From Polymyxa betae A26-41 (taxonomy: Eukaryota > Protista > Endomyxa: Phytomyxea): a DNA stretch of 64,000 nt. The position numbers were made by a program, and so were the translations under genes. The notes under the pieces are model-generated. The model worked only from the letters and a program-made list of their open reading frames with translations, did no database searches and had not been told where the DNA came from. Shown piece by piece: positions 1 through 64,000 of the stretch. The stretch is taken from positions 1-64,000 of the forward strand of contig RBZT01000312.1 of the NCBI GenBank assembly GCA_003693705.1. Direction: 5' to 3'. Every line of letters begins with the position of its first letter. Position 1 is the first letter of the stretch.

Positions 1-2447
1 TTTAACGATAAGCGGAACTTTACAATCACCATTTACTGATTTATTACGTTATGATTTAAATAATTTAACAATTTTACAATCAGATAATCACACATCACAA
101 CAAAATTTAATAAATAATTTAACAACAAGTGCAAATGTAATTAATACAAAATTAGAAAATTACAATTCAGCAAAAATCATTAATAGGAATTTCAACAACT
201 AATCTACAAACTGAAAATCAACTCCAACAAAATCAAATTAATAGTTTAATGATTCAAGGAGTTAGCGGACAAGAGATTGATACTATATTTGGAATAAGTG
301 GGACAATTTGGGACAGCAAACTCGGCATAATGGGTATTTCTTTACCAACATTCGGGACTACAACAAATAATTTAACTAATAAATTGGAGTTATATAATTC
401 TAATATTGGAATTAGTTTTAATTCGTTAGGATCAACTCAAACTTTAAATAATCAACAATTTCAAAATTTCAAATCATTAACAGAAACAAATATTATAACT
501 CATACAAATCAAATCGCTGACCATGAAAACCGAATTGATATTTTAGAATTGGACGTTTATGATTTAAATATTACATCGGCACTTCACGAGGATAGACTTG
601 ATAATATTGATACAGAAATAATTAATCATGATTCAAGAATTACTGATTTAGAGCAATTCTGTTTTGGGGCAACTTTTGATGCTGGAATAACCGAATCAGA
701 TATTTCTTTTATTGAAAGCGTCCAAGACATATCAGATAAAGTTCAAGTAGGTTTTCAAGCATTACAAGCAGGGCAATTGGGTTATCAAGCATATCAAGCG
801 TTTAAAAATGGTGNNNNNNNNNNNNNGGTTATAATGTTTTGAATGACACGGAAAATACTACGCAAAATACGGCGATTGCTACAAATGCTGGAACTATTGC
901 TGGATTGGTTACTTGGCAAACCGCAACTGATATAGCACTTGGAATAATTAATAGTGATGTAAGTAATCTACAAACATCAGATACAAATCAAAATAATCAA
1001 CTTACTAATATAGGTGTATCAGTTAATACAAATTTAGATAATAAATTAAATTCATTTATTATAGGGACAACAACCCGTTTTAATACTATTGACAACAATA
1101 TAATAAATTTACAGACAACGGATAATTCTCTTGGAACAACAATAAATTCATTTACAAATAGAATTATTTTTAATACAATTGGAATAACATTTAAGGGTCA
1201 GACTATTAATAGTGTTTTCTTAAATGACGTTGGAATGGGAATAAGCGGAAATTTAACTAATTCTGGAAATTTACAAAGTCCTTTAACTTCATTGCTTTCT
1301 GTTTCTTCTGGAATAATTGATAATAAAGTGGGAACATTAATAGGTGTATCATTACCACAATTTTTAACGAGGAATGAAACCGTTTTACCTTCAAGTTTTA
1401 CAACATCAAGTTTAAATACATTTCAAGGAACAGATAATTATATTTTAAAAGGCGGTAGTTCTAATAATTCTTATTTACAATATCAAAATAATACATACGG
1501 AAATAATAAATGTTATACTGGATTAATTAATGGAAATTTAAGGTTATATTCACCAGTTAATATTGAATTTTATACAAATGACGGAACGCTTAACGGGACA
1601 ATTAATAGTAATACAATGACAATTAATAATCATTTAACAATTTCGGGAACATTACAAAATTATTCCATTTCAATTTTGGGAACGAGTTCATCTGTTTTTG
1701 ATAGTAAATTAGGACAACAATTAGGAATTACAAATATTAATTTAGATAATAAGAATATTTTATTAAGTGTTTCAAGTAATATTTTAGATGGGAAAATTAG
1801 CACACAAATAGGAGTATCAAATGTAAATTTAGATAATAGAATTAATTTAGTTGGAGTTTCAAGTAATATAATAGATGGAAAAGTCGGAACAAATATTGGC
1901 ATTTAAATACCGAACATTGATGCAAAATATGCTACTTTAACTGGAATTACTATTGGAAATTACTTAACAAGAAATGAGTTAATATTACCATCCACTTTTA
2001 TTAATTCTTCATTGAAATCTTTTGGCACTTCTGGAACTATTGGAAATAATCAAGTTAGAGACACAAATTTAACGATTAATACATTTCAAGTTAGTAATTA
2101 TCCTAATGATACGGCATTAGTAATTTCAAGTCAAGAAGGAAAAAATAGTAGTTATTTTGGAAATCCTTTTGATAATACTATTTATACAAGGGTTTAGGGT
2201 TTAAAACTGGATTATGATATTTTTTTATAATTAAAAAACAATTTAAAAATATAAAACTGTGTAGGTGCTGGGTGGAATTTGGATTAATCTATGAGTTGAT
2301 TAAGGATTAATCGTGGTTTTTTGAAAAGTTTTTAAAAAATATCATATTTTTAACACCGCAGACAAGGGAACCATATGATATTATCAATAAATTTACAATT
2401 ACAATAATTTTACACTATGCCGATGTTGGATTGGATTGGATTAAACT
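1..2447 (+). mobile_element. AT-rich foreign segment, probable end of an endogenous DNA virus / Polinton-like element
   Basis: Visibly much lower GC than the rest of the window, intronless, encodes an Asn/Ile/Thr-rich repetitive fibre-like protein, and switches abruptly to host-like composition near 2450. No capsid, integrase or polymerase gene is in the window. Confidence 0.55.
2..2197 (+). pseudogene. Decayed repetitive fibre/spike-like protein (trimeric coiled-coil plus beta-repeat character)
   Basis: Frame open from base 2 (LTISGTLQSPFTDLL...), frameshift near the A-run at ~172-177 into ORF 249-842 (heptads HENRIDILE/HEDRLDNID/HDSRITDLE), N gap 814-826, ORF 839-1906, in-frame TAA 1904-1906, same frame continues to 2197. 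Internal repeats: GVSSNIxDGK, FLTRNETVLPSSF/YLTRNELILPSTF, LTISGTLQ. Confidence 0.55.
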
Positions 2448-3305
2448 AGATTGTTGATGGTTGTCAACAAGCGACGTTGTATCCATAGCGCTATCGTCTC
2501 AATATTTACCAGAACTCCTACTTGCAGTTTCGGAGCCGTTAATTATGTCACCAACTACACCGATGTCTTTGCATGTGACTTGAGGCAGACCTTTCGCCAG
2601 CATTGACGCAACAGCGTTGGCGATGACGTCGTCCATCTCCACCGTCTTCGGGTCTTGTGCCTTGTTATCGCTGCAATTGCTTTCGACCGTTTTAAATAAG
2701 TATTTAGTCGTGTTGGATAACAATTTGTGATGATACTAAATGCTAAAACAAAATCGTTTTCATATGAAATAACATGATTTACGTCAAAAATCAAAATTGA
2801 CTCCTAAATTTCCCAGATTCGATCTCTGGCACATGGAGCTGCTTCTTCTAAGCAAAATGCCATTTCAGCAATTCTCAAGTCTTTATCCTTTGACGTTATT
2901 AACTCCGACAAAGCAATAGCATTAGCTTAATATTTTTCTCTATCAGGGTCATCCTGTGCCTTTGTCGTTTTACAAATCATGCCTTGTCTAGTATGTACAA
3001 TGCTAGATTCGACAATAAAGCATTTCGCGACAGCCGACTACTACCGAATCGTCGGTTGCGTCCATCTACTATCTGCAGGCCTGCGATAGATCGTGCATAT
3101 CTCATCAATCTGAAAATTGAGCTATGCGAAGCATGGAAGCTAATCAAGCCATCGTTAAATACGATATGCAATGGAGAGAGAGAGATTCTGAAAGCGAGAC
3201 TGAAAGTCGAGTGGTATTTTATTGCAAATTTTACACGGAGTATTGAGTTCAATTATAGAGAGAATAGATAGAGAGACGAGATCCCATTCATTTGTATCTG
3301 TGGAG

Positions 3306-3881
3306 ATGACGTCATCCCAAGAGCCTTCTCCTGGCATGGATCTATCATCATCTAGTAATGAGAAGTTCTCTATTCATACATGGAATGCTGTGGCTATGTG
3401 GTCTTGGGGTATGCAGATTATCCATTCTTCGGAACTTGCATCTGACATTGTTGCTATCAAGATATCGCTGTCGATAATTGTGCCATTTGTCGCAATCACG
3501 TAAGATAAACAGCCGATCGATCAATCGTAGTTGTTGACGTAAATCCAGGTCATGGATTTATGTATCGAATGGTAGAGCCAAGCGTATAGTGATGCGATTC
3601 TGATAGCGATTGTAGTCAAGCTCGTGGTAATGAATTAACAGAAGAATGTACAGTAGCCTGGGGTACATGTAATCATACATTCCATTTCCATTGTAATCGT
3701 CACCTTCTGTCCCTTCTTCCCATCATTCAATAAATATTGTTCAGGTATCTCGCGATGGCTGAAAACACGTGAAGTGTGTCCTTTAGGTAACCCAGAGCTG
3801 ATACGTCCCTTCGTATCCATCTCTGAGCTATGATACCAATCAGATAATCGTCCTTGGGAGTTCCTCAAATACGGCCGATGA
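3306..3881 (+). CDS. RBX1: RING-box protein 1 (cullin-RING ligase subunit), 6 exons
   Basis: Spliced: WNAVAMWSW|DIAVDNCAICRNH|VMDLCIEC|QA...ECTVAWGTCNHTFHFH|CISRWLKTREVCPL|DNRPWEFLKYGR*, near-canonical RBX1/ROC1. Confidence 0.97.
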
Positions 3882-4044
3882 CGCCCTCCAGTGTTCCAGC
3901 TGTCTCCATTAAACTATCATAATACAATATTCACGACGTTATTTACGAATTCGTACACACGAAATGCATCGTGGTATCAAACTCCTTCATTATCGTGCTT
4001 ATTTTGGTGAATCGGAGTTTACCAAATACACACAATCAGTGATA

Positions 4045-5780
4045 ATGTCGTCGGAGATCTGCGACCTGATTCTATCGCCATCGTTATTGCATGATGATAA
4101 GCTGACCAACATCCAACGCCTGCTCCAGCGTTATATCGCTGAACAGTCGGTCCCTGATCTGGTCGCTTTCATCACATTTCGTACGAGGGGGTGTTGGGTC
4201 TAACCCTGCTTGTAGTATTGATTCATGGCTTGTTAGTCTTAGATAAGGCTGGCGATAGTAATCCCATCACTAGACCTGCTGTCACTGAATTTGTGAATGC
4301 AATCGAGAGAATTGAGGATAATAACGCCTTAGAGTATGATGATGTCAGATATCCAACATTCTGATTCTGAAATTCTTCAGAGAACTCTGTAAATGTACTC
4401 TGTCGTTGATGCAGAATAAGATGATATTCTATGGCGATGATGTATTGCAATATCTATTCGTTTGTTATCATGCTGATTATTTGTGTTCAGTTTCTTAAAA
4501 TCTCTTTGATATTATCAGAAATTTACCTAGCCAGTGAGGATTTCTCGGCAGCTGCAAAGGTCGTTCAACACGACCAGCGTCTGGGATCTATTGAGCTCTG
4601 CTCAGGTGCTGGCTTCGGTCAGTTTCGATCACGTCTCCAATATCGATACGCGTGTCGATACGATGCTGAGAATCTCGGAGCTGTATCTGGAAGGCGACGA
4701 TGCCATCTCGGCGTCCCGATTCGTAACCAGAGCGCACCGGTTGATTTCCCAATGTGGTCATAATGTGGCACTCGTTATTCGACATAAAGTCAGGATTGTC
4801 GCCTGCATTTCACTCTCAGCTGAATGGAAGGTTTCAGAGAGTCTACGCCCAGGTTCTGGATTTCGAGCGAAAATTCATGGATGCAGCACTGCGATATATG
4901 TCATTGGCACAGATGGATTGCCCAGAATACATCTCTGATGAGGACCAGGTTCGTCATGTCGCTGATGCCTAATTACAGCTGTTGAAAGTTGTGCATTAGA
5001 TGATCGCGTTGCAACATGCTGCAATTTGCTGTATTCTCGCAGGCGCTGGTTGGTCTAATAAAGTTTCATATCAAATGGACTTCCAAGTGTTGAAACAGGG
5101 CCGTCTCGCAGCCGAGTTTTGTCGATTCTTTATCAAGATGAAAGGTCTCGTATGCTTCCGACCTATTCCATGCTGGAGGCGATGCATCTCAACAAAATTA
5201 TCAATGTGGACCAGCAGGTGAAATTTAAGCAAATGCTTCAGCCCCATCAAGACGCCGAACTGTAGAATTGTGGTCAGTATCGCGATGTTAACTCATCGAT
5301 TGTTTAGGTCTGGTGGCTCATCCGTCTTAAAACGGGCTGTTCTAGAGCGTAAGGCGTGCAATTCGTTTATTGAGAATGATATTGAACCTTTTTAGATAAC
5401 ATTATGGCTGTTTCAAAAATTTACAATAACATCAGCCTGGTAGGAACCCACAAATAGATCATTCTGCATACATCTAACATACGAGAAAGGCGTCGTTGTC
5501 AGGAATTTTGCATATTCCAGTTTCAGAGACGGAATTGATTGCGGCTGCAATGATCGAGCAAGGGCGCATGGTTGGCAATATTGACCAGGTTGATGGAAAC
5601 ATCACTTTTGAGAATGGTATTTGTATAACCTCGGTTCTGGCCACTTTGTCACTGAAAAAAATCCTAGTTGGGGATACTTCGACTTTGCAATCGTGGGATT
5701 GTGGTATTCGATCGTTCTGCCAACAGCTGAATGATGTCGCCGATCAGATACTAGAAAAGTATCCTGAAATTGCTGTATAA
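4045..5780 (+). CDS. CSN4: COP9 signalosome subunit 4 (PCI domain), multi-exon
   Basis: YAQVLDFERKFMDAALRY, CCILAGAGPSRSRVLSILYQDERS, LKRAVLEHNIMAVSKIYNNI, AAMIEQGRMVGNIDQVDG, LQSWD. Confidence 0.92.
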
Positions 5781-5851
5781 AACCCAGTGTAATGATCGGT
5801 TCCATTTAAATTAAACGATTTTTAGAAGTCATTGAACTGAATGCCGGGTCC

Positions 5852-8681
5852 TCAAATGGGCGGCAGTTTTTTAACCTCAGCAACAAGGTAATCGACTATA
5901 GAGGGATCCAGAAGCGTTGTGGTATCCCCGAACCCTTTTGGATCGAACTCGCGAGATGCAATCTTTCGCAGCAGCCGCCGCATTATCTTGCCGCTTCGCG
6001 TTTTAGGAAGATTTGGAGTACACAAGATCTCATCGGGCTTCGCAAACGATCCCACACTCTGGCGAACGCATTCTTGTAGTTCTTGAGTTAATGCCGGCGA
6101 AGGTGTCACCGAATCCTTCGTAATGACGTATGCAAATAGGCATTCTCCTGAGTATACACAATTTAAACCCGTTCCTACAATTTTGGCAGAACTCCACCTT
6201 TAATATGATGTGGTCGTCCGACAACTGCAGCTGCACAACCGTTAAACGACTGATCCTCAAACAGACAAGCTTTCAAACCTTCAGCAATAGATTGATGAGA
6301 CACCAGTGCAGATTCAACTTCAGCAGATCCAATACGATGCCCGGAGACATTCAGAACGTCATCAACACGTCCCGTAATCCAGTAGAAGCCATCGTTGTCC
6401 CGGATAGCCCCGTCTCCTGTAAGGTAGCTTCCTAATTCCATTTTAATTTGCACAATTGCAAATAGAGTCACGAAAGGACCTGGGTGCGGTTTCATGTACG
6501 TGGTTAAGAATCTGAATATGTTCTATTCAGCAAAGGTAATTAGACGAATATATTCGTTTTTACCGAGAATGATCTCCATAGATTGACCTAGCCATTCCTG
6601 GCCAAGGTCTCTCAACTGTTAGAAGGCCGGAAACGTTGCTGCCTTTTAAAGGAGACCCAGACATTAGATCTCGTAAACACAACTTAATTCCGAAAAATGG
6701 TAATGTTGCACAGCCAGGTTTCATAGGCGTAACACCCTGAATGAATGCTCATTGAAATTGCAAATGCATACCAATAAGATATTTAGTTACTGGAATCGGA
6801 GACACCATGATACCGCCCGTTTCAGTTTGCCAGTACGTATCTATTGACGAATTATGCTTAATGAGGCATTTCTATTACAGCCGTACCAACGATAGCACAT
6901 TTTCCTTTTCCGACGTTATCAAAATACCATTTCCAAGCTTCAGCTACGAAAGCAATAAACAACTTAATTGAAGAAGGTTTTCAATCTCTTACGATTGATC
7001 GGTTCACCAACGCTACCCAAAACTCTAAGACTAGACAGATCGTAGCCATCGAACGGAGCTTCCCCAAACCGCATTAACGCACGAATAGCCGTTCTACAAT
7101 GACTTTAGGCAAACTACCGAATTCGTTGCTGAGAATTACGGTGATGAATAGAATATGTTGATTTTGTGTCGTTGCACCAAATCCCAGTAACGAGAAGCAT
7201 TCGGATAAGTCGGGACACTTTGGAACATCAAGGTTGTGGAACCGTTGATCAATGGTCCATAAACGATCTTCAACACTTCACAATCGATACCTTTTTATAA
7301 TACAGGAAACTCACATAGGAATGTCCGGTTATCCAACCTATGCCAACAGTTATCAGCAATTTGGAAGCAGGAATCGGGTGGCATACCAACATCAGCAACG
7401 CAGGCATATATGTCATCTTCGCGGATATTGAAAATAACCTTGTGTGTGAATGAAGTCCAAACGGCATACCCTGCAGTTGAATGAATAATACCTGTAATTT
7501 CATTAGTGAAATCTTTTGATAGGAAACAGATATTGAAATCCCTTACCCTTCGGTCTCCCCGTCGATCCAGAAGTGTAAAGAATGAATAGCGGGTCTTCAC
7601 TGTCCATTACCTATGCGCATAAATATACAACTACTAAACGATGAACGAGAAATTGTTACCTCGCAAGGACAATAGGGACGCTGACATTCCATTGCTTCAC
7701 GAAGGTTGATAAATACATCAGATTTAAACACAGAAGGATTCTGAGAGAAAATTAACCACAAAACCCAACAAGACGCACAAAATGATTACAATGTCGCCTT
7801 GGTCTAGAACAAGAACCTTCCGAATGCAATTGCAGCCAGAAATTGCCTTCTCGACTGTCTCTAATAAGCGAACTCGCTTTCCGCCTCGAACGGATTCCGT
7901 TGCAGTAATCACAACCTGATACAAACAGTTAGAAAAAGTAAACACGTTTGCCATAAGCTTGCGATTTTCGAACCTTGCATTGGGCATCTAAGATGCGCTC
8001 TCGAATAGCATCATGAGAAAACCCAGCAAAAACAACGCTATGAGGAGCACCTAAATAACAATTGACGAAGAAAAGTGTATGCTCCCATAAAAGTACCAAT
8101 TCGGGCGCACGCCAACATTGCAATTGCACTTTCAGGACACATCGGCATGTATATACAAACCGTATCGCCTTTCCTTACTCCTAAAATTTTCAAAAGGTTC
8201 GCTAGTCGGCATACATCATTGAACCTGGGGACTATTATATGCGAAACTGAAGGCCAGCCAGAATATTACAGTTCTTGGTACGAGATATGTCTAACATCAT
8301 CCAATTCATCGCCTTGATAGATAATTGCTGTCTTGTCAGATCGAGTCGGCAAATGACGGTCGACGGCATTATAGCACATGTTTAGTTTTCCATTCAAAAA
8401 CCAAGCAACGTCCCCTCGTTGAAAACCTCCCGACATCGCATCTGTATAATCTGAAAAGAAAGTGATTTGTTCATTCGCGATCTAATAGTGAAGGGATCAG
8501 CTAGATTCCGATATAAATGTTTCGAAACCTCTTTCCAGAATTGCTCCGGTTTTTCGATTGACTTCTGATACAATTGGTGATATTGTTCTAAGCAGCGGAC
8601 GCGAGACTGGTCTTTGACGCATTGGGCGGTTGGGGCATAGACAGCGCTGTCGATGACGTGAGCGATTTCTTGGTTAGCCAT
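5852..8681 (-). CDS. ACS: Acetyl-CoA synthetase, multi-exon
   Basis: [87 protein letters not shown]. Confidence 0.96.
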
Positions 8682-8791
8682 ATCTCGAAGTTGGCCAAAT
8701 ACTAGAATGACATTCAAAGAATCCCGTTAAAAAGCTCACTGCTTTACAAGAAACGTAACAACAGACAGTATGGACTATGGTTGGCTGCAAT

Positions 8792-11700
8792 TCATCTGTC
8801 GTATATTAATTTAACCAGTTCTATATCCTCGAATAAGAGCTGAAGATGGAGCTGAAGATGGACTTGGGAAGTCCAGCCGGGTGAGTATACGATGATCAAT
8901 ATAAGGGAGTTCGGCCCGGAGATTTATCCTCAAAGAGCGACGGAATGATGTCTTTCTTAGAATCGTAGATTGTTTGAGATTCATTGACAATTAGTGAAAT
9001 GCCACTGACGATTTGAATCGGATGCAGCATCGGAGTCTCTTCCTGTCAAATTAATGTTCATTTTGACAAAATATGTTTATCAAGTTCACGAATTACCTCG
9101 ATTCTCTTTCTGAAGTAAAGAATTATCTCTTTGCAACATGTGATCTCCGACTGTTGCCTTTGAATCGCTGCGCTTTTCAGCAAGTCCTTTAAAATTTCAG
9201 TGAGCCTTCACACAGCCAGAACTTGTTCCTACCATGACCCTATTTGCATCATTCTTGATTCTGTTCATCCTGGCAATGCCGAAACTTAGAATTCGCTTAA
9301 TGCGGTTTCTTGTCAAAATTCTTTCATATTTAACCTACGCCATTAAGCCTGTGGTTACGCATGGTATACAGTTGCATTACCAGAGGTGGTTCAGAGCTTG
9401 GATCCTTCGCGGTGGCAAGATCACTTGCATTCTTTGCAGCAAGTTGCAGAAATTCGCATACGCGAGATGCAGAATATTTGCCAGTCGAATCCATAAAGGC
9501 TGTACTATCTGACAACGTATTTGATAGCGGCTCTTGCTTGGCATTGTTAGAGGACGTTGTGCCTTTCTTCCCTGTTGGAACAGTTGGTTCCGTGGATGCT
9601 GTAAGACATGATCAGTTCCAGTTTCTCTCTGAAGACATTTACAGCATACATTGAGCAACCGAATCAGCGCGGAATGTTACGATCGGGGAATCAGAAGGCG
9701 GTCTAGCGCCTCGACATGATTCAATATCCCCGAAGAACAGCACCATCATTTGATGTCGTGAAAGCTCAGCTTGTAATAAGCTCAGACATCGCTCTAGGCC
9801 TGCCATCAGCTGTTTCTGAAACCATTCACTCTATGAACTCTATCAGTATCAGCACCATAGATTCGCTCGAATTTACACACGTGTTCAAATCGTTTGAATT
9901 CAGACTCGTTCTCTTTGCGTTTATTTTCCATTACAGCCAAAAGTGACGTTTCAAGATTTTGTACCCGTTCATGAAGCTGTATACTCATATTAATTGAAGA
10001 CGATATAAAAAAATGATCTTCACCTCAGCTTTCACGATATCTTCAGTTCGGATTACGTAATCGATCTCGTTATACTCAGCAGTCGCTTTATCAACTATGA
10101 GCTGTCGTTCGTCATATCTCTCAACAAAACGTTGGTAATGGTCAACGACGTTTGCGATATACTTGACAGCAGGCATATACGATCTGCAATTTCATGGTCA
10201 GAACAGCCCCTGTGTAGCAGAGATTTTCATTACGATATCTCGTCACGAAGAACCCGCTGTAAATGAGAGATATAAGCAGATTCCATGGTAACCCAGGAAC
10301 CATATAGGCGAGCAACAACTTCCTCATCTAAATAGTCCACACTAATTTCTTCGGGTTCTTTCAATATTTGAATGCCCTCTGGAGCTTGCTCAAGTACCAG
10401 ATCTCTCTCCGCTTCGTTCGGTTCAGTTAGGGATAAAGCTTCGGAAGTAATATTCTCAAGCTGATTGTTTCCATTAATTGCATGAAAAATCTATAAAGAG
10501 TGGTTAGCAGATGTTAGTATGTTATAAGCGTCTTGTACATTAAACAGTTTGAAGAATTTCGACATTGAAAGATACTGTGAATTCCAGGTACAAATATTCT
10601 CAGGTAAGGTCATGCTGAACAATTCACTTTTAGGCAATTGCACGAGCCGCTCTTTTACTGGAACATCGAAGAGCATCAGCTTGTCTATTGAATAACAATC
10701 CCCGGTCAGAGGATCAATCCTCCTGCATAAACAGCGACGAATCGATATCTTATCGTCTACATGTATATTCAGAACAGCACTGACTTTGGAGCCACTGGAA
10801 AGCAGTTAGATTATTAGAAACACTCAATAAAGTACATAGAGTACTTGAAAGGAGGTCGAGGAATATGTGGGACGCCATCTGGGTAAGGGACGATGTCCGA
10901 GCGCTCAAATCGGGACGCTAAACCATTTCGCTCGACAATCGGATTGATGACCCCTGAGAGGTGGTTTTGCAGCGATTCTGCTTGAAAGATGGTGAAGGGG
11001 AATCCATCTAAGACGACACCCTTAACATCTGGCTTAGCAGCAGCCTCCTCTATCAATTTGATATAGTCGGTATCGTTACTCGGGATGATACTGTAACAAT
11101 GTCTCAGAATGACCGCACTTAGGGTTTTGTTTCAATCTTCAGACCCAGATTGGATTATGCTGGCGTTGACGTCAACGACCAGGTAGCCCAATTGCTGGCC
11201 CAGAGCTTTACTGAGGGACGTCTTTCCTGCGAACGGCTTCCCAATGACGCAAACAACGGGACAACGAATCTGCGACGTCGGCTGAGGCGTCGGTGGGCGA
11301 ACAGCAGCGCAGACGATCCTGTCGACGCTGGCTCCAAGCATTTCAGAACCGACTTCTGACTCGGTTGGTTCGTTGAGCTTCCACCAAGGTGCCAGCCCGG
11401 ATGTATACTGTCTCATAGCACGACGATTGAGGTAATGGTCCTGAACTGCTTCAGTTGGGTAAAAGGTAGTCTGATATGAGCATCTTACAAGGTCGCTATC
11501 GACGGTTAAATCGTAAGTGAATTTCGAAGCATTAATCTGTCCTTGTACTCGATACTCCTCAAGCGTGCGATGGGAGAAGCGATAGAGGGCGGCTGCCTTC
11601 CATTGATCTAATAGGAACGAATCCATTTCATTACATCGACCGGCATGTTTATAGTTAGCAATATCGACCGCCATTGATATCAGATCGATCACCAACGATT

Positions 11701-12541
11701 GGCATTCTTGTCCAATTTGGATTTGAGCTCGACGTCCATCTATAACTCCACATTCTCTGACAAGAATCATCGTCAACATCGAGAATTGGTGATCAAGGAT
11801 CAGGACTGTGTCACCTTATTCGTGTTAGGCAAGTGCTGACGTCGTGTTCGTAAATCGAACGATTCGCGAGTTGATGAGCCAAATCACGGCTCAGAGCAAC
11901 AGTTGCAGCGCGAGCTTGAATCCGTCTCAGCTCTTGTTCATGGTATTGGCGACTGCTGATGCCTTTTCGGATTGCGATCGCGATTCTATCCAGTTCGCTG
12001 TCTATTTCAGCTTCTTTAGAGGGTTTCTGTTTCAGAATCACGTCCAATGCAGACCATCTTTCGCGCTTTTCTCGAAGCAATGCTTCCTATATAAGGTCAG
12101 GCAGATGCCAAGATCAAGGGCGTCATCCATCCCTACCTGGTCACGATCGCAAATGATTTTCTCGAGGCGTTTTTGCCGGCGTCGATTATCTATATTTTGA
12201 CGATCGCGTCGATTCTTAAGTTCGACGAGGTAATCGATATCTTGATCATTAGGTTTGACTTCACCTAGACGTTGCTCGAATATCTCCAGATCTGTGCATG
12301 TGTTGATCCGCGCTCTCTGCAATCGGTTCGTTTTCCGTGTCGCAGCTTTTCCGACCAATCGGCTTGCAGCTGTTGCGTCAATCTCATGATGGACATCTAA
12401 CCGCTCTTTTAGAATTCGATATTTTCGGTTGTGTAGGTCATCCGCGTAGTCATTCTGCCGAATTCGTTCGTCAAGCTCTGCTAAACGGGCTAAACGAAAC
12501 CGATGTCGACGTTCAGTCTCGGTAATAGTGCCCTTTGTCAT
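8792..12541 (-). CDS. SPEF2/CPC1-like flagellar protein with adenylate-kinase-like domain, multi-exon (boundaries approximate)
   Basis: N-terminal coiled coil, P-loop CVIGKPFAGKTSL, GVVLDGFPFTIFQAESL and a LID-like RRIDPLTG segment. Architecture recalls SPEF2. Confidence 0.6.
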
Positions 12542-13113
12542 TAAAACGCCTCTGAGAAATAGCTAAAATCACTGCCGTACCAAAAACTAGCGTCACAGTG
12601 AAAATGTCAATTGGATCTGTTCAGAACGATACTGGGAATCAGTAATTGATTTGAATATAAGTTATGGAATGCAATGTTTGGATTATGATAATGTCGTTGC
12701 CCATAAACGGAGATGAATCACAAACCCACTTTATTGAATATTGCTCAACAAAACAGCTATGATTGCCGGAACAGTTGATCAAGCTTCTAGGCTACGACTG
12801 CATTGAATCAAATGGGTAGAAGAGATGCGGCCTGAACACTCTGGGCTCTTTCTGATTCTACACATTGTTTGACGAAATCATAACCCGAAGCAATGACAGG
12901 CAACAATTTCCTGCAATCATCAAATGGTTATGATGGGGATTGTGATCCTTCATTCCCCAGGCTGCCATTCAATTTATGAAACTTTCAGCATCGTTCGGAG
13001 ATATCGCTTCCATGAGCGTACGTACTGGCCCGGGCAGTTTAGATATTTCTTTATTCCAAAGTTTCCTGACCTTAATCGCAGCATCCGAGAACGTCCAATA
13101 AAGTGTTGCTTCA

Positions 13114-14711
13114 ATGGGCCGGGGAGGCGCAATGATCGGAAAAACAACGAAAGGCACGGGCGGGCCGGAAGTCGACGCCCTCGATAACGACCACGGTCCC
13201 GATCCACCTGAGAATGCTGCACGTCCTCGAAACAATCTCGAGCCCGACCCCCGGCAGCGAATTCTGGTCATGCGGCAGCAGGCCGAAAAACGGCGTCGTG
13301 AGATGTTGTCGTCCGTCGCCAACGATGCCCCTGATTGCAAAACCGCAACCCAAACGATAAGCTACAGGAATCGAATCGCCTTGCGGCAAGAGAAACCCAT
13401 CGATCTGAAGGGTGACGCTGCTCAAGTCGCGATCGATTTGCTGACAGCGACGCAATCGGGTGCTAAGACGATATCAGCGACCGAGAATATCATTGAAGAC
13501 CGTTCCGAGCAGATAGATCGAGCTCGTAAATCGCACTCGATTGCAATCGACGCCTTATCACAGCTCTTCCATCGATCGCTAAACGATCGGGTGGCGTTCG
13601 GCATGGGCGAGGCTCAGCGAATCGAGCAGGTGCTGACCAGCAGCCAGACGACATTGGTTCGGGCGCATCGAGACAGCATCCATCCGGTGCAGGCCAGCAT
13701 GCATCAGAGCAGGGTCGAGATCGACGTTTCTATCGATGATTGCGATCAGAGCTTTCAGGCAGCTAAAGAGTCGCTGCGTAACAAATATCTGGAGAAAGTG
13801 AATAATATGCAGGTTTGGATGGGAGGTCAACAAGCTTACTAACCTGGATCTGTCCGACACTGAATGCAAGCGCAGGATTCATTGACAATATCGAGCAACT
13901 GTTTAGAGAGGAACATCAGCGATATGCGGATATGGCTGGAGATAGGTCGAAGGAATTCGAGGCGATGAGAACACGAGACGCGATGCTGGCCGCTGAGATC
14001 GACCAGCGATCAGGGCGGATAGGTTCTCTCCTGAGCTCTATCGAATACTGGCGAAACAAGCTTCATGAGGCCAATACGGAAAGCACCAAGCGGTACGAGG
14101 CTAATGATGACCGCCTTTCGCTGAATTCTGCTATCAGGAACGCCATCCTCCGAGAAGAGCGAAATCGAGTGGCGGCCGAATACACGACCATGAAGATGGC
14201 CCAGGCTAGGAAGAACGCAGCGGCTTTGCTGTCCTGCAAAGAGCTTTCGAGACGTTTCCAGAACGTCGATCGGCAACTGCAACGAGCGCTGCAACAATCG
14301 CAGAGAATTCTCACAATGGCGTATCATACTTCAAGAGCTCCAGCACCGTATTTGCCCAGCTGGGTTCCTCACCAGAACGCAGACGAGCGCGACCGGGGAG
14401 AATGCAGACCGCTTTCCGATTCATTGCATAACAGGAAAGCTCAACTGTCCTTGCTCAATCGTATGCTGATCCAGAAAAGGCAAGATCTGGTCAAAGAGGG
14501 CGCCCAACTAAGATCGACTCTGACACGACTCATTGAAGAAACAACGGTTTCGACTGGGTACGTTGACAAGCGAAACAATCTTCTGATTATTAACGGGAGA
14601 TCAAATCTGATTGAGACGCCACGTTATCTTCCAACTCCAAGACCTGTTGGTGAAGCGGCCGATCTGGCTCGAACGCAACGATTATTGCATCGTATAAGAC
14701 CATGTTGTTAG
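13114..14711 (+). CDS. CCDC65: Dynein regulatory complex subunit 2-like coiled-coil protein
   Basis: Long coiled coil; C-terminal LVKEGAQLRSTLTRLIEETTVS..VDKRNNLLIING resembles the DRC2 ENxxLRxxLxxYLxGIxV...NxLxxxN motif. Confidence 0.6.
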
Positions 14712-14920
14712 CTGATGGGAATCACGTCCGAAACTGAAGACGTTTCGCGATTCGGGAGAACATTCCGATTCCTCGCAGACACCACAAAAGATTGGCAGTA
14801 TAGACCTGCTGAAATAAGCGATTATTACAGCAAGCTACTCCTTACTAGAGAGTAGCGAGTGCAAGCGACACTCCTAATACTGAGGGCGATATCGCCATAA
14901 TTTAATATGACAACGTCAAT

Positions 14921-16470
14921 TTATTTCTTCTTTCCAGGGTTCGGTGTGTTAAACTGGAAGTAGATAATATCTCCATCTTGGACAATGTACTGCTTTCCCT
15001 CAATGCGATACTTTCCGGCAGCTTTGACTTTCGCCATGCCGCTCTTATCACCACCGGACAGCTTCTTGAAGTCCTAAAGCACAGGTCAGCCATCACGACC
15101 GCAAACTGTAGAATTCAACACCGACATCATAGCTACAAACTTCAGCCTTAATGAATCCTTTCTCGATATCCGAATGGATGGCACCAGCTGCCTGAGGTGC
15201 GGTGGTACCTTTGGAAACCGTCCAGCAACGAACTGGTTACAACAATCAGCACCGGAACCAACCCGTTCATGCAAAAGTCACCTTCGGTATTGCCAGCTGT
15301 AAAGAAGTACATCAACTGCAGCTCACTATAGCCAGCCTTAATAATCTTGGGAACAGCCGAATCAACACCGACGGCGCCGAGTTCATCCAGGTACGCCTGC
15401 TTAGCAGCAGCATCCTGACAGTCGGCCAGATCCTGCTCGAAATCAACCGAGAACGGAATCATAACGCCGGGATGATGAGAGTCAATCCATTGCTTGATCT
15501 TCGGCAGCCATTTGTTCTTCTTACGAACATAGTCCTTCTTGCTCAAGTTAATCAGATATACAACGGGCTTCAGCGTGATCGCCTGCGGAATGAGCTCGTT
15601 GATCTTTTCGATTTCGACCGGCGTCCAATCGTGGCTGGCGAGACCCTTCGTCTCGTTCAGAAGCTCTTCGGCTTTGTCCATGACGGTGAAGAAAGCCGGC
15701 GGCAACTTGGCATTCGGCGTCCGCTTGACATCCTTTTCCTTCAGAGCACGCTGGGTCTGAACGTAGGCCAGATCCTTCTTGCACAGCTCGCCCAAGATCG
15801 TGTCGAGATCGCGGACCGGGTCGACACTCTCATCGACGTGGGTCACTTCCGGGTTGTCAAATGTTCGGATCAGATGGAAGATGCCATCGACAGCTTGAAT
15901 ATGGGATAAGAAAGCATTGCCGAGACCGGCGCCTTCGGAGGCACCACGAATCAAGCCGGCAATATCGGTGACGAAAAGAAAAGCTGGATAACAGGACGGC
16001 GGGTTCCAGACCTTGCACAGCCAATCATCTAGAGCATGGAATGAGAGACAAGAAAGGCCAATGCGAGTGAAATACATCGTTCATCAGGGACGGGGCAGCG
16101 AGCCTGGCATGGATCGATCTGTAGGAAAACGCATTCTCAGTACTGAAAGAAAAAATCAAATTACCCAAAAGGCGGCTACCGTGCAGAATGGGAAATCTAT
16201 TGAGAGACAATCAGTATTTAAACACACAAATGTGACCACCATTATGGCGATGAAACGTGGTATTACTTTCAGTTCGCTGCGTCTGCTGCGTTAACAGGTT
16301 GAAAAGCGAGCTCTTGCCGACGTTCGGCAAACCGACCAGACCCATCTTTAGGTTCGATTCTAGATCGCATCAGATCAATTTGGCGGCCCCGAGAACACAG
16401 CCTGCGGTCACTCACTGACGCGACCGAAGCGCTGTGGAGCGGCAACAACGGCCTGCTTCTTAGGCGGCAT
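14921..16470 (-). CDS. OLA1: Obg-like ATPase 1 / YchF, multi-exon
   Basis: Spliced MPPKKQ...[17 protein letters not shown]...ENFPFCTIDP...[23 protein letters not shown]...YFFTAG...[26 protein letters not shown]. Confidence 0.96.
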
Positions 16471-16752
16471 GGTGGAAAAGCGACAGCGAAGCAGTCGTCG
16501 GAAGACAATGGAGACCAGTTTGTAGAAATCTCGAGATGTAGGCGCGGACTTGCGACGTTTGCGCAGTCGTGTCGCCGCTAATTGTGTGGAGCACAGATTT
16601 GTGGTAGCATCATCCTCAGTTGCAGTTTGCCAGCTATTGGACGCTGGATCTTTCGATGTACGAGAATGGTTCCACTACAAGTTTGCGTTCTGGTTGGAAA
16701 ACTGTCAAGAAACTCGAAAGTGATGTAGTATTTATGTCAGATCAAAGCGAAG

Positions 16753-17562
16753 TTATTTTTGCCCTTTCTTGCCTTTCTTTTTTGACGATTGCTTGTCACC
16801 TGTGCCCGTTGGACCGTTTACCAAGGTTTCGTCAGCATTGTTTTCTGCTGCATCTGGTTCCTTGATGTCGTTTGAGGCAGATTCTACTGCGTCGGTTATT
16901 TGTGAATTGACAGCAGTTGGGAAAGCTGCATCAGTAATCTGTGCATTGACAGCAGTTGGGAAAACTGCATCAGTTATTTGTGAATTGACAGCAGTTGGGA
17001 AAGCTGCATCAGTTATCTGTGAATTGACAGCAGTCGGGAAAGCCGCATCAGTTATCTGTGAATTGACAGCAGTTGGCAGGGCGTCGTCCGTAATTTGTGG
17101 ATTCACCACAGTTGGCATAGCAGCGTCAGCGAATTCGACTCCATTTGGTGATTCAGATGACGTCTTTGCAGGGTCTTTTTTGGGGCCTTGTTTAGCATTG
17201 CTCGATGTTGCCAAAGCGGTCGCCTTATCGCCATTAGCTGCAGGGGCATCTTTTGTCTTACCATTCGGTATGCGGTTATTGACTGGACTTGATGATGCCT
17301 CAGTACGGAGAAGATTGGCAGTACGTTCGGTTGCAGGTGGATTGGCTTGTGTCGGTTTGGAAGGACTTCCCATCCGATTCATTTCTGCTGCCAGAGCGGT
17401 TCTGGGGGCCAATAATTGGTCATTGCCATTTCTCGCCGGTGACGCCCTTCGACTGCTGGAGCACGATTTGCGACTGCCGCATTGTCGCTTATTGTGTTTG
17501 TACCAAAGGTATACACCCAAGGCAATGGCAGCTAAGGCCACGATCTTGGCCGAAGAACCCAT
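16753..17562 (-). CDS. N-terminally membrane-anchored low-complexity protein with 13-aa tandem repeats
   Basis: Intronless 269-aa ORF; hydrophobic signal-anchor IVALAAIALGVYLW followed by basic residues; basic C-terminus. Confidence 0.7.
   Translation of the reverse strand: MGSSAKIVALAAIALGVYLWYKHNKRQCGSRKSCSSSRRASPARNGNDQLLAPRTALAAEMNRMGSPSKPTQANPPATERTANLLRTEASSSPVNNRIPNGKTKDAPAANGDKATALATSSNAKQGPKKDPAKTSSESPNGVEFADAAMPTVVNPQITDDALPTAVNSQITDAAFPTAVNSQITDAAFPTAVNSQITDAVFPTAVNAQITDAAFPTAVNSQITDAVESASNDIKEPDAAENNADETLVNGPTGTGDKQSSKKKGKKGQK
16885..17130 (-). repeat. 39-bp coding tandem repeat, ~6.3 copies (TDAAFPTAVNSQI)
   Basis: Repeated unit tgtgaattgacagcagttgggaaagctgcatcagttat(c/t) on the + strand. 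Confidence 0.95.
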
Positions 17563-17945
17563 TGTTTAGATATATGACAGATGCAGACGGTTATTGCAAC
17601 TACCATCAAAAGGTAGAAACGTATCTACGGCGCAGCCCCAAGCATGCAACTCTTTTTTTAGCAGAAAATTCACATCATTTGATATTGATTCGAACTGGAT
17701 TCAGTTCAGGGTTGGTTCGTTCTTATCAGAGTTCTGATCTTGGGATACAGCCGAAGTTGAAACTGGATTTCATCGAAATGCTCGTATCCAGGGCCGTCGC
17801 AGCCAGCTGTCCGGTTGAACTTCGTTGATACTTTTCTCGTTCCATTCACTATCAATCAGCCTTCCTAGTTCCGGTCTTTGGAACCTACTGATTAATTTCG
17901 CTTGAACATAGTACGGTTAACTGATCGCAAATATATAACTTTGAT

Positions 17946-18917
17946 ATGGATAAGGTTGTAAATGAAGGATGCGATGACACAACGAAAGTTTCGCTAGGTA
18001 TTCTCTAGCTGTAAACTGGATGGTTTTAGTTACACATTGTTTCTACAGAACTTCAAACCAGTACCGAGTTAATCTCGAGGTTTGAATCCTTAGCCAAATC
18101 CTTCGAAGGTTTCGAAGATGCTCTGATCAGTCGTAAAGCAATTCGAAGCGATAGCAATGAACGTCGCATCCAGAAACTACTTCAGGATATCTCGGTTATT
18201 GAATCAAATGTAGTAAAAGAATCTCAAAGTCGACTATCAGCAATTAAGGTTTTAGAAGACGTATGTGTAGCTCTATGGCACGGTTAGCTATGCTCCTAAA
18301 TAATAGTGTTAGATGTTCAGTCTACAGCTTGATCAGATGAAGAAACGCTTCGAAGAACCAATTGCTGCTAGATTTTCAGAGCTTTCCGCGAGATTGGATT
18401 CCATTGCAAACGACATAAAAATTGTCGATGGCAAGGTATAGAATCTGGTGTTTGGGTTTGACGTTAACCTAGGCCTTTATAGGTAGAAGAAGATCGAGTT
18501 GCCTTCCCGAAACAAATTGAGCAAAGATCGCAAGCGCTGACGCTGGAACTAAAACGATTTAAGGAGCGATGCCAAGCTGAGAATACAGTTCGACAACAAC
18601 ATGAAAGGAAACTATTAGCTACTATTGATGACCACTGCCATACAGCTACCGAAAGGTTCAAAGTTCAGCGCTTTTCAATGGAACAGAAACAAATGGCATT
18701 GGACCATGAGATTGTCACAGAAAGAAGGATGCGTCAAAAGGATGCCGAATTGCTGTTAGAGCAGACGAAAGTAACTTTGCAAGAACTGAAAGCGAATTTG
18801 GAGCATTGCAACAAAGAACGAATCCGTTCGGTAAATGAAGTGACGCAAGCCATGACCCATTATGCTGCCGCCCTGCAAGACGGTGTGAATATCGTCTCGC
18901 AAGCTGTTGGATTGTGA
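17946..18917 (+). CDS. SF-assemblin / beta-giardin family striated fibre protein, 4 exons
   Basis: Spliced all-coiled-coil protein ending ERIRSVNEVTQAMTHYAAALQDGVNIVS, the typical SF-assemblin C-terminus. Confidence 0.8.
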
Positions 18918-19370
18918 CCAGTGTTCATACAAACCTGAACACTACAACACGGTTGCTAATGATATCTGCCTGCAGAAAGAATACTCTTCTGCAATTGGTT
19001 TTGTAATCTGATATTAAATACTTGCAATGCAGTCTCTGAAACAATCTCAAAATTACAAGTGTGGACATCTGCCCGATCATTGTTAGCAGTACTTCTTACA
19101 GGTTTTTATGTACAGGGATACAAGCACGATCTGTTTTACGGCCGAGGATTGCGTTATTGCAAGTCGCAAGATCATATTGTCGGTGTTAGTTAGCCCTGAG
19201 TCGTTAGCAAGGATCAAAGACGATATCCATATCGTTGAACACGAGAATTCGAATAAGCCAGCAGAGACCAGTCTACCATGTAGGATTACTTCCATAGGAA
19301 AGCATACAAGTGTGAAAAAGGCGCCACGCATAATAAATCATTAGTCATCGTTCATTAGCTAATAGCTATC

Positions 19371-20376
19371 ATGTCTGTTGACGCCGTCCCCTTCGTCAAT
19401 TGTCCCATCTCGATGAGAATCGCTGCCGTCGTCGGCATGACGACGGCTGCATTCTTTGCCCTGCGGCTTTTCCAGTTTATCTGGCTGTACTTTCTTCGTC
19501 CGCCAACGTCGTTCAAGGCTTACAATGCCAAAGATGGGAAATGGGCTTTGATTACCGGGGCGTCGAAAGGAATCGGTGCTGAATTTGCACGGTCTCTTGC
19601 TGCACGAGGCCTTAATGTTATGCTGGTGGCCCGATCTAAAGATGCTCTTCAGGAAGTGGCTAGCTCGATCAAAACTAAATACCCCAAATGCCAGACACAG
19701 ATTGTGACTGCTGATGCGATGGCTCCAGATGCAGTATCAATAATTGCAAAGGCGGCAAAGGACATTGACCTGTCTATATTGGTTAATAACGTTGGCGTAT
19801 CTGAAGATATTCCTGCCGAACTGTCTGATACTGATGATGGGTTAATTCGTCGTATGATTGACGTCAATATTACATTTACTACGTTACTGACCAAGGCCCT
19901 TATTCCCCAATTGAAAACATCTGGAAAGGCCCGCTCGGCGATAATTAACTTGAGTTCTATCTCAGCGTTAGCTCCTATTTCTCTGCATGGAGTCTATGCG
20001 GCATCGAAAAGCTACATCAATCACTGGTCGAAATGCCTTTCTGGTGAACTAGCTCCTTACAATATCGATGTATTGTCCAGGTAAGAAACTCACTTCATTT
20101 TATAAGTTGTATTTATCATACTTCAGCACTCCATTCTATGTGAAAACCGATATGAGCGGATTTAAGAGGACCAGTTTCATGGTGATCTCAGCGAAACAAG
20201 CGTCAGAGGATATTCTGAATAAGCTAGGAACTGGTTGCCTGTCAATTACTCCCTCATTTTCTCATTCTTTAATTGCGTTTGCCTTCCAGTTGCTCCCGGA
20301 AGACCTTATCGCTAAAGTCACAAGACAGAAGATGTTAGTAGCCCGCAAGAAATTGCTTGCTAAGAAGCACAAATAA
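19371..20376 (+). CDS. Very-long-chain 3-ketoacyl-CoA reductase / 17beta-HSD12-like SDR, 2 exons
   Basis: N-terminal TM, GKWALITGASKGIG, LVNNVG, YAASK catalytic motif, PFYVKTDMS, C-terminal KKHK ER-retrieval-like signal. Confidence 0.9.
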
Positions 20377-20602
20377 AACCACATTCGTTCTCCGCCTGAA
20401 TTTATTCTGTGTGACTGATCGAGGAACCCGTGCCCCCTATCACAAGGCTCGCGCCTGTCATAGAATTTCTACGAATCTTCGCAGATATGATGATTTGATA
20501 AATAACTGAAAGCCGACCTCCAGTCTTCCTCTAATATGATCAGCGACAAAACGCCTGGCACCTGATTCTTCAAGATTCGTTGGCTGACTCTGACCAGCAC
20601 TC

Positions 20603-21847
20603 ATGAACGTTATCTATCTGGGTATGATTTTTCCAGCCCTGTTCGGCCATCTGTTCGCCCAAGACCATTGGAACGGCGATATCGAACTGAAGCTGACCAA
20701 TCAAGAGGATTATACCTGGAGCGTTCGTTTGTATATCACAAACAAAGACGCTAGGGCTGCCGGGGGATTTCTCTTGAAGTTACGACTCAAGAATCCCAAT
20801 GGAAAGAGATTGACGCTCCAGACAGAAACCAATCTGGTTGTCGATTCATCTGGATCAGACTACGGTGTCTGGAATCTTCGTCCTCAGAATCCTTTCGGTC
20901 TGAGTGGATCTGCGGCAGTCTATTCAGGATCATCATTTAAGGTTCTGTTTGATCAGAAAGGGCCATTGTATGGCAACTGTATAGATCCTAACCTCTTCCA
21001 GCCTGAGGTCATTCTGTTCCAATCTGAATGCTCAGCCAAGACTTGCCCTTCCGTATGCGGTGATGGCGAATGCAGCGATGGAGAGTCCTGCACTAGCTGC
21101 CCCGCTGACTGTTTCAAAGCATCAAAGTGCTCTGACAATTGTGGCGATGGCGTCTGTTCTGGTGCAGAATCGGGTGGAACCTGCCCTTCTGACTGCGACG
21201 ATGTCACCTGCAAAGCTCCATTCCAATTTATTCTTGGATGGAACTTAAACACGACATTGTTGGCTGCTGGCGTCGTAGTAGCTGTTCTGTTTGCGTTGAT
21301 AACTGGTCTTTGTTTCAAGTATCGCAGCGAACGTCAGCAATTACTCACAGATGGTCCCGGAAAAGTCCCTCCCATAACGCTTCGTCGCGTTCCTGCCACA
21401 AGTGAATACGAGGACGAAGAGGAGAATATACAGCAAGACGTTTCGGTAGTTAAGCCTATCCCGGCTGTTGATATTTACGCTGAATACGATGAAGAAGCAG
21501 CACCTGAGCAGATTCCTATTGAATCGCGGCCGAATATCTTCAATGAAAGGCCATGGAAAGCAATGATCCATTCCGAAACCGAAATGACAGATTCAGCGGC
21601 TAGTCCTTCGGCTTCTGCTCAGTCTACGGAACTGGAATCGGCTTCGACATTGAGTTTAGGGATCGGCCATGTGGAATCAAGGGTCCCAGGATACCTTCAG
21701 GACATTCCTCCAATATCGCCAATGTTTAAACACGAAGGGCTGAGAAAGCGCTCACGGGCCAGCTCATTTACAATACGAGAAGCGGACGCTATGCAAATGA
21801 TAGAATCAACCCATGACCCAGAATCTCATATCGAATCTAAGATCTGA
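20603..21847 (+). CDS. Type I membrane protein with Cys-rich CGDGxC repeats
   Basis: Signal peptide, beta-rich ectodomain, two CGDGxCSxxESxxxCPxDC repeats, TM helix LLAAGVVVAVLFALITGLCF, acidic/Ser-rich tail; intronless. Confidence 0.8.
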   Translation: MNVIYLGMIFPALFGHLFAQDHWNGDIELKLTNQEDYTWSVRLYITNKDARAAGGFLLKLRLKNPNGKRLTLQTETNLVVDSSGSDYGVWNLRPQNPFGLSGSAAVYSGSSFKVLFDQKGPLYGNCIDPNLFQPEVILFQSECSAKTCPSVCGDGECSDGESCTSCPADCFKASKCSDNCGDGVCSGAESGGTCPSDCDDVTCKAPFQFILGWNLNTTLLAAGVVVAVLFALITGLCFKYRSERQQLLTDGPGKVPPITLRRVPATSEYEDEEENIQQDVSVVKPIPAVDIYAEYDEEAAPEQIPIESRPNIFNERPWKAMIHSETEMTDSAASPSASAQSTELESASTLSLGIGHVESRVPGYLQDIPPISPMFKHEGLRKRSRASSFTIREADAMQMIESTHDPESHIESKI

Positions 21848-22013
21848 GTGATTTCGGATCTGGCGTTGTAAGTGACATGCTTCGAGACGTGGTTAAACTC
21901 CTGCGTTCCTGTCTCAGCATTTCACAAATACATAATAAAACAGTATACGGTATTGTGCTGCGGTATAACGTATAATGTTGCGGCTTCAGATAATGATAAT
22001 ACTGAACGGAGGA

Positions 22014-22298
22014 TGAGCATTGAGGGCAATCAGTCTGCCTTCCAGACCAGGGCCTCGCGCTGCCACCGCCTTCTACCAGCGTATTGTCTATGAAATCCAC
22101 GTGGGATGTAACGACATGACTGTTGATGGGGTCGGTTGGGGTGACGACGAAATGAGAGCCTACACCCCACCTTCAGACCCCTACCACTGTTTGTCACTCT
22201 TCATAGCAATCTTCACAAGAAGACATCCTCGTCGTATCGTCTCTGGGCCGGCTGCCAACGTCTCCCCAAGAGAACTGCAATCTTGCAAGTCTCGCTCA
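22014..22298 (-). ncRNA. Candidate structured non-coding RNA (unclassified)
   Basis: Nested complementary segments across ~285 nt of intergenic DNA; mismatches become G-U pairs on the - strand. See findings. Confidence 0.3.
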
Positions 22299-22443
22299 GG
22301 TACAGTGACTAAACGGCGGTAATGTCTCAGGCATGTCACATTGAATCAATGTCAGCTGTGATATCAAGTCATAGAATCGTTCTGTTGGCCATTGCATTGG
22401 TATCTCTTCGATCGCCGTCACAGATTGTTCAAAGACATTTCAA

Positions 22444-25400
22444 ATGTCGCGAGTGTTTGCTGACATTACGCAGAAGCATCGAGGCGAGATTGCAGAAACG
22501 GATTCGACTGCGTCCAGCCCAAAATTGAGAAGGCTGAATGTCGCCTCGTCAGTATTATTGAACGATTCTATTTCCCAGGCTAAAACTTTTTTGCAGGAGA
22601 AAGATTTCCCGCGAGATCCGCATAGCAGTACTTGCACACGATGCAGTTGCACTGAGAGCCGCCCTGAAAGCAGCTGAGGAGCTTGATATGGATAGTCACT
22701 TAATCAAAGCTGCTCGTGCAAGCTTGGTGGATATGGAAAGCAATGTGAACGATGAGAACTTAGCTCCTGGATATGATGCAAACATCGGCGTTAAGGAAGT
22801 ACTTATAGCGACTGCACCTGAAGAAAAGACAATTAAAACCAAACCTGGAGAGAATAATGTGGATTCTTTATCGGAAAAGTTACCAGAAAGTAGCAGCAAA
22901 ACGAGTTTCGAATCGAACTCGGATTCGGTAAGAATCCATGTTGAACATTCTATCCATTTTTTGAGAAACCAACAGGATGGCTTCTTCCGCACTAACGACT
23001 TCGAAAACCTAAAATCTCCAGAGGGTGAAAAGGATCTCCTTCCGAACGAACCGATCGCATATAGCGTCAACTTTCCACCACATCCGCTCTTCGAAGATAA
23101 GAAGAACGTAGCCCTCATCAATCGGGTTATTGAAGGAAAACCTAACGAAGAAGGCTTGCCTGTGGAGATCGATCGCTATAGAACTTTTCTTCAACCTGCA
23201 CTTTCTGAACGGATTGCTCGTATCAAATTAGAATCAGCCAAGATTGATGTCTGCTGCAAAGATTTCTGCATGTACTGAAGCTTTCTTGAAGTACCTCACG
23301 TCTGTCTAAGGGCTATCTTTAGGTTTTTGAAACTCCAGCATTCTGCAAAGGAGAAATCTACAGAGGCGCTTGTCGAGTTTGCTGATGAAATTACCAGTAT
23401 GGGAATGTCAAAGTCGGAAATGTCCCTTGAAGCTCCTTGGTATGGCAGCTACAGGCACTGATTGATTGGAAACCAAAATTTGCTTCAGGATGCTGATCCA
23501 AGGACAGATTCTGGGACGTGTCAATAAGTATAGGGAATCACTCATCAATATACGAAAAGTAGATATTATTCGGGAGTCATACAATAGCGATTGAATGCAT
23601 TTCAGGACCTAATCGTTCCGGTTGCTACCTCCATTCCTGCAATGGAAATTGAAATTCGATCATTATTTGAAGAAATGGCCTTCTTGGAGATGGAATGTAG
23701 TAAAGCTATGATGGAATTGGAAAGAACGAATAAGCAAGAATCCAAAGTGAGCGCTTTTCATTCTCTATTGTTGTACTGAGCAGTGTGAAAGGTTTTTAGT
23801 TGCAGTAAAGACGATACTGATTGCATAGAACCAGTTGCAATTCGAGAAACCAGACGCCTTTCTGGGATTGGCATAACAGTTCGAGAACCTCGTCGACTTT
23901 CTGGTATTGGAGTCGCAATGCTTCGACGTCCATCAGTTGCGAGCCAATCCGATGGTGAATATTTTTCCCAGTATGAGAACGCCTGTGCGAAAATCGAAGC
24001 CGAAGTTACTCTCAAAAGAACGTTCTCTGAGTATAATCGTCGGGTTCCAGAGGTAATATGACTGGAATATGTTTGGATTCCCATATACCGAACTTGCCAT
24101 AGATCATTGAAAGAATATTACTGCTCAATACTCAGCGGGTTCAGTTGATAAAGAATATACTTGCAAATGTTGCCACAGCAACCCGTCGGCAGTTAGAGGA
24201 AGAGGTACGGCGAGAAAACACGCCGGTTTCTTCCTGTTTATCTTTTTCATAGCTCTCGGAACAGAGCAGTCTGGTGGGAATTATAGAGCTTATTGACTCA
24301 GAGAAAGATCTTCTAAATCTTCGCACTTTGACTGAAATGAAGAATCTTTTCTCTGAAAATCATCCTGGTTCTTCTAAATCACTGAACACTGGAAAAAGTT
24401 CAGATGAGCAGTTCTCTGATCCAAGTCGTGAGCGCTCATTTGCTGTGGATTTATGGTCTGGGAACGGAATTGATGTTGTTTTAGAGCACGTAAGAGCCTT
24501 GTTAGATTCATTTCTCTTCTCAAGTTTCAATGATAGGTTCTGAGCAGCAAACAGTCTATATGCAGTCTTCATCAACTGATTTCTTCGCTAGCTCAAATTC
24601 TTCAGCAGCGATCCGACCTTCTGTCAAAAAGCGTTAAATTTGTTCAGGCTCAAGTCAATAATGAACAGGCACGAATTGGAGATCTTCAATGGCAAGCTTT
24701 TCAGACTTTAATCAATGCTACGCGGGTAAGATTCGTGATTGTGCTTACAGCACTGATAACATTTTTTTTTTAAGATCCAAGCTGCAAGCTATGATTCGTG
24801 TGCGACTTGCTTGAGGCAAGCATCGGCTGAGCTTCGAATTCAAAAAGTAAGCATTTCTGTGTGTTTGAATAAGGTCTTCGATTCACAGTACGATTCAGCA
24901 ATTGCTGAAATCAATTCATCGCACTATAAGTGAAGGACGGGCTCGAAGCTCAAAGGAGTTCAATGCTTCAATAGCGGTTTGTGCATCTAACTATTTGTAG
25001 TTAATAATATTAATTCAAATTGTAGCACGAAGCTAAGTGTAAAGATTTGAGGGACAGACTTGAGCTAGAGCTTTCCCATTCGCAGAAACTGGTGCTAGAA
25101 AACTCTTCAAGTTATAAGAACTGTCCAAACCAAGGGCAACTAGATGCTTTGCTTAATAAGGTGGAAAGAGACGAAAAAGCCTTCCGGCAAGCTGATCTTG
25201 CATTTCGTAATGCTCAGCATTCTATCCAGGCAAATTTGCTTTTATCAACGATTTCCAGGCTTATCGTGTTCGTAGGCAACACGAGAAACGCAGGCCATTA
25301 TGCAGTGTCAATTTTTGTCAAAGTTGCAGTCGGCTGAGGAATCTCGTTTGCAATCTTGTGCCAAAGCTTTCCGGACACTAGGATATGGTGTTCGCGATCT

Positions 25401-27235
25401 TGTAAACTTAATCGAGCAGTCCGATCTTGACGTTATGTCAGCGTTCGCTGCAATTGACATTAATAAGGATTTAAGACAGTTCATCAAGTCAACTTATCCT
25501 TCAGAAACTGATAATGGCGGATCTGTGGTCGATTATGTCACCGATCTGAGCACTGATGGGTTTGGGCCGGCGTATGACTATGCCTTGTCTGGACTAACTC
25601 AAATGAAACTGGTGCTTTCCTTACTGGAACAGTGGGCCGATTCCTCCGAATACTTCAAGTCTCTGTCTAAGATTAAGATTCAAGCACCAAATACCGAGTT
25701 GCCTTCCATTCAAACTGCTATGATGCAATGCCAGCACTTGTAATTCTTCTTCTTAATTTTCTGACTTCGAATTCATCATGCGATAGGATTTTCGGATTCT
25801 GCCAATCTGTTGACGATCATGCAGCTAGCCATCGCGAAATTATATCAAGTGTGGATAAACAGCGACACATGCTTAAAGCAGAGGCGCGGAAAATTAGGAA
25901 GAAATTTGCAACAGTTCATCGTCGGGTGACATTAGCAACCCAAAACCATAGTCAGGCCGCTGAAACACAAAGAAGATTGACTGAGAAATTACATGTATAC
26001 TTTCCCAAATTCTAATTTAACTTGAAGTTAACTTCTAGCCTAGGTTGTCCGGCAACAAAATGCAAATGCTTCTCAGAGCATCGGCAATGCAGGCAAATTC
26101 AGTCTTTCGAAATTTTTCTCTAGAGACCTTTCAAAGACTCTGCATAAAACCGAGGAAGGCGTATCATCTTCTAAGACAACATCAGACAAGCTCCTACAAG
26201 AGCTGGCGGCGGCTATTGGGGAACGCGAGTCAGTAGTGCAATCTTCTCTTCATAGCTTGCAAGAACTGGAAAACAACCGAATAGCTGCACTTAATTGGTG
26301 CATTCCAACTCTTATCAATCATCGTCAGGAAATTTCGTCGCAAATTGCTGACTTAGCCCAAACGTTAATTACTAGCTGTGATGATATCGATATCAAAGCT
26401 GAACTTCAGGTGTTTATCCGCTCTCATTCTTTAGGAATCCCACCGCCAATGTTTCTGTTCGAGCGAGTTATCGAGTCAGGTCTTGTTATTACTGGTGAGA
26501 GATCAAGATCCAATACGCAAAGCAGAGGTAATTCGAACAGTTATAACAGCGATGATGAAGAAGGTATTAGTCGATCGAATTTTTCGATTGGCGAAGAATC
26601 TACTTCAAGTGATAAGTTATTTGGGGGAAATCTTTCAAACGCTCCTGTTCAGAATGGTGTTGCAAAGATTGTGGCTACCTGCATTGCATTCCTAACTTCA
26701 AGGCAATCTCAATTATCTACCAATACTTTCCGGGAATCGGCGCCTGCAGAGGATGTGAACGCTCTCATTGCTGAGTTTAGAAGGGACTCTAACCTGGTTC
26801 TCGTTACTCAGACAGTGTCATGCGTTGCAACAGTTCTAAAGATCTACATATCCGAATTGCAACCTTCTTTATTACCGTCGACCATGGTTTCAGAATTACT
26901 TTCAATTTACAAGAATGCTTGCACATCTCAGCGTTGCACAAAAGTTGTAGCGTGGTTCATTAAGCTGCCAATTGTTCACCGAAACACCTTCAAGTTAGTA
27001 CTACTTTTTCTTTCGGAAATCTCCCGGTGCCCTACCAGTCAAGCAACCAATGTAAGCTTAGTGTTTCTAAACAATGTTTTTTTGTTCAAGAGTCCTACAG
27101 ATGGCTGTAACTAATTTAGCAATATCATGGTCGCCCGTTCTCCTACGCTCTGCTGTTGGCACCACCATTCAGGCTTTATCCCGGTTATTACACGATGTAC
27201 CAACGATATTCAGTGATCCAAACGAATCCACATAA
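22444..27235 (+). CDS. Large RhoGAP with N-terminal helical (F-BAR-like) regions, multi-exon; start uncertain (22444 or 22688)
   Basis: C-terminal GAP motifs VAKIVATCIAFL...NTFRESA...VATVLKIYISELQPSLLP...LPIVHRNTFKLVLLFL...NLAISWSPVLLR; upstream EESRLQ..IDINKDLRQFI and ENNRIA..IDIKAELQVFI resemble F-BAR ends. Confidence 0.75.
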
Positions 27236-27430
27236 CTTGACTAATTAAACAAATCCAAAATATGCTTCTTTCAGAATTACTGGAATTTTTCAATATTTCT
27301 GGAAAATGGGAAGCAAACTTTTTTATGGTGCAAATGAGTTGATGAAATGGTTTTACATGAGTGCGTGATTACGATTGCGTGGCTCGGTCGTGTGCTGCAA
27401 ATTATTCGCTTCAAAGCAGTACAGTATAAC

Positions 27431-27574
27431 ATGTTTTTTGCTGAAAGACCTCAACCCGATGTCAAGAAGCTCAAGCGTGCACTTGTGAATAAGGCCATCA
27501 CGATCGGAGTATTTGTTGCTGTCGCTCGCTCGCTGCCGTTGCTGATTCGTAAGATTTCCTTTCAGTTTGACTAG
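27431..27574 (+). CDS. TOM6-like mitochondrial outer membrane microprotein (47 aa)
   Basis: MFFAERPQPDVKKLKRALVNKAITIGVFVAVARSLPLLIRKISFQFD: single TM with FVxxxRxxPxL pattern like plant Tom6. Confidence 0.5.
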   Translation: MFFAERPQPDVKKLKRALVNKAITIGVFVAVARSLPLLIRKISFQFD

Positions 27575-27618
27575 ATGGTCGCTACGAGAAAGCATAAAAG
27601 ACAAGATGACTAAATGTA

Positions 27619-28806
27619 TTAAATTACTATGAACATTCCCAGAAAAGCCATCAAGTGGACCATAATTGTACTGTACAGTAGCGAGACACCCGTCGCAGAG
27701 CTTTTTTTCGAACCCTTGCTGGATCCTGTTCCTGTGTCCGAGTCTGTTGACTGCTCGACACCGTTGACACTAACGACATATTGAGTTGGGAGATCTGCAG
27801 TTCCAACTAGAGCGACTTCTTGGACATATACATGTGGAGGATTCGAGGCGCATGAAACACCATAGTTCTCAGCAATCAGAACCTGATCGAATTTGAAAGT
27901 GCTGGAAACGCCGTTAATCGGGATCGTGATGGTCTGGAATGATTTGGTTGCTGTGAGCTGCACTAAACTTGTGAAAACGTCCTTGTCAACACCAACATCG
28001 TGCAGTCTGAGTTGTACAGTGAGATCGACTGCCGACTGCAGAGTTAGTCGGACACCGGTCACCGATTTGATCCAGTACTTCTTAGCAGTGTTGTAGAACG
28101 TCAATCCAATATACTCACAAGGCGTCCAATCAATATTGGTAGCGTCGTATGTGTAGGTTCGTTTGCCCCATGGAAAATCTTGGAATCCACCTTGCAGTTT
28201 GCTGTTGGAGTATGCGAGAACGACGCCCTGACCTGAGTTTGCGGTGACAGTCGTAGTCGTAGACGTCGCTCCCGTTGTTCCAATACTAATAGTGAGCTGC
28301 AGGTTGATGTTTGTGTACCCAGTAATACCAGGGGCAGAAACTTGCTTCGGATCACATTTTTCAACACCGTTCACTAAACTCTGCTTGCTTAGACTGATCG
28401 AGTCGAATTTTGTAGCAGAGGCAATCGTGATTGTGACGGCGTTAGCCGACCCGGTTGTTGGATTGAACATGACATTGTTTGTTGATGCAGCTTGCGTACC
28501 ACCGTTCATCAAAGTCAACCCCATTGGGATGCCTTCAGAAATGATGATTTCGGAGGACGATTGCGCCTGATATGTGTATGACAACGTCATGATGATATTG
28601 TTGTTGACGTCGGCGAGATTACTAGGAACGCTAGAGCCAAACGCAAAGCTGGTTGTATCACAAGGATTAACCTCCAAGCCAGAAACAATAACAGTTCCTG
28701 ATGATGATTTTCCATCAGCAGATTTGGTGAATCCACCTGTCATTGTCGGCTGTGCCATGACGCCGATCACCAGAAGATGCAGGACCGAGAAGATATATCG
28801 GTTCAT
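27619..28806 (-). CDS. Secreted, probably GPI-anchored Ser/Thr-rich surface protein
   Basis: Intronless 395-aa ORF, signal peptide, C-terminal SSA omega-like site plus hydrophobic tail with no cytoplasmic residues. Confidence 0.8.
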   Translation of the reverse strand: MNRYIFSVLHLLVIGVMAQPTMTGGFTKSADGKSSSGTVIVSGLEVNPCDTTSFAFGSSVPSNLADVNNNIIMTLSYTYQAQSSSEIIISEGIPMGLTLMNGGTQAASTNNVMFNPTTGSANAVTITIASATKFDSISLSKQSLVNGVEKCDPKQVSAPGITGYTNINLQLTISIGTTGATSTTTTVTANSGQGVVLAYSNSKLQGGFQDFPWGKRTYTYDATNIDWTPCEYIGLTFYNTAKKYWIKSVTGVRLTLQSAVDLTVQLRLHDVGVDKDVFTSLVQLTATKSFQTITIPINGVSSTFKFDQVLIAENYGVSCASNPPHVYVQEVALVGTADLPTQYVVSVNGVEQSTDSDTGTGSSKGSKKSSATGVSLLYSTIMVHLMAFLGMFIVI

Positions 28807-29163
28807 GATTCGGAACGTCTGTTTCGTTCAGCAAGATGCCAATTGAAAGCAGTTATCAGCCAAGATGTGATCAGGCCGATAGGAGGAGTGATTCAGCAGT
28901 AGTTGGCACGTGCCCTGTTTAGCTCAATTATTTTCAGTAATGGAGTATGATTTAACAATGGAGATTCAGAGACAAAACCTGCAGCCAGGATATTGTCGAT
29001 GTAGCGTGGTCTCGTAACTTGTTATAAACACGTTTTGCACTAATGCCAGGTTGAAGGCATCGCCATCAATATAAAGTAACCCTCTACTGTCAGAAGAGGG
29101 ACCCCCTTCTCGAATATCAATTATACCTTCGTTGACAGCTAGCGAACTGGAAAGTCTAGGCCG

Positions 29164-32100
29164 TTAGTAACTTGTAATATCTATATCTTCTTTATATATG
29201 ATTGATTCTGGTGTTATATGAATCAGCTCCTCTTCTTCATTATTTGGAGGTCGAGCTTTATCAATTGGTCGGTAGCTGTCCGGATCTCTGATCAGCATTC
29301 GAATAATAATTGCAATCAAGGCTATTATAGAGCCTATGACAAGCGCTATTACAGGGTACGGCCATCGGCTGTCTGATGCCTTGAAAAATGTTAATGATAA
29401 GGAGAAAGAAAACGAAATAATACCCAGTGATTGAACAGAGAATTCTGATCTCGTGACGATATACATTGTGTAGAGAAAGAAAGTGTGAAACTTGCAGTCG
29501 TGCAGCAGCCACCCCAAACGCCAATATAATACCTGTATTCTTGAAAAGAGCGTTCAACAGAAAACAAAAGACCCAACCTTCCAACAAGTAAAGACGGAGA
29601 ATGCTGAATTGAGATGGTCACAGGCATAGCCCGCGATTGGTTCGACCATTGCGACTTTCCCAGAAATGGCATTTCATTATGCGATATAAACAATTGAGGG
29701 CGGCCCAGTTCTGTCTTTGAAGAGAGAATAATTTGAACACAACTAATGCTTGGATCGAATCTGAGTTGTGACGCATCGTTATCTTTTAATTCGTCAGAAA
29801 TGTCAAAGTGAAAAAAGATCCACTCCCCAACAGCTACACTTCCGGTTGTGGAATGTTGCAGAGAGCGAATTGCAGAGCTCTTGTAGCGGCAATCAAAACC
29901 TGTCAAGTATCAACTAACATCATCGGATTGTCTCAACATTACCTGAATATCCAGGTTCACACTGACATAACCCATCACGGGTACACGATCCATGATTTGA
30001 GCAAAAATTAGGGCACATACTAGCGGCAAGATTACAATGCGATACGGGACGTGACTGAAATCTGCCTGTCCATCAGAAACTGTCCTTTTGAGTGATAGTT
30101 CGCTAAATGTACCGTCCAGTAGCGACAAGAGCATAAGGTTGAGGTCCATGAGGAATGTTTGTCCCAATGACCAAGATATCGATAAGATCAACTTTATCCA
30201 AATTGATTTCAATCTAAACGGATACATTAACCAATTGTAGATTATGCGTTCATTAGTACCTGCTCAACATTGTTCACAGAGTCCACGAAAGCATGAAGGG
30301 AGGTATTGGTAGTTAGCAAGGCATGGTTACTGTTGCCAATCCAATGAAGTCCACTTTCAATTGATGTTGCAACCAGATCAAGGTTGTTAACCAGAAGGTA
30401 ATCGGAATCCATATCTGCTGGGGGATCTGTCCAAACTGAAATCATGTAAGTCATACTGAGGAATGGTCATAATTATGTACCTAAGGTCGCTTTAAATGAT
30501 TTCTGGGACGATTCGACTTCAAAACAATAGTGATGGTGCTCCGCTGTATGTATTTCTCTGTCCTGGCTCAAGAACAGGTGCAGCTCATCTGTATCATCTT
30601 CCAGTGGCAGAACTTGGTCGAGTTGCATCCGTCCAAAACCTTGTGTAAAGGAAGGTATATTGTCCACAGGTATCACCTCTACGTATCATTCAGCATTATA
30701 ATCAGTAATCAAGGAATAGTACCATTAATTGAGTTCACCCAGCCATGCATCTTAACGCCACTATTAATCGCCATTGCTTTTAGCAATGCAGCCGATGGCG
30801 ACTGAATGGAATCGCCAGGATTCTATCGAAATCCTATCAGATCATACGTAAAAAAACTAAACGTGGTTACCGGTTTCCTAGAAGGGTAATATCCTTCCAC
30901 CAAATATTGACGTATCTGTGCGATATTTCCTGCTGCAATTGGCGTTGACATGGAGGTTCCCTTCATGCTTGAATACTGAGTAGCTATACTTTAGATTTGA
31001 AACCAAAATTCTGACACAGGACTCTGTATCCTACGATCGCACTGGAAACTGTTTAGATTCAGGTCGCTTTTGGCTGACAGAATGTATTCGCCGGGTGCCA
31101 GAATGTCAGGCTTAATTCGTCCATCTGCAGACTTCAGTATACAAAAAAGCCAAGCTAAAGATCTCACCAAATGTTGGACCACGAGAAGAGAAATCGGATA
31201 CGTATCCTAGGCTTCGCTTTTCTTTCAGCGACTCGTCATAAGCTGGCACGAGAATGATTACATTTCCACTAGGTTGGCTTACTAGGCTCAATCCAAGCTC
31301 AGAATCGATTCCGACAATCGGTATTCGTATGCTGTGAGAAAGTGTAGTTCGAATAGGGAACTCATCAATTGGTTCGTTGCCAGATCCAGCTGAAATAAGG
31401 ATCATTGCACTTGCATTAGCGTTTTGAACATTGATGGCCTAGGGCTACAGGTTACTAAGTATAACCAACTGGCAACACTTCAAAACCTGTTGAGCTGTAG
31501 AGCAAACTTGTTTGGCATCTAACACCATAACGAGTTTGTTAGTATAATCGACAGCTAGCGGCGTACAAGCATTAGGAACTGAAGCCAGGATAGCACCTCT
31601 TTCAACAGGCTCTAATTCTGTGATATCGCCACCGATTTTAGCCTGAGCAGAATTTAGAAAAACTTCTATAGTGCATTTCGTTGATGGTACACCTGAATAA
31701 TTCCATGAAACCCAGTCATGCCTTTGATGGTTTGCGGCTCGAGAATTTTCATAAACACATGCGGGACCAAGTGCGCTTCCTTAAAACTCTGTGCGGTGCT
31801 TGTTGCAGATCCAACAGTAAGAGCATTTTTGGCGATTGCTGGAGTTCCTATTCACTGAACATTAACGCGCAATAAGCTCTGTTTTCAAGCAAAATGACCT
31901 ATTGTCGCGCTATTTGTTGAAGAACCCCAGTTACCGGCTCCAAATAGCACAAGAAAATCCTAAACGATCATCACGAGATCATATTTGGAACAGACGGCGA
32001 CTGACTTGATGGTCCCAGACATATTTGTCAACTGCAAGAGCGTATTGGTCGTATGGATGACTTTCAGATTGGCCAAGCGGAGCACCCCACGAATTGCTGC

Positions 32101-33237
32101 TAATCTTGGAATTTGTATCTTTTCTTATAACGTCAAAAAGATCCTTATACAAATCGGCAGGAATACGGATCTATTCAAAGTTTAAGCATCGCATGGCATT
32201 TCAAGATTATCTTCTTTCCCACCGTCCGCTTTGGACCTAAATCGTAAACTGCTAATTTCGCTCCGAAGGCCATCCCGTTTAAAAGACTCATAGTCTGAGT
32301 TAAAGAAGCATCCTGAGACCAAGCTTCTCCCGCTAAAGATCCAGCCTAACAGCGATAAGCGATTATAGAACTCAGATTAGAAGATCTCACCGTGTGTGTT
32401 CCGTGCGATGTGTCTGGTGACAAAGGCGATCCAGGTGGCAATACTCGATAAACAACAATTTTTCGATGGTCTAAATTGACCTGAATTGAGTGCATTTATA
32501 GCTCAGCATGCTAATTTGCTGAATTTGTTACCTTATTGACAGGCACATGATGATTTGGATCATGAAAATAACACATATCGTAGTCGACTCCGGTGTCTGC
32601 AATGGCGACGAGCTGTTATGGAAACATTATCTCAATGGCAACCAAAATTTTAACAACCATACTTGTCCAGAACCGTTTAAGCCGTGCCTGAACATCGGGA
32701 GGTCACGTTTCGAGCCAGCTTGAGTCACATATCTTGAAAATTTATTCAGCGGCTCGAAATTCCTTTGGCGAGCTCCAGCTTGTATCTCGCTTTCGATAGT
32801 TCGCTCCGCCGGAAGGCATATTAGCCGGTGGATAGTACCAGCTTCAATCATGGCAAAGCCGGCTTGTAAAGCGCTAGCTTGATCACATTCTATAACAAAT
32901 GCATTCGGCGCGACATATTGCCCTAATCTACCTATTTTGATCTCAGCTCAAAAGCAGCACATTCACTTTTAGCGTTCTCACAATGCGATAGTATCGATTG
33001 CAACGATTTTTCTATCTGTTCGCGATGGAATGGGGGGAATGTAACTGCTGCAACACGAGGCATAGACGGTCTGCATGGAGGAATCGAAGCCGATCCAGGA
33101 ACCGGAATCTCATCGTACTGATGATAAAGCCTGTGCAAGTTGGGCAACGGCCATGCCACGGGCGTCTCACGAATGCTGTCGACGTATGGAATAGCCGAGA
33201 CAACCAGAACGAAAGCAATCCGAGAGATAAAATACAT
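29164..33237 (-). CDS. Membrane-anchored subtilisin-like protease (S8, KP-43/Tag-like), multi-exon
   Basis: Signal peptide; triad motifs DTGVD, HGTH, MKGTSMSTP; FSSRGPTFDGRIKPDILAPG; QGFGRMQLD; WTDPP...VNNLDL; DSVNNVEQV; C-terminal TM helix. Confidence 0.9.
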
Positions 33238-33586
33238 CTGAGGTGGACCTAGATGACAACCATGAAACAAGTGTAACAGCAATTCAGTCAATCCTGCAAC
33301 TTGGAGCTTTCATTTAATGGAGGGGCTGCTGCCTATTCTGCCTCTGAATTCGTTATTTGCTTTTTGATAGACGCTTCACCGCAATTCTGCTGTAATCTGA
33401 TTACGTCCCGATGGTCCCGGGTCAATATGGTAAGGTTAGCCATAACCAACTATAGAACTGCCCATCAGATGCAGTCCGAAGTATGATCGGATTACTATCT
33501 TTCTTGTTGCAGTTTAATACGAAACAGACTATTTTTTTGCATTAGAACGTTCCTATGGCGGTAGCCTAAAAAATCGTAGTTGTAGT

Positions 33587-35285
33587 ATGATTATAAATTG
33601 GATAACAACAACTGAAAAAATAGCGAGAAGCGTTGTGATAGACTCGGTGTTGTTCTCAATCAGCAACTTTATTTGCGATCCGATGACAGTACATGTTGCT
33701 GTTTATCGACACGTGATTGCAAATATCAAAACAGGGACGCCAGGCTTTATCATTGGCTCTTCAGACCCTGAACTGATTATCGTCGTCAGTACTTTGTCTT
33801 GTTTGGATATTAAGATTGCTGAACAAGCTTGTCCTGCTGGACTATCAGTTATCGGAAGATATGGCGATAATGTAAGTTCTTTACTATCAAAGTAACAAGA
33901 ACAGATGTTTTATAGATCTTAGATCACCGATAGACACGGTCTGTGCTGCTGCCTTCAAGATGGCACCCTATCTTGGACTCTTGAAGGCACTTCGGTCGAG
34001 CCAGTCCCTAAGGATGGCGATCCATTTGAAGAATTTGTAATTTTATTTACCGCTCTTTGTCGGAGCGTTATCTCGAAAATGAGTACTGTTAATCTATGTC
34101 GGGTCTTCGATGGTGTGCTAGAAGTCGATGATGACACTGTTTGTCAAAAACTTTTGCCTAAGAAATCGAACCTTTCCGAATCGGTTTCTCATCCATTCTC
34201 GTTCGCTTCAATTGGTCGCGTTCTACCTGTAGATATTCTTGTGGCAAGCTCGCTTGAATGCACTTCTGCTCCTCAACTGATCTTATCGGATACACGGCCT
34301 GACGATATTGTGGATGTAATTGCTGTTGTAAAGCCTGACCTGAAATTTGCCAGTGCGTTCCAACTTTTGCTTTCAGAAGTGGAAAGGATTGCTGCTTTTC
34401 CTAACCTTTGCAACCATCATTATTATGGGCTGCCTAACGTTCATGCTCCCATCGCTGTTTTGAAAACTACCAATACCGACAGGAATTCTGTCGCTCTGGA
34501 TTTTAAGATCGACTGTAGCAAAGCTCTCCGTTTCGTCTGCCCTTGGACCAAAGGCCAAAGACTTTACAATGTACATAGATTTGTTCGCCCATCTGGTCTT
34601 ACTGATAATATCCAATCTCTGGTCTATGGCTCATATGGATATTACCATTACCTTCAAGATGGATTTAATGATGATGGATGGGGTAATTGTTTCAACAAGA
34701 GCCGCCTTGAGAGCTAACGGCTGCTTAGGTTGTGCTTATCGTTCCTTACAAACACTTTGGTCATGGGCATTATTTCAAGGGTTTACTCAGGAAGTAGTTC
34801 CTGATTTCAGGAAGATTCAGGAGATCATCTGCTCGAGTGACGACAAACCGAAATCTTTCATTGGCTCTAGACAGTGGATCGGAGCTATAGAAGTGGTAAG
34901 AGGTCTTGATATCGCTTAGTGGTTTTTCAGCATAATGATTTAGAACTATGCCTTGTCGTCTGTTGGGATTCTATGTAAAATATTGCCACTAAGCTCTGGA
35001 GCTGAATTTGCAACCAAAGGTCGTGACCTTGCTCAACATTTCGATTTGCATGGTTCCCCGGTGATGATAGGAGGAGGAGTTCTTGCCTACACATTATTAG
35101 GAGTGGACGTAAATGAGTTTACCGGCGACATTCGGTTCCTAATATTGGATCCGCATTACAAAGGAGACGATGATATTGATGTGATTATCAAAAGCGGGTG
35201 GTGTGCATGGAGATCTTCGGACCTGTTCGATCAAACAGCCTTCTACAACCTTTGCATACCTCAGAACCCGAACGTCATCAAGTAA
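33587..35285 (+). CDS. UFSP2: Ufm1-specific protease 2 (peptidase C78), multi-exon
   Basis: YYHYLQDGFNDDGWG|CAYRSLQT, FIGSRQWIG, PVMIGGGVLAYT, FLILDPHY. Confidence 0.94.
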
Positions 35286-35463
35286 GTGTCTCCTATAATA
35301 CATAAAACAGTGTCGTTTCTCGATAGCATAGCTACTGGCTCGTGTAATGTTCTTACCAGATCATCTCGTGATGAGCCATCTAGCAAAAGATGACATGTCT
35401 TCTCGACATCTATTAGGATGTTTTATTTTCCGTTATAGAATAAGAGAGACTCAGCGCTGGCGC

Positions 35464-36482
35464 TCACAGCCTCGTAGTGTCAACAGAACACATCGATGTC
35501 ACTCTTAATTTAGCATCAGCAACAGCAACGACTTCTGGGGCTGGTTGACGGTCCAGGTCCCAAACGGCAATGCTTCCATCAGAAGACGACGACGCCAGCA
35601 ACAGCCGACCTGGAATCTTTATCGCATCCAATGCACTGACTCTGCTCTTATGGTGTGATAACTCGTATCGCTGCAGACCGCTGATGGTATCCCAGACACG
35701 GATGACTCCATCCTGACCGCCGGTTACGGCGACGGCATCCGCCAAGAAGCAAATCGAGACGATTTTAAAATGATTGCTGAAAGTACAGCCCAAGTCTCCA
35801 TTTGAGTCGAATAGGCGAGCCTCTTTGTCACAAGCAATCATGTAATGACTTCCAGATGGTGACCATTTCAGCAGACTTGAATTGGATTTCGCCTTGATTG
35901 TCAAGACCTTTTTCCTTGCTACTAGATCCCACATGCATAAAGATCTATCAGCACCTAGGCTTAGCGCCAGAATTCCAGATGGATGGACAGCGAGGCCTAC
36001 TATCTTTCCTTTATGGGCTTTCAATGTGCCAACATGTGACCAATCTTTCATGAACCAGAGAGCAATGGTGCCATCATCGGCAGCGCTCACCATCAAGTTT
36101 TGCCCAAAGTCAATATGTGTGATGGATGCTGTTTGTCGGTTGAGTGTGGATTGAGAATGGATAAACAAATGTTTACCTTCTTGATGCATTACAGTTCCGA
36201 TTTCGATCATTTTCGAAATGTCGTATAATCTGTTCCAGATCGGTCAACAAGAAGCTAATTTCGTTATCTTTTCAAGCCTAACCGGATGATTTCATCGTCT
36301 CCGCCTGACGCCAAGATCTGGTCTCGACTAGCAACACATCGAACAGGACCTCCATGCGCAGCAGTTGCATATTTTCTGACCATGGTGGCAGGAATAGACT
36401 CCGCACGTTCGTCAAGGTTCAATTCGAAACCCGTAACAGCACGATCATAGCTGCCACAACTGATATGCACGATCTGGCTCAT
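35464..36482 (-). CDS. MAK11: WD40 protein MAK11/PAK1IP1 (60S biogenesis)
   Basis: GSYDRAVTG, AH..PVRCVA, LASGGDDEIIRLYD, HPSGILALSLGADRSLCMWDL. Confidence 0.85.
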
Positions 36483-37058
36483 GATATATATACTCAGATA
36501 TGAAAATCGAAGCGCCAAAAAGACTTTGGATAAAATTCAATTCTGGTTCGGATCGATCACAATCAGGGAATCTGCGTTTGCGCAGACTCTTGGACCAGTA
36601 TAACTGACATTCTTTGTTCTATCAAGTTAATCCTGACAAGTGTGTTTATGTAACAATCCTATCATTCATTACAACCCTACCATAACTGGAATTATTGAAT
36701 ATTGATACAGTTTTGCTTAGCTGCACTCACAATGCTGCACTCTAATACAGATCTGGGTAGCAGATATGAGATGATTCGCGGTAGCAGCCCTCTGCGATGC
36801 GGATTATGGATCTGGTTTTCGATGTCATCTGGGGTAGCACTTCAGCGTAATCCGCCTTGTAGGTAGTCAATCGTCTGATTCGTGTCTACATATGCAACCG
36901 CAGTGCCACGCAATCATGCCACAGTGGTGCATGGCGACCACCCCAGTCGCGTAACGTCATCGACGCGCCATCTCCCATCTGCTATAGCCTACGTATAGTC
37001 GCAGATATAGAGTCCGCCCAAATGCCTTTCGTATTCACTCTTCTATTGGATTCTAAAC

Positions 37059-40000
37059 ATGTTGCAAAATTCGGTTCTGGTCCTTGGGTGCGGACTGGTA
37101 TCGGGCCCGCTTATAGATTATCTCTCGCGCGAGCATTCCATCGATGTTATTGTGGCGACCCGAACTGCATCAAAGGCGGAGGCGCACGCTTCTGTGAAGA
37201 TTGTCGAATACGATGTCGTCAAGGATGCGGAAAATAACATGAACGGCCTGGTTGAGATTATCCGATCTACTGCGCTGTAAGCGGTTTGGTTTCTATATGA
37301 TGGATTGTCGCTAACAAAGCGATTTAGGCCGATTAAACTGGTTATATCTTTATTACCGTACACATATCATGTGCTTGCAGCTCGGGTCGCCTTATCCGAA
37401 AATATTCATTTCTTTACCACTTCTTACATCTCTGATGAAATGATGGCATTGGATGACGAAGTAATGTTTACCCACTGGTTATCTTCATGGCTCTCATGAG
37501 TTTTCAGGTTGCTCGCAAGAACCTTCTTTTTTTGAATGAATGTGGCGTCGATCCTGGTCTTGACCATATGTCTGCTATGAAGATTATCAACGACGTCCAC
37601 TCTAAAGGCGGTAAGGTCATTTCCTTTCGATCGATATGTGGTGGATTGCCTGCTCCAAATTCTAACAACAATCCATTGGGCTACAAACTTAGTTGGAGCC
37701 CACGAGGTAAAACACATGTAAACTCAACACACGTTTCACTTAAGCAGCATTCAGGCGTTTTGCTTGCCGGAAGCAATAATGCCTGCTATCGAAACTCAAA
37801 GGAAACGATATTGATTCCTGGTTCCGAACTGTTCTCTCAGACTAATGTTCGCCAAGAAGGTTTTTCGGTAAACGGAACACCAGTGGAACTTGAATGGTTG
37901 GACTTATAATATTGACTCTGTATCAGCTTATTCATGTTTTCAGGTATTATAATCGAGATTCGGTCAAATACCTTTCAGTTTATAACCTTGAAAATGAAAC
38001 CGATACCATCATTCGAGGAACCTATCGCTATCCAGGCTGGGCGAAATTTATGAAGGTTGCTTAACGCAATTCGCTTTTGCTTTGAACTGAGAGTTGGCCA
38101 GGCGATTTCCGTTCTTGGCCTCAACTCAACCAATGAGAAACCATTTGAAGGGGAGGAAGCCTCAGCTTTGGATTTTGCTTCGCATTTCTTATCGTGCGAG
38201 TATGGTGTTTCTCCACAGCAGAAGATAGCCGAGACTTTGAAGTGCTCATTAGATGATGAGGTTCTGCAGAAACTGCAATGGTTAGGAAGCCCTTTTTTTT
38301 TCGTACAAAAATGCGGCTGACGTTTTTCTCGTAGGCTTGGCCTTTTCGACCATTCAATAATTCTAAATTCAAGGAAAATTCAATGCCCTTTAGACCTAAT
38401 GTGCACTTTGATGCAATCGAAAATGATGTACAGCCCTACAGAAAACGATATGATTGTCATGAAGCACGAGTGAGTTGAAACTGTTAGATACTCTTGCATC
38501 AACTAATTTCGCAACAGGTTTGAGATTGAATATACTCCCAGCAACCGCCAGACGATCGTTTCCACATTGGTGGACTTTGGCCTCCAACCAAAGGGCGCTT
38601 CTTCTATGGCTCGTACAGTCAGCTTACCTGTTGCAATAGCCGCAGTAAAACTCGCGACATTTTTTGGAATTCGTTTTTTTAATTATGTGATAGCGAGCAT
38701 TGCTTGAGAATCGTTTCAGTCTGGTTGGCGTGAAGCGTCCGGTTTATTTAGAGTTATACGATTTGATTTTAAGCGAAATGGAACAGAAAGGGGTTAAATT
38801 CTCCGAACAAGGTAATTGTAAATTGTTCTTGACGTTACCTTGGATATCCATGTAGTTTAGTGCTTGGTCCGTTGCTATGGATTCGTGCCGAAGTTAAACC
38901 TGGTGAACTTCGTAGCCCAGTTACCCCGAGTGACGCTAAGAAGCTGTTACAAGCTGGATTCCGCATCGCTGTTGAAAAATCGGACTCGCGATGTTTCAGT
39001 GATGACGAATTCAGGAGTTTAGGTTGTGACATGGTAAATAGACAAGTTATTCCCACATTTTTAATGGATCCGTTGTTTATGCTTGCTTAGGTAGAAGCTG
39101 GTTCCTGGGTGTCTGCTCCCCATTCCGCAATTATTTTTGGTGGGTTATGCATCTTAGAGTGAATTCCTGTAGCTGAATTTTTTTACAGGTCTTAAAGAGC
39201 TTCCTGATTTCACTGACGGGGGAAAATCCGGCCCTGTAGTGCCAGGAGCAAAATGTTACGAATTTGGGCTGAAACATCGCCATGTTTATTTCGCTCACTG
39301 TTTCAAAAATCAGTTTGGTTGTGAGAAATTACTTGCTCGTTTTGCTGAAGGTGTGCCGATGAATAGGTATGTTTGCAGGTTTCTGAGCATTCGTTTAGGT
39401 GGTGGCTTCCTCTGGGACCTGGAATTCTTAACTGATGATCGCAATTGCCGGGTCGCTGCCTTTGGTCGGTCCGCTGGAATTGTAGGCATGGCTTTAGGTT
39501 TGGAAATTCTGTTGCTTTACCTCAGCACCTGACGCTCATTAGGTGTAATGGCTTATGCGGTGAAAAAGTTGGGCCAACAAATGCCAAGCATCTCCTCGTT
39601 TTCTTCGTCGGATGATCTTGCAGCATTTGTAAAAGAGAAACTACATCAGGTCAAATCTCCTGAAAGTATTACTATTATTGGAGCTTTAGGGTACATTTGT
39701 TAAACCAGCTGTCCTCAATATTCATACGACTCTGGTAGGCGCTGTGGTCGTGGAGCTGCATATATGGCAAACCTACTTGGTCTATCTCACGCCATTAAAA
39801 GCTGGGACTTGGCTGAAACTAATGCTGGCGGGCCGTTCCCTGTCTTGTTAGACTCTGACATTATCGTGAACTGTATCTGTTTAGGAGACAAACAAATCGC
39901 TCCATTCGTCACGAAAGAGCTATTGCTTTCCAATCCAAATTGTCGACTGGAGGTTCTAGCTGATGTTTCTTGCGATTACCCGAATCCAAACAATCCATTC

Positions 40001-40294
40001 CCAGGTAATTCCGTTCAATCGTTGGCATGTTTTCATTTTGCTGAATTCAAACAAGTCTATGCAAAAGGCACAACATTGACGAAACCAGTTCTTGAAATCG
40101 AACTCGGCGGCAATAAGTCCCTCCATGTTGTTTCGATTGACCATCTTCCAACTGTTATTCCCAGGGAAAGCAGCTCTGAATTTTCCCAGGATATTTTACC
40201 TTACTTGTATCATTTATTCGAACCAGAATCCTCGCCGGTATTCAAGAAAGCCGGTTCACTCTTCTCTGAAAAGCTCTCCCAAGTTGTTGTTTAA
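37059..40294 (+). CDS. Bifunctional saccharopine dehydrogenase fusion: N-terminal Lys9-type (glutamate-forming) + C-terminal Lys1-type (lysine-forming), multi-exon
   Basis: N-half: [63 protein letters not shown]-half: [81 protein letters not shown]. No separate ATG for the C-half. Confidence 0.88.
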
Positions 40295-40423
40295 ATCGAT
40301 AAAAATCCAACTTGTTTCATGTCTCAAAACTTGCCTCCAAATTACCATCTTGTTTGTCAAAAAACTGATGCGCAAAACTCGTGTCTTGTTTCCCCAAGCC
40401 CAGCTCCTACGGTACTTCAATAA

Positions 40424-41524
40424 ATGTCGTTTCTTCGCCAAATAATCAAAGACCGGCGTGCTATAGCGCAACGTCACGAACATCAATCAGGTGGTGAAAG
40501 AAATAGGGCCGGTCGATTGTTCCCAAAACGCAAAGTCGACAAGCCATGGCCGCGACCATTTCCATTGGATCCTCGGTTGTTTTCGATGCATACTCGGCAA
40601 ATCGCTCGATGTTTGACAAATGCTGTTTCGTGTCGAGCCTGTGGAGTTACTGTTTATGCGATTGCAGGGACAGTTCCGGATCTGCTTTCAAATCCCTCAA
40701 TTGGATTTTGGACTAAGCGCGTACGAACATTTTGACTTTATCAATGACAGTGTGGTAATCAAAGCGTTCTTAGAAAGACCTGGGCAACAATGCCATCGAT
40801 CGAACCAGAGCACGTAAACGGATGAGAGAGTTGGCGGCGGCCGCTTGTGTTCAATGTGGCCTTCCTGGAGTTCAATACATTTTCCGGCTATCTGGCCCTG
40901 TATTATTCCTCAGCCCTAAAGATATGTACAGCGAAATATGTTATGTAATCAATGTGATGCCTATGATCGTCACCTAACATCTTTTCAAGGCCATGAACAC
41001 TCTTGCTGGAAAACAAATGGCAAGGCATACTGTCTCTAGGCCTCTTCCCGGTTGTTTAACTATCAACGAACTTCGAAGCAGAATCTCAGATTTCGAGTCG
41101 ATTAGTGGAAGCATGGCAGGGCAATACGCCATCAGGTTATTGCATCCATTATATTCAGTGAAGGGAGTGATGAATATATTAACACAGCCTTTATTCGGGA
41201 TCAAACTGGGATGGAAGCTGTCATTCTATTGTGAAACAATTGCAGAATTTGTGCCATCTAGCGAAATCTGACCCGATGATCAAGAAAGCACTGTCAATGA
41301 GAAGCGCAGCCGACTTTCGTGGTACACATGAGGTCAAGAAGCATTGTCAGAAATGTCAGTATCAAAGCCATCTGGTTCGATATTTCATTGGTTAGTCTGT
41401 TGTAGAGCATTGTTCGAACAGGAAGTCATTGATCGTTTCTACAGGGTATTGTTTTCCCAGAGGACATTTGCAGTTTATCCCTGATATCATTCCGATTTTG
41501 TCCAAGTTGCTTACAATCTCATAA
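40424..41524 (+). CDS. rnpA: Bacterial-type RNase P protein (RnpA)-like domain fused to an OSCP/ATP synthase delta N-terminal-like domain; 5 exons, 298 aa
   Basis: Exons 40424-40720, 40774-40944, 40990-41135, 41188-41390, 41445-41524; all GT-AG, introns 45-54 nt, frame preserved. PSIGFWTKRKDLGNNAIDRTRARKRMREL..LPGVQYIF matches the RnpA RNR helix; GQYAISLYSG...RGHLQFIPDII resembles OSCP. Confidence 0.7.
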
Positions 41525-42148
41525 ATTCCTGGCGACATAATTCGTTCTAGCAGGTTGCAGTTTCATATTGCTCATAAAGTCAGCGTATGTCATCGATAAT
41601 CGAAAGACAAGCGGCAGCTCTGTGAATAATCATATCGTTCCATGCGTCGGTGCGGCCAAAAACCTTCCTCTCACATCTTCATAACATCGTAGCTTCATAG
41701 AATCGATCGACCGTTGCAGAACGCTTAAGGCTATCTTGACGGCAACAAACGCTTTGAAACTGAATGTCCAACCTCCAGCATTTACCGAATTGGATCCAGA
41801 GCGTTTAGTGCACGACACTCTTTGACATATTTGCATGATTTAATCTCAGACCGAACTAAAACCATGATCTGCTCTTTCTATACGACATTAGACTGATTAG
41901 AGGCCTAAAAGTTCCATCTGAGAACAGCTACGGAGGTTCCTGTTCTCTGATCTATTTTTCTGAGTTTGAACGGCATTTTCTCGCGTTCATGCTAATTGAT
42001 TTTTCATGATTGTTGCCCAAGTAAGCAATATGCGATGCCATCGGACTCCATTCCTTCATCAGTTTACGATCCCGTTCTATATATTACCTGTTCTGTATAT
42101 CATCGTCGTCGTCCGTGCATTATCAATCAGCTCATCCTGCAATTCAGA

Positions 42149-42979
42149 ATGGCCTGGCAATGTTCCGCTTCGTCCAACGTCCAGCTGCTAAACAACCTTC
42201 GCCATGCCGGCATCATTAAGACCGATCGGGTCTTTCGTGCCATGATGGCCGTCGATCGCGGCGGCTACGTTCCCCGAAACGAAAACGCCTACGACGATTC
42301 CCCTCAGCCGATCGGTTGATGATCTGGTCAGTCGCTTCTAGCTTCTCACCAATCCTCGCAGGCTACAACGCAACAATAAGCGCTCCTCATATGCATGGGC
42401 AAATGCTCGAGCTTCTACAAGGGCATCTGCAGCCCGGGTCGATATCCCTGGATGTCGGCAGCGGCAGTGGTTATCTGACCGCCTGTATGGCCCAACTTGT
42501 CAAACCAGAAGGGAAGGTATTCGGTGTCGAACATATCCCTGAGCTCAACGACCAGGCCCTTCGCAACATCAAGAGAGCTAACTCGGACCTATTTGACGAC
42601 AATGTCGTCGAGCTAGTCGTAGCCGATGGCCGTCAAGGCCTGAAAGCGCACGCTCCTTATGACGCGTAAGTGAGTTTGGGGTTTTGTAGGGTTTAGGGTT
42701 TGACTGCCACAGGATTCATGTGGGCGCGGCCGCCCCTGATGTCCCACAAGAGCTCATTAAGCAATTGAAGAATGGAGGTATGGTCGTTTTAGGTTCCGCG
42801 ATGGCGGATATGACGCCTGGCTAGGGCGGCTGGTGGTTCCGGTCGGATCCAACATCTTCGGCCACGAGCTCATGGTCTTCGATAAAGATCAGAATGGACG
42901 AATCCATTCACAGTCGGTGGCGGCGGTCCGATTCGTACCGCTCACCAGCCGGGAAAGTCAACTTCGTTCCGAGCGCTGA
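42149..42979 (+). CDS. PCMT1: Protein-L-isoaspartate O-methyltransferase, 4 exons
   Basis: MAWQCS, AYDDSPQPIG|YNATISAPHMH, LDVGSGSGYLTAC, DGRQG...APYDA|IHVGAAA, VRFVPLT. Confidence 0.97.
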
Positions 42980-43287
42980 ATATCACTTCTCGCGATATCC
43001 ATCAGTCTTACCTTATTCCACAATCCATAACCACGCCACGATCCAAAAATAAACTATCACAAACCATTTTATCCGCAAACGAACAATTGTACTGAGTTGA
43101 TGATAATCAATCCACTGCAAACCTCAGAATGCAATTCTGAACGACTGTAAGAGCAGCTGTGATGGGAGGACGTCAGGACGACGATGGCAGATGGTGATGG
43201 GTCGCTGTGGTCACGCGGGGTCCGTGATCTTGATTCCGGGGTCTCTTGGCCGTTACCCCCAGGTGAAGGGGGTCAGCCCATCTCTCA

Positions 43288-44529
43288 ATGGGGTCGTTAT
43301 CAAGAGTGGCGATCTGGTCTAGGAGATGGCGACAACCAGCATTGCGGTTCGTCTCAAACCAGACGACGTCGGCGACGTCGGGGGCGCCGAATGTCTTCTC
43401 CACGACGCTTAAGGTCGGCCGACGTATCCAGGACGGAGGGCGCCCTGGGCTAATGTCGCTAATAGGATTCACCATTTACTGGACGTTCAAGGCGGGGACA
43501 TGAAGGCGACTCAAAGCCCTGGATCGCTAATCTCCTGAAATCGTTCTTTGTGAGTCAATGGCAGAGACAGATTAACACTGCTGTTATGTACGAGTCTTGT
43601 GCTCAACAAGCTCTACATCCCAGTTTCTACAGAGGTACTGACTCCTTTAATCATCGGACAGATCTCCAGTTTTCAATTATGTTTTGTAAGCTAATTTTAC
43701 TGGTACGCTTTTGAAACTTTTTTAAGTTCAGGCCCTATTGATTTAGCACCAGCTGTCAAAGCACTATGTTGCATCACTTGATTAGCAAGCCCCATTTTTA
43801 TCTAGGTAAAGCCTGTTATTAATAAGACATTGATTTAGATACGACGGCATCCCCTTCGCCTTATAACCTGAACAATACATTTGCCAATAATCTGGAACTA
43901 ACCTCCATGCATGTCTGGCTCTGTAAAACACGAATTATGTGCCCAAGCATACACAGATCGGACGAATTCGATCATGCTGAGGCGCGCCTATTCCTCCAGC
44001 AGCTACTCGAACGGATGTGGGAGCACATTTCCCGATCTCTAACAGGTACGACCTCTGTCGACGGCGTCGTTCTGGACCGATAGCTGACGGCGATACAGGT
44101 GCCGGTGCACATGATATCCGTCTAAACAAATTCCTGAAGGAGATCCAAGATTCTGTGTTCGGTTCATTCATCGCTTACGATCAGGCACTTGCCCGAGTGG
44201 TACCGGCATCCAACGGAGGCAACAGCCCCATCCGCGGCCCCTTAATCGGCGACTATGATGCCGCCATCGAGTCGTTTGTAAAGGCGACTATGAGTAATTT
44301 CTTTGGACCAACCGAAGCTGTTCGTGATGACCTGTCGACGGTTCAAGCCAAAGCGCTGGCAGACTATATGGTAGGCCAGTTACAGCGCCTAGAGCAATGT
44401 TCCGATGAGACACTGAGATCGGCCGGGTATTGCATTGTATGGGAAGATCCTGTCTCAGCTCGTATTATGAAAGTCGATATTCGAGATGAAATCAGGCCGG
44501 CATCATGCAGAGAGCAGCCCGCCCTATAA
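43288..44529 (+). CDS. CBP3: Ubiquinol-cytochrome c chaperone CBP3/UQCC1, multi-exon
   Basis: Arg-rich presequence; NNTFANNLELTSMHVWLCKTR, LERMWE, KFLKEIQDSVFGSFIAYDQAL, LADYMVGQLQRL. Confidence 0.75.
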
Positions 44530-45071
44530 AACCATTCTATTAAATGAATCTGATTGACTTCCATCCGGTCTTACCAACTTCATACGGCTGCATCATAACA
44601 GGCTAGATTCACAGGCTTTAATTCTTGCATTTCATTTATCATGTATTCTGTCCCTTACTGTTGGTCAAATTGAATCTATCTTGCGCATCTGAACGTTCGC
44701 TGGCATCCGGCGGTGTTACTCTACCATGCAGCTCTCGATTGCCAGTTGAAATATTTCTCAGAAACTTCTTAAGGACGCACCACAATGAGCCTGTCATCAC
44801 TGAGTGTCTGGTTAGATTCATCCATCGATCCTTATTCCTCAACCATTAGGTGGTCCCTGATATCAATCAGGACGAATCTTAGCACTGAAAATTACCCATC
44901 TGCATGCTACAGACTTTGAACGCAGATAACATGATCGATTTCTATTTCTATCATTGAAGAATTCGAGACGATCACCAAAATTGGTAGTCTGTCCCGCCAC
45001 AACATCAATGCATTTCCCTGCATTTCCAATTAGCACTTTCGTCAATATTTTAGCACCGGGCGGCAACTTTC

Positions 45072-45282
45072 TTAAAACTGTGCGTTAGAGTGCGCCTGGC
45101 ATCCACGCAGAATTACAGTACCGTTTTGCATCAGGTTGTCCCCAAACGGTAGGTACTTTCGGCAGTTTTGCAAAACATGCGCGTTTGCAAAAAACTCAGG
45201 CTCAGTTTCAGTTCTAAAACTGCACCGAAACGGTAAGGTAAGTTTTAGGAAAATTTCAGTTTTGGCCAAACGCACACTTTAG
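45072..45282. mobile_element. Possible MITE-like foldback element
   Basis: Imperfect terminal inverted repeats (TAAAACTGTGCGTTAG / CCAAACGCACACTTTA), internal AAAACTG/CAGTTTT and AAACGGTA/TACCGTTT motifs in both orientations, no credible ORF. Confidence 0.3.
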
Positions 45283-45457
45283 TGTTGCACTGTCTGCACC
45301 ATCCAAAGTGTTTTCAAAAATATGCGCGCAACTTGTCTGTTAACTGTACAACGGATTCTCCCTAAGACATACCTGCATGATCGCTCATTTTGTTGAATCG
45401 GGCTGAGGAGCGTCTAATTCATCTTCCTATGACACAATCAGCATCCGTTGGGCGTCC

Positions 45458-48400
45458 ATGTTTGAGAATTTAGTCGCCTCCAGACTATCGGCCTTCCTCA
45501 GCGCCTATGTCGAGGGATTCGACCCGAGCCAGATCATCACATCGGTCGGCGTCTGGAACGGGCGCCTCGACCTACACAACTTATCAATTCGCCCTGATGC
45601 TCTCATTTCTGCCGATCTTCCCGTTAAAATCATCTCCGGACGTATCGCCCATCTCCAGGTCGTCGTCCCTTGGGTAAATCTTACCCAAGCGGCCGCTACA
45701 TTCACATTGGATGGCGTCGATATCGTTCTGGGCACCGATTTCTCGTCGCACAGCGATGCCGTTATTGCGAATCGTCACAAGCGATCTCTGCTGGACGAGC
45801 ACGAACTAATGGCTCGACGTCGGCGTCCTGGGCTGGACCCCGGATTCGTCCAGAAGTTCTTGTACAGCTTTTTCTACAATTTTCACCTTGAAATTCGAAA
45901 CGTTCGTATCCGTTTTGAACATCAATCGCTATCAGATATGAAACCCTTCGCTTTGGAATTCGTCCTAGATTCTGTCATTATTCAATCGACAAACGCCAAT
46001 AACGAACCGGCACTAACCGCAGCCGGTGATGCATTTGCTTACAAGGTCGTTAATGTCGAGGGATTTCGCCTAAGCTGGGCTGCTTTGAACAGCAATATCA
46101 TCGCCGATCCTGACACAGACAATATCATTCCATCACTCTCGTTAATGGCCATGCTGCGATTGGCAAAACCCTCGAATTCGTCGTCTGATTCTTCGCCGTC
46201 ACCTCCAATCCCTCGACTCCACATCCAATTGATTGTCGATTCAATTTCGGTTCATCTCCTCGAATCTGTATCTCGACAGCTATCCCTGCTGATCGCTTCT
46301 TTTATCGCTCATCTTCAGTCGCCACGTCCTGAAGGTCGATATGATGGACGTCTGGCACGTCCAAACCGTCCGTTAATTCCAGTTAAAGGCAACGCCCGGC
46401 TCTGGTGGCAATTCATGACTCGATCGTGGTGCGATCAGCAATATGCGACCAGCTGGATACGGATTCGCGCCTTCCGTCAGCTCTTCCGCGAATATATCGC
46501 CCTTTTCAAAGACGATCTAGCTCAGGGCCCGGGAAATTCGGAACGGTCTGCTCGTTTGCAGACGTTGGAAGCGCAGCTGTCGCTGGACCAAATATTGCTG
46601 ATGCGTGACATCGCCGAACAGCAGCTGCTGAAACAGGAGACGGAACAGGCGCAGGTCGTGAGGAAGCGGCTCTCTCGCAGTAACTGGCGCTCGTTCATCT
46701 CTGGATTTCTGTTCTCATCGTCCGACGACCTGAACCAAGTTCAAGCTGCCGCAGCCCTGATCGAGGGCGCCCCTGAAGAATTCGCGGCCGACGAACCATC
46801 AAGCTCAGCACGCGTCACCCATTGTCTGTTTCGTTTCCAAATTCGCTCGCTTCGTCTTTTTGTCGTCAATGATGAACGCATTCGTGCGTTCGAAGCTTTG
46901 TTTTTTGGGCTCGCCGGCGATTTCAAATTGCTCAATGCTGAGTCTTATCTGAACGTAACATTACTTCAATGCGAAGCTCGTGATGCCAGTCGAGGAGCGT
47001 CTTCACCTTTGGCGAAGATTGTGGATGCCGGTCCCATCGATGTCGATGTGGATCTGGATGGCGACAACGATGCTCTGATCGAGCTGCGACTGCAACGAGG
47101 CTCTGCCAAGACCGACCTGATGCTTGCGATGCGTCCGGTGTCCGTCGTGCTGTCCCGCGACTGCCTCTCGTTGATCGACATGTTCCAGCCGCGATTCGCG
47201 GCGTCGTCGTCGTCATCGTCGTCGAATTGGTGGAAGATGATTCCGGAGGTTGCCATTGATATTTACATGAGCTCTCTGGTTGTGGTCTTGCCCGATTCTA
47301 ATGGTACTGCTGGTATCCGTGTATCAATTGGACAGGCAAGTCTGGCGAACTCGCTCATCCTTGATGAGGACGGACCGAGCGACACTCAGATTGAGTTCGA
47401 TTGTCATGTCCTGGATATCGCTCTAAGCTCGTTCGTCGTCTCCGAAGCGGATCTCGTTCTTCTTCCGCTGCTCGATACCGTCTCACAGCTGTCGATTTCG
47501 ATCGACACGAACGCGCCCGATGGGGCCGTACGACACGTCGCGATCAAATCGAGCCTGCCAAATATCCGATTTCAATGCTCTGATGAGCAGCGTCGTCTAT
47601 TGTACGAACTTATCTCTTCTTCCAATTGGAGCGCCCAATCCGACAACACTATCAACGACCCTGTAAGTTTAACTACAATTGATCACAATTGCTTTTAAAA
47701 TTTATTTTTTTTGAACAGGTTACCGAACCCATCGTTGCTGTCATTGATGATGTTCGACCTGCGATAGATATCGATATCGAGTGTTTTTCGTGTGTGGGAC
47801 GGTTCTGGTCATCGTTGGATTCGTGTGATGATGGTTTACTATCCATCAGTCTGATCCAGTTACGGCTCCTTTCTCCACACGTTAATGTCATCGAGTATCA
47901 GCTCGAATGCGCAGATGCGGTTTTGGAAAACTGCCGAATCCCAGCTGTGGCGTCCGAATTCTCTCATTGGATATCAATCCGTCATTCGTTCGTCTCCGCC
48001 CACGCTTGTCACAAGGACGCCGATACGCATTCGTCCGTCTTCAGTTTCAAATGGAGGCGTGATTCGTCGGGCGCTGATCTCATTGAAACGTTCCAAATCC
48101 GGTCTTGTAGCGTCCACACCGCCTGTGATAGAGATGCTATGACGTCGTTACTGTCACTGCTCGATTCTGCAACGCAATCCCTGACCTCACCCGATACTGC
48201 TGCTCGCAAAACCATTCGCTACGTTCAAATCGATGTTCCGATATTGGCGTTCTCGTTCCTCATCGATAAGTCGTCGCATTGTTTACTCAAAGCGGAATTG
48301 TTCGATCTGTCGCTCTCATCGAATGACGATTGCCATCAGCTGTCCATTGATAACTTGGCCGTCACCGATAACTGCGCCTCAGCTCCAGAATACGCCAACC

Positions 48401-51400
48401 TCGTCGGGAAGACGGGCAGCTCCGAGCCGCTGATTCGTGTTAGTATCGCTCACGACTCCTTCGATCTGGTCTGGACCGTCGGTGTTCGCATTTCGTGGAT
48501 TCGTTGTGTGGTGGTTCCGAGATTTCTTTTCGAACTATCCGCTGCTTTTGCCCGCTCTGCAGATCTAACAAATCACGGTCCGGGTGCGTCAGCATGCTTT
48601 CGTTATACTCTCAATGTCGCCAATCCGATCCTTCTCGTTCCCTACAATAATGCTGATTCGCATTCGAAGTTCTTCGTGCTGAGTATGGCGCAGATCCGTC
48701 TGGGGACAGTCGGCAACGAGGATCCGCCTCCTAATTGTATCAGCAACTACCGCCTGGAAGTCTGTTCGTTACAGGCTCGTAGAGCGCGTCAATCCGACTC
48801 GGGCTTGACGCTCATTGAGAACTGCGATCTGATCCTGGACTTTGTTGAGAGCTCGTCCGCCGATCGGATTATCAACTGTCGCTTATCACCCAGCGCCGTC
48901 ACTTTGGGCAATGCCGAGGTCGTACTGTTCACCGAGCTCGTGTCGCTGCTCCAGCCACTTTGGGCCGCTTCCCCCGAGATCGTTTCGGTGGTCGATGCGC
49001 CGCTCAATATTTCTGCTGTGTTCGATTCGATTCAATTGAATCTGATTGCAGCCGGGACGACCGACGATGTGTTCGTGTCGGTTCGGGTCATGAATCTGAT
49101 CTGCACACTCGCAGAATCATTGCAATCTTGTCAGTATGCTGTCACAGCCTCACAAGCCGTCCTCCAAGAACGTTCGTCTGATGTCGACTTGATCGCGGTT
49201 CAGTCGATGACAAGATCGAGACCAGGTCTATCGCTGGAATGGAGCCAAGTCGAATCGGAACCAGCGGCATCATCGGTCCAGATATCCTCTCTCAGTTTCC
49301 GCTTGGATGATCAACCATTCTGGAGGATGACGACCAAGCTGTTCGCGTTCATTCCAGAGCGTGCTGAACACCCGCATGCTGCCTTCGAGCCAGCACAGCT
49401 GATTCCTGCTCGTCCAATAAGTTTATTGCTGGAGGTCGATGTGCTCAATTGTCGCCTCGATGACAATGACGACAATGCAACGCTTCTGTTCAGCACGGCG
49501 GTCTCTGTTACGATGCAGTTCGCAGATTCATTCCCGTTCGCTCTGGATCATTCCGCTTGTCGGTTGTCCGCTTCCTCTGTCACTTTAGAACGTTCTTTGG
49601 ACGACGACAGTGACGGCACACAGATCGTCTCCACCTCTCTCATTCTTCCGTTCAGTTCCCAATTTGTTCTGGAACGTATCGAGGCGGGCGATTGCGTTGT
49701 GGCGCTGCACCTTCCGAAACTCGATTGCTGCCTGTCGGTGGATGATGCGATCTGTTGCTGGAATCTGATCGGGTCTCAGCTCGCGCTACTCGAACGCGAT
49801 GGGCTCTCTTCGAGTTCATCTCCATCAGCATCGTTGCTCAAGGTCGCTCTTTCTGTAGATGAAGCTTGTTTTCAGATTGTCGACGATTGTGCGACGGTCT
49901 TCAATGCGCCAATGTTTCGCGTTCGTATTGAAGAATCGTCCGCTGAGATCACGGATCGATTCGTTCAGCTTGAACGTTCTCTCAACTGCAAGATCGATGT
50001 CCGATTGGAGTGCGACTCGTACAATAGAATCCTGAATGAATGGGAACCCGCTGTCGAGCCTTGGACCTTCCAAGTTGAATCGAAATCCGGTTCGTTGATA
50101 AACGATCTCATCTTGAGCTCCAGCAAGACTCTCGATGTGAATCTCTCGGTCGCATCGCACGCCAATCTCATCCAGGTCGTATCGAGTTGGCAGCGATTAC
50201 GTGGTCGTCGTATTCGAGGTCCGACTATGATGCGAACTGATCAGCGGCGCCATTTCTCGGTCAAGAACAAGACCGGGGTTCTGCTTCGTGTTTCGATCGA
50301 TTCGTCGTCAACTTCGGACAGCTATGAGATCCCTCCAGATCAGGACGTCATCCTCCAGACCAAACAAGATGATTGGAACATGAAGGAGCTGTTTGCTGAT
50401 CGTCGTCATCCGAGGCACACCGCCTCCAAATCGTTGACTGTTTTCATTGCTAATGGTCACGATCCCGATTCGTCTTCGTTCGATTATTGGACGCCGATTC
50501 GTCATATTCCCATCGATGGGACGAAGATTGGTGATGTCAATGTCCATGCTGTGAACCGTGCTGAAAACTTGAGCCCTCGAAAAACGCGGACCTCCAAAGA
50601 CGACCTCTCCCAATTGATTTCAACGAAAACATTCCTGCTGTCGTACCTATCGTCGAAGAACTCGATGACGATTTCGTCACCTGTTCTGATCCGCAATCAT
50701 ACGCCAGCGAATTTCTGTTTTCGAGTTCAGACCAGCGCCGAGAGCGTCGTCGGTCAGTTCTTCGTCCAATCTGGAACCGATTGTCAGTTTCCAATGTGGG
50801 CGCTCGATGACGCTCTCGGCAACGCCACCTGTTTAATTCGACCGTTCGGATCGTTCAGCGCCGAGTTCGCCACATTTTTCACGCTGAACGAGCTGCATCT
50901 GCTACCGGAGCGCCTGTTGCCATCTCGACTTGTTAATTGTTCGGGTCGTATCGGCGTTTACAAAACTACGGGCTTCACGTTTGCGATGCGCTCCTGGACG
51001 AGAAAGATGTCGTCGTCGGCATTCGGAATCATTATCGAACCGATTCTTTCCATCATCAATGAGTTGCCGTGTCCTTTGCATTTCTGCCTTGAATCGGACG
51101 AACCCGACGACGTCAACGAACCGATCGCGCCTGGCGGCATCACACATATTCACCACGCCACCGCCAAATGTCGGTTTCGGCTATCAGGCGGCTCTCGATG
51201 GTCAGATCTGGTAGCGATTCGCGACCCGAATCCTGATAGTGATCGATCCATTCTTCTGGATTCGAGCGTGGAAGGATCGGCTCCGCAACCCATCAAGCTG
51301 GAGGCGGTCATGGTCGATTGCACCTGTCGTCTGCATATTCGTGTCGATTATTGGTTCATCAATCGAACCGGTCTGAAACTGTTCTATGGCGTCATGGACC

Positions 51401-54255
51401 CGTCTGGATCGCACGCCCTCAAATATCAATTTCGTCTGTGTCCCGGGCTCGATCCATCCGAGATCTCGTCCCGGCCGCAATTCAAAAGTTCGGCGGCATC
51501 GCTACGATCGCTACCGGTCTGGGCGGATAACGCCCCTTGGTATGCATTCCCGGGACCACGACGCAAAGAAATTGAAACCGCGAACCCTGCTCTTGGTCTG
51601 GTCTTATTAGCTACAGAGCAGACCGCACCTCATCTTAGCTGGCGTCCATCGTGTCGCGATCAGGCACCGGAAACCTGCTCGCAAATGTTTACGTCGAATC
51701 TGGGCAGTTTGATCGGCGTTCGTCTGAGCGATTCGGAATGGTCAGCGCCGTTCCCGATTGATTCCATCGTCCCGCTTCACGTCAGCTTCCAGTCGATCCG
51801 GCCGCATAGCAGCAGCGGTCGCGATCCGGTGTTTCGAATGTTCGACGTTGGCGTGTCTTGTACGACGCAGGCGTCGACGACGATGGTGACGATTGCGCCC
51901 CGATACGTACTGCACAATAGCACTCGACGCGATCTTCAATATCGCCAGGTCGGCACGATGGAACGCGTCACATTATCGCCCGGCTCCGAATGTGCCGTTC
52001 ACCGCTACGACAGTCGAAAACTGCCCCATTTGCTGTTCCGGTTTCGGCAATTTGGAGCATCATGGTCCGGGTCGGTTGCCATCGATCAGGTTGGAACCGT
52101 CGCTCTGCGTCTTTTGAATCGACATAATCAAGACCAATCTTGTATTGTTCGCATCGATTGTACACTGCGCGATGCCACTTTCGAGATCAACGTGTTTGAG
52201 GACCCTGTTGTCGTTCAAGCTCCATATCGCATCGAGAACTTCACGTTCCTGACGCTGTTGTTCGCCCAAGACGGCGCTGATATTCGCCAGGAGCGTGTCC
52301 TGCCGTATCACTCGAAGGAGTTCGCCTGGGATGAACCGATGAAATCCCGCAAGGTCGTGGTCTACGCCATTGTTGACGGGCGCTCCGACAATCCCAAGAC
52401 GCATTATGTTGGGACTTACAGTCTCGATCGTCTTTGCTCGCATTCCGCTGTCCGGCTCGCCGGCCATGATCGAGTATTACCACATTCTCGTGAGCTGCGA
52501 GTTGATGTGGTTGCCATCGGTGCTGTTCGAGTTCTTCGTGTGTTCGATTCGATGCTCGACCAATCGTTGAAGATCACCCATCACGAACCCAACTATTCGT
52601 TCGGCGTTCGCCTGAAGCTTGCTGCTCTGGGTGTTTCGTTGATTGATATGACGCGTTCTGGACGCGATCAGCAACGACGCGAGATCGCGTACGTCAGCGT
52701 TCGTCGCATCTTGGTCGATGTTCGACGAGTTCAGGACGTGACCGGAGAGTTGCGCATCCGTGCCGGATCCATCCAGATTGACAATCAGTCGACATCGGCC
52801 GCCTATCCCGTGGTACTGGTCCCCAGCGCCCCGATCCCCAACGATTCCGACGTTTTCCTGGATTTCTTCATCATCAAGAGTTTGCAGCAGTCGAACGATG
52901 AATTCCAGTTCTTCCCGCATTGTTCATTAACGATTCGACCGCTTGATTTGCGCTTGGAGGAATCGTTTCTGTCCGTGTCTCTCAAGTATCTGTATCCTTC
53001 CCTGAAGTTGTCCGACCAAACGTCATCAACAATAGGAACCGGTTCTCCAACTCGAGCGCTCTCTCCGGTCCGCCCGGGGTCCCGATTCCGATTCGATTCC
53101 ATCCCAGCGGCAACGATCACTCGTTTCTATTGCCAGACGCTGTCGATATCGAGCTTGTACATTCGTGTGAGTTTTGCCAGTGCACCGGTCGTGAACTCCA
53201 GCGCTGTCAACCCATTCCGGGTGTTAGCTCGGGCAGCTGGCGCTTCACTGGCCAATATTGAGGATGTTCCTGTTCGGCTGAACGCGGTTCACGCCAGCGA
53301 TCTTTTTGGGACCGGGTCGAGTTTAGCTGTTCGTCTGGCGCATCAATACGTCGTGCAGCTGGTTCGCGAGGCATATAAGCTTCTGGCCAGCGCCGATGTC
53401 CTCGGCAATCCCATCGGGCTGCTGTCGAATCTGTCGCGCGGCGTTATCGATGTCATCTATCTTCCTTTACGAGGGATCTTCATCAGCAAAAGCCCGAGGG
53501 CTTTCGCCGTTGGTGTTTGGATGGGATGTACCAGCCTGCTCCGGAATTTGTTGTTTGGATTCTGTAATGCATCGGCGAAGATCACTTCCAGTATAGCTAA
53601 GGGTGTCACATCTCTCGCTGTTTACAATGATGATCGATTCTCAAAGTACCGAACGGTGCCTTGGGCGTTGCTGTACGGCACTGTGGGCTTGTTCGCCGAA
53701 CCATTCAGAGACACATCGAGCATGTCGCAAATGTATCGCGGGTTCGTTCGTGGCTGTACCGGGTTCATTCTATTGCCTCTAGCAGCTGGCTTTCATACGT
53801 TGGCGAGTGTTTCTGATATGTTACGTTCGCTGTCCGATATGAGGTATCGACCTGCACGCAGCCGATTGCCCCGCCATTTCGATCAAGGGATGATCCTAAA
53901 AAAGTACGATTTTTTCCCGGTTGAGGTTCGGAAGTTTGCCGCCAAGGCCCTGGTAAATATGAACGAGTTTCTGGTCGGTGTCGTGAGCAATCCGCCGAAT
54001 TTCGTTGTGGTGACATCAGAGAGCATCTTCGTTCTGGACAATACCGAGGCACAGCGTGTGCTCACACAAATTTCAATTCGTGAGGTGTTCTCTATGACCA
54101 CATCGGAGAACCACAGATCTTTGAATCTGGAGATGGTTGGCAATGCAGTGCCCACCGTTGTGCTCGATATTGGCAGCGAGGTCAACGCTCGCGCTGTCAT
54201 CAAAATGTTTAAATACGTTCGTCGAAGACAGAGACGGATGCGCCATCTGCAATAA
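45458..54255 (+). CDS. VPS13: VPS13-family lipid transfer protein (~2900 aa), one evident intron ~47662-47718
   Basis: Chorein N-terminus (MFENLVASRLSAFLSAYVEG...WNGRLDLHNL), WEPAVEPW, VAB repeats (APRYVLHNST, PYRIENFT, FAWDEP), LGVSLID, QIDNQ, SADVLGNPIGL, RSRLPRHF. Confidence 0.95.
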
Positions 54256-54539
54256 ATTTATTCGATATGTGTTGTGCTAGATATTTCTGTTTTCTTGATT
54301 AGAAATATCTTGTCGTCGGCAACGTTTGTCGATTAAGCAGAGTCACCTGAACTCTCCCAGCCGTTGATGTCAGAATATTTCTTTCAATTGGATCAGGCGT
54401 AATCAGAAGGTTCCAATCACTCATCTAAGGCCTTCACATATATCGACTTCTATCTCCTCGATTCTTCCGCATCCAATCGACTGCTGAAAGCATCGTCTGA
54501 AACGTGACTGAAGAGGGCGTGGCCTTTCCATTGCAAGTC

Positions 54540-57500
54540 ATGATCATTCCTCCTTCCCCTCTATATGATTGGATTCAGTCCCATGGCGTGCCTTTATCAC
54601 AAATTCAAGACCTCGATCGTGAGCTCATCTCTGGAAGGATCCTACAGCAGATCCTCGATCTGCCGTCATCTCATAACATTTGGCCTCGAATCGCGGCAGA
54701 GCTGGCCCCGCTCGGTATTGTCGTGACTGACGCTTGCATCGAAGCGATTCACACTGGTGATGCCAGCTTAGTCTGTGATATTCTTTCCGAGCTGCATAAT
54801 CGATCCACGACAACTGATGAGCTGATCAGCGTTTTGCAAGGTTCACTGCATAGCTGTCTGCATATTGATCAGGCCTATGCCCTCCAGCTGCTCGATCATC
54901 GCATCAACATTCAACTATCAGAATATCTTCGTCAAGGCAGATCTGGCGTCATTGAATGGCTTTCTGCAATCATCCAGTCAATTGATAGTGTATGTGGTGC
55001 TATTGGATCGCAACCTCTCAATCTGATCTACATACTACGTTTGCTATCGCCGGCTTTACATTGCCAAACCGATAGGAAAGTCTGTCAGTTGACTTCAAGA
55101 ATCATCGCGTTGATCGCGATGAAAGTGATTCCGACTAGCACATCGATGATGGAGTGTGCCTGGCAATGGATCTCGGGATATTCAGCAGGACTAGTCACCC
55201 TCATTGACGCTTGGCGCTTTCATCCATCACTGTCGTTCATTTTGCTGCCGATGCTAGAATGCCTTGTCGCCCATCGAATCAGTGACGTCGTTCGTTTTAT
55301 GCTGCCGAAAACATTTCAGAACGATGCTGAACGATATGGTCATACACATTAAGCCAATATGACGTAAAGGAGCTTAGTTTGGTTTAGGATTCATACAAGA
55401 GCTATTCGCTGTCAGCTGCCCTAATCATGAATCATCGTATCTGACTGAATCACTTATCGATCACATCTTCCACGACGTCGTCGCTATTATCTCAAATAAT
55501 GCTGCCCCGAAAGCGACTGTCGTTTCGGGCTTAAATCTGGTCACACAGATAATGATAAGCTACTATGAAGAACTCTTACATATTGATCCGGAATACCCGA
55601 ACTCCATACTTGCACTACTACGACAAGGATGCAGGGGCAAAGCTCACATCGATATTCAGGTATAGATTATGCTATCATGACACAGTAATTACCATATTAA
55701 CTCTATTTGCATAGACGGCAAGTATCGCAAACCTTTCTGAGCTGTTAACAGTCTGTTTAGAGAAGGATCCCTGTTAGTTCTGAGTAACGTCTCCGGACAT
55801 CCATATCGTCTAATATCTCGTTTAGCATGTGAACAACCTTTATCGATTCGGGTATTCAAGTCGCTAATATTCATCATGATGGATCGATACGATGACGACT
55901 TTACACGCCATTTCGTGTCGTTTAATCTTTGTCTGATTATTCAACATTCACCTTCGCTTCCTGTTGATATTCTTGGAATTCCACTCTTGAAACAGGTTTG
56001 TTTTCTGTAAATTCGCCCCTTAGAAAATCAATGTGACTATAATATGCAGATTCTGCTCCATTCGATAACTAATCAAGATATCGATTTGCTGGTTGCACTT
56101 AGTAAGCACGAGCAATTATCATTTCGTACTGGAGCTCTCTTGCTGCATGTGTTAGCAAAATTGTGTCTTCAGACTCCAGCTCAGGTTGCTCGCCTAGCCT
56201 CCATTCCTTTCTGCATTGCTATCTGCAGGTTTCAAAACCACCCCCAAATCCAGCAATATATTCAAAAGTAGGGTGTAATGAGTGCTCAATTTTAGACAAA
56301 CTGAAATTGGATTTAGATTGTCGCTAATGGCAATGCGTACAGTGATTGAGAGCGAACATGTCAACGACAATCAGGAATCTGCTGGAAAGGAAGGCGTTGC
56401 CACATTGGCTCTCGAACTTATCGCCAAAATCGTCCATCTTCCGTATCCTTTTTTGAAAGCGCAGATTCATCCGCTAATTGTGACAGCGATCAGTCAATTT
56501 CGCAAGTCAAACGGATATGGCCATATCGGATTGGAAGTAAGCTTGTTGGCAACTCCAGTTATTGAATTAAGAACAATTCAAATAGACACTGGATGATTAT
56601 TTAACCAATGAGAGCGAATTTGGTTTAACCGACCTTCTCGGCGTTCAATTTGGTGAACCGGTTTCCAACGATGAAGTTGACCGTTCCGTTGCTAAAGCCC
56701 ATGCTACAAATGCAAAACCACCTGAAAGCATCCAAAGTGCACCTCAACGCAAAGAGGAATCCCAGCCAAATTTAACTGTTACGTCTGAGGATGTCCAATT
56801 AAGCGCGAAATCGCGCGTCAAATTGAAGTCTGACCTGGAGAAATCCACCGTAAAACCCAATAAAGACCGGCTCCAGCACGCGACAAAAAAGGCACCGACA
56901 ACCTCTGGAAGGCGTGTCGTATCTAAACTGCAGATGCAACTGAGCAGGTCGGAAAATAATAATGCTCGATCAGTTGATCATGAGGACAGACCTACATCCC
57001 ACAAAAGATCTTCAGCACAAAATGTTTCGAGCACCTCCCAACATGATTCTGGTGTGAGAGCAACGATTTCGAAGGAGAGCGAAATTACAGAGTCTTCTAA
57101 GTTTAATAACACTGATGGTCACACGATCCCTGCAGCTCTTAAGAGAACAGATAAACCAAAGGACATAGGATCTAGCGTCCGATATAAGCATGTGAAAAAA
57201 GAAGCAACAGTGACTCAAGAAGCAGGTGAGAACATTTCAACAGACTTTCAAAAATTCTCAACAGTTTTCTAGATCAAATTGAAGGCCTGTCATCATTGTT
57301 AAAACAAAACGATCGCCTCCTTCGGGATATATTCCGCGAATATAAAGGCCAGCGTCCTTTGATCGCCAAATTTAACACATTCGACTTGCAGACTAAAGCT
57401 GATGCTTGCATGTCTATCCCGGATTTCATCAAAGTAATCGTTTTGCAGCCAATGTTCTTCAACGTAATTACTCTGTGATAGTTCTGGGAAGACATCTCGG

Positions 57501-58940
57501 CTTGTCCTGGGTACATTTCCAGAAGTGCTGTTTCCGGTATCTTCCGATCATGCTGCTCTGGAGAGCTTTCGTCAATGCTTATCAACTACAAAGAGTTTGT
57601 CCAGTCTGTATGTAGAGTTGGCCGACATATCTCGCAAGAGATCGACCATTCAGAAAAGAGCTCAAATATCTTAGCGAGGACTTCGCTCATTATCAACATG
57701 ATTAAGGAGGCGCGCGAATCCAGAGCAAAAGTATGTTTTGTAAATTATCTCGACAATCGATTCCTATATCTGCAAATAGAAAATGTCTGTGAAAGAAAAC
57801 AAACCGTCACGATCGGCGCCGAAGTCAGACCCTGGCTCACTATCCCGTAGTAATTTGAAAGATAAGGTGAATGCTCGATATTTCCAGGAATGGTGGATTT
57901 CGATGCTTATTGGCTTATGAAGGAGGAACACATGGTAGAAGAAGTGGTGACAGTAATGACGGAGCTCATGTCAGCAGCATCTTGGGAGAAGATTGACCGT
58001 AAACAATTAAAATCCATGTTGAAGCCAGCACGGAAACAAGATCAAGTTAACTCTGTGGATGACAAGTCAACACAAGAAGCTGACGAAAAGGAGCGGAGAA
58101 GACAGAAAAGAAGAAAAGAGCTGTATTTTCATCAATGATTTGCAGCTTGAATGCTCACAGTGTTACAGTGCTAAACAATTGGCGGTACGAAGACAAGAAG
58201 TTATCGCGAAGGAAGCTGCAAAGAAGGCGGAGATAGAAGAAGCTAAAAGACAAGAAGCTGAGTCAAGGGAATCGAAAAAGAAGGCAGCTGAACAAGAAAG
58301 GTTTGCGATGCGAAGAAAGCTGGAACAGTACCAGAAAAAAAAACAAGTGACATTCGAAGACACTGTCTCAGAAACAGTACTGAGTGTATTTAGGAGGAGG
58401 AACAGAAAAAGAAAGACATCGAAGAAGCCAGAAAGCGACTGGAACTGGAGGAGCGAAAGAGAAGCATTGCGTTGTTCCAGAAGCAGAAAAGGGAAAGAGA
58501 ACAATTAGAACAGCAATTGCAAGCGCAGAAAATCGCAATCGAACAGAATTCAAATGAAATTAGAGCTCCAACGCGCCAGCAAAAGGACCGTGGTAAATCT
58601 CCAGTGAAATCTACGAAGGAATCATTGTCTGCTAAAGAAGGTATCAACTGTTGCTCTTTTTGCCAGGCTGTTAATTCTGTGCTCTAGGAATAAGCCAGAA
58701 CAAACTCAGTAATGTGGAATCAGAAGCAAGAGCGGAGCCGCTTGAAACAAAGAGTTCGGTTTTTCACCATCATAAGTAAGAACTATCATCTGAATGCAAG
58801 TTGTAGAAACCCCTGAAGATACTCAAAGCAAGGACGAAAAGAAAGTCACAACTCCTACAGGTTTGGAAGAACCCTCATCTGAATGCGATATCTGATGACA
58901 GTTAGATGCGATTAATGAAGAAAAAGTCAATGTTGCCTGA
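54540..58940 (+). CDS. Uncharacterised large protein: CH-like N-terminus, helical repeats, charged coiled-coil C-terminus; multi-exon
   Basis: Continuous exon chain with GT-AG introns; N-terminal LYDWI...NIWPRIAAELAPLGI..IEAIHTGD..VCDILSELH resembles a calponin-homology (SPEF1-type) domain. Confidence 0.55.
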
Positions 58941-59048
58941 ATATAATTATGGCATACTTCCGACAGTCACAAAAGAATCCAAGCTCGCCATCGAGGGAAT
59001 CCCCAACTACAAAGATGCGATTTTCGGTATTAAATGAGACGAGGCAAT

Positions 59049-60375
59049 TTATAAGCTGCTCTTAAGAGCGCCGTTGGCATTGCGGGCTATTTTCATGACT
59101 TGCTCGGCGACCAAACCACCACCAAAAAACCAGGACCCTGCATTAATACATGAACGATTTGGGGAATCAATTTAGTGTTAAAAACTGACCTCCGTCAACA
59201 GTGATTGTCGATCCGGTTATGTATGACGATGCCTCTGATGCTATCGACAAATTCAACAAGGTTTTTACCAGAATGCAAACAGTAAAGCTCACCCAGAAAC
59301 AGAGCAGCATTGGCGATCTCATCCGAGTTTCCCATACGACGCAATGCTATCCGCTTGCGCCAAGTTGCAGTAATCTGGTCACCGAATTTCCCTCCGAGCT
59401 TGTGAAATCCAACCGTATCCTGTATGGGACCACTATGGGATCTTTCAGACACGGTCGTATATTATCTAGTCATTCAGCACTAACGGAGCAATATTGTTCA
59501 CTCGAACTCCATGACTGTATCAGTTAGATTAACACACCGAAACCCATCCACATAATCAAGTAGGACGTACTTTCCCCATTCATTAGCTAGATGTCGTGAC
59601 ATTCCTACGAGAAATGTCAAAATTCGGGCTGATCGGATAACACACTCCCATTAACCTTCAATAGCAGCTTTTGCAGATCCGGCATGGACCTGCAACAGCT
59701 CTCCATTCCAATGCAGAGTGGCAGTAATATTGATGATGACACCTCCTTGTTTCTTCACAAATCTCAGCATCGATTACACTTACTGCCGGAAAACAACCTT
59801 CATAGACTGAATGAATACTTGCTGCGACATTAGGAACGTTCCATTTGTATCGATGTCAATCACGTTCTTAAAAGCATTCGCTGATAAAGACTCTGCTGGA
59901 GCCAGAAAGTTGCCAGCGGCGGCTGTTTGCCCTTTAGCCAACCTCTACATTAACAAGCTGAACATGTCCTCATACCATTCACTAAAATATCAATCCGTCC
60001 CCATTTCTCGACGACAGAGGTTACGAATGCCTTCACTGATTCCGATGTGCGAACATCAAGCTGTAGACCGAACGCAGACCCGCCGGTAGCTGTCTCCAGC
60101 TTGGTCACGGCCGCCTACACCAACTGTCAGAAACGACAAATGCCCCAAATATCTCCATGCAAACAAACCTGAACGACGTGAAGGCGCCGAGATCCGATCG
60201 CGACGAGGGCGCCATGGCGCAGGAAGAACTCGGCAATTCGGAACCCGAGCCCGGTCGCACCGCCCGTCACCACTGCTACCTGGCCCTGCAGCAGATCGGA
60301 ACGGAACGGCGACCGAATCGGCCCGGTACGGCACTGGATGTCGGCGCCGTCTTCATTGGCTTTCCCGCCCGCCAT
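59049..60375 (-). CDS. DECR2: Peroxisomal 2,4-dienoyl-CoA reductase, multi-exon
   Basis: [68 protein letters not shown]; ends ...KSSL* (PTS1-like). Confidence 0.92.
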
Positions 60376-60432
60376 TTAAAATCTGTGCTTTTGTCACACA
60401 ACAGGGCTGCTCAGTCACTGTTATCACACTTG

Positions 60433-60918
60433 TTACGAATCCAGATTTTTATTCATTTCTAACTGCTCCTGCAGCGCTTCGTCATCACGACTGTTACCTG
60501 ATACCATGCCCTGTTGTTTCAACTGATTGAATCGGCCTTGCAGCTGTATCATCTCGTTCTGATAGCGCGACATCAACATGCCGATTTCAGCAGCTACGAG
60601 TCGAATTTCAGCCTCAATAACGATGCAGTACCAAACGGCAATGCAAATCAAGGGACCTTGTACGAACCAAGCTGACAGGTCCGAGGTCGTACTGGACCGG
60701 ACTGGGGCCGCGGGCTGCCCTGGCTCTAATGCGTCGCCCTTCTTCCTGAATCGAGACCGTAATCGCGACTCGGACGGTTCGGCGCCTCGTTCGTCATCGT
60801 CATTGGTATCGATATGAAATGTCCTGAGATCAGAGAGAGGTGTTTGAAAATCGGCAAAATAGTTTGTGAGTGACTGTTTTTACAAGGAGGCGGAGCCAGT
60901 ATGGTTCCGATCAGCCAT
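60433..60918 (-). CDS. Small hypothetical protein with C-terminal coiled coil
   Basis: ATG 60918, one GT-AG intron, frame continues into ORF 60433-60651; no recognisable family. Confidence 0.4.
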
Positions 60919-61472
60919 GATATGATGCCCTTTATATCGGCATTTCGTCATACATAACCAGCCCTGGCCAAAATCAAATTCACAAAAGCGGGTTGTTTTT
61001 CAAGTTATGGAGTTTTGTCAGCGATATTAGAACTGGAAATTCGACCCATAGAAAAAGTGAATGTGAAAACAAATAACTTAGTGACGAACCTGAGTTAGAG
61101 CGTGATGTAATCTGGCCCGATGTAAACGTAGCTGATCGAATGCAGACATAAACTGGATAAAAACTTGGTCGAGCTGAAGTAGATGATCGCCATCGTCCGC
61201 TGCTGCTAGCAGGCAGTTGTCATCAGACATTATCTAACGTCACGATCTTCGCAACTTACTTTCAGAATACGAGTTCCACGAAATCTGCGCGCTTTCAGAG
61301 GCTGGTTGAAGTGTCGGGCATCGACTTTTGGACATAGAAAATGAACATTTCACTTTTGTATGTTAAGTAAGTGCGTAAGGTCATGAGAGGAGTGGAACGC
61401 AGCCTTTTCTTTGCTGATTGCTGAACTGGACTTGGAAGGCGGGACCCTTCAAACATTTCTGTCATTTGCTTA

Positions 61473-63400
61473 ATGACGACAACAAGGTCGACATCAGTCT
61501 CGGTTCTATCATCTATTTGGAAATGTCAACAGCTTATCCAGTCCAGATCGGCATCCAGTCAAATTAAAGGCATCTGTCTGTTTCTCGACCTTCTATCACA
61601 AGCACCGGTTAATTTCCACCGTCTCTGCACCACTCTCTACCAACAAGTATCAACCAGTGCCTAACGTCATCAAATCAACTGAAGCTCTAACCCTAGCTTA
61701 TCTCCTCGACGGCTATACCATTACCTCGACGTCTTCATTCCACAATGATCCACTTTCATTTGAAATGTCACGACTCGGTATGTGATATTTATAGGTGTAA
61801 GAGCCTTGCAGAGTTCTAACAGATGTATAGAACAGAGCTTTAGGCGTTGTCAATCATACATTAGATAGACACTTATTAGTTCCAATAGTCAAATATCAGT
61901 TTATGACAGGACATATAAATGATGCATTCCATCTATTCCAGCAAATTCCACATGATGCTCTCGATGTCCGGACGATCCACTTCGCATTACGTCGTACTGC
62001 TTCTCTGGTGTGTGCTAGCCCATCTGCCAACCTCTGTCGCTCAGATAAGTGTTCTAGGGCCGACTTTCAGATATCCTTCGTGAGATACGTCGCTTACATG
62101 TGAAGCCTTGCTCTCATATAACTGACATACTGGTCCGGAGTGCCATTGTCCATGATCGTCCTTGCCTGGCCTGGGTAAGCGACTTCCTTAATACAAACCC
62201 TAAACCCTAGGGAGATCTGAACCCAACTTAGCGGATCATCCGAAGCAGCGTTCGACGTCATATCCGGCCACATTCATCTACCATGCTGAGGCTTTTTGAA
62301 GAGACCCAGGCGCCGTACCTTCCCATCACTCCGGTACCGGCCCTGAACCCACTTCTTGTCGATTACAATCAGGCCCTTGCTCTGGTAGCCGGCCGTGCTG
62401 AACCACCGGTCTCGGTTGTAGCTGCCCTGGCTGCTGGTAAACTACCTCTAGCATTGACATTGCTGGATAACGGGGCGCCACTCCCGGATCACGCTTTGAG
62501 GCTGCTGTTGCGTCGTGCGGCGGCCGCTGGTCCCGAAATGTTGGCCGGGCTAGCACGACGCTGGTCTATGGAAGGCCGTTTGTGGAATTGGACTCTGCAT
62601 CAGTTGAATGTTCGGCAGAGATCAGATTTGGCCTTGGACCTGTTAGCAGGAAACCCAAAAACCCTAAATCGCGACCGCTGCACATTCAACACAATGCTAT
62701 TGGTGGGTGCAGGACGTGGTCATCTCTCTCAGACGATTCGGCTATGGAGAGAAGTAGCCGGATCCGCTCTTGATTCCTACACCATCTCCATACTGGCCCT
62801 GGCTTGTGCGCGCTGTACGAACCGGTAGTACTGGTTTCGAAGGAGCGAATTCGTTTTCTGTTAACTGATATATGTATGATACAGATCGACCTCGTGGATA
62901 GCGGCATTATGGGTTTATGCGTTGAGTTACGATCTAGGCGATGGTCATCCGCCCGTACAGGCCCTGTCTGCGATCGTGCTGGCTCTGTGCAAGTCGGATC
63001 GGACTCCACTGGCCCAGCAGCTGCTGGACGAATGCATTCGGATCCGTGGTTTGTCTCCAGACGGTTATCTTCGCATGCAAGTGGCAGACCTCTGCCTGCG
63101 CCTACCATGAATGAACAAGATATTTTCTGTACTCGGGAGGTTGGTGGAAGGATGCCGCCTGTATTTATCGCCGACATCCATCAACGTATTGTTCATCTCC
63201 ATCAACGATGTCCGTGAGATGGTGTTGTTTATCTTTAATCGCCATCCTGCTGACCATGGCGTGGCTCAGTTCAGAGTGATGCGAATAGGTTGCGGAAGGC
63301 CGCCCATCACTTCGACCTCGATCCGGGAAGTCGACAACATCAACGTTTACTGCCGAGAACGACTCTGAGTCCGTTATCACTTCCCATTGAAATACATCAA
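61473..63400 (+). CDS. Pentatricopeptide-repeat-like protein, multi-exon (ends approximate; in-frame TGA at 63108-63110)
   Basis: GHINDAFHLFQQI, TFNTMLLVGAGRGHLSQTIRLWREV..DSYTISILALACAR, ALSAIVLALCKSDRTPLAQQLLDEC..RGLSPD are PPR-like ~35-aa units. Confidence 0.6.
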
Positions 63401-64000
63401 GTTCGTACAACCTTCTATTTCATATTGGGTTGCTAGGTCATGATATCTGACATGTTGCCTTCAGGTAAACATTGCCGATCAAATAACAGACGAAACAGTA
63501 GATTCCGATCATGTAGCTCAACGCGGAACATCGCATGCCCGAATCGAGACCGAATCAATTCAACGCCGTGTGCTTGAAACGATGAACATTAATGAACGCA
63601 TGCGAATGTGGTTAAACCAGGACCCGGACCGGGACGATGTCTCTCAGGCGTTGCCGGAGCCACTCCTATCCAACGTTAATGGTCATGATCGTCCAAATAA
63701 CGGCCCCATATTGAGTGCACCGCCACCGAGTTCCGTTAATATTTCTCCCTATATTGGTATTTGAATAGATCGTAATGTCGATCTGGAGATTGATTTTTTT
63801 TCAGATGCCGTCGCGACGTTTATTCGGGAGGGAATACAGCCTTCCAATGCACGTCTTGCGACCATATTTCGATGTCGTGGTTGTGTCTGCGAGATGATAA
63901 CATTATCGTTCTGAATCCATTCGTAGAGTCATGCCGACTAATCAGGGCCTTAATCACAATCTGTTTCGAACATTATTTCCGGGCCAGGACGGCATCTCGT

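What the first reader, a model, noticed from the sequence alone, without database searches (positions are those of the whole stretch)
40424..41005. Hidden nucleus-encoded bacterial-type RNase P protein (RnpA), probably mitochondrial
Seen: removing introns 40721-40773 and 40945-40989 gives ...FPLDPRLFSMHTRQIARCLTNAVSCRACGVTVYAIAG..LSNPSIGFWTKR|KDLGNNAIDRTRARKRMRELAAAACVQCGLPGVQYIFRLSGPVLFLSPKDMYSEICY|AMNTL. The key exon is absent from the ORF track. Known: RnpA/C5 has FP...RL, an R(I/L)G strand, KKxGxAxxRNRxKRxxRE and LP.xD(F/I)V; these elements occur here in order with similar spacing, with RNR as RTR. An Arg-rich N-terminal extension looks like a presequence. To my knowledge nuclear RnpA is rare in eukaryotes (some green algae, jakobids), and I recall plasmodiophorid mtDNAs retaining rnpB (needs verifying). 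Inference: this is the protein partner of an ancestral bacterial-style mitochondrial RNase P in a lineage where it may be unrecognised.
Basis: partly seen in the sequence, partly recalled or inferred. Interest (0 to 1): 0.88.

Follow-up and report, generated by a model that had tools for sequence, protein, structure and literature searches.

The report
Nuclear RnpA gene of a plasmodiophorid
A spliced, expressed nuclear gene of the sugar-beet root parasite Polymyxa betae encodes a highly diverged bacterial-type RNase P protein (RnpA) with a basic N-terminal extension and an extra OSCP-like helical domain. It is most likely the so-far unrecognised protein partner of the RNase P RNA that plasmodiophorid mitochondrial genomes still encode.

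Summary
The introns at 40721-40773 and 40945-40989 are real: spliced contigs from two studies skip exactly these stretches. They also skip two further introns, at 41136-41187 and 41391-41444. The gene is therefore longer than the finding: five exons, 40424-41524 (+), 298 codons.

The genome matches the unannotated Polymyxa betae draft (1,001 contigs, 27.09 Mb).

RnpA homology is well supported:
- Exon 2 alone has Pfam Ribonuclease_P as its top hit (E 0.009, below the cut-off).
- An uncharacterised 303-aa Spongospora subterranea protein is a collinear orthologue.
- The two-species profile matches a bacterial RnpA profile (hhalign 95-97 %, P 3e-8 to 6e-10; about 600 shuffles reach at most 22 against a score of 56).
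- The ESM Atlas model of the orthologue superposes on RnpA (TM 0.81, 120 residues).

The C-terminal 110-140 residues resemble the N-terminal domain of ATP synthase OSCP/delta. The evidence is weaker: hhalign 66 %, TM 0.77.

Mitochondrial targeting and partnership with the mitochondrial rnpB RNA are inferred, not shown. [quoted passage not shown]

It is a new lineage and a new domain architecture for a known kind of protein. The P. betae exons were never joined.

The parts
40424..40720 (+). Exon 1 (99 codons). It holds the start ATG, directly preceded by an in-frame TAA. Next comes a basic extension of about 45 residues, a putative mitochondrial presequence. It ends with the N-terminal half of the RnpA domain (FPLDPRL... 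to ...SIGFWTKR).
   Evidence: ORF list and sequence. Collinear with residues 3-98 of the Spongospora orthologue P0001. The 3' boundary is fixed by joint 40720/40774 in contigs of X1 and X4. The extension has net charge +9 over 45 residues. Exon 1 alone gives no Pfam hit.
40721..40773 (+). Intron 1, 53 nt, GT..AG
   Evidence: Skipped in spliced contigs from two studies.
40774..40944 (+). Exon 2 (57 codons). This is the RnpA core: the RNR-motif helix (AIDRTRARKRMRE), then LPGVQYIF (strand beta4), then the start of the last helix.
   Evidence: Pfam PF00825 is the top hit, E 0.0093, 16.4 bits, profile positions 49-99 of 109. A local bacterial RnpA HMM gives 17.9 bits, p 1.2e-7. 54-56 % identical to P0001 residues 99-153.
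40945..40989 (+). Intron 2, 45 nt, GT..AG
   Evidence: Skipped in spliced contigs from two studies.
40990..41135 (+). Exon 3 (146 nt). It holds the end of the RnpA domain, a poorly conserved linker, and the start of the OSCP-like domain (...SMAGQYAI).
   Evidence: Joints at 40944/40990 and 41135/41188. Weak but collinear alignment to P0001 residues 157-202.
41136..41187 (+). Intron 3, 52 nt, GT..AG. The read alignment leaves the cut ambiguous by 3 nt; the GT..AG rule fixes it.
   Evidence: The split codon AG|C gives Ser, matching Ser in the Spongospora sequence HYALSLYSG.
41188..41390 (+). Exon 4 (203 nt). It encodes the main part of the OSCP/delta N-terminal-like helical domain (LYSGSNWDGS...HLVRYFI).
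   Evidence: 49 % identical to P0001 residues 203-270. The plasmodiophorid profile against a bacterial delta/OSCP profile gives hhalign 65.9 %, P 5.7e-5, and 0 of 208 shuffles reach that score. The ESM Atlas gives TM 0.77 to an OSCP cluster for the orthologue.
41391..41444 (+). Intron 4, 54 nt, GT..AG
   Evidence: Skipped in spliced contigs from two studies.
41445..41524 (+). Exon 5 (80 nt). It holds the last helix of the OSCP-like domain and the TAA stop at 41522-41524.
   Evidence: The X4 contig ends at 41524. Aligns to P0001 residues 271-293.

Best explanation
This is a single-copy nuclear gene of Polymyxa betae with five exons. Its 298-residue product has three parts:

1. A basic N-terminal extension of about 45 residues.
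2. A highly diverged but genuine bacterial-type RNase P protein (RnpA/C5) domain.
3. A C-terminal helical domain that resembles the N-terminal domain of ATP synthase subunit OSCP/delta.

**Shown here:** the exon structure, expression and splicing; a collinear orthologue in Spongospora subterranea; RnpA homology by sequence profile and by fold.

**Inferred mechanism:**
- The extension acts as a mitochondrial presequence.
- In the matrix, the RnpA domain binds the bacterial-type RNase P RNA (rnpB) that plasmodiophorid mitochondrial genomes encode.
- As in bacteria, the basic RNR helix contacts the catalytic RNA. The protein also helps bind the 5' leader of mitochondrial pre-tRNAs, so that the ribozyme works under physiological ionic conditions.
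- Nuclear pre-tRNAs are served by a separate eukaryotic-type RNase P; a nuclear P RNA and Pop4 are present in the same genome.

The role of the OSCP-like domain is unknown. The most likely guess is an added protein- or RNA-binding module for a reduced mitochondrial P RNA.
For: **Transcripts**
- Four GT..AG joints appear in contigs of two studies, giving one open frame from 40424 to 41524.

**Organism**
- 1,001 contigs and 27.09 Mb match the P. betae draft genome.

**Orthologue**
- Spongospora subterranea A0A0H5R2A6 (P0001) is 303 aa, annotated 'uncharacterized', with no precomputed Pfam domain.
- It is collinear with all five exons.

**RnpA homology**
- Pfam PF00825 is the top hit for exon 2, E 0.0093.
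- An HMM built from 68 bacterial rnpA genes found next to rpmH scores exon 2 at 17.9 bits and P0001 at 18.9 bits. None of 5,000 shuffles reaches those scores, and the next best window ORF scores 4.2 bits.
- hhalign gives 96.6 %, P 5.8e-10, score 56, 85 columns. The tool's own run gives 95.2 %, P 2.6e-8, against an alignment whose 38 members all pass PF00825.
- Controls: about 600 shuffles reach at most 22.4; the reversed query scores 11; the OSCP profile scores 12.

**Fold (orthologue, residues 40-165)**
- All 30 nearest ESM Atlas clusters are PF00825.
- The Atlas's own single-sequence model superposes on an RnpA cluster at TM 0.81/0.80 over 120 residues.

**Motif (E. coli numbering)**
- G48, A59, R62, R64, R70 and E71 are kept in P. 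betae.

**Context**
- rnpB is annotated in P. brassicae mtDNA (PMC6823432; bioRxiv 10.1101/335406) and reported for S. subterranea mtDNA (PMC7194472).
- This genome holds a nuclear-type P RNA (RF00009, 68.5 bits) and Pop4.
- The N-terminal extension has net charge +9 in P. betae and +8 in Spongospora.
- Plasmodiophorids have no plastid (general knowledge).
Against: - **Pfam cut-off not reached.** Exon 2 scores 16.4 bits against a cut-off of 22.3. The full-length Spongospora protein gives no Pfam RnpA hit at all.
- **Near-invariant RnpA positions are changed.** N63 is T (S in Spongospora). R67 is K (Q in Spongospora). In Spongospora A59 is G and E71 is P.
- **Leader-binding aromatics do not align.** The aromatic residues of helix 1 in bacterial RnpA have no aligned aromatic counterpart here, although alignment of that segment is unreliable.
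- **No localisation predictor or experiment was available.**
- **The P. betae mitochondrial genome is not in the assembly** (no COX1). rnpB could therefore not be checked in this species, and the blank RF00010 search is uninformative.
- **No P. brassicae orthologue turned up** in the protein searches.
- **The added OSCP-like domain has no precedent in RnpA** and could signal a changed function.
Confidence: 0.62

Rival explanations
1. The domain is a true RnpA descendant, but the protein no longer works in RNase P. It has been recruited to another role in mitochondrial RNA metabolism. Alternatively, through its OSCP-like domain, it has become a lineage-specific subunit or assembly factor of another complex such as ATP synthase.
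For: - Conserved RNR positions N63 and R67 are substituted, and the helix-1 aromatics are not recognisable.
- The protein is fused to an OSCP-N-terminal-like domain that is conserved in both species.
- A normal OSCP gene exists elsewhere in the genome, on contig C587, so the extra domain is a paralogue free to change.
- No P. brassicae orthologue was found, although that species has rnpB.
Against: - The basic RNR helix, which is the P RNA-binding face, is the best conserved part between the two species and against bacteria.
- Co-occurrence with mitochondrial rnpB in Spongospora (PMC7194472) leaves that RNA without any other known protein partner.
- The N63 and R67 changes are conservative (T/S and K/Q), with arginines on both sides.
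Confidence: 0.24
2. The gene works as an RNase P protein but is not an ancestral mitochondrial inheritance. A plasmodiophorid ancestor acquired it by lateral transfer from a bacterium.
For: - The distribution among eukaryotes is very patchy: prasinophytes and a jakobid (PMC7050145).
- The AU test does not reject grouping the Spongospora domain with Gammaproteobacteria (p 0.49).
- No other rhizarian homologue was found.
Against: - In the best tree the domain sits with the 18 Alphaproteobacteria (SH-aLRT 79). Its five nearest rows and its highest identity (29 %) are alphaproteobacterial.
- The extreme divergence and the four spliceosomal introns argue for long residence in the nucleus.
- This rival concerns origin only and is compatible with the proposed function.
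Confidence: 0.1
3. There is no RnpA here. An arginine-rich helix in an unrelated protein mimics the RNR motif by chance, or the locus is bacterial contamination.
For: The Pfam score is below the gathering cut-off. Single-sequence searches against solved structures do not find RnpA. AlphaFold2 with only plasmodiophorid rows gave an unusable model, pLDDT 38.
Against: - Composition-preserving controls never approach the observed scores.
- The match spans 85 columns including strands and the last helix, not only the basic helix.
- An alignment-free fold prediction agrees (TM 0.81).
- Contamination is excluded by four spliceosomal introns, spliced transcripts, flanking eukaryotic genes and a Spongospora orthologue.
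Confidence: 0.04

Closest known systems
Bacterial RNase P protein RnpA / C5 (Pfam PF00825; solved structures 1A6F, 1NZ0, 3Q1Q, 6D1R)
   Same: - The order of secondary-structure elements is the same, and the domain is about 115 residues long.
- The R-I-G strand is present.
- The RNR helix keeps A59, R62, R64, R70 and E71.
- The LP..D/Q-hydrophobic strand and the C-terminal helix are present.
- Profile-profile probability is 95-97 %.
- The predicted fold gives TM 0.81.
- An MSA-guided model superposes on solved RnpA structures at about 2.2 A over 95 columns (not independent evidence).
   Different: - The gene is nuclear, carries introns and is eukaryotic.
- It has a 45-residue basic N-terminal extension.
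- N63 is T/S and R67 is K/Q.
- The helix-1 aromatic residues are not recognisable.
- Identity to any bacterial RnpA is only 12-29 %.
- It falls below the Pfam cut-off.
- It carries a C-terminal extra domain of about 110-140 residues that bacterial RnpA lacks.
Nuclear-encoded bacterial-type RnpA of the jakobid Andalucia godoyi (PMC7050145) and of prasinophyte algae (Lai et al. 2011, cited there)
   Same: All are eukaryotic nuclear genes for a highly diverged RnpA, in organisms whose organelle genome keeps a bacterial-type rnpB. Mitochondrial targeting is predicted for Andalucia.
   Different: - The lineage differs (Rhizaria, Endomyxa, Plasmodiophorida). No paper in the searched library links RnpA with Plasmodiophora.
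- The OSCP-like C-terminal domain is not described in the text I read (PMC7050145). I did not see those sequences, so this difference is unverified.
ATP synthase subunit OSCP / delta, N-terminal domain (Pfam PF00213)
   Same: The C-terminal 110-140 residues align collinearly with positions 6-106 of bacterial delta. The G-x-YA-x-x-LY start and the R-G-x-L-x-x-hP-x-I end are both present. The scores are hhalign 65.9 %, P 5.7e-5; Pfam top hit E 0.19; ESM Atlas TM 0.77.
   Different: - Only the N-terminal helical bundle is present. The C-terminal domain that joins OSCP to the peripheral stalk is absent.
- The match is far below the Pfam cut-off.
- The genome has a normal OSCP gene elsewhere (120.8 bits).
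- Here the domain is fused to an RNA-binding protein.
Rpm2p, the protein subunit of yeast mitochondrial RNase P
   Same: Rpm2p is a nuclear-encoded partner of a mitochondrially encoded rnpB RNA, which is the same functional niche (general knowledge).
   Different: Rpm2p is unrelated in sequence and fold to RnpA. The plasmodiophorid protein keeps the bacterial subunit instead of replacing it.

Membership tests
RnpA / Ribonuclease_P (PF00825) | Score above the curated Pfam gathering cut-off (22.3 bits) | tested here: not met
   Exon 2 alone scores 16.4 bits, E 0.0093, and is the top hit. Exon 1 gives no hit. The full-length Spongospora orthologue gives no PF00825 hit. The joined P. betae protein was not tested, because the exons were not joined.
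RnpA / Ribonuclease_P (PF00825) | Significant profile-level homology over most of the domain | tested here: met
   hhalign 96.6 %, P 5.8e-10, 85 columns. The tool's own run gives 95.2 %, P 2.6e-8. About 600 shuffles reach at most 22.4 against 56. The local HMM gives 17.9 and 18.9 bits, reached by 0 of 5,000 shuffles.
RnpA / Ribonuclease_P (PF00825) | The RnpA alpha-beta sandwich fold (helix, three strands, RNR helix, strand, helix) | tested here: met
   Tested on the Spongospora orthologue only. The ESM Atlas single-sequence model gives TM 0.81/0.80 over 120 residues to an RnpA cluster, and all 30 feature neighbours are PF00825. An MSA-guided AlphaFold2 model (pLDDT 82) has solved RnpA structures as its top 15 PDB hits; this is not independent of the alignment. 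AlphaFold2 without bacterial rows was uninformative.
RnpA / Ribonuclease_P (PF00825) | RNR motif: A59, R62, N63, R64, R67, R70 (invariant or nearly invariant in 38 bacterial sequences) | tested here: inconclusive
   P. betae reads A59, R62, T63, R64, K67, R70. Spongospora reads G59, R62, S63, R64, Q67, R70. The basic character is kept, with extra arginines at positions 66 and 68, but two near-invariant positions are changed.
RnpA / Ribonuclease_P (PF00825) | Aromatic residues of helix 1 and the central cleft that contact the pre-tRNA 5' leader | tested here: inconclusive
   The FP...RL start is present (FPLDPRL). The local profile alignments begin after helix 1, and no aligned aromatic pair is seen. 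Alignment of this segment is unreliable.
RnpA / Ribonuclease_P (PF00825) | [quoted passage not shown] | not testable with these tools
   The assembly lacks the mitochondrial genome (no COX1; RF00010 blank). [quoted passage not shown] No binding or activity data exist.
Mitochondrion-targeted protein | Cleavable N-terminal presequence and matrix localisation | not testable with these tools
   Only composition could be checked. The 45-residue extension before the RnpA fold has net charge +9 (P. betae) and +8 (Spongospora), few acidic residues, and a moderate amphipathic moment of 0.44. No TargetP or MitoFates was available.
ATP synthase OSCP/delta (PF00213), C-terminal half of the protein | Pfam cut-off (22.3 bits) and full two-domain OSCP architecture | tested here: not met
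   12.2 bits, E 0.19, profile positions 3-99 of 172 only. No counterpart of the OSCP C-terminal domain is present. It resembles the N-terminal domain only: hhalign 65.9 % and TM 0.77.

The most novel reading that the evidence does not exclude
Plasmodiophorids run a new architectural variant of the ancestral bacterial-type mitochondrial RNase P. In it, the RnpA subunit is permanently fused to a duplicated OSCP-N-terminal helical bundle. That bundle would do one of two things: stand in for structural elements lost from the reduced mitochondrial P RNA, or dock the enzyme onto another protein by binding an amphipathic N-terminal helix, as OSCP does with the F1 alpha subunits. The second option would physically couple tRNA processing to another mitochondrial machine.
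Probability: 0.25. Interest if true: 0.8.

Novelty: new variant of a known kind. Interest (0 to 1): 0.6.

Why it matters
**A missing partner.** Mitochondrial rnpB genes are annotated in plasmodiophorids, but no protein partner has been named for them. Nuclear bacterial-type RnpA has so far been reported only from prasinophyte algae and a jakobid (PMC7050145).

**A new lineage.** A plasmodiophorid RnpA would put this ancestral feature in a third, distant eukaryotic lineage (Rhizaria, in SAR). That supports the view that the early mitochondrion used a bacterial two-part RNase P that was lost or replaced many times.

**Annotation blind spot.** It also shows that such genes escape annotation. The Spongospora protein is 'uncharacterized' and has no Pfam domain on record.

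**A testable fusion.** The fusion with an OSCP-like domain is an unexpected architecture. It can be tested directly by reconstitution with and without that domain.

**Practical use.** The gene gives a defined marker for mitochondrial tRNA processing in uncultivable crop parasites: Polymyxa (virus vector) and Spongospora (powdery scab).

Tried and rejected
**Searches that found nothing or were uninformative**
- Pfam and NCBIfam on exon 1 and on exons 3-5 separately gave no meaningful hit.
- phmmer of exons 1 and 2 against solved-structure sequences gave no RnpA hit, only chance hits with E of 0.14 or worse.
- A search of the window's own genome with PF00825 found no candidate, so that tool's first-look filter misses this divergent, split gene.
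- RF00010 in the own genome was blank. This is uninformative because the mitochondrial genome is not in the assembly.
- PF16953 (PRORP) in the own genome was blank, but the family rang in no control genome, so this is no evidence of absence.
- The exhaustive representative search with exon 2 gave only the Spongospora orthologue and one spurious repeat protein, P0002.
- Word-indexed searches with P0001 and with alignment A3 found only P0001 itself.
- An exact-sequence look-up of P0001 in assemblies found nothing on record.
- Two metagenome scans, one with exon-2 patterns and one with exon-4 patterns, found no relative.

**Structure and alignment problems**
- AlphaFold2 of P0001 with only plasmodiophorid rows gave pLDDT 38, which is unusable.
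- MAFFT global alignment of the exon fragments misplaced exon 1. This was replaced by fragment-aware alignment in a script.

**Reads**
- Raw RNA-seq runs X11 and X16 had no read on the stretch, so they are no test.

**Phylogeny**
- The tree could not resolve origin. Placement with Alphaproteobacteria has support 79, and placement with Gammaproteobacteria is not rejected.

- The joined P. betae protein was deliberately not built or searched, under the operators' rule. All P. betae evidence is exon by exon. Full-length tests used the natural Spongospora protein.
Full report
**Organism.** The window belongs to an assembly of 27,085,814 bases in 1,001 contigs. That matches the published draft genome of Polymyxa betae, which has 1,001 contigs, 27,085,946 bp and 45 % GC and was deposited without gene models (PMC6328671). 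P. betae is a plasmodiophorid (Rhizaria) that lives in sugar-beet roots. The contigs of that draft were selected by coverage and composition. This explains why no COX1 is found: the mitochondrial genome is not in the assembly.

**Observation.**
- I laid public runs on 40200-42200. Contigs of two runs from different studies (X1 and X4) lack four short GT..AG stretches, so they derive from spliced RNA.
- The introns are 40721-40773 (53 nt), 40945-40989 (45 nt), 41136-41187 (52 nt) and 41391-41444 (54 nt).
- The X4 contig runs from 40443 to 41524 as a single piece.
- The X1 contig also joins the upstream gene. That may be overlapping untranslated regions or an assembly join, and it does not show a single transcript.
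- The five exons sum to 897 nt: 298 codons and a TAA at 41522-41524. The gene therefore extends well beyond the finding's end at 41005.
- The two raw-read RNA runs I added had no read on the stretch and are no test.

**The joined step was left out.** All P. betae evidence below is exon by exon. Full-length tests use a natural orthologue.

**Orthologue.**
- An exhaustive HMMER search of 1.84 billion representatives with exon 2 returned one real hit. P0001 is 303 aa, 56 % identical, with E 1.9e-10. The second hit, P0002, is a repeat protein and is spurious.
- P0001 is Spongospora subterranea A0A0H5R2A6, annotated 'Uncharacterized protein' with no Pfam domain on record.
- All five P. betae exons align to it in order. 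The exon 1/2 boundary falls between its residues 98 and 99. The two codons split by introns 3 and 4 give Ser and Gly, the residues Spongospora has at those positions.
- The gene is single copy in P. betae.

**Is it RnpA?**
- *Pfam.* Exon 2 alone has Pfam Ribonuclease_P (PF00825) as its top hit, E 0.0093 and 16.4 bits, aligned to profile positions 49-99 of 109. This is below the 22.3-bit cut-off. Exon 1 and the full Spongospora protein give no Pfam RnpA hit.
- *An independent profile.* I fetched bacterial loci through the conserved start of rpmH. I took the rnpA gene downstream of it in 69 loci and built an HMM from the 68 unambiguous sequences. A 38-member subset all pass PF00825.
- *HMM scores.* This HMM scores exon 2 at 17.9 bits (p 1.2e-7) and the Spongospora domain at 18.9 bits (p 5.5e-8). 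Both align in the same register, from the strand before R-I-G through the RNR helix to the LPG..Y-I-F strand.
- *HMM controls.* None of 5,000 shuffles of either sequence reaches its score; the maxima are 11.8 and 9.0. Among 570 six-frame open stretches of the window, the exon-2 stretch scores 17.5 and the next best 4.2.
- *Profile against profile.* The two-species alignment, with the exons kept as separate rows, matches the RnpA alignment at 96.6 % probability, P 5.8e-10, score 56, over 85 columns. The tool's own hhalign gives 95.2 %, P 2.6e-8.
- *hhalign controls.* About 300 column shuffles and about 300 local-block shuffles reach at most 20.2 and 22.4. The reversed query scores 11.1. The unrelated OSCP profile scores 12.0.

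**Fold.**
- AlphaFold2 with only plasmodiophorid rows failed, with pLDDT 38.
- The ESM Atlas holds the Spongospora sequence with its own single-sequence model (pTM 0.67). For residues 40-165, all 30 nearest clusters by language-model features are PF00825. The model superposes on a 'ribonuclease P protein component' cluster at TM 0.81/0.80 over 120 residues. This result does not depend on my alignments.
- An AlphaFold2 model guided by an alignment with bacterial RnpA (pLDDT 82) has solved RnpA structures as its top 15 PDB matches. These include 6D1R, 1NZ0, 3Q1Q and 1A6F, at about 2.2 A over 95 columns. I report it as consistent but not independent.

**Motif detail (E. coli numbering).** In 38 bacterial sequences R62, R64 and R67 are invariant, and G48, A59, N63 and R70 are nearly invariant.

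| Position | Bacterial RnpA | P. betae | Spongospora |
|---|---|---|---|
| 48 | G | G | G |
| 59 | A | A | G |
| 62 | R | R | R |
| 63 | N | T | S |
| 64 | R | R | R |
| 66 | K (E. coli) | R | R |
| 67 | R | K | Q |
| 70 | R | R | R |
| 71 | E (E. coli) | E | P |

The basic face is kept but not the exact motif. The helix-1 segment (FPLDPRL...) is not covered by the local profile alignments, and no aligned aromatic pair is evident.

**C-terminal domain.**
- Pfam OSCP is the top hit for P0001 residues 165-303, but at E 0.19.
- A plasmodiophorid profile against 25 bacterial delta subunits gives hhalign 65.9 %, P 5.7e-5. The alignment is collinear over positions 6-106, which is the N-terminal domain. 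None of 208 shuffles reaches that score.
- The ESM Atlas gives OSCP clusters by features (0.86, a lead only) and TM 0.77/0.63 over 108 residues by structure.
- A normal OSCP gene lies elsewhere in the genome (contig C587, 120.8 bits).
- I regard the OSCP-N-terminal-like fold as likely and the homology as probable, not proven.

**Where and with what does it work?**
- Two independent annotations find rnpB in P. brassicae mtDNA (PMC6823432; bioRxiv 10.1101/335406). A review states that both the S. subterranea and the P. brassicae mitogenomes carry rnpB (PMC7194472). In Spongospora, the RNA and this protein therefore co-occur.
- The P. betae nuclear genome has a full-length nuclear-type RNase P RNA (RF00009, 68.5 bits) and Pop4/Rpp29. 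Nuclear pre-tRNA processing is thus accounted for by a separate enzyme.
- Both orthologues carry about 45 residues before the RnpA fold, with net charge +8 or +9 and few acidic residues. This is consistent with a presequence. I had no targeting predictor.
- Mitochondrial import and partnership with the rnpB RNA are therefore inferences.

**Origin.** In a quick maximum-likelihood tree (120 columns), the Spongospora domain falls on the alphaproteobacterial side. SH-aLRT is 79, and the five nearest rows and the best identity (29 %) are alphaproteobacterial. However, its branch is very long, and the AU test does not reject placement with Gammaproteobacteria (p 0.49). The bacterial sample is also biased by how I fetched it. 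Ancestral mitochondrial origin is compatible with the data but unresolved.

**Comparison with what is known.**
- Nuclear bacterial-type RnpA has been described for prasinophyte algae and for the jakobid Andalucia godoyi, where it is 'highly diverged' and predicted to be mitochondrial (PMC7050145).
- No paper in the searched library mentions RnpA together with Plasmodiophora.
- A 2024 review treats endosymbiont-derived organellar RNase P as confined to its original compartments (PMC10941002).
- The present gene is a member of the RnpA superfamily by profile and by fold, but it fails the Pfam cut-off and has a modified RNR motif.
- It works, I infer, like the Andalucia case. It differs in lineage and in carrying an extra OSCP-like domain.

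**Verdict.**
- I put the probability that the domain is a true RnpA homologue at about 0.93.
- I put the probability that the protein is the mitochondrial RNase P protein subunit at about 0.6.
- Novelty: a new variant of a known kind (new lineage, new fusion).

Noticed in passing
window 41188-41524 (and P0001 residues 185-303): The C-terminal part of the same gene is an OSCP/delta N-terminal-like helical domain that is conserved between Polymyxa and Spongospora. A normal OSCP gene exists elsewhere in the genome (G000:C587:43419-44049, minus strand).
   Followed up: yes
window 40200-41971: One spliced contig of run X1 (3,932 nt) runs without a break from the upstream lysine-pathway gene (stop at 40294) through this gene, and continues about 450 nt past its stop codon. 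This may be overlapping untranslated regions, read-through or an assembly join. In run X4 the two genes are separate contigs with very different depths (212 against 9).
   Followed up: no
window 41996-42669: The downstream neighbour on the + strand is a protein-L-isoaspartate O-methyltransferase gene (PCMT; Pfam E 5.6e-35 for 42316-42666), with at least one short intron near 42300.
   Followed up: partly
G000:C971:125727-126023 (+): A full-length nuclear-type RNase P RNA (RF00009, 68.5 bits, E 2e-18) lies in the same genome. A Pop4/Rpp29 gene split by a short intron lies at G000:C818:101890-102188.
   Followed up: partly
whole assembly G000: No COX1 match was found anywhere in the assembly, so the mitochondrial genome appears to have been removed during contig selection. 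Blank searches for organellar genes in this genome mean nothing.
   Followed up: partly
P0002 (519 aa): An unrelated protein made of eight tandem repeats of about 55 residues matched residues 24-55 of exon 2 at E 4e-10. This is a repeat-summed, spurious hit, and a reminder that short queries can collect significant-looking scores from repeats.
   Followed up: no

What the first reader, a model, noticed from the sequence alone, without database searches (positions are those of the whole stretch)
41100..41524. RnpA is fused in frame to an ATP synthase OSCP/delta N-terminal-like domain
Seen: two more canonical introns (41136-41187, 41391-41444) extend the same frame to SMAGQYAISLYSGSNWDGSCHSIVKQLQNLCHLAKSDPMIKKALS...LVRYFIGYCFPRGHLQFIPDIIPILSKLLTIS*. 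Known: the OSCP/AtpH N-domain begins G(R/K)YAxALY/F and ends ...LLxxxGRLxxxxxIxxxFxxL over about the same length; this six-helix domain caps the F1 alpha subunits. The OSCP C-terminal stalk-binding domain is absent. Inference: a chimeric protein that could tether tRNA 5' processing to ATP synthase or the mitoribosome, or an OSCP paralogue co-opted as a structural domain of RNase P. I know of no described RnpA-OSCP fusion.
Basis: partly seen in the sequence, partly recalled or inferred. Interest (0 to 1): 0.82.

Follow-up and report, generated by a model that had tools for sequence, protein, structure and literature searches.

The report
RNase P protein fused to OSCP-like domain
A plant-root parasite (Polymyxa betae) makes one spliced mRNA whose protein joins a bacterial-type RNase P protein subunit to a copy of the N-terminal helical domain of ATP synthase subunit OSCP, a domain combination that I found described nowhere and that is conserved in a second genus.

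Summary
Transcript-derived contigs of two public runs remove all four predicted GT-AG introns. One 1127-nt contig spans the whole five-exon ORF (40424-41524, 298 aa), with no further splicing after the TAA stop.

The genome matches the Polymyxa betae draft (Plasmodiophorida). Spongospora subterranea has a collinear 303-aa orthologue, 41% identical end to end. It lacks the internal Met, so separate translation of the second half is unlikely.

The C-terminal ~100 aa are a very diverged OSCP/delta N-domain:
- OSCP is the only Pfam hit, but sub-threshold (E 0.1).
- Profile-profile alignment gives 79.5% probability over 95 columns, end to end. 200 shuffles and four decoys stay at noise level.
- The ESM Atlas's single-sequence model of the orthologue superposes on an OSCP cluster model at TM 0.81 over 103 residues.

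The OSCP C-domain is absent, and a normal full-length OSCP gene lies elsewhere in the genome. The N-terminal RnpA assignment is also remote (Pfam E 0.009, hhalign 80.7%, RNR-like motif).

The extra domain is as conserved as the RnpA core and has turned basic (pI 9.4-9.8, against 5.5 for the real OSCP). This favours co-option as an RNA- or holoenzyme-contacting module of mitochondrial RNase P. That function is inferred, not shown. The scan noted the RnpA half before (s1-665193).

The parts
40424..40720 (+). Exon 1 (99 codons): ATG, Arg/Lys-rich N-terminal extension (putative mitochondrial presequence) and the first strands of the RnpA-like domain
   Evidence: Searches give the reading frame. 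One search shows the X2 contig starting at 40423 and the joint 40720/40774. One search counts 12 K+R against 4 D+E in the first 40 residues.
40721..40773 (+). Intron 1, 53 nt, GT..AG
   Evidence: joint in X1 and X2 contigs.
40774..40944 (+). Exon 2 (57 codons): RnpA core with an RNR-like motif (D-R-T-R-A-R-K-R-M-R-E)
   Evidence: PF00825 E 0.0093, 16.4 bits (cut-off 22.3), profile positions 49-99 of 109; hhalign 80.7%; 54% identity to P0001.
40945..40989 (+). Intron 2, 45 nt, GT..AG, with an in-frame stop
40990..41135 (+). Exon 3: end of the RnpA-like domain, a poorly conserved linker (26% identity), and the first 7 residues of the OSCP-N-like domain (A-G-Q-Y-A-I)
41136..41187 (+). Intron 3, 52 nt, GT..AG. 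If retained, the frame would run to the TGA at 41269-41271.
   Evidence: joint 41132/41185, cut +3..
41188..41390 (+). Exon 4: main body of the OSCP-N-like domain (67 full codons)
   Evidence: 49% identity to P0001 residues 203-269, E 1.1e-14; match to OSCP profiles.
41391..41444 (+). Intron 4, 54 nt, GT..AG
   Evidence: joint 41389/41444, cut +1.
41445..41524 (+). Exon 5: last helix of the OSCP-N-like domain (R-G-x-L-x-x-I/L-P motif) and the TAA stop at 41522-41524
41525..41971 (+). 3' UTR, unspliced, at least about 230-450 nt. It holds no OSCP C-domain exon.
   Evidence: X2 contig runs to 41753 and X1 contig to 41971, without a further joint.

Best explanation
A single-copy nuclear gene of Polymyxa betae is spliced from five exons into one mRNA. 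The mRNA encodes a 298-aa basic protein with four parts: (i) an Arg/Lys-rich N-terminal extension that looks like a mitochondrial presequence; (ii) a highly diverged bacterial-type RNase P protein (RnpA) domain with an RNR-like motif; (iii) a poorly conserved linker; (iv) a ~100-aa helical bundle that is a very diverged copy of the N-terminal domain of ATP synthase subunit OSCP/delta, without the OSCP C-terminal stalk-binding domain. Shown: the splicing, the continuous ORF, conservation of the architecture in Spongospora, the similarity to OSCP-N in profile and fold, and a separate canonical OSCP gene. Inferred: the protein is imported into mitochondria and serves as the protein subunit of an RNA-based mitochondrial RNase P. 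A mitochondrial rnpB gene is annotated in the relative Plasmodiophora brassicae. Also inferred: the OSCP-derived domain has left ATP synthase duty, has become basic, and acts as an accessory module that contacts the reduced mitochondrial P RNA, the pre-tRNA, or a helical partner peptide in the holoenzyme.
For: Splicing and one contig over the whole ORF.
Frame.
Orthologue P0001 (Spongospora subterranea, 303 aa): exon 4 matches residues 203-269 at 49% identity, E 1.1e-14 against 1.84 billion proteins. The source name is given. The end-to-end alignment has 119/289 identities.
Single copy and reciprocal match in P. betae.
Conservation by region: OSCP-N-like domain 47% identity, 70% positives and no gap over 101 aa; RnpA core 49%; linker 26%.
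OSCP-N similarity:
- PF00213 is the only Pfam family reported for P0001:190-303 (E 0.1, profile positions 3-99 of 172).
- My own OSCP HMM from 115 sequences scores 14.1 and 11.5 bits at positions 2-91/99.
- hhalign gives 79.5%, E 1.5e-5, 95 columns. 200 column shuffles reach at most 19.7 against 35.0, and the reversed query scores 10.2.
- Decoys RnpA, atpF and the atpA N-terminus give at most 0.3%.
- The ESM Atlas model of P0001 (pTM 0.67), residues 193-298, superposes on an OSCP cluster model at TM 0.81 over 103 residues. The three nearest named clusters by language-model features are all PF00213.
RnpA: PF00825 E 0.0093 on exon 2; hhalign 80.7%, columns 28-104 of 109.
Canonical OSCP elsewhere: G000:C587, 120.8 bits; 202 aa.
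Charge: pI 9.4 and 9.8 for the fused domain, against 5.5 for the canonical P. betae OSCP N-domain.
mt rnpB in P. brassicae: PMC6823432 and bioRxiv 10.1101/335406.
Mitochondrial RnpA precedent in Andalucia godoyi: PMC7050145.
Against: - Both domain assignments are remote. No Pfam match reaches its gathering score, and NCBIfam finds nothing. PDB sequence searches with single sequences or two-row profiles find neither RnpA nor OSCP.
- My own AlphaFold models have pLDDT 38 and 52. Foldseek on the second gives no significant hit; OSCP/delta chains appear only at ranks 31-39 with E about 6.
- Only two species carry the protein as far as could be seen. No Plasmodiophora brassicae orthologue surfaced.
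- The mitochondrial genome is not in this assembly (no cox1), and RF00010 found nothing. The partner RNA in P. betae itself is therefore unverified.
- Localisation, RNA binding and activity are untested.
- A basic pI also occurs among some bacterial delta N-domains (range 4.3-10.4).
Confidence: 0.68

Rival explanations
1. Same fused protein, but the OSCP-N-like domain keeps the ancestral activity of clamping the N-terminal helix of F1 alpha subunits. It would tether mitochondrial tRNA 5' processing to F1 or to free alpha subunits at the inner membrane, or regulate ATP synthase assembly.
For: The two best-conserved OSCP-N motifs are kept in both species: Y-A-x-x-L-Y/F at the start, and R-G-x-L-x-x-(I/L)-P near the end. 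From my own knowledge of the E. coli delta/alpha-peptide structure, not tested here, helices 1 and 5 form the alpha-binding groove. The fold match is TM 0.81.
Against: A canonical OSCP exists and would occupy the single site on assembled F1. The domain has changed from acidic to basic. Identity to OSCP N-domains is only 15-22%. No interaction data exist.
Confidence: 0.13
2. The C-terminal ~100 aa are an unrelated small helical bundle. The likeness to OSCP-N is convergent or a chance low-level profile match.
For: All sequence scores are below curated cut-offs. The hhalign probability is below 95%. My own AlphaFold models are unconfident and Foldseek gives no significant hit. The tool output cautions that TM-scores of short helical domains mean little.
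Against: Four partly independent methods point to the same family in the same register, end to end: the Pfam scan of 24,736 families, the home-built HMM and hhalign, language-model features, and the ESMFold-model superposition. Shuffles, the reversed query and four decoy profiles all fail. Each species alone also matches.
Confidence: 0.12
3. The N-terminal half is not an RnpA homologue but another basic RNA-binding domain. On this reading the protein is not an RNase P subunit.
For: PF00825 scores only 16.4 bits on exon 2 and is not reported at all for P0001. NCBIfam and PDB searches are blank. The first ~27 profile positions of RnpA are not aligned.
Against: hhalign gives 80.7% over 76 columns, covering the RNR helix and the flanking strands. 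The RNR-like motif is conserved in both species. The decoy OSCP and atpF profiles give 0.1%. rnpB is annotated in a related mitochondrial genome. The known eukaryotic RnpA of Andalucia is described as highly diverged too.
Confidence: 0.15
4. The fusion is only apparent. The functional products would be two proteins, made by internal initiation at the Met just before the OSCP-like part (41113) or from alternative transcripts or intron-3 retention.
For: An ATG lies at 41113-41115, two codons before the OSCP-like motif. Contigs cannot show transcript starts or rare isoforms.
Against: The Met is not conserved in Spongospora, where Ile-Pro stands at that place. No stop separates the halves. The X2 contig covers both halves with intron 3 removed. 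The orthologue is recorded as one 303-aa protein.
Confidence: 0.05

Closest known systems
Bacterial RNase P protein RnpA (Pfam PF00825, COG0594) and its rare nucleus-encoded eukaryotic homologues (Andalucia godoyi mitochondrial RnpA; prasinophyte RnpA-like proteins; PMC7050145)
   Same: RNR-like basic helix and flanking strands align with bacterial RnpA. The gene is nuclear, and the N-terminus is presequence-like. The lineage has a mitochondrial rnpB annotated in P. brassicae.
   Different: The sequence is far more diverged and falls below the Pfam cut-off. At about 300 aa it is roughly 2.5 times longer than bacterial RnpA. It carries a C-terminal OSCP-N-like domain that I found described for no RnpA.
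ATP synthase subunit OSCP (mitochondria) / delta (bacteria, chloroplasts), Pfam PF00213
   Same: The N-terminal helical bundle matches in length and register, and in the start and end motifs. The fold of the ESM Atlas model matches at TM 0.81.
   Different: There is no C-terminal stalk-binding domain, and identity is only 15-22%. The domain is basic instead of acidic and sits at the C-terminus of another protein. The genome has its own normal OSCP.
Mycobacterial b-delta fusion (atpFH), the known case of a fused OSCP/delta (from my own knowledge, not tested here)
   Same: An OSCP/delta-family domain is fused to another polypeptide.
   Different: There the partner is another ATP synthase stalk subunit and the whole delta is kept. 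Here the partner is an RNA-processing protein and only the N-domain is kept.
Yeast Rpm2 and other lineage-specific mitochondrial RNase P proteins
   Same: Works like them in concept: extra protein mass accompanies a reduced mitochondrial P RNA.
   Different: Rpm2 is unrelated in sequence to RnpA and to OSCP. This comparison is an analogy only.

Membership tests
RnpA / Ribonuclease_P (PF00825) | Sequence match to the family profile at or above the curated cut-off (22.3 bits) | tested here: inconclusive
   Exon 2 alone scores 16.4 bits, E 0.0093, profile positions 49-99. P0001 shows no hit at E<=10. The joined P. betae protein could not be submitted. hhalign against 30 bacterial RnpA gives 80.7%, E 1.3e-5.
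RnpA / Ribonuclease_P (PF00825) | RNR motif (basic helix, R-N-R-x-K-R-x-x-R-E type) that contacts P RNA | tested here: met
   D-R-T-R-A-R-K-R-M-R-E in P. betae and D-R-S-R-A-R-Q-R-I-R in Spongospora, aligned on the motif.
RnpA / Ribonuclease_P (PF00825) | Alpha-beta sandwich fold of RnpA | tested here: inconclusive
   The AlphaFold model of P0001 has pLDDT 38. No usable model of the N-terminal half was obtained.
RnpA / Ribonuclease_P (PF00825) | A cognate RNase P RNA (rnpB) in the same compartment | not testable with these tools
   The assembly lacks mtDNA (no cox1), and RF00010 finds nothing in it. rnpB is annotated in P. brassicae mtDNA (PMC6823432).
RnpA / Ribonuclease_P (PF00825) | Supports pre-tRNA 5' cleavage with P RNA | not testable with these tools
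   Needs biochemical reconstitution.
OSCP / ATP synthase delta (PF00213) | Sequence match at or above the curated cut-off (22.3 bits) | tested here: not met
   P0001:190-303 scores 13.1 bits, E 0.1, as the only family listed. Exons 4 and 5 alone show no hit. The six-frame scan of the genome finds only the canonical gene.
OSCP / ATP synthase delta (PF00213) | N-terminal helical-bundle domain | tested here: met
   The ESM Atlas model of P0001, residues 193-298, superposes on an OSCP cluster model at TM 0.81 over 103 residues. hhalign gives 79.5% over profile columns 1-97, with controls. My own AlphaFold model is too unconfident to add anything.
OSCP / ATP synthase delta (PF00213) | C-terminal domain that binds the peripheral stalk (b subunit) | tested here: not met
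   The ORF stops at 41522-41524 and the transcript contig is unspliced for at least 230 nt beyond. P0001 ends at the same place. The profile match stops at position about 99 of 172. The protein is therefore not an OSCP subunit; it carries an OSCP-N-like domain.
OSCP / ATP synthase delta (PF00213) | Binds the N-termini of F1 alpha subunits | not testable with these tools
   Needs a binding assay or complex modelling.

The most novel reading that the evidence does not exclude
Plasmodiophorids rebuilt their mitochondrial RNase P by recruiting a duplicated ATP-synthase stator domain. Fused to RnpA, the OSCP-N bundle would physically couple tRNA 5' maturation to F1 alpha subunits or the inner membrane. 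Alternatively it would replace lost P RNA structure as a new RNA-binding fold. Either case would be the first example of an OSCP-derived domain working outside ATP synthase.
Probability: 0.3. Interest if true: 0.8.

Novelty: new variant of a known kind. Interest (0 to 1): 0.62.

Why it matters
Nucleus-encoded bacterial-type RnpA is rare in eukaryotes. The papers read here report it for the jakobid Andalucia and for prasinophytes. Finding it in Rhizaria, beside a mitochondrial rnpB, widens the set of lineages that kept the ancestral RNA-based mitochondrial RNase P.

The fusion partner is unexpected. As far as I know, the OSCP/delta N-domain occurs only in ATP synthase stators. A conserved, basic, free-standing copy fused to an RNA-processing protein would be a case of domain exaptation.

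It also gives a concrete, testable handle on how protein mass is added to shrinking organellar ribozymes. The alternative is a possible physical link between mitochondrial gene expression and the ATP synthase.

The organisms are crop-relevant vectors and parasites, but the finding is basic cell biology.

Tried and rejected
- Word-index protein search with exon 4: blank.
- ESM Atlas features on exon 4 alone: noise only.
- Six-frame family scans of the own genome for PF00825 missed even this gene. The PRORP scan (PF16953) had no positive control. Neither shows absence.
- RF00010 in the own genome: nothing. The assembly has no cox1, so the mitochondrial genome is simply not there.
- The look-up of encoding contigs for P0001: not on record.
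- Metagenome scans with P0001 and with exon 4: no relatives.
- PDB sequence searches with single sequences and two-row profiles: no RnpA and no OSCP.
- NCBIfam: nothing.
- AlphaFold2 with only two species: pLDDT 38 for the whole protein and 52 for the domain. Foldseek found nothing significant. I did not add OSCP sequences to the folding alignment because that would have made the test circular.
- MAFFT misplaced short exon fragments. Those alignments were not used.
- PolyA runs X9 and X12 held no reads of this organism.
- Rejected idea: a hidden OSCP C-domain exon downstream. The transcript contig is unspliced beyond the stop.
- Rejected idea: a recent duplication sharing intron positions with the canonical OSCP. 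That gene's single intron lies at a different place.

Full report
**What is in the sequence.** Between a saccharopine-pathway gene that ends at 40294 and a protein-isoaspartate methyltransferase gene that begins near 42150 lies a five-exon gene on the + strand.
- The exons are 40424-40720, 40774-40944, 40990-41135, 41188-41390 and 41445-41524.
- The introns are 53, 45, 52 and 54 nt, all GT..AG.
- Joined, they give 897 nt with one terminal stop, i.e. 298 aa.

**Transcript evidence.** The look-up of sequencing runs found four small runs of one study that hold the stretch. Their kind is not on record. Read laying shows that their contigs lack introns, so they are RNA assemblies.
- All four joints of this gene, plus one intron of the upstream gene, are present in both runs laid.
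- In X2 a single 1127-nt contig (depth 13.6) runs from 40423 to 41753 with all four introns removed.
- In X1 the contig continues unspliced to 41971.
- The ORF is therefore continuous on spliced RNA and the TAA at 41522-41524 is its end. No further exon that could encode an OSCP C-domain is spliced on.
- Limits: contigs are not single molecules and drop rare isoforms. Two polyA raw-read runs carrying the same species label held no read and are no test.

**Organism.** G000 has 1001 contigs and 27,085,814 bases. The Polymyxa betae draft is described as 1,001 contigs, 27,085,946 bp and 45.1% GC (PMC6328671). The nearest protein comes from Spongospora subterranea. I take the window to be P. betae (Plasmodiophorida, Rhizaria).

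**Conservation.** An exhaustive HMMER search of 1.84 billion representatives with exon 4 gave one real hit, P0001 (303 aa). It is 49% identical over residues 203-269, E 1.1e-14. The other three hits are repeat proteins.
- P0001 is an uncharacterized protein of S. subterranea.
- The joined P. betae model aligns with it end to end, with 119 identities in 289 aligned columns.
- By region, identity is 32% in the N-terminal extension, 49% in the RnpA-like core and 26% in the linker. The OSCP-like domain has 47% identity, 70% positives and no gap in 101 residues. The extra domain is thus held as tightly as the core.
- The Met that precedes the OSCP-like part in P. betae is Ile-Pro in Spongospora. 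This argues against independent translation.
- P0001 finds only this locus in P. betae, so the gene is single copy.

**Is the C-terminal part an OSCP N-domain?**
- *Exon-by-exon scans.* Pfam finds nothing on exons 4 and 5, and the six-frame PF00213 scan of the genome sees only the canonical gene.
- *Pfam on the orthologue.* For P0001:190-303, PF00213 is the only family reported, at E 0.1 and 13.1 bits, below the 22.3 cut-off. It spans profile positions 3-99 of 172, which is exactly the N-domain.
- *Own HMM.* I built an OSCP/delta alignment of 115 sequences: 80 alphaproteobacterial loci, 31 diverse Pseudomonadota loci, three database proteins and the P. betae OSCP. Its HMM scores the two C-terminal domains at 14.1 and 11.5 bits, at positions 2-91/99 with one single-residue insertion.
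- *Profile-profile.* hhalign gives 79.5% probability, E 1.5e-5, 95 columns, query 8-105 on template 1-97.
- *Controls.* 200 column shuffles have mean 11.6, SD 2.4 and maximum 19.7, against 35.0 for the real query. The reversed query scores 10.2. Decoy profiles of RnpA, ATP synthase b and the alpha N-terminus give at most 0.3%. Each species alone still matches in the same register.
- *Independent structure model.* The ESM Atlas holds P0001 with its own single-sequence model (pTM 0.67). Residues 193-298 superpose on a model of an all-PF00213 cluster at TM 0.81 over 103 residues. The three nearest named clusters by language-model features are all PF00213, at 0.86-0.87, which is lead level.
- *My own AlphaFold runs.* With only two species in the alignment they were unconfident (pLDDT 38 and 52). 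Foldseek on the second found nothing significant, with OSCP/delta chains only at ranks 31-39. That test is inconclusive.
- *Conclusion.* The OSCP-N reading is well supported (about 0.85). Identity to real OSCP N-domains is only 15-22%.

**Separate canonical OSCP.** G000:C587 carries a two-exon, 202-aa OSCP with both domains, scoring 120.8 and 30.1 bits. Its single intron lies at a different place from the introns in the fused domain.

**Is the N-terminal part RnpA?** Support is moderate (about 0.8).
- Exon 2 hits PF00825 at E 0.0093, 16.4 bits, below the cut-off. P0001 gives no hit.
- hhalign of the two-species N-terminal profile against 30 bacterial RnpA gives 80.7%, E 1.3e-5, template columns 28-104 of 109. 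This span includes an RNR-like motif conserved in both species.
- The decoy profiles fail.

**Context.**
- P. brassicae mtDNA is annotated with rnpB (PMC6823432; bioRxiv 10.1101/335406).
- A diverged mitochondrial RnpA is described in Andalucia godoyi, and RnpA-like proteins in prasinophytes (PMC7050145).
- The P. betae assembly lacks mtDNA (no cox1), so its own rnpB could not be checked.
- The first 40 residues are rich in Arg/Lys and poor in acidic residues in both species. This fits a presequence, but that is inference.

**Mechanism.**
- *Shown:* one mRNA, one ORF, two recognisable domains, conserved across two genera.
- *Inferred:* a mitochondrial RNase P protein subunit with an added domain.
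- The added domain has net charge +7 and +6 (pI 9.4 and 9.8). The organism's real OSCP N-domain has net charge -3 (pI 5.5), and bacterial delta N-domains have a median pI of 6.9.
- I therefore favour co-option as an RNA- or holoenzyme-contacting module, at about 0.45 of the total.
- A general helix-binding adaptor comes next, and a tether to F1 alpha subunits last, at about 0.13. The tether would have to compete with the resident OSCP.

**Novelty.** The full-text library holds no paper linking RnpA and OSCP other than one incidental co-mention. A search for OSCP N-domain paralogues or fusions gave nothing relevant. I class the finding as a new variant of a known kind: an RnpA-type organellar RNase P protein with an unprecedented accessory domain.

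- It was built only inside run_python from window coordinates. It was used there for local alignment, hmmsearch against my own HMMs, and hhalign.
- It was never typed or sent to any search, family-scan or folding tool. Those were run exon by exon or on the orthologue P0001.
- The joined-protein Pfam, PDB and structure-prediction step is therefore left out.
- The scan had already noted the RnpA half on this same window (s1-665193).

Noticed in passing
window 40203-40423: In run X1 one contig runs from the upstream saccharopine-pathway gene, across the 129-nt spacer (40295-40423), into this gene. In X2 the two are separate contigs, and the second starts at 40423, one base before the ATG. Either the UTRs overlap, or there is read-through, or the 5' UTR is extremely short.
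   Followed up: no
window 40003-40053: A 51-nt GT..AG intron of the upstream saccharopine dehydrogenase-like gene is confirmed by the same RNA contigs. That contig's depth is about 320, against 13.6 for the RnpA-OSCP contig.
   Followed up: partly
G000 (whole assembly): No cox1 match anywhere in the 1001 contigs. The mitochondrial genome seems to have been filtered out of this assembly, so organellar partners such as rnpB cannot be studied from it.
   Followed up: partly
ESM Atlas cluster met: The best structural neighbour of the fused domain is a eukaryotic (mostly Streptophyta) cluster of 149-aa proteins that all carry PF00213. These are shorter than the 202-aa OSCP found here. Plants may hold truncated OSCP-like paralogues worth a look.
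   Followed up: no
L001 (G000:C587) 1480-2206, minus strand: The canonical P. betae OSCP gene has two exons (68 + 134 codons) and one intron of about 120 nt. That is more than twice the length of the 45-54-nt introns of the RnpA-OSCP gene.
   Followed up: partly
window 1-2000: The first 2 kb of the window (the contig end) have only 27% G+C, against 42-53% elsewhere.
   Followed up: no
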